Shown piece by piece: positions 1-5,942 of a stretch of 5,942 bases of DNA (within the stretch, counting starts at the first letter, position 1; each line of letters begins with the position of its first letter). This stretch comes from Candidatus Wukongarchaeum yapensis. Its GTDB lineage: Archaea > Asgardarchaeota > Wukongarchaeia > Wukongarchaeales > Wukongarchaeaceae. A program made the position numbers and the translations under genes. A model generated the notes under the pieces. It saw only the letters and a list, made by a program, of their open reading frames with translations. It was not told the origin of the DNA and ran no database searches. The stretch is taken from assembly GCA_016840425.1 (NCBI GenBank), contig JAEOSI010000149.1, positions 1 through 5,942 on the forward strand, written 5' to 3'.

Positions 1-639
1 GACGGGGGATACATAATTATTGGTTCTCAAGAACAAATGCTACTATTTTCTAAAATGTCTGTTCGTGGTTATATTACTGATGCTTTATTGATTAAAACAG
101 ATGAAAATGGTTATCAGAAGTGGAACAGAACCTATGGAGGATCAAGTAGTGATACTGGCATGAGCGTTGTTCAGAATTCTGATGGAGAATACATAATCGC
201 AGGTTACACGGATTCCTACAGTGATGATAGCAATTCAGATGTTTGGTTGCTTAAAGTTGCCTCTGGTTTTCCAGTTATTGACCATCCTGCTGATATAACA
301 TATGAGGAAGGTTCTTCTGGTCATAATATTACTTGGCAGACTTCAGATGCTGAACCTTCAGGCTATAAAGCTACGAGAAATGAAACCCTTTTAGAGAGCG
401 GTCCTTGGACCGGTGGTAACATAACGGTCAACGTTGACGGACTCGCAATAGGCGTTTACTTGTACACTTGCACCGTCAATGACACAATAGGTCAAAGTGC
501 TAGTGATACAGTTATGGTAACAGTTACAGCACCGGAAGAAGATGGAGGATTCCCGTGGGTTGGATTTGGTTTAGCACTAGCATTGATAGGATTAGCAGCA
601 GTGATAATATATACAACACAATACGCAAAAAAACCCTAA
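1..639 (+). CDS. C-terminal part (5'-truncated by window edge) of a membrane-anchored surface glycoprotein: beta-propeller-type repeats, Ig-like domain, C-terminal TM anchor
   Basis: Frame is open from base 1 (DGGYIIIGSQEQ...), so the ATG at 37 is internal. It has two repeats of the DGxYIIxG...DxxLxK type joined by TDENG..WNRTYGG..D.G.SV. These are followed by an Ig-like module (PVIDHPADITYEEGSSGHNITW...GVYLYTCTVND..GQSASDTVMVTV), five N-glycosylation sequons (NRT, NIT, NET, NIT, NDT), a hydrophobic helix WVGFGLALALIGLAAVIIY and a KKP tail. Confidence 0.85.
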   Translation, partial: DGGYIIIGSQEQMLLFSKMSVRGYITDALLIKTDENGYQKWNRTYGGSSSDTGMSVVQNSDGEYIIAGYTDSYSDDSNSDVWLLKVASGFPVIDHPADITYEEGSSGHNITWQTSDAEPSGYKATRNETLLESGPWTGGNITVNVDGLAIGVYLYTCTVNDTIGQSASDTVMVTVTAPEEDGGFPWVGFGLALALIGLAAVIIYTTQYAKKP

Positions 640-647
640 ACCCCCCT

Positions 648-669
648 CTCTTTTTTTACTGAATTTTTT
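648..669 (+). terminator. Archaeal oligo-T terminator of the surface protein gene
   Basis: T7 run at 651-657 and T6 run at 664-669, 12-30 nt after the stop codon. Confidence 0.6.
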
Positions 670-719
670 GCGTTTAAAAATATGATTAAGTAATCAAGTT
701 GTTTTAGGATGGCGATTTA

Positions 720-732
720 ACAGGGTTTTATA
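720..732 (+). promoter_or_regulatory. Candidate TATA box for the 787-2953 gene pair
   Basis: ACAGGG-TTTTATA, with TTTATA at 727-732, about 55 nt upstream of ATG 787. Motif match only. Confidence 0.45.
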
Positions 733-786
733 CCTTCTGCAAGCTTTTTCAAAAAATTAAAAATTAATAAAAACAAAGTATGAGTT

Positions 787-2181
787 ATGGAAATCAAAAC
801 GATGAAAAAGTCTTCGGATTTGAAGTTTGAAAAAATTAACGAGTATATATTCGCTCCATTTAACACTTTTATTTATTTAGATGATGATGAGATAGGTTTT
901 GCTGGTTCGAGTTTAATTCAAAACAAACTAATTGAGGAGTTAAATAAAGAACCACTACAGATTAAGAACCAAAACCTAAAAGTTGAATGGGGTATAGAAG
1001 AATGTGAAGAGTTTAAACTTTCAAAAGGCGTTTTTTCTCCACCTGGAAAAGAGATTTCATTCGTCATGGCCCAACTTGTTGGCAAAATACTGGAAGATAG
1101 TTGTTTTCCTATAAAAGAGAAAGTTTCAGAACTTTTTCCAGAAAATTCGCTTAAGTTTAGCGATGTACGATTTTACTTTCATGACTGTGGAGTAGGAACA
1201 TGTAGCGTGCGAGTAAAATTAGAGAAAAGTGATGGAATAACAATTTTACAGTTGGAAGAAGTATCAGAAGCTTTAAACAATTTATATAAACAATATTTTG
1301 AAGATATTTGTTTCCAATTAACACGACAATATATTCAAGCCGTTCGCAAACTAAATATCCCCCATAATAATTTCGGTTTTTTGCCAGATATCAACGAAGT
1401 AGAAAAGGCAGTACATTTCATACCATGGACTCACAGACTTTATCACATAGATGATGACTCCCTTTTTGAGTTAGAAAATCCGGGAGAACCGTTTAAATTT
1501 CTACTCACCCCCTCCAGACAAATGGATGTACAAGACCTTTCAATCTATGATAATCGATACGTATATTTCGGTTGGGGCCACTCTATAATCTTCACATCTA
1601 GTCAGGAAGAGGGTTATTCACAAACAACTAGACCTGTATATGATTACGTAAGGCTAGTAGAAATCGCCCAAGCCAAGTGGCAATTCCTTGATGTACTAAC
1701 AGACATAGTTGATTTTGCCATTGCTAGCTTTAATAGGCACCACAAAGATATGCAAATGAAAGACCTTCAAACCGCTATTGATGAAATCCGAAATTTTGAA
1801 AATGCAATTGATCGCATTTTAGACTATTTTAGAGGGGTAAAAATCACGTTCGACACAGAAAAACGACTCCTCCTTAGAGAGTTACATGAAAGATGGCTCA
1901 CAGACCAAATGCTTGAAAAACTCCAAGGCAGGGTAAAACTAATAGAAGAAGTACTAAACGAGCTTTATCAACGACAAAAAGAACAAAGAGACGAATCTTT
2001 AAACACAATAGCGCTATTATTCACAATCGTTGGCATCATCGAAGTTTTCGCAGTTGTTTTCGACATTCTAAGCTCATCTTACGAGATAAACCCCATACTC
2101 GAACTGATTATAATCGGGACAGGGACATTAATAATGGCTTTATTAATAATTATATACATCAGATACGCAGAAAGAGGCTAA
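787..2181 (+). CDS. Divergent CorA-like membrane protein (large soluble N-terminal domain, long stalk helices, two C-terminal TM helices, no GMN motif)
   Basis: 464 aa ORF. A long amphipathic/coiled region (EIAQAKWQFLD...LNELYQRQKEQRDE) runs directly into TM1 (SLNTIALLFTIVGIIEVFAVVF), a short loop and TM2 (ILELIIIGTGTLIMALLIIIYI). This is the CorA-superfamily layout. The start could also be ATG 802. The CDS is secure; the family assignment rests on architecture only. Confidence 0.6.
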   Translation: MEIKTMKKSSDLKFEKINEYIFAPFNTFIYLDDDEIGFAGSSLIQNKLIEELNKEPLQIKNQNLKVEWGIEECEEFKLSKGVFSPPGKEISFVMAQLVGKILEDSCFPIKEKVSELFPENSLKFSDVRFYFHDCGVGTCSVRVKLEKSDGITILQLEEVSEALNNLYKQYFEDICFQLTRQYIQAVRKLNIPHNNFGFLPDINEVEKAVHFIPWTHRLYHIDDDSLFELENPGEPFKFLLTPSRQMDVQDLSIYDNRYVYFGWGHSIIFTSSQEEGYSQTTRPVYDYVRLVEIAQAKWQFLDVLTDIVDFAIASFNRHHKDMQMKDLQTAIDEIRNFENAIDRILDYFRGVKITFDTEKRLLLRELHERWLTDQMLEKLQGRVKLIEEVLNELYQRQKEQRDESLNTIALLFTIVGIIEVFAVVFDILSSSYEINPILELIIIGTGTLIMALLIIIYIRYAERG

Positions 2182-2185
2182 AAAA

Positions 2186-2953
2186 ATGACGATAGAAAAA
2201 AGTTTACAAAAAGCAGACGTAATAGTCTTAGAAGCAGACGGTAAAATCGACCCCCAACATGGATACGGTCACCTAATCGTAAAACGATTAGCAGAATTCA
2301 ACATTAACGCAATTATAATCTCAATAGTTGAAAATACCCAAACACTAGAAAAACTACCCCCAAAACCCCTGATTTTATCTGGAGGAATGACAGAAGTTAC
2401 TGCTGACGTCGACTGGCTCAACAAAACAAGGGAGTTTATCACTGGAAAAATAAAAGCTAATCAAAAGCTCGAAAAAGAAAAACGCACTCCAATCTTCGGA
2501 ATATGTTTCGGAGCCCAACTACTGGCAGAATGCTATAGCAAAGGTAGCGTAAAATACTTGGATGATCCAGAAATTGGCATCACCAAAGTAACCATAGGAT
2601 CCCCCCCTCATCTGATATTTAACGGATATAAAGAAGATTTTAACGCATATACCTTTCATTACAATCAAATAAAAACCCAAGATGTATCCACTATATCTTC
2701 CCACCAACACAAAAACCATCATTTTATCCAAGCATTCGAGATCCCAAACGCATCATGTTACGGGATACAGTTCCACCCAGAGTTCAATTATAAAGAGTTC
2801 ATAACCCTCCTCCATACATACAAACAACTCCTAAAAGATCTCGGTTTAAACGCAGAAAACATCATAAAAAGCCTTCCAAAGATACAAAAAAATTCCATAA
2901 TTTTTAAAAATTTCATTGACTTAACGAAAAAAGAAGCGAAAATGGAAAAATAA
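2186..2953 (+). CDS. Class I (triad) glutamine amidotransferase-like protein, standalone GuaA-like / gamma-glutamyl hydrolase type
   Basis: LILSGG oxyanion strand, nucleophile elbow PIFGICFGAQLLA (Cys107) and YGIQFHPE (His197, Glu199) give a complete Cys-His-Glu triad. It starts 4 nt after the upstream stop. Confidence 0.9.
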   Translation: MTIEKSLQKADVIVLEADGKIDPQHGYGHLIVKRLAEFNINAIIISIVENTQTLEKLPPKPLILSGGMTEVTADVDWLNKTREFITGKIKANQKLEKEKRTPIFGICFGAQLLAECYSKGSVKYLDDPEIGITKVTIGSPPHLIFNGYKEDFNAYTFHYNQIKTQDVSTISSHQHKNHHFIQAFEIPNASCYGIQFHPEFNYKEFITLLHTYKQLLKDLGLNAENIIKSLPKIQKNSIIFKNFIDLTKKEAKMEK

Positions 2954-2970
2954 AGGGTTTAATAGAGGGC

Positions 2971-2981
2971 TTGTGTTTTTT
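2971..2981 (+). terminator. Oligo-T terminator in the 31 bp gap between convergent GATase and ahcY
   Basis: TTGTGTTTTTT, with T6 at 2976-2981, shortly after stop 2953. Confidence 0.45.
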
Positions 2982-2984
2982 AAG

Positions 2985-4316
2985 CTAAGTCCCGATTTTC
3001 CACGATTTTAGGTATTCTTCTTGTTGTTCTGTAAGTTTTTCCGTTTTGAGATCCATTGTTTCTAGTTTTAATCGAGCTACTTTTTCATCGATGTCCTGGG
3101 GCACATCAATCACCGTTACCGGTAGTTTATCTGCGTTTTTCACCATGTATTCGGCGCAGAGGGCTTGTAGTGCGAAGCTCATATCCATGACTTCGCTTGG
3201 GTGTCCTTTTGCGCATGCAAGGTTCACCAATCTTCCTTCGCCTAGGAGGAAGAGCCTTTTTCCGTTTTTAAGCTTATATTCGGTGACTAAGGGCCTTATT
3301 TCTCTTATGTTTTCAGATAGCTCTTCTAGGTCTGGTTTCGATATTTCCACATCGAAATGACCGGCGTTTGCTAGGATTGCTTCGTTTTTCATGAGTTCGA
3401 AGTGTTCTTTTCTGATAACGTTTATGTTTCCTGTGGCTGTTATGAAAATGTCACCGTACTCTGCAGCTTCCCTCATTGTGGCGACTCTAAACCCGTACAT
3501 TGCGGCTTTTAATGCGTTATGGGGTTTAACGTCCACTACGATGACTAAAGCCCCTAGGCCTCTTGCCCTTTCTGCTATGCCTGATCCTACATGTCCATAA
3601 CCGACAACCACGAAGTTTTTACCGGCAATTAATACGTCTGTAGCGCGAATGACTCCATCGAGGGCAGACTGTCCTGTGCCTACGGGGTTGTCAAAGAGAT
3701 TTTTGCTTTTAGCATCATTAACCGCCACTAGGGGGTATTTTAACGCGCCATCCCTCGCCATAGCCCGCAATCTAATAACCCCGGTTGTGGTTTCTTCGCT
3801 TCCCCCGATAACTTTCTCTATAAGGTCGGGTCTTTCTCCCAAAACACTTTCCACGATATCCATTTCACCCCCTTTCTCTCCCCTTGCCATTTTATGCAAG
3901 GTTGAAACAAGGTCTGCCCCATCATCTATCGTAATATCAGCTTCATGAGAAAGCGCATAACCTATACACCTATAATAATCCTCGTTCGACTCTCCTTTTA
4001 TCGCGTAAACATTTATACCCTCAACTGCGAGGGCTGCAGCCACCTCATCTGTTGTAGACAAAGGATTAGAAGCAGTAAGAACAACTTTTGCACCTCCTGC
4101 TTTTAAGGTTCTTGCTAGAACCCCAGTCTCCTTAGTAATATGCAGACATCCAACCAGAGTATAACCTTTAAGAGGCTTCTCCTCCTCAAACCTTTTCCGG
4201 ATCTTCATAACAACAGGCATGCTCAACTCAGCCCATTCAAGAAGCTTCCTACCATCAGCCTCGAGCGAGATATCCTTAACCCAATAATCTGGAACAATTT
4301 CCATCTCCAAAAACAT
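2985..4316 (-). CDS. ahcY: Adenosylhomocysteinase (S-adenosyl-L-homocysteine hydrolase)
   Basis: Family motifs [40 protein letters not shown], Rossmann [19 protein letters not shown] and [23 protein letters not shown]. Alternative start at ATG 4304. Confidence 0.98.
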
Positions 4317-4353
4317 CCACCAACCTTTTCAATAAACTTCAACAAAATTCTAC

Positions 4354-4365
4354 ATTTAACTTTGT
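4354..4365 (-). promoter_or_regulatory. Probable ahcY core promoter spanning the element's left junction (ACAAAG + TTAAAT on - strand)
   Basis: The - strand reads ...CGACAAAG|TTAAATGTAG.... TTAAAT begins at 4359, which predicts a TSS near 4330 at a T/G step and a ~14 nt leader (GAAAAGGTTGGTGG) before ATG 4316. Inferred from motif and spacing. Confidence 0.5.
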
Positions 4366-4370
4366 CGGCG

Positions 4371-4396
4371 GGAAGTCCCGTTGCGACAGCCGGGGA
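4371..4396 (+). repeat. Left-end subterminal hairpin (TnpA recognition site)
   Basis: GGAAG-TCCCGTTG-CGA-CAGCCGGGGA: imperfect palindrome with a CGA triloop, 15-16 nt from the left junction. Confidence 0.7.
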
Positions 4397-4417
4397 ATGA
4401 AAGCCGAACAACAATAA

Positions 4418-4431
4418 TAAAGTATTTATAT
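4418..4431 (+). promoter_or_regulatory. Element-internal BRE/TATA promoter, predicted to drive the omegaRNA
   Basis: TAAAGTA-TTTATAT, with TTTATA at 4425-4430, predicts a TSS near 4452-4455. That is exactly where the long-range RNA stem begins. The reverse strand also reads GAAAAA-TATAAATA, so it may be bidirectional. Confidence 0.6.
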
Positions 4432-4540
4432 TTTTCATCATATATAGTCTTACGCTTACCTGCAGGCAAGGGTCGAAATATGCAGCATCGTCTTGAGTCC
4501 TGTATTTCGTAAAGCCGAAAGGAAGTCAAGACGGGGCGCA

Positions 4541-4629
4541 GTAGGGCAGGGACTGCCCGAATTCACGCCTGTGGAGATTCCAGCAGGTAATCGTTGAAAC
4601 AGGAAGCTCTTTCCGAGAGGGAGGAGTAG
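4541..4629 (+). pseudogene. tnpB: Remnant of the extreme 3' end of tnpB
   Basis: 4541-4597 reads VGQGLPEFTPVEIPAGNR*, and 4591-4629 reads SLKQEALSEREE* in another frame. Both resemble TnpB C-terminal tails but are now out of frame with each other. There is no zinc finger or RuvC motif upstream and no ATG in frame. Confidence 0.6.
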
Positions 4630-4634
4630 TTCAC
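4602..4634 (+). repeat. Right-end subterminal hairpin and cleavage motif
   Basis: GGAAG-CTCTTTC-CGA-GAGGGAG-GAGTAGTTCAC. It shares the GGAAG foot and CGA triloop with the left-end hairpin and ends 11 nt from the terminal TTCAC. Confidence 0.75.
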
Positions 4635-4642
4635 TCTTTTAT

Positions 4643-4692
4643 GTCTTCCCAATCTTCATACAGACTAACCCTAAAGAATATTTTGGGAAGAC
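4643..4692. repeat. Inverted repeat in the right flank
   Basis: Perfect 10 bp arms GTCTTCCCAA (4643-4652) and TTGGGAAGAC (4683-4692) with a 30 nt spacer, extendable with bulges to about 4637/4697. Confidence 0.8.
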
Positions 4693-4744
4693 TAAGAAAA
4701 ATATAGGAATAAAGGAGAGGACTTGGCCTACCAATGTGGTGGCG

Positions 4745-4804
4745 TTTAATTTTTTTTCTTCTCCCATTTTTTGAAGTTGTTTTTTTAAGAAAAAAGGGCA
4801 AAAA
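4745..4804. terminator. Bidirectional oligo-T terminator zone
   Basis: + strand T runs at 4750-4757, 4767-4772 and 4780-4786 could end the omegaRNA read-through transcript. A runs at 4790-4795 and 4800-4804 are T runs on the - strand, downstream of the 4841 stop. Confidence 0.5.
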
Positions 4805-4840
4805 GGATTTTTCTTTTTGTCTTTTCTTTATCGCCTACTG

Positions 4841-5425
4841 TTATTTTTTTCCTCGGTCGCGTTCTCGGAACCCTGAGAGGTGATATACGCAGACTGATGA
4901 GCCAAGCTTTGCTTTGACATCGTCTGGTGAAACCCCTACTTCTTGTATGTTTTTTTCTGCGAGCACTATTTCTCCTGTGATGGGGTGTTTTGCTCCTAAC
5001 TGCTTTACTTCTAATGCGAACTGAAACCCTATAGCGTCTCTGAAAGCTTGATGGATCAAGCAAAAGGGCACTACTGCGGCATGTTTTCCCGTTTTGTTTG
5101 CCGCCTCCAACATTTTTTCGACTTCTAAAGGTATACTTCTAAGCGCGAATTTGTTATAATTTTCAGTTAAGTTGAAATAAGGGCATCTTGGAAGGGATAT
5201 TATATTTCCATCCTTTTCAGCGGGAGCAGATTCAAAGGTGCTTAAAGCAGTTAATACGTCCGCTTCGCCTCCGAACTGTGCAAGCATCGTAAAAGCGAGT
5301 TTTTTACCTACTCTTGCAAAAGTTCCGTAAGCGAGTTTAGGATCAAAGAAGTTTGCAAACTCCTTCAATAGGTAGAAGTAGGCCCTAGGAAACATGTTGC
5401 TAAATTTTTCAGAATCTTCACTCAT
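4841..5425 (-). CDS. Hypothetical protein, probable V4R/MetOD1-like small ligand-binding domain with a Cys/His metal site
   Basis: 194 aa ORF with SD-like GAGGGTGGG 9 nt upstream of the ATG. A helical N-terminus (GTFARVGKKLA) is followed by a CPY (C81) ... FCLIH (C122, H125) ... VCVY (C179) pattern reminiscent of V4R-fold proteins. The CDS is likely real; the family call is tentative. Confidence 0.55.
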   Translation of the reverse strand: MSEDSEKFSNMFPRAYFYLLKEFANFFDPKLAYGTFARVGKKLAFTMLAQFGGEADVLTALSTFESAPAEKDGNIISLPRCPYFNLTENYNKFALRSIPLEVEKMLEAANKTGKHAAVVPFCLIHQAFRDAIGFQFALEVKQLGAKHPITGEIVLAEKNIQEVGVSPDDVKAKLGSSVCVYHLSGFRERDRGKK

Positions 5426-5456
5426 AAGCAGAAACCCACCCTCTATATTATTAAGT

Positions 5457-5488
5457 TCTTTATAGTTTTTCTACTCTTTATAGTTTTT
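5457..5488 (-). promoter_or_regulatory. Tandem 14 bp direct repeat forming duplicated BRE/TATA elements
   Basis: TCTTTATAGTTTTT at 5457-5470 and 5475-5488 reads AAAAAC-TATAAA-GA twice on the - strand (18 bp period), 32-63 nt upstream of ATG 5425. Confidence 0.65.
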
Positions 5489-5632
5489 TACCCTTAGAGA
5501 AGATTTTCACGGTAAAAGGATGAAAAATTTCTGAACATCTCTACTGATTATAACCATTGAGAGCTTCTTCAGCTTTTCTTCAACCTGATCTTCTCTAAAG
5601 CCTCTTTCTGAGCCTCGCTGAAAGTTTACCTT

Positions 5633-5941
5633 TCATTTTAGCAATCTCTTTATTGAGATCACCTCATCAGGAAAGTTCTTGATCAACCTATTCTTTTTCA
5701 AATTCTCTTTTACTATCCAAAGAATATCTACATCTTTGGAATCTATAAGCTGATACACATATCCAAAACCTTCTTTTGGAACCGCACAAATAACAACACT
5801 TAAGGAATAACCTAATGCTTGTTTCAATTTCTTGAATGCCTCAGATTTACGCTCTTTAGAAGTGCCTATCTGGTCAAAGATCTTTTTATGCAACTCTAAC
5901 CCCTGTCTTGCAGCCTGCTTATTTCGCAACAAAACAGGTTC
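5633..5941 (-). CDS. C-terminal part (5'-truncated by window edge) of a hypothetical alpha-helical protein, possibly HEAT/AlkD-like
   Basis: The frame stays open to the window edge (EPVLLRNKQ...), so TTG 5932 is probably internal Leu. Amphipathic helices are present (FKKLKQALGYSLSVV, DVDILWIVKENLKKNRL), and the DxDxxxxWIVKENL segment recalls the last repeat of AlkD-like HEAT proteins. The family call is weak. Confidence 0.55.
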   Translation of the reverse strand, partial: EPVLLRNKQAARQGLELHKKIFDQIGTSKERKSEAFKKLKQALGYSLSVVICAVPKEGFGYVYQLIDSKDVDILWIVKENLKKNRLIKNFPDEVISIKRLLK

Positions 5942-5942
5942 A

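What the first reader, a model, noticed from the sequence alone, without database searches (positions are those of the whole stretch)
4360..4654. ORF-less IS200/IS605 mini-element acting as a self-contained, promoter-driven guide-RNA cassette
Seen in sequence: TTTAA target motif, matched left and right end hairpins (same GGAAG foot, same CGA triloop), a TTCAC right end, a tnpB tail remnant, and an internal TATA whose predicted TSS coincides with the 5' end of a structured RNA. Established: TnpB nucleases use an omegaRNA made from the element's right end plus flanking DNA as guide; TTTAA is a known TnpB TAM; ORF-less PATE-type derivatives exist. Inference: in a normal element this RNA is processed from the tnpB mRNA, but this 275 bp unit has a dedicated archaeal promoter and no protein. 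It could be mobilised by TnpA in trans and could program a TnpB or nuclease-dead TnpB derivative in trans. Each new insertion would then create a new guide, giving a dispersed guide-RNA repertoire in an archaeon.
Basis: partly seen in the sequence, partly recalled or inferred. Interest (0 to 1): 0.82.

Follow-up and report, generated by a model that had tools for sequence, protein, structure and literature searches.

The report
Protein-free mobile guide-RNA cassette
A 275-base jumping element in an Asgard archaeon has lost its genes but keeps a promoter and a conserved folded RNA of the kind that guides TnpB nucleases; stand-alone guide elements are already known, so this is a well-documented new example whose RNA carries an unusual extra domain.

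Summary
Window 4360-4634 is a 275-bp ORF-less IS200/IS605 derivative, of the kind called a PATE or stand-alone omegaRNA.

- **Mobility.** The element sits 3' of TTTAA with no duplication.
- **Family in this genome.** There are about 12 ORF-less copies. About 13 right ends lie behind tnpB genes, at least two of them intact with the D-E-D motifs, and there is one Y1 tnpA.
- **Promoter.** The TATA box (4424-4431) is not a new promoter. It is the tnpB promoter carried in the left end, retained after tnpB was deleted.
- **RNA.** The 183-nt RNA (4452-4634) has a core homologous to the tnpB 3' end. It also has a 95-nt pseudoknotted 5' domain with strong covariation.
- **5' domain distribution.** It was found only in ORF-less elements: 21 copies against 136 TnpB hits in six genomes. 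These span Asgard, Bathyarchaeia and Bacillota. The bacterial copies have an extended -10 box where the archaeal copies have TATA.
- **Not shown.** Expression is only hinted at by contigs in one RNA library. Use by TnpB in trans is inferred.
- **Novelty.** Stand-alone omegaRNAs and omegaRNA-bearing PATEs are published, so this is a new variant of a known kind. Other first readers of this scan noted sibling copies in other windows of this genome.

The parts
4355..4359 (+). TTTAA target site, the presumed TAM, directly 5' of the element
   Evidence: Conserved 5' of the copies. Retained in the empty-site alleles. TTTAA is the experimentally shown TAM of archaeal SisTnpB1 (10.1101/2023.03.06.531077).
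4360..4634 (+). Whole 275-bp ORF-less IS200/IS605 mini-element (PATE / stand-alone omegaRNA element)
   Evidence: Metagenome contigs skip exactly this stretch. It is absent from the orthologous site of G001. Homologous copies lie in other flanks.
4366..4406 (+). Left-end subterminal imperfect palindrome (outer CGGC/GCCG, inner TCCCG/CGGGGA, GGAAG foot), the presumed TnpA recognition hairpin
   Evidence: Alignments of copies and of full-length elements show compensatory stem changes. The single-copy DNA fold is not significant.
4417..4432 (+). A-rich BRE-like stretch plus TATA box ATTTATAT (4424-4431). This is the inherited tnpB promoter of the left end.
   Evidence: A TATA box sits at the same place in the short minis, in the long minis of other genera and upstream of tnpB in full-length elements. 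Bacterial relatives have an extended -10 box at the equivalent place.
4452..4546 (+). 5' domain of the RNA. A closing helix starts at 4453. Inside it lies an H-type pseudoknot formed by stems 4477-4485/4502-4510 and 4488-4496/4526-4534. ACCUGC (4458-4463) may pair with GCAGGU (4584-4589).
   Evidence: Covariation: the pseudoknot stem has compensatory changes in 8 of 9 pairs. The covariance model R1 finds this domain only in ORF-less elements.
4541..4576 (+). tnpB C-terminal coding remnant (reads VGQGLPEFTPVE). It includes the hairpin GGGCAG-GGA-CTGCCC (4544-4558).
   Evidence: Homologous to the last codons of the full-length tnpB ORFs in this genome. The hairpin covaries.
4568..4605 (+). CCUGU..GGAGA..hairpin..CGUUGAA..ACAGG module, resembling the k-turn of RAGATH-18-type TnpB guide RNAs
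   Evidence: Sub-threshold Rfam match to RAGATH-18 (29.4 bits against a gathering score of 44.9). The outer helix covaries (CCUG/CAGG to CUCG/CGAG).
4606..4634 (+). Right-end hairpin (4606-4627) and invariant terminus AGTTCAC (4628-4634), which is the right cleavage site and the 3' end of the scaffold
   Evidence: Seven of eight stem pairs show compensatory change.
4635..4654 (+). Flank that would supply the guide (TCTTTTATGTCTTCCCAATC). Together with TTTAA it reconstitutes the empty site.
   Evidence: Inference from the TnpB mechanism. The empty site TTTAA|TCTTTTAT.. exists. The 16-mer is unique in the genome.

Best explanation
Window 4360-4634 is a non-autonomous deletion derivative of a TnpB-only (IS1341-type) IS200/IS605 element. 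It keeps four things:
- the left-end hairpin;
- the left-end tnpB promoter (BRE/TATA at 4417-4432);
- a structured RNA of about 183 nt (4452-4634);
- the right-end hairpin and the ..GTTCAC terminus.

Shown here:
- It inserted 3' of TTTAA without duplication and is polymorphic in nature.
- It belongs to a multi-copy family that shares its ends with tnpB-bearing elements of the same genome.
- Its RNA core is homologous to the tnpB 3' end and right end, which is the omegaRNA region.
- The whole RNA, including a pseudoknotted 5' domain, is under structural selection from Bacillota to Asgard archaea.
- A host-appropriate promoter element sits at a fixed distance upstream of the RNA.

Inferred:
- Transcription starts at about 4452-4455 and runs through the right end into the flank. 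This would give an omegaRNA whose 3' guide is TCUUUUAUGUCUUCCC...
- TnpB made by full-length sibling elements (for example contigs C59 and C137) binds this RNA in trans.
- The complex recognises TTTAA plus the guide match, which is the vacated or empty allele, and cuts it.
- Recombination with an occupied chromosome copy then restores the element. This is the homing and retention mechanism described for TnpB.
- Movement to new TTTAA sites depends on a Y1 TnpA supplied in trans.
For: Mobility and boundaries:
- Contigs from two DNA metagenomes (marine sediment, mangrove) join 4359 to 4635.
- The orthologous site in G001 is empty.

Family in this genome:
- BLAST and nhmmer give about 12 ORF-less copies and about 13 right ends directly behind TnpB zinc-ribbon hits.
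- All 36 right-end flanks are different.

Partner proteins:
- The TnpBs of C59 and C137 (397 aa each) carry HTH_OrfB, OrfB_IS605 and TNB domains.
- The C59 protein aligns to ISDra2 TnpB structures at E about 1e-43. The GIDVGI, IAVEKLN and ERDYNSS motifs are in place.
- One Y1 TnpA is present.

Promoter:
- The TATA box is shared with full-length left ends upstream of tnpB.
- It lies at a constant distance from the RNA start in the minis of four Asgard genera.
- In three diverged bacterial lineages it is replaced by TGnTAYAAT, 14 nt before ACCUGC.

RNA structure:
- Asgard set: 97% of cells paired against 33-43% in the slid controls, with 13 compensatory pairs.
- Cross-domain set: 18 of 38 pairs compensatory.
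- Pseudoknot stem: 8 of 9 pairs compensatory.

Expression hint:
- Contigs of one metatranscriptome library cover 4434-4592 and 4563-4637. The second group continues into other flanks, so it comes from sibling insertions.

Literature:
- TTTAA is a proven archaeal TnpB TAM.
- PATEs with omegaRNAs and stand-alone omegaRNAs acting in trans are documented.
Against: - No transcript 5' end, strand or abundance is available. The RNA-library evidence consists of assembled contigs, and DNA carry-over cannot be excluded.
- One such contig starts at 4434, upstream of the predicted start.
- TnpB binding is untested. The RNA differs from the tnpB-linked scaffolds of this genome: the 5' domain is replaced and the internal hairpin is shortened. 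Compatibility with the resident TnpBs is therefore not guaranteed.
- The only intact TnpA (contig C70) sits in an element whose visible end does not resemble this family, and the MAG is 92% complete.
- The Rfam match to a TnpB guide family is below threshold.
Confidence: 0.7

Rival explanations
1. Inert deletion relic. The element is a decaying remnant. The promoter and RNA-like part survive only because the deletion happened to spare them, and the RNA has no function.
For: - It clearly arose by internal deletion of a tnpB element, and the promoter is inherited.
- Many sibling tnpB copies in the genome are themselves degraded.
- Even smaller terminal-only copies of about 48 bp exist.
- Direct expression evidence is weak.
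Against: - The RNA keeps its pairing through many compensatory changes between Bacillota, Bathyarchaeia and four Asgard genera.
- The promoter element stays at a fixed distance and changes type with the host domain.
- The insertion is polymorphic, so the element has been active recently.
Confidence: 0.1
2. The RNA is functional but is not a homing guide. It could be a decoy or hyperparasite that soaks up TnpB. It could be a regulator of sibling tnpB elements. It could be a host-recruited guide for a nuclease-dead TnpB, as with TldR.
For: - The 5' domain is private to ORF-less elements.
- In the two bacterial genomes the RNA copies outnumber or match the TnpB genes and none lies beside one.
- One sibling mini sits inside a tnpB gene (contig C177).
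Against: - The scaffold ends precisely at the transposon boundary, as homing guides do.
- The guides are simply whatever flanks the insertion, and none matches a second TAM-adjacent site.
- The intact TnpBs keep their catalytic D-E-D.
- No conserved genomic location was seen, which a domesticated guide would need: the site is empty in the sister species.
Confidence: 0.12
3. The RNA is made by processing of longer read-through transcripts, and the TATA box is irrelevant. The pseudoknotted 5' domain would then be a processing or self-cleaving module that defines the 5' end.
For: - A compact nested pseudoknot sits exactly at the RNA 5' end.
- No BRE-TATA promoter was found for the haloarchaeal sotRNAs (PMC4615843).
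- An RNA-library contig begins at 4434, upstream of the predicted start.
Against: - No Rfam ribozyme or other family matches.
- The promoter elements are conserved at a fixed distance in both domains. That would be unnecessary if read-through supplied the RNA.
Confidence: 0.08

Closest known systems
Stand-alone omegaRNAs of OMEGA systems (Altae-Tran et al. 2021, as summarised in PMC10691335)
   Same: Mobilised loci that carry a guide-RNA scaffold but no effector or transposase. They lie in genomes that also hold effector-bearing loci and are reported to work in trans.
   Different: - The case that I recall from the 2021 paper concerns IscB in a bacterium (my own memory; the summary read here names no effector).
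- This is a TnpB-type RNA in an Asgard archaeon.
- It retains an archaeal BRE/TATA promoter.
- It has a 95-nt pseudoknotted 5' domain that was not found behind any tnpB gene.
PATEs (palindrome-associated transposable elements) of Haloquadratum walsbyi and Geobacillus stearothermophilus (PMC3119063; PMC10055086)
   Same: - ORF-less IS200/IS605 derivatives made by core deletion.
- Subterminal palindromes like those of tnpB elements, no inverted repeats and no target duplication.
- Strain-specific insertions.
- Meers et al. state that PATEs often encode omegaRNAs that need TnpB in trans.
- Terminal-only forms of about 50 bp also occur here.
   Different: - Different host lineage (Asgard).
- Here the retained promoter and the RNA structure are documented by cross-domain covariation.
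- The RNA lineage with the 5' domain appears to propagate only in ORF-less form.
sotRNAs / omegaRNAs overlapping the 3' end of IS1341-type tnpB in haloarchaea (PMC4615843)
   Same: The RNA covers the tnpB C-terminal codons (..G.SE.TPVE.. tail) and the right end. It is an archaeal TnpB guide-type RNA.
   Different: sotRNAs lie inside intact tnpB genes, no BRE-TATA was found for them, and processing was favoured. Here the ORF is gone and a TATA box sits about 26 nt upstream of the RNA.
SisTnpB1 element of Sulfolobus islandicus (10.1101/2023.03.06.531077)
   Same: Archaeal IS200/IS605 TnpB system with target/TAM 5'-TTTAA.
   Different: That is a tnpA+tnpB element with demonstrated nuclease activity. 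No protein is encoded in the element studied here.
Rfam RAGATH-18 (reRNA of IS607 TnpBs, PMC11061315)
   Same: Shares the CCUGnGGAG...CGnUGAA..CAGGAA module.
   Different: The score is 29.4 bits against a gathering score of 44.9, so this RNA is not a member. The transposon family differs (Y1/IS605-type ends) and so does the rest of the scaffold.

Membership tests
IS200/IS605 non-autonomous element (PATE) | Inserts 3' of a short specific target, with no target-site duplication and no terminal inverted repeats | tested here: met
   Empty alleles read TTTAA|TCTTTTAT in two metagenomes and in G001. The ends CTTTG.. and ..GTTCAC are not inverted repeats.
IS200/IS605 non-autonomous element (PATE) | Subterminal imperfect palindromes at both ends, like those of transposase- or TnpB-bearing elements of the same genome | tested here: met
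   The left and right hairpins are shared with tnpB elements and covary. The thermodynamic DNA fold of this single copy is not significant.
IS200/IS605 non-autonomous element (PATE) | No transposase or nuclease gene inside | tested here: met
   Only short unconserved ORFs overlap 4360-4634. Related loci are also ORF-less.
IS200/IS605 non-autonomous element (PATE) | Several copies with the same ends in different flanks, and presence/absence polymorphism | tested here: met
IS200/IS605 non-autonomous element (PATE) | Excised and integrated by a Y1 (HUH) TnpA supplied in trans | not testable with these tools
   One intact Y1_Tnp gene exists (contig C70). Its specificity for these ends is unknown.
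TnpB omegaRNA (including stand-alone omegaRNA) | The scaffold occupies the right end and stops at the transposon boundary, so the 3' guide is encoded by the flank | tested here: met
   Homology to the tnpB 3' end plus right end runs up to ..GTTCAC. The flanks are unrelated.
TnpB omegaRNA (including stand-alone omegaRNA) | A cognate, catalytically intact TnpB is encoded in the same genome with a matching right end | tested here: met
   The core stretch at query 203-238 (window 4542-4577) is up to 97% identical to the tnpB-linked copy on C205.
TnpB omegaRNA (including stand-alone omegaRNA) | Conserved secondary structure, including a pseudoknot | tested here: met
   Whether this pseudoknot is the one seen in solved TnpB-omegaRNA complexes was not tested.
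TnpB omegaRNA (including stand-alone omegaRNA) | The RNA is expressed | tested here: inconclusive
   Contigs of one RNA library cover 4434-4637. Contigs show neither starts, strand nor level, and DNA carry-over is possible.
TnpB omegaRNA (including stand-alone omegaRNA) | Bound by TnpB and directs TAM-dependent DNA cleavage | not testable with these tools
   Requires biochemistry or genetics.
Rfam RF03064 RAGATH-18 | Covariance-model score at or above the curated gathering score | tested here: not met
   29.4 bits against 44.9. Relatives give no Rfam match at all.
TldR-type domesticated guide system | A nuclease-dead TnpB partner, and a guide aimed at a conserved host site | tested here: not met
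   The intact TnpB checked keeps D-E-D. The guides are unique flanks with no second TAM-adjacent match. The locus is not conserved in the sister species.

The most novel reading that the evidence does not exclude
The long RNA form (window type) may be an autonomous 'selfish guide' lineage. It would be an omegaRNA with a private, pseudoknotted 5' domain that exists only in ORF-less elements. It would have spread between Bacillota, Bathyarchaeia and several Asgard genera. It would swap promoter type with the host domain (extended -10 to BRE/TATA) and live as a parasite of both TnpA, for movement, and TnpB, for retention, each supplied by unrelated resident elements.
Probability: 0.35. Interest if true: 0.6.

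Novelty: new variant of a known kind. Interest (0 to 1): 0.42.

Why it matters
The element gives a clean natural example in Asgard archaea of the modularity of TnpA, TnpB and the guide RNA. The element is reduced to two ends, a promoter and a guide scaffold, and it is caught as a presence/absence polymorphism.

The scaffold is compact and supported by covariation, and its promoter is defined. It could be tested directly with the resident 397-aa TnpBs. The extra 5' domain raises a specific question: what does an omegaRNA need once it is freed from overlapping a coding sequence?

If the ORF-less lineage really spreads on its own across domains, guide RNAs themselves would count as units of selection in the evolutionary run-up to CRISPR-type systems.

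Tried and rejected
- **Rfam.** No family reaches its gathering score in the window. Nothing matches at E<=0.1 in bacterial, Borrarchaeum or full-length relatives. There are no tRNAs.
- **DNA folds.** Single-strand folds of the two end hairpins of this copy are not better than shuffles. The hairpin claim therefore rests on comparative data.
- **Bacterial promoter scan.** The strict two-hexamer sigma-70 scan of the bacterial relative found no promoter. The extended -10 was read by eye and is conserved in three lineages.
- **RNA library X20.** Its contigs gave no cover of 4265-4433 or of 4640-4900.
- **Viral contigs.** The 5'-domain pattern gave no match.
- **tnpB-linked 5' domain.** nhmmer, the pattern scans and the covariance model found none.
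- **Second targets of the guides.** None.
- **TnpA locus on C70.** I looked for ends of this family there. None was recognisable and the contig ends inside its tnpB.
- **IS608-style guide/cleavage-site pairing rule.** Not tested, because I could not state the rule reliably.
- **Organism name.** The species of the window's genome was not obtained. Only relatives are named.

Full report
**What is in the window.**
- The finding lies in the 524-bp spacer between two minus-strand genes. One is an S-adenosylhomocysteine hydrolase gene (2985-4316; Pfam AdoHcyase). The other is an unassigned 194-aa ORF (4841-5425).
- Only short ORFs overlap 4360-4634, and they are not conserved.
- Rfam gives one sub-threshold match: RAGATH-18 at 4568-4605, 29.4 bits against a gathering score of 44.9. 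RAGATH-18 is the guide-RNA family of IS607 TnpBs (PMC11061315).
- There are no tRNAs.

**It is a repeat family with transposon ends.**
- In the window's own genome (a 2.16-Mb MAG, 277 contigs, 38% G+C), BLAST and nhmmer find about 12 ORF-less copies that have both ends.
- Most are 'short' minis of about 200 bp. One other copy (contig C144, 273 bp, 70% identical) shares the window's 110-bp middle part.
- In the alignment every copy begins just after TTTAA(C), apart from minor variants, and ends at ..GTAGTTCAC. The flanks are unrelated.
- About 13 further right ends lie directly behind TnpB zinc-ribbon hits. The genome has 31 such hits.
- There the tnpB ORF reads through the homologous DNA and ends ..GQGLSEFTPVE... 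The window reads VGQGLPEFTPVE at 4541-4576, so the 'tnpB tail remnant' is real.

**Exact boundaries and mobility.**
- I laid public contigs on 4100-4900. In a marine-sediment run and in a mangrove run, a contig joins 4359 directly to 4635. It skips 275 bp (ends CT..AC) with no ambiguity.
- The same-genus genome G001 has the orthologous spacer without the element..CATCATTTAA|TCTTTTAATATCTTCCCC...
- The element is therefore 4360-4634. It inserted 3' of TTTAA with no duplication, which is the IS200/IS605 signature.
- Other contigs in the laid runs continue past 4634 into different flanks. One further metagenome contig does the same (L084). Sibling insertions of the same long form therefore exist in related populations.

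**Partners in the genome.**
- The TnpBs of contigs C59 and C137 (397 aa each) have the HTH_OrfB, OrfB_IS605 and TNB domains.
- The C59 protein aligns over residues 7-370 to ISDra2 TnpB structures (8H1J, 8EXA; E about 1e-43). The alignment shown, to the best hit (9YYG), has the three RuvC motifs in place: GIDVGI, IAVEKLN and ERDYNSS.
- One intact Y1 transposase (137 aa, contig C70) is followed by a tnpB start. The contig ends there, and its visible end does not look like this family.
- Mobilisation in trans is thus plausible but not assigned to a particular enzyme.

**The promoter is inherited, not invented.**
- In full-length elements the left end consists of a hairpin, a spacer and a TATA box a few tens of bases before the tnpB start codon. 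Examples are GTGTTTATAAAAG in C137, C143, C97 and C5. In Candidatus Borrarchaeum it is TTTAAATAGC, with the same spacer as in that genus's minis.
- The minis keep exactly this part.
- In the window, ATTTATAT (4424-4431), preceded by an A-rich stretch, predicts a start at about 4452-4455. This assumes the usual archaeal spacing of about 26 nt (my own knowledge).
- In the short minis the same box would start the RNA a few bases before the first core hairpin.

**The RNA is conserved and structured, and begins where the promoter predicts.**
- Homologues of the long form occur as ORF-less elements of 240-330 bp in other Asgard genera. Later scans identify them as Ca. Borrarchaeum weybense and yapensis, Ca. 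Sifarchaeum subterraneum and a Promethearchaeota MAG. They also occur in a Bathyarchaeia MAG and in two Bacillota genomes.
- Fourteen more lie on metagenome contigs and none on viral contigs.
- A consensus fold of 15 Asgard copies has 56 pairs. Of the cells, 97.2% are paired against 33-43% when the partners are slid. Thirteen pairs show compensatory change, against 0-5 in the slid controls and 0 of 500 shuffles.
- A cross-domain set of 11 sequences has 18 of 38 pairs with compensatory change.
- The first helix starts at window 4453.
- Inside the 5' domain a second stem (4488-4496 with 4526-4534) crosses the first hairpin (4477-4485 with 4502-4510). It has compensatory changes in 8 of 9 pairs, so the fold is an H-type pseudoknot.
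- A further invariant complementarity, ACCUGC (4458-4463) with GCAGGU (4584-4589), is 96.7% paired but does not vary, so it is not tested.

**The promoter type follows the host.**
- In the archaeal copies a TATA box (TTAAATAG or ATTTATAT) lies at a constant distance from the RNA start, despite insertions and deletions elsewhere in the spacer.
- In three diverged bacterial lineages the same place holds an extended -10 box: TGaTACAAT or TGgTATAAT, always 14 nt before ACCUGC.
- The strict two-hexamer scan does not call these, so this rests on reading the sequence.
- Together with the covariation, this is the main argument that the RNA is made from its own start rather than being a silent relic.

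**The 5' domain is private to ORF-less elements, as far as searched.**
- nhmmer finds it only twice in the window's genome.
- A covariance model (R1) finds 21 copies in six genomes, all in ORF-less elements. None lies next to any of the 136 TnpB zinc-ribbon hits of those genomes.
- In a sample of 151 genomes of the phylum, 7 have it, in 4 of 52 genera. This patchy spread is typical of mobile DNA.
- tnpB-linked right ends in all these genomes share only the core: GGGCAGGGACUGYCC..GCCUG....CAGGAAGC.., the terminal hairpin and GUAGUUCAC.
- The tnpB-linked copies of this genome have, at the equivalent place, a hairpin (GACUACAA/UUGUAGUC) inside the ORF. The private domain may be its coding-free replacement. 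That is inference.

**Expression.**
- One metatranscriptome library holds contigs over 4434-4592, 4563-4637 and 4563-4634. The last two continue into other flanks. It also holds a contig over part of the neighbouring hydrolase gene.
- Contigs cannot show starts, strand or level, and DNA can be present in such libraries. This is only a weak hint.

**Guides.**
- The 36 right-end flanks in the genome are all unique. None has a second TTTAA-adjacent match.
- That fits the selfish homing role. Each guide matches only its own empty site, and for the window that site exists in nature.
- It gives no support to a host-level 'repertoire' function.

**Comparison with what is known.**
- PATEs derived from IS605-type elements by core deletion, including terminal-only forms of about 50 bp, were described in Haloquadratum (PMC3119063).
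- Meers et al. note PATEs that 'often encode omegaRNAs' needing TnpB in trans (PMC10055086).
- Altae-Tran et al. summarise stand-alone omegaRNAs that are mobilised, lack an effector and function in trans (PMC10691335).
- TTTAA is the demonstrated TAM of an archaeal TnpB.
- For haloarchaeal sotRNAs no BRE-TATA was found (PMC4615843).
- The finding is therefore a member of a known class. The less ordinary parts are the conserved promoter-to-RNA arrangement across domains and the pseudoknotted 5' domain restricted to ORF-less elements.
- Other first readers of this scan noted sibling copies in other windows of the same genome.

**Verdict.**
- The 'dedicated promoter' is a retained tnpB promoter.
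- Novelty: a new variant of a known kind.
- Interest is moderate.

Noticed in passing
G000 contigs C175:3569-3865, C253:10013-10272 (minus strand), C121 near 906-915: An element beginning CAGTCTAYNCGCRTGTTAR.. is inserted at the same point (GCGAAA|) in the loop of the left-end hairpin of three mini-elements; it is about 260-300 bp in the two copies whose far end is visible (C175, C253). This recalls the SMR-A repeats that target PATE palindromes in Haloquadratum.
   Followed up: no
G000 contigs C104:5104-5158 (minus strand) and C160:793-850: Terminal-only elements of about 48 bp. The left half of the left-end hairpin is fused to the right half of the right-end hairpin (TTTAAC TTCTTCGGC.AGAAG.CCCCTTGCGAAAGCTGGGAGTAGTTCAC). 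They resemble the 52-bp terminal-only PATEs of Haloquadratum.
   Followed up: partly
window 4352-4359, minus strand: Read on the minus strand, the TTTAA target is part of TTAAATGT, 36-43 nt upstream of the hydrolase start codon (4316). This is a likely TATA box of that gene and is conserved in G001. The insertion replaced the sequence on its BRE side, so it may alter expression of the neighbouring gene.
   Followed up: no
G000 contigs C68:3995-4180, C217:10823-11000, C211:1142-960 (minus strand): Left ends of the same type are followed by a TATA-like box and a different conserved stretch (GCCTGAYT..GAGCATNTATGCAAA..) instead of tnpB or the omegaRNA core. This may be another small cargo RNA.
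   Followed up: no
L062:5255-5547, L095, L099 and L100 (Bacillota and metagenome loci): Bacterial ORF-less relatives of the same RNA use the same TTTAAC target. They carry an extended -10 box 14 nt before the RNA's ACCUGC. In the two bacterial genomes no RNA copy lies beside a TnpB gene, and in one of them (G062) RNA copies outnumber its single TnpB hit.
   Followed up: partly
G000 contig C177:4058-4262 (minus strand): A short mini-element sits on the opposite strand within a tnpB zinc-ribbon region (PF07282 hit at 4252-4404). The family therefore also inserts into its own relatives.
   Followed up: no
window 787-2181 (+) and 4841-5425 (-): Two sizeable ORFs (464 aa and 194 aa) have no Pfam match at E<=0.001.
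   Followed up: no
run X5 laid on the window, loose end before 4542: Contigs in a marine-sediment metagenome carry the omegaRNA core from 4542 onward, preceded by a different AT-rich sequence with TATA-like boxes (TTTTATACTTAATTTTTATATAAGAACTCA). This looks like a further deletion variant of the family.
   Followed up: no

Follow-up and report, generated by a model that had tools for sequence, protein, structure and literature searches.

Our analysis of a 5,942-nt window of Asgard archaeal DNA (the whole stretch under study) points to a stand-alone omegaRNA gene, carried by a 275-bp mini-element that lacks tnpB, in which nucleotides 4452–4539 form a structured accessory domain at the 5′ end; we give this reading a probability of about 60%. 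While stand-alone omegaRNAs are already known, the structured non-coding 5′ module appears to be new. It comprises approximately 90 nt, does not derive from the nuclease gene and is probably functional, given its recurrence in some Asgard archaea and a small group of Firmicutes.

The mini-element and its relatives

The gene-less mini-element is mobile, of the IS200/IS605 type and similar to MITEs and PATEs (Table 1). It has the ends and subterminal hairpins of that family, carries no transposase or nuclease gene, occurs in several copies and is inserted beside a short motif without target duplication. None of its ORFs had family support, and portions of it gave 47 matches within its own genome. 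A DNA contig from sequencing run X6 connects 4359 straight to 4635, as an empty site would, although this joint is weak, as it comes from one contig with just 22 nt on the left side. TTTAA(C) also precedes the left end in the other copies of genome G000 and in Firmicutes copies.

Table 1. Coordinates of the mini-element and of its features within the window.
Feature	Position	Strand	Evidence
TTTAA target-adjacent motif (TAM) at the left-end flank	4355–4359	+	Joint 4359/4635; TTTAA(C) in other copies
Whole mini-element	4360–4634	+	Empty-site joint omitting 4360–4634; 47 own-genome matches; no family-backed ORF
Left-end imperfect hairpins (TCGGCGGGAAGTCCCG...CGGGGAATGAAAGCCGA)	4363–4410	+	Common to ~10 short mini-elements
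Archaeal TATA box (TATTTATA), predicted RNA start ~4452	4423–4430	+	Constant spacing across copies
5′ accessory module, 88 nt, closed by helix C (4452–4456 with 4535–4539)	4452–4539	+	Helix C covariation; covariance model CM R1
ACCUGC strand, complementary to apical loop GCAGGU (4583–4588), candidate pseudoknot	4458–4463	+	5–6 bp complementarity
Helix A′ 5′ strand GGC, with GCC 4514–4516	4465–4467	+	Compensatory change
Helix A 5′ strand CGAAAUAUG, with UGUAUUUCG 4501–4509	4474–4482	+	Compensatory changes
Helix B: outer 4489–4496/4526–4533, inner 4498–4500/4521–4523	4489–4533	+	Strand-pairing test; covariation
P5 hairpin GGGCAG-GGA-CUGCCC, derived from the tnpB 3′ end	4544–4558	+	96.4% paired; 4 covarying pairs
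K-turn-like hairpin with RAGATH-18-like base	4568–4603	+	Sub-threshold Rfam hit; covariation
Right-end hairpin and terminal GUAGUUCAC (transposon end, scaffold 3′ end)	4606–4634	+	Common to full-length tnpB elements
Predicted guide, flanking DNA TCTTTTATGTCTTCCC	4635–4650	+	Analogy with TnpB systems

The same genome contains about 10 short mini-elements composed of a left end, a TATA box and an omegaRNA core, more than 12 tnpB elements that share the 3′ end of the mini-element and, elsewhere, one intact copy of a Y1 transposase gene. The left-end hairpins are 82–89% identical to those of the short mini-elements, and homologous left ends are present in Firmicutes copies. As none of the short elements contains the module and they persist, the module is not required for element persistence. 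The right-end hairpin, whose pairing shows covariation in RNAalifold, recurs together with the terminal GUAGUUCAC in the full-length tnpB elements of the genome. The right-end hairpins match those of local full-length tnpB elements, which points to TnpB supplied in trans.

Our comparison set consisted of 27 related copies in approximately nine subfamilies, taken from five Asgard and four Firmicutes genomes plus one metagenome contig. The module has homologs in 5 of the 151 genomes that we sampled from the phylum of the window, in 3 of the 4 genomes of one Firmicutes order and in one further Firmicutes genome (the class of the Firmicutes carrier comprises 4 genomes); the family, order and class of the window's own genome (2–3 genomes) yielded no additional ones. 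Every homolog is a tnpB-less mini-element and, among the genomes searched, the module was seen only where related tnpB elements are also carried. Exact-pattern scans of genome and metagenome contigs gave, among the matches listed, the true homologs L113, L140, L179, L219 and L259, the rest being mostly chance matches; BLAST with the module alone was insensitive and missed even the copy on contig C144. There was no true homolog among the first 119 viral contigs listed and no module match in the plasmid and phage collections. The genomes searched held no full-length tnpB element carrying the module, and a search of four Asgard genomes aimed at testing its origin from a tnpB 3′ end gave no full-length tnpB element with a CAGGT apical loop. 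As for catalogued RNAs, Rfam has no family for the stretch and returned no ribozyme, riboswitch or other family besides a sub-threshold RAGATH-18 match. Its models of self-cleaving ribozymes (HDV-like, hatchet, pistol, twister and hammerhead) matched neither the window nor four homologous loci at E ≤ 1, and the helix order of the module is unlike that of the HDV-like fold. A literature search found no description matching the module.

Covariation and crossing helices in the module

The preliminary description, made from the window alone, had folded 4452–4594 into an almost fully paired multi-junction structure and had proposed that selection acts on the RNA. Compensatory changes in several helices, seen in Asgard and Firmicutes copies alike, bear out the second claim. 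In an unfitted MAFFT alignment of 28 homologs our comparative model was 96.9% paired, with 17 covarying pairs; none of 500 shuffles equalled it, a statistic inflated by kinship among homologs that form only about nine subfamilies, and slid controls were 29–41% paired. The covariance model CM R1 scored 93–132 bits across the 28 copies. Covariation was observed in helices C, A′, A and B of the module and, outside it, in P5 and both stems of the K-turn-like hairpin.

Helix C, which closes the module, is 97.9% paired, with changes on both sides at alignment pair 2-93 (UA in 15 sequences, CG in 13) and pair 4-91 (UA in 26, CG in 2). For helix A′ we observed GC in 22 and AU in 5 sequences at pair 15-68, and GAC/GTC in one Firmicutes subfamily. 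Helix A is 94.4% paired with both-side changes in four of its nine pairs (AAA/UUU, UGC/GCA, GCA/UGC and GAA/UUC). The strands of helix B paired far better with their cognate than with non-cognate partners (mean −15.4 vs −9.1 kcal/mol over 8 subfamilies; permutation p = 5e-5). Paired 2-nt insertions preserve the module helices. The fold belongs to the + strand, as indicated by 52 G.U cells against 10 A.C cells.

Since the 5′ strand of helix B lies inside the helix A loop, the two helices cross. Helix A (columns 25–33/54–62) and helix B (columns ~38–53/74–89) interleave as in an H-type pseudoknot, and both covary. That helices A/A′ and B form simultaneously at full length is doubtful, because the connecting loops have 4–7 nt and helix B has 10–14 layers.

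All the complementary stretches of the earlier nested model are present at the coordinates given for them, and ViennaRNA returned a near-identical fold for the single sequence, with a minimum free energy for the 143 nt of −54.5 kcal/mol compared with −41.1 ± 3.8 kcal/mol for shuffles (z −3.56; 1 of 200 shuffles as good). The module alone (4452–4543) gave a weaker z of −2.28 and the homologous modules −0.5 to −1.8, so that thermodynamics by itself is not decisive; such modest single-sequence scores are expected if the module fold is pseudoknotted or bistable. Across the homologs (alignment A5, unfitted MAFFT, 28 sequences) the pairs of the nested model were 73.7% paired overall. Besides the complementary stretches themselves, P5 and the core of the long hairpin P4 withstood the comparison, while most other details of the fold did not. 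P5 has both-side changes in 4 pairs. The P4 core corresponds to helix B and is 81% paired even out of register, with both-side changes in 7 of 8 pairs, whereas its cap TTTCG/CGAAA is 41% paired and specific to the window. P2 is 91% paired but has zero compensatory changes and overlaps two covarying helices; its extension is 61% paired, and P3, at 54–60%, is again window-specific. With P2, P3, the P4 cap and the outer part of P1 confined to the window copy, the multi-junction topology is lost, and the module is closed instead by 4452–4456/4535–4539, with two mutually crossing helices inside.

For P1, proposed as the enclosing stem, the core ACCTGC/GCAGGT is 95% paired but invariant, and the extension failed: of the 28 sequences, 24 lack pair 1-180, 17 lack pair 2-179 and 26 lack pair 6-175. 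P1 does not enclose the structure and is at most a loop-to-strand pseudoknot onto the apical loop of the covarying hairpin. The ACCUGC/GCAGGU complementarity amounts to 5–6 bp in nearly all 28 copies, without compensatory change; three copies contain single internal uncompensated mismatches, and the Firmicutes copy L353 lacks the 5′ strand of the ACCUG/CAGGU pair. Among about 30 right-end hairpins of genome G000, the CAGGT/CAGTT loop is confined to the 2 module-bearing copies.

Promoter, omegaRNA core and proposed mechanism

In the window and in 10 other Asgard copies a TATA-like box starts 29–30 nt ahead of alignment column 1, as counted with a simple pattern that left four copies unmatched (copy L113 ends at a contig edge). 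The C144 copy has a weaker box, ATTTATG, 26 nt upstream. In Firmicutes we found TATAAT or TACAAT 14 nt upstream in seven copies, and TATAAT or TATAGT 13 nt upstream in two. A lineage-appropriate promoter, an archaeal TATA box in Asgard and a bacterial −10 box in Firmicutes, thus lies at a constant distance from helix C, and this spacing would place the RNA start at the base of that helix. A metatranscriptome run contained contigs of a close variant (4434–4592) and of the short-element form. These were not counted as expression evidence, as contigs cannot reveal transcription, ends or strand; the close-variant contig begins upstream of the predicted start and may represent DNA carry-over.

Downstream of the module, 4542–4634 aligns with the last ~30 codons of tnpB and the sequence that follows (C59, C205, C137 and others), as an omegaRNA scaffold does, and the element ends at 4634 with GTAGTTCAC, the same in all copies and in keeping with the joint 4359|4635. 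By analogy, P5 can be taken as the counterpart of stem 1 in the core of the ISDra2 omegaRNA; it recurs in full-length tnpB copies, where it codes for GQGL. In every copy its loop reads GGA or GAA and is complementary to the UUC within GUUCAC, with both sides invariant and no covariation between them. In the K-turn-like hairpin the outer stem CCUGU/ACAGG (4568–4572/4599–4603) is 99.3% paired with 2 covarying pairs, the inner stem GAUU/AAUC (4576–4579/4589–4592) is 100% paired with all 4 pairs covarying, and the loop spans 4580–4588. The window scored 29.4 bits (E = 0.018) with the Rfam RAGATH-18 model (RF03064), below the gathering score of 44.9 and hence outside the family; 9 nt stand for the inner 42 model positions, and the likeness is limited to the outer stem together with an internal loop, GGAG...CGUUGAA. 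No RAGATH-18 hit at E ≤ 0.1 came from full-length or other related copies.

In TnpB systems the guide lies directly outside the right end (PMC10691335, PMC10055086). By analogy the guide of the mini-element would be the flank 4635–4650, and an empty site TTTAA|TCTTTTATG... would be its target.

We propose that transcription from the TATA box would start at ~4452 and yield an RNA of four parts: the accessory module, closed by helix C and holding the crossing helices A/A′ and B; a TnpB omegaRNA core made of P5 (stem 1-like), the K-turn-like hairpin (stem 3-like) and the right-end hairpin (stem 4-like); the terminal GUUCAC; and a guide read from the flanking DNA from 4635 onwards. The module stands where full-length elements have their tnpB-coding leader, and its ACCUG(C) strand may dock on the K-turn-like hairpin at the apical loop (G)CAGGU. 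TnpB from full-length copies elsewhere in the genome would load the RNA in trans and cut TTTAA-flanked empty sites, so that retention of the mini-element would be favoured. Most likely the module would aid folding or persistence of the RNA or its competition for TnpB. Action in trans is described for stand-alone omegaRNAs (PMC10691335), and PATEs often encode omegaRNAs (PMC10055086). In ISDra2 the omegaRNA core has 116 nt, the 5′ leader and stem 3b are dispensable, and the region 5′ of stem 1 is cleaved off (PMC10097598); the module might likewise be removed before the RNP matures.

Alternative explanations and known systems

The claim that 4452–4540 is not recognisable tnpB coding sequence was upheld. 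Pfam returned nothing for the open frame 4454–4594, BLASTP of this frame against the full-length TnpB of the same genome (with OrfB_IS605 and Cas12f1-like TNB and HTH domains) aligned just VGQGLPEFTPVEI, and both searches found no TnpB similarity within 4454–4540. That the frame is open in the window copy, and there alone, and continues into the TnpB-derived VGQGLPEF could speak for decayed tnpB, other coding sequence or functionless deletion debris, but the C144 copy has a stop codon in the matching frame, and compensatory changes, paired insertions and conservation from Asgard archaea to Firmicutes leave this explanation largely refuted. We also rejected the frame itself as coding, since it is not conserved; the short ORF MQHRLESCIS (ATG at 4480), for the same reason; and the module as a duplicated left end, as AAAGCCGAA occurs in both yet the architecture differs. 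It is quite improbable, though less so than decay, that the hairpins work on single-stranded DNA during TnpA-mediated transposition. IS200/IS605 elements do move single-stranded using subterminal hairpins, the genome has its Y1 gene, and DNA tolerates G.T pairs too, which makes the strand bias compatible with the top DNA strand. Nevertheless, helix sequences are wholly different between subfamilies, unlike TnpA sites, which are conserved inside any one genome; the module is located inward of the left-end hairpins, its start coincides exactly with that predicted for transcription under both promoter types, and the short mini-elements persist without it.

Among RNA-level alternatives, a non-TnpB partner or a non-guide function (an L7Ae-family K-turn binder, another RNP, or a small regulatory RNA riding along) seems improbable to us. 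The absence of the module and the CAGGT loop from full-length tnpB elements in the genomes searched, the conservation of the module across domains while transposon ends are local, and the position of the ISDra2 5′ leader outside the RNP would all suit it; however, in every copy the module is joined to a complete omegaRNA core with its right end, and it is complementary to the apical loop of that core, occurs with related tnpB elements and has no candidate partner gene linked to it. Somewhat less improbable, but still unlikely, is that the module switches between two RNA states or senses a ligand or protein, with A/A′ and B as exclusive conformers gating omegaRNA folding, processing or TnpB loading. 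Both helices covary despite crossing, and loop lengths speak against their full coexistence; constrained two-state folds lie within 1–5 kcal/mol in all 9 representatives, with B favoured by minimum free energy in some and A in others, and the internal loop AAG(N)GGU/UAAA and the strand CCGUAAAGCC are conserved in the way expected of a binding site. Against this, we could identify no ligand, protein or expression platform, sterics would allow a partial H-type pseudoknot (A and B without A′) in most subfamilies, and static pseudoknots are known in guide RNAs of the TnpB/Cas12 family.

Returning to an accessory domain of a stand-alone omegaRNA, a bolder form of this explanation, to which we give a low probability, holds that the module is a functional RNA domain under independent selection that was added to the guide RNAs of mini-elements and passed between Bacteria and Archaea, acting as a two-state switch or docking domain that gates the loading of TnpB or strengthens competition for it. 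If so, it would be the first accessory domain of an OMEGA guide RNA with a role of its own, and the mini-elements would be parasites of the tnpB elements they need. The usual view takes everything upstream of the ~100-nt omegaRNA core as a dispensable coding-sequence leader. Compensatory upkeep across Asgard archaea and Firmicutes, with locally adapted promoter and ends, argues that the module is of advantage to the mini-element. An advantageous module would help to show how elements without proteins compete for TnpB, would be a natural instance of an extra domain on compact guide RNAs, and would provide a small testable case of covarying crossing helices, whether pseudoknot or switch.

The closest known systems are the stand-alone omegaRNAs and PATE-like IS200/IS605 mini-elements (PMC10691335 citing Altae-Tran et al. 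2021; PMC10055086, Meers et al. 2023), which are likewise protein-less and multicopy, have the ends of tnpB transposons and a scaffold beside the right end, and share their genome with full-length tnpB elements as a possible source in trans. The descriptions in these papers mention no conserved non-coding 5′ domain, whereas here an 88-nt covarying module lies between promoter and core in two domains of life. The layout of the ISDra2 omegaRNA (PMC10097598, Nakagawa et al. 2023) can be mapped onto the RNA of the window, which likewise has a 5′ region ahead of stem 1, followed by hairpins resembling stem 1, stem 3 (its distal part variable) and stem 4 and then by the guide; the loop of its stem 1-like hairpin (GGA/GAA) is complementary to UUC within the terminal GUUCAC. 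The ISDra2 5′ region (−231 to −117) belongs to the tnpB coding sequence, is either disordered or removed by cleavage, and is dispensable, while that of the window is non-coding and structurally conserved, and has complementarity to the loop at the distal end of the stem 3-like hairpin. Finally, the reRNA of the ISFba1 (IS607) TnpB, built around RAGATH-18 (PMC11061315, Ren et al. 2024) and compared by description only, also has a K-turn-type hairpin with a RAGATH-18-resembling base, a flanking guide-proximal hairpin, upstream stem-loops and long-range pseudoknots linking its 5′-most part to 3′ loops. ISFba1 carries RAGATH-18 itself, compared with the sub-gathering score of the window and no hit in its relatives. 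The upstream part of the ISFba1 reRNA overlaps tnpB and forms two simple stem-loops, and its TAM is AGGAG within IS607, as opposed to TTTAA within IS200/IS605 for the window.

Element limits and related copies in the genome

The 5' RNA domain at 4452-4539 (hereafter the module) and the TnpB omegaRNA core downstream of it are intergenic in the 5942-nt window, between an ORF of 443 aa at 2985-4316 (minus strand), a putative S-adenosylhomocysteine hydrolase gene, and another at 4841-5425 (minus strand). In one DNA contig of sequencing run X6, of low depth and with only 22 nt on the left side, position 4359 is joined directly to 4635. This joint, which coincides exactly with the ends of the element family, is what an empty-site form would give; on this weak evidence we set the element at 4360-4634 (275 bp), with TTTAA on its left. 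A related strain in the marsh metagenome appears to be precisely without the element, with TTTAA joined to TCTTTTATG; if so, the insertion would be polymorphic in nature.

The genome assembly (277 contigs, 2.16 Mb, 92% complete) contains 47 matches to parts of 4340-4650, which fall into three kinds. More than 12 are full-length tnpB elements (contigs C59, C205, C137 and others), and the stretch 4542-4634 aligns with their last ~30 tnpB codons and the sequence downstream. The C59 TnpB frame has 412 codons, ends in ...LLGQGLSEFTPVEIEPLPREISASSVVEAGSFLR and carries HTH_OrfB_IS605, OrfB_IS605 and Cas12f1-like TNB domains; this frame (C59:5968-7206) continues through the omegaRNA core, so that the RNA scaffold encodes the C-terminal tail GQGLSEFTPVEIEPLPREISASSVVEAGSFLR. 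About ten others are protein-less mini-elements of ~205 bp (among them C168:3715-3965, C77:2965-3215 and copies on C88, C147, C160, C177 and C201), in which the core comes immediately after left-end hairpins and an AT-rich, TATA-box-containing stretch. Judging by the TATA position, their RNA would begin a few bases before hairpin P5, as a leaderless core of roughly mature size. The third kind, the module-bearing mini-elements, comprises two copies, the one studied here and C144:3474-3746, with ~90 extra bases between TATA box and core.

The preliminary description held that 4452-4540 does not translate as the TnpB zinc finger/RuvC region, and our searches agree. The frame 4454-4594 is open in the window but interrupted by a stop in the C144 copy, Pfam found nothing in it, and a BLASTP comparison with the genome's own TnpB aligned only VGQGLPEFTPVEI. 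The comparison with Rfam likewise placed the module in no catalogued family, and no ribozyme or riboswitch family matched. Its sole match was RAGATH-18 at 4568-4605, which scored 29.4 bits against a gathering score of 44.9 and covers only the base of a K-turn-like hairpin in the core. Since the match is sub-threshold and the relatives have none at all, we describe this hairpin as RAGATH-18-like without assigning it to the family.

The only intact Y1 transposase gene in the assembly (HUH; C70:7637-7990) lies elsewhere, with a tnpB beginning after it; a simple pattern search for the left- and right-end motifs of the window's family did not find them there. At C253:9796-10325 and C175:3518-4095, the left-end hairpin of two mini-elements is interrupted at the same position by related inserts of ~290-330 bp bounded by the inverted repeats CAGTCTAC...GTAGAC; they have the appearance of a further small element inserted within the left-end loop.

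Comparative fold of the module

Every complementary stretch named in the preliminary description is present at the positions given there, and the ViennaRNA fold of 4452-4594 is close to the nested structure proposed there. Its minimum free energy was -54.5 kcal/mol, compared with -41.1 ± 3.8 for 200 dinucleotide-preserving shuffles, one of which was as good (z = -3.56). The larger stretch 4330-4660 gave z = -2.84, the module alone (4452-4543) -2.28 and homologous modules -0.5 to -1.8; with such modest values for the module, folding energy alone is suggestive and no more.

We counted pairs on A5, a MAFFT alignment of 28 distinct copies fitted to no structure. The comparative model was 96.9% paired with 17 pairs changed on both sides, and the nested model 73.7% paired. 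None of 500 column shuffles did as well in pairing, in the number of double-change pairs or in covariation score; the 28 copies represent ~9 subfamilies from nine genomes and one metagenome contig, and kinship inflates these statistics. Safer measures are the number of independent pair types and the controls in which partners were slid by 1-3 columns, where pairing fell to 29-41%. With 52 G.U cells against 10 A.C cells, the fold can be assigned to the plus strand.

Helices of the comparative model, with pairing and pair changes in alignment A5
Helix	Positions	Paired	Pair types
C	4452-4456 / 4535-4539	97.9%	GYGUC/GACRC; one pair UA in 15 vs CG in 13
A'	4465-4467 / 4514-4516	98.8%	GGC/GCC to GAC/GUC in five copies
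A	4474-4482 / 4501-4509	94.4%	AAA/UUU, UGC/GCA, GCA/UGC, GAA/UUC
B	4489-4496 / 4526-4533 (P4 core), with inner stem 4498-4500 / 4521-4523
P5	4544-4549 / 4553-4558	96.4%	4 covarying pairs
K-turn-like hairpin, outer stem	4568-4572 / 4599-4603	99.3%	CCUG/CAGG to CUCG/CGAG in three copies
K-turn-like hairpin, inner stem	4576-4579 / 4589-4592	100%	all four pairs covary

Helix B differs wholly in sequence between subfamilies (CGUCUUGA/UCAAGACG, GCCGG/CCGGC, CCCUUC/GAAGGG, UCUGGCA/UGUCAGA, GCUUGG/CCAAGC), and its cognate strands average -15.4 kcal/mol against -9.1 for non-cognate ones (permutation p = 5e-5). The window and C144 differ in helix B by 2-nt insertions, one in each strand, and the two insertions are complementary.

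The nested proposal thus kept hairpin P5 and the P4 core, the latter as part of helix B, and lost most of its remaining details. Pairing was 61% for the P2 extension, 54-60% for P3 and 41% for the P4 cap. P2 itself (AGGC/GCCU) was 91% paired without compensation, and its strands belong to the covarying helix A' and outer stem. P1 had been proposed to close a multi-junction; by the A5 pair counts it is not the closing stem. Its core (ACCUGC 4458-4463 / GCAGGU 4583-4588) can pair in almost every copy; three copies have one internal mismatch each, and no change is compensated. The outer part is unpaired in most sequences and in the window competes with helix C and the covarying inner stem. At most, the P1 core would link a junction strand of the module, as a pseudoknot, to the apical loop of the K-turn-like hairpin; this candidate is favoured, indirectly, because among ~30 right-end hairpins of the genome the CAGGT/CAGTT loop is limited to the two module-bearing copies. 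What stands of the original proposal is that an omegaRNA core here carries a structured and conserved non-tnpB domain at its 5' side.

The loop of helix A contains the 5' strand of helix B, whose 3' strand follows A and A'. The two helices cross, and they represent either an H-type pseudoknot or two folds that alternate. In constrained folding, the two states lay 1-5 kcal/mol apart in all nine representatives, and the unconstrained minimum picked B in some subfamilies and A in others. Since the connecting loops are short (4-7 nt across the 10-14 layers of helix B, and 3-5 nt between A' and B), we doubt that the helices A', A and B can coexist at full length. In most subfamilies it looks feasible for A and B to form a partial pseudoknot without A'.

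Homologs and predicted RNA start

Most matches from two exact-pattern scans of public collections were due to chance; the true homologs among the matches listed included a metagenome contig (L113), contigs of Firmicutes bacterium UBA2598 (L219) and a contig of Promethearchaeota archaeon (L179). With R1, a covariance model built from six sequences, full-length module copies scored 93-132 bits. They occurred in 5 of 151 sampled genomes of the window's phylum (Asgard; the Promethearchaeota genome included), in 3 of 4 genomes of one Firmicutes order and in 1 further genome among 151 sampled from that Firmicutes phylum; all were protein-less mini-elements. No module copy was found in plasmid or phage collections or among the 119 viral contigs listed. 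A diverged Firmicutes copy (L353; G378:C62:19573-19688, minus strand; 66.9 bits) keeps helices A', A and B and the CAGGT loop, is without the 5' strands of helix C and the candidate pseudoknot, and has an extra hairpin, GCCCGTTAAACGGGC, in its K-turn-like stem.

In most copies a left-end hairpin lies directly upstream of the promoter; none was clear in the 140 nt read upstream of three Firmicutes copies (L325, L326, L311), and another, L306, is masked in this region. Among the Asgard copies, the window (4423-4430) and 10 others have a typical TATA-like box by a simple pattern, starting 29-30 nt ahead of alignment column 1; the pattern left four copies unmatched, C144 has a weaker ATTTATG at 26 nt, and L113 is cut by the contig end upstream of the module. 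In seven Firmicutes copies TATAAT or TACAAT, often preceded by TG, starts 14 nt upstream, and in two more TATAAT or TATAGT starts 13 nt upstream. Both arrangements predict an RNA start at column 1 or 1-3 nt before it, and from this geometry we infer a start at ~4452 in the window.

Relation to known omegaRNAs and possible roles

Stand-alone omegaRNAs are described as protein-less yet mobilised and working in trans (PMC10691335), and PATE-like elements often encode omegaRNAs (Meers et al., PMC10055086); the element as such is thus of a known kind, to which a structured, conserved non-tnpB 5' domain is added here. The ISDra2 omegaRNA core has 116 nt, stems 1-4, of which stem 3b is flexible, and a pseudoknot between the guide-adjacent UUC and the stem 1 region (PMC10097598). 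By position, P5 resembles stem 1, the K-turn-like hairpin stem 3 and the right-end hairpin stem 4; the P5 loop (GGA/GAA) is complementary to the UUC of GUUCAC, both sides being invariant. In ISDra2 the 5' region, positions -231 to -117, consists of tnpB coding sequence; it can be dispensed with and is either disordered or removed by cleavage (PMC10097598). Here a structured, non-coding leader replaces it. For the ISFba1 reRNA, stem-loops in the upstream part and two long-range pseudoknots are described (PMC11061315), so 5' parts can matter in some families. In the genome's full-length elements, AGAGGUU ~25 nt upstream of P5 is complementary to AACCUCU in the distal K-turn-like hairpin. C54 (C54:11820-12050, compared with C59, C205 and C137) carries a compensated change, AAAGGUU/AACCUUU, with the codon changing from Arg to Lys; from this single event, a contact between leader and distal hairpin may be general.

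We consider it somewhat probable (about 0.6) that the module is an accessory domain of a stand-alone omegaRNA and improves its folding, its stability or its success in competing for TnpB provided in trans. It is possible, instead, that it is a two-state regulatory domain, that it serves another partner or that it acts on single-stranded DNA. The module is conserved across domains and right ends are local to each genome, the right-end hairpin of each module-bearing copy matching full-length or other elements of its own genome; this distribution is consistent both with modules being exchanged and with the leader itself being selected.

Stand-alone omegaRNAs may often have leaders that are structured or conserved: a second tnpB-less mini-element family occurs in four Asgard genomes, G045, G062, G025 and G015 (loci L374, L377, L380, L370 and L367), in which we found no full-length tnpB with a CAGGT loop. 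Its right end is that of the module-bearing copies and its left end is similar to theirs; a TATA box is present, and its leader of ~60 nt before a P5-like hairpin differs from the module and is conserved (…GAATTGAGCTGAGGTCACACTCGCCAGTTCTC…).
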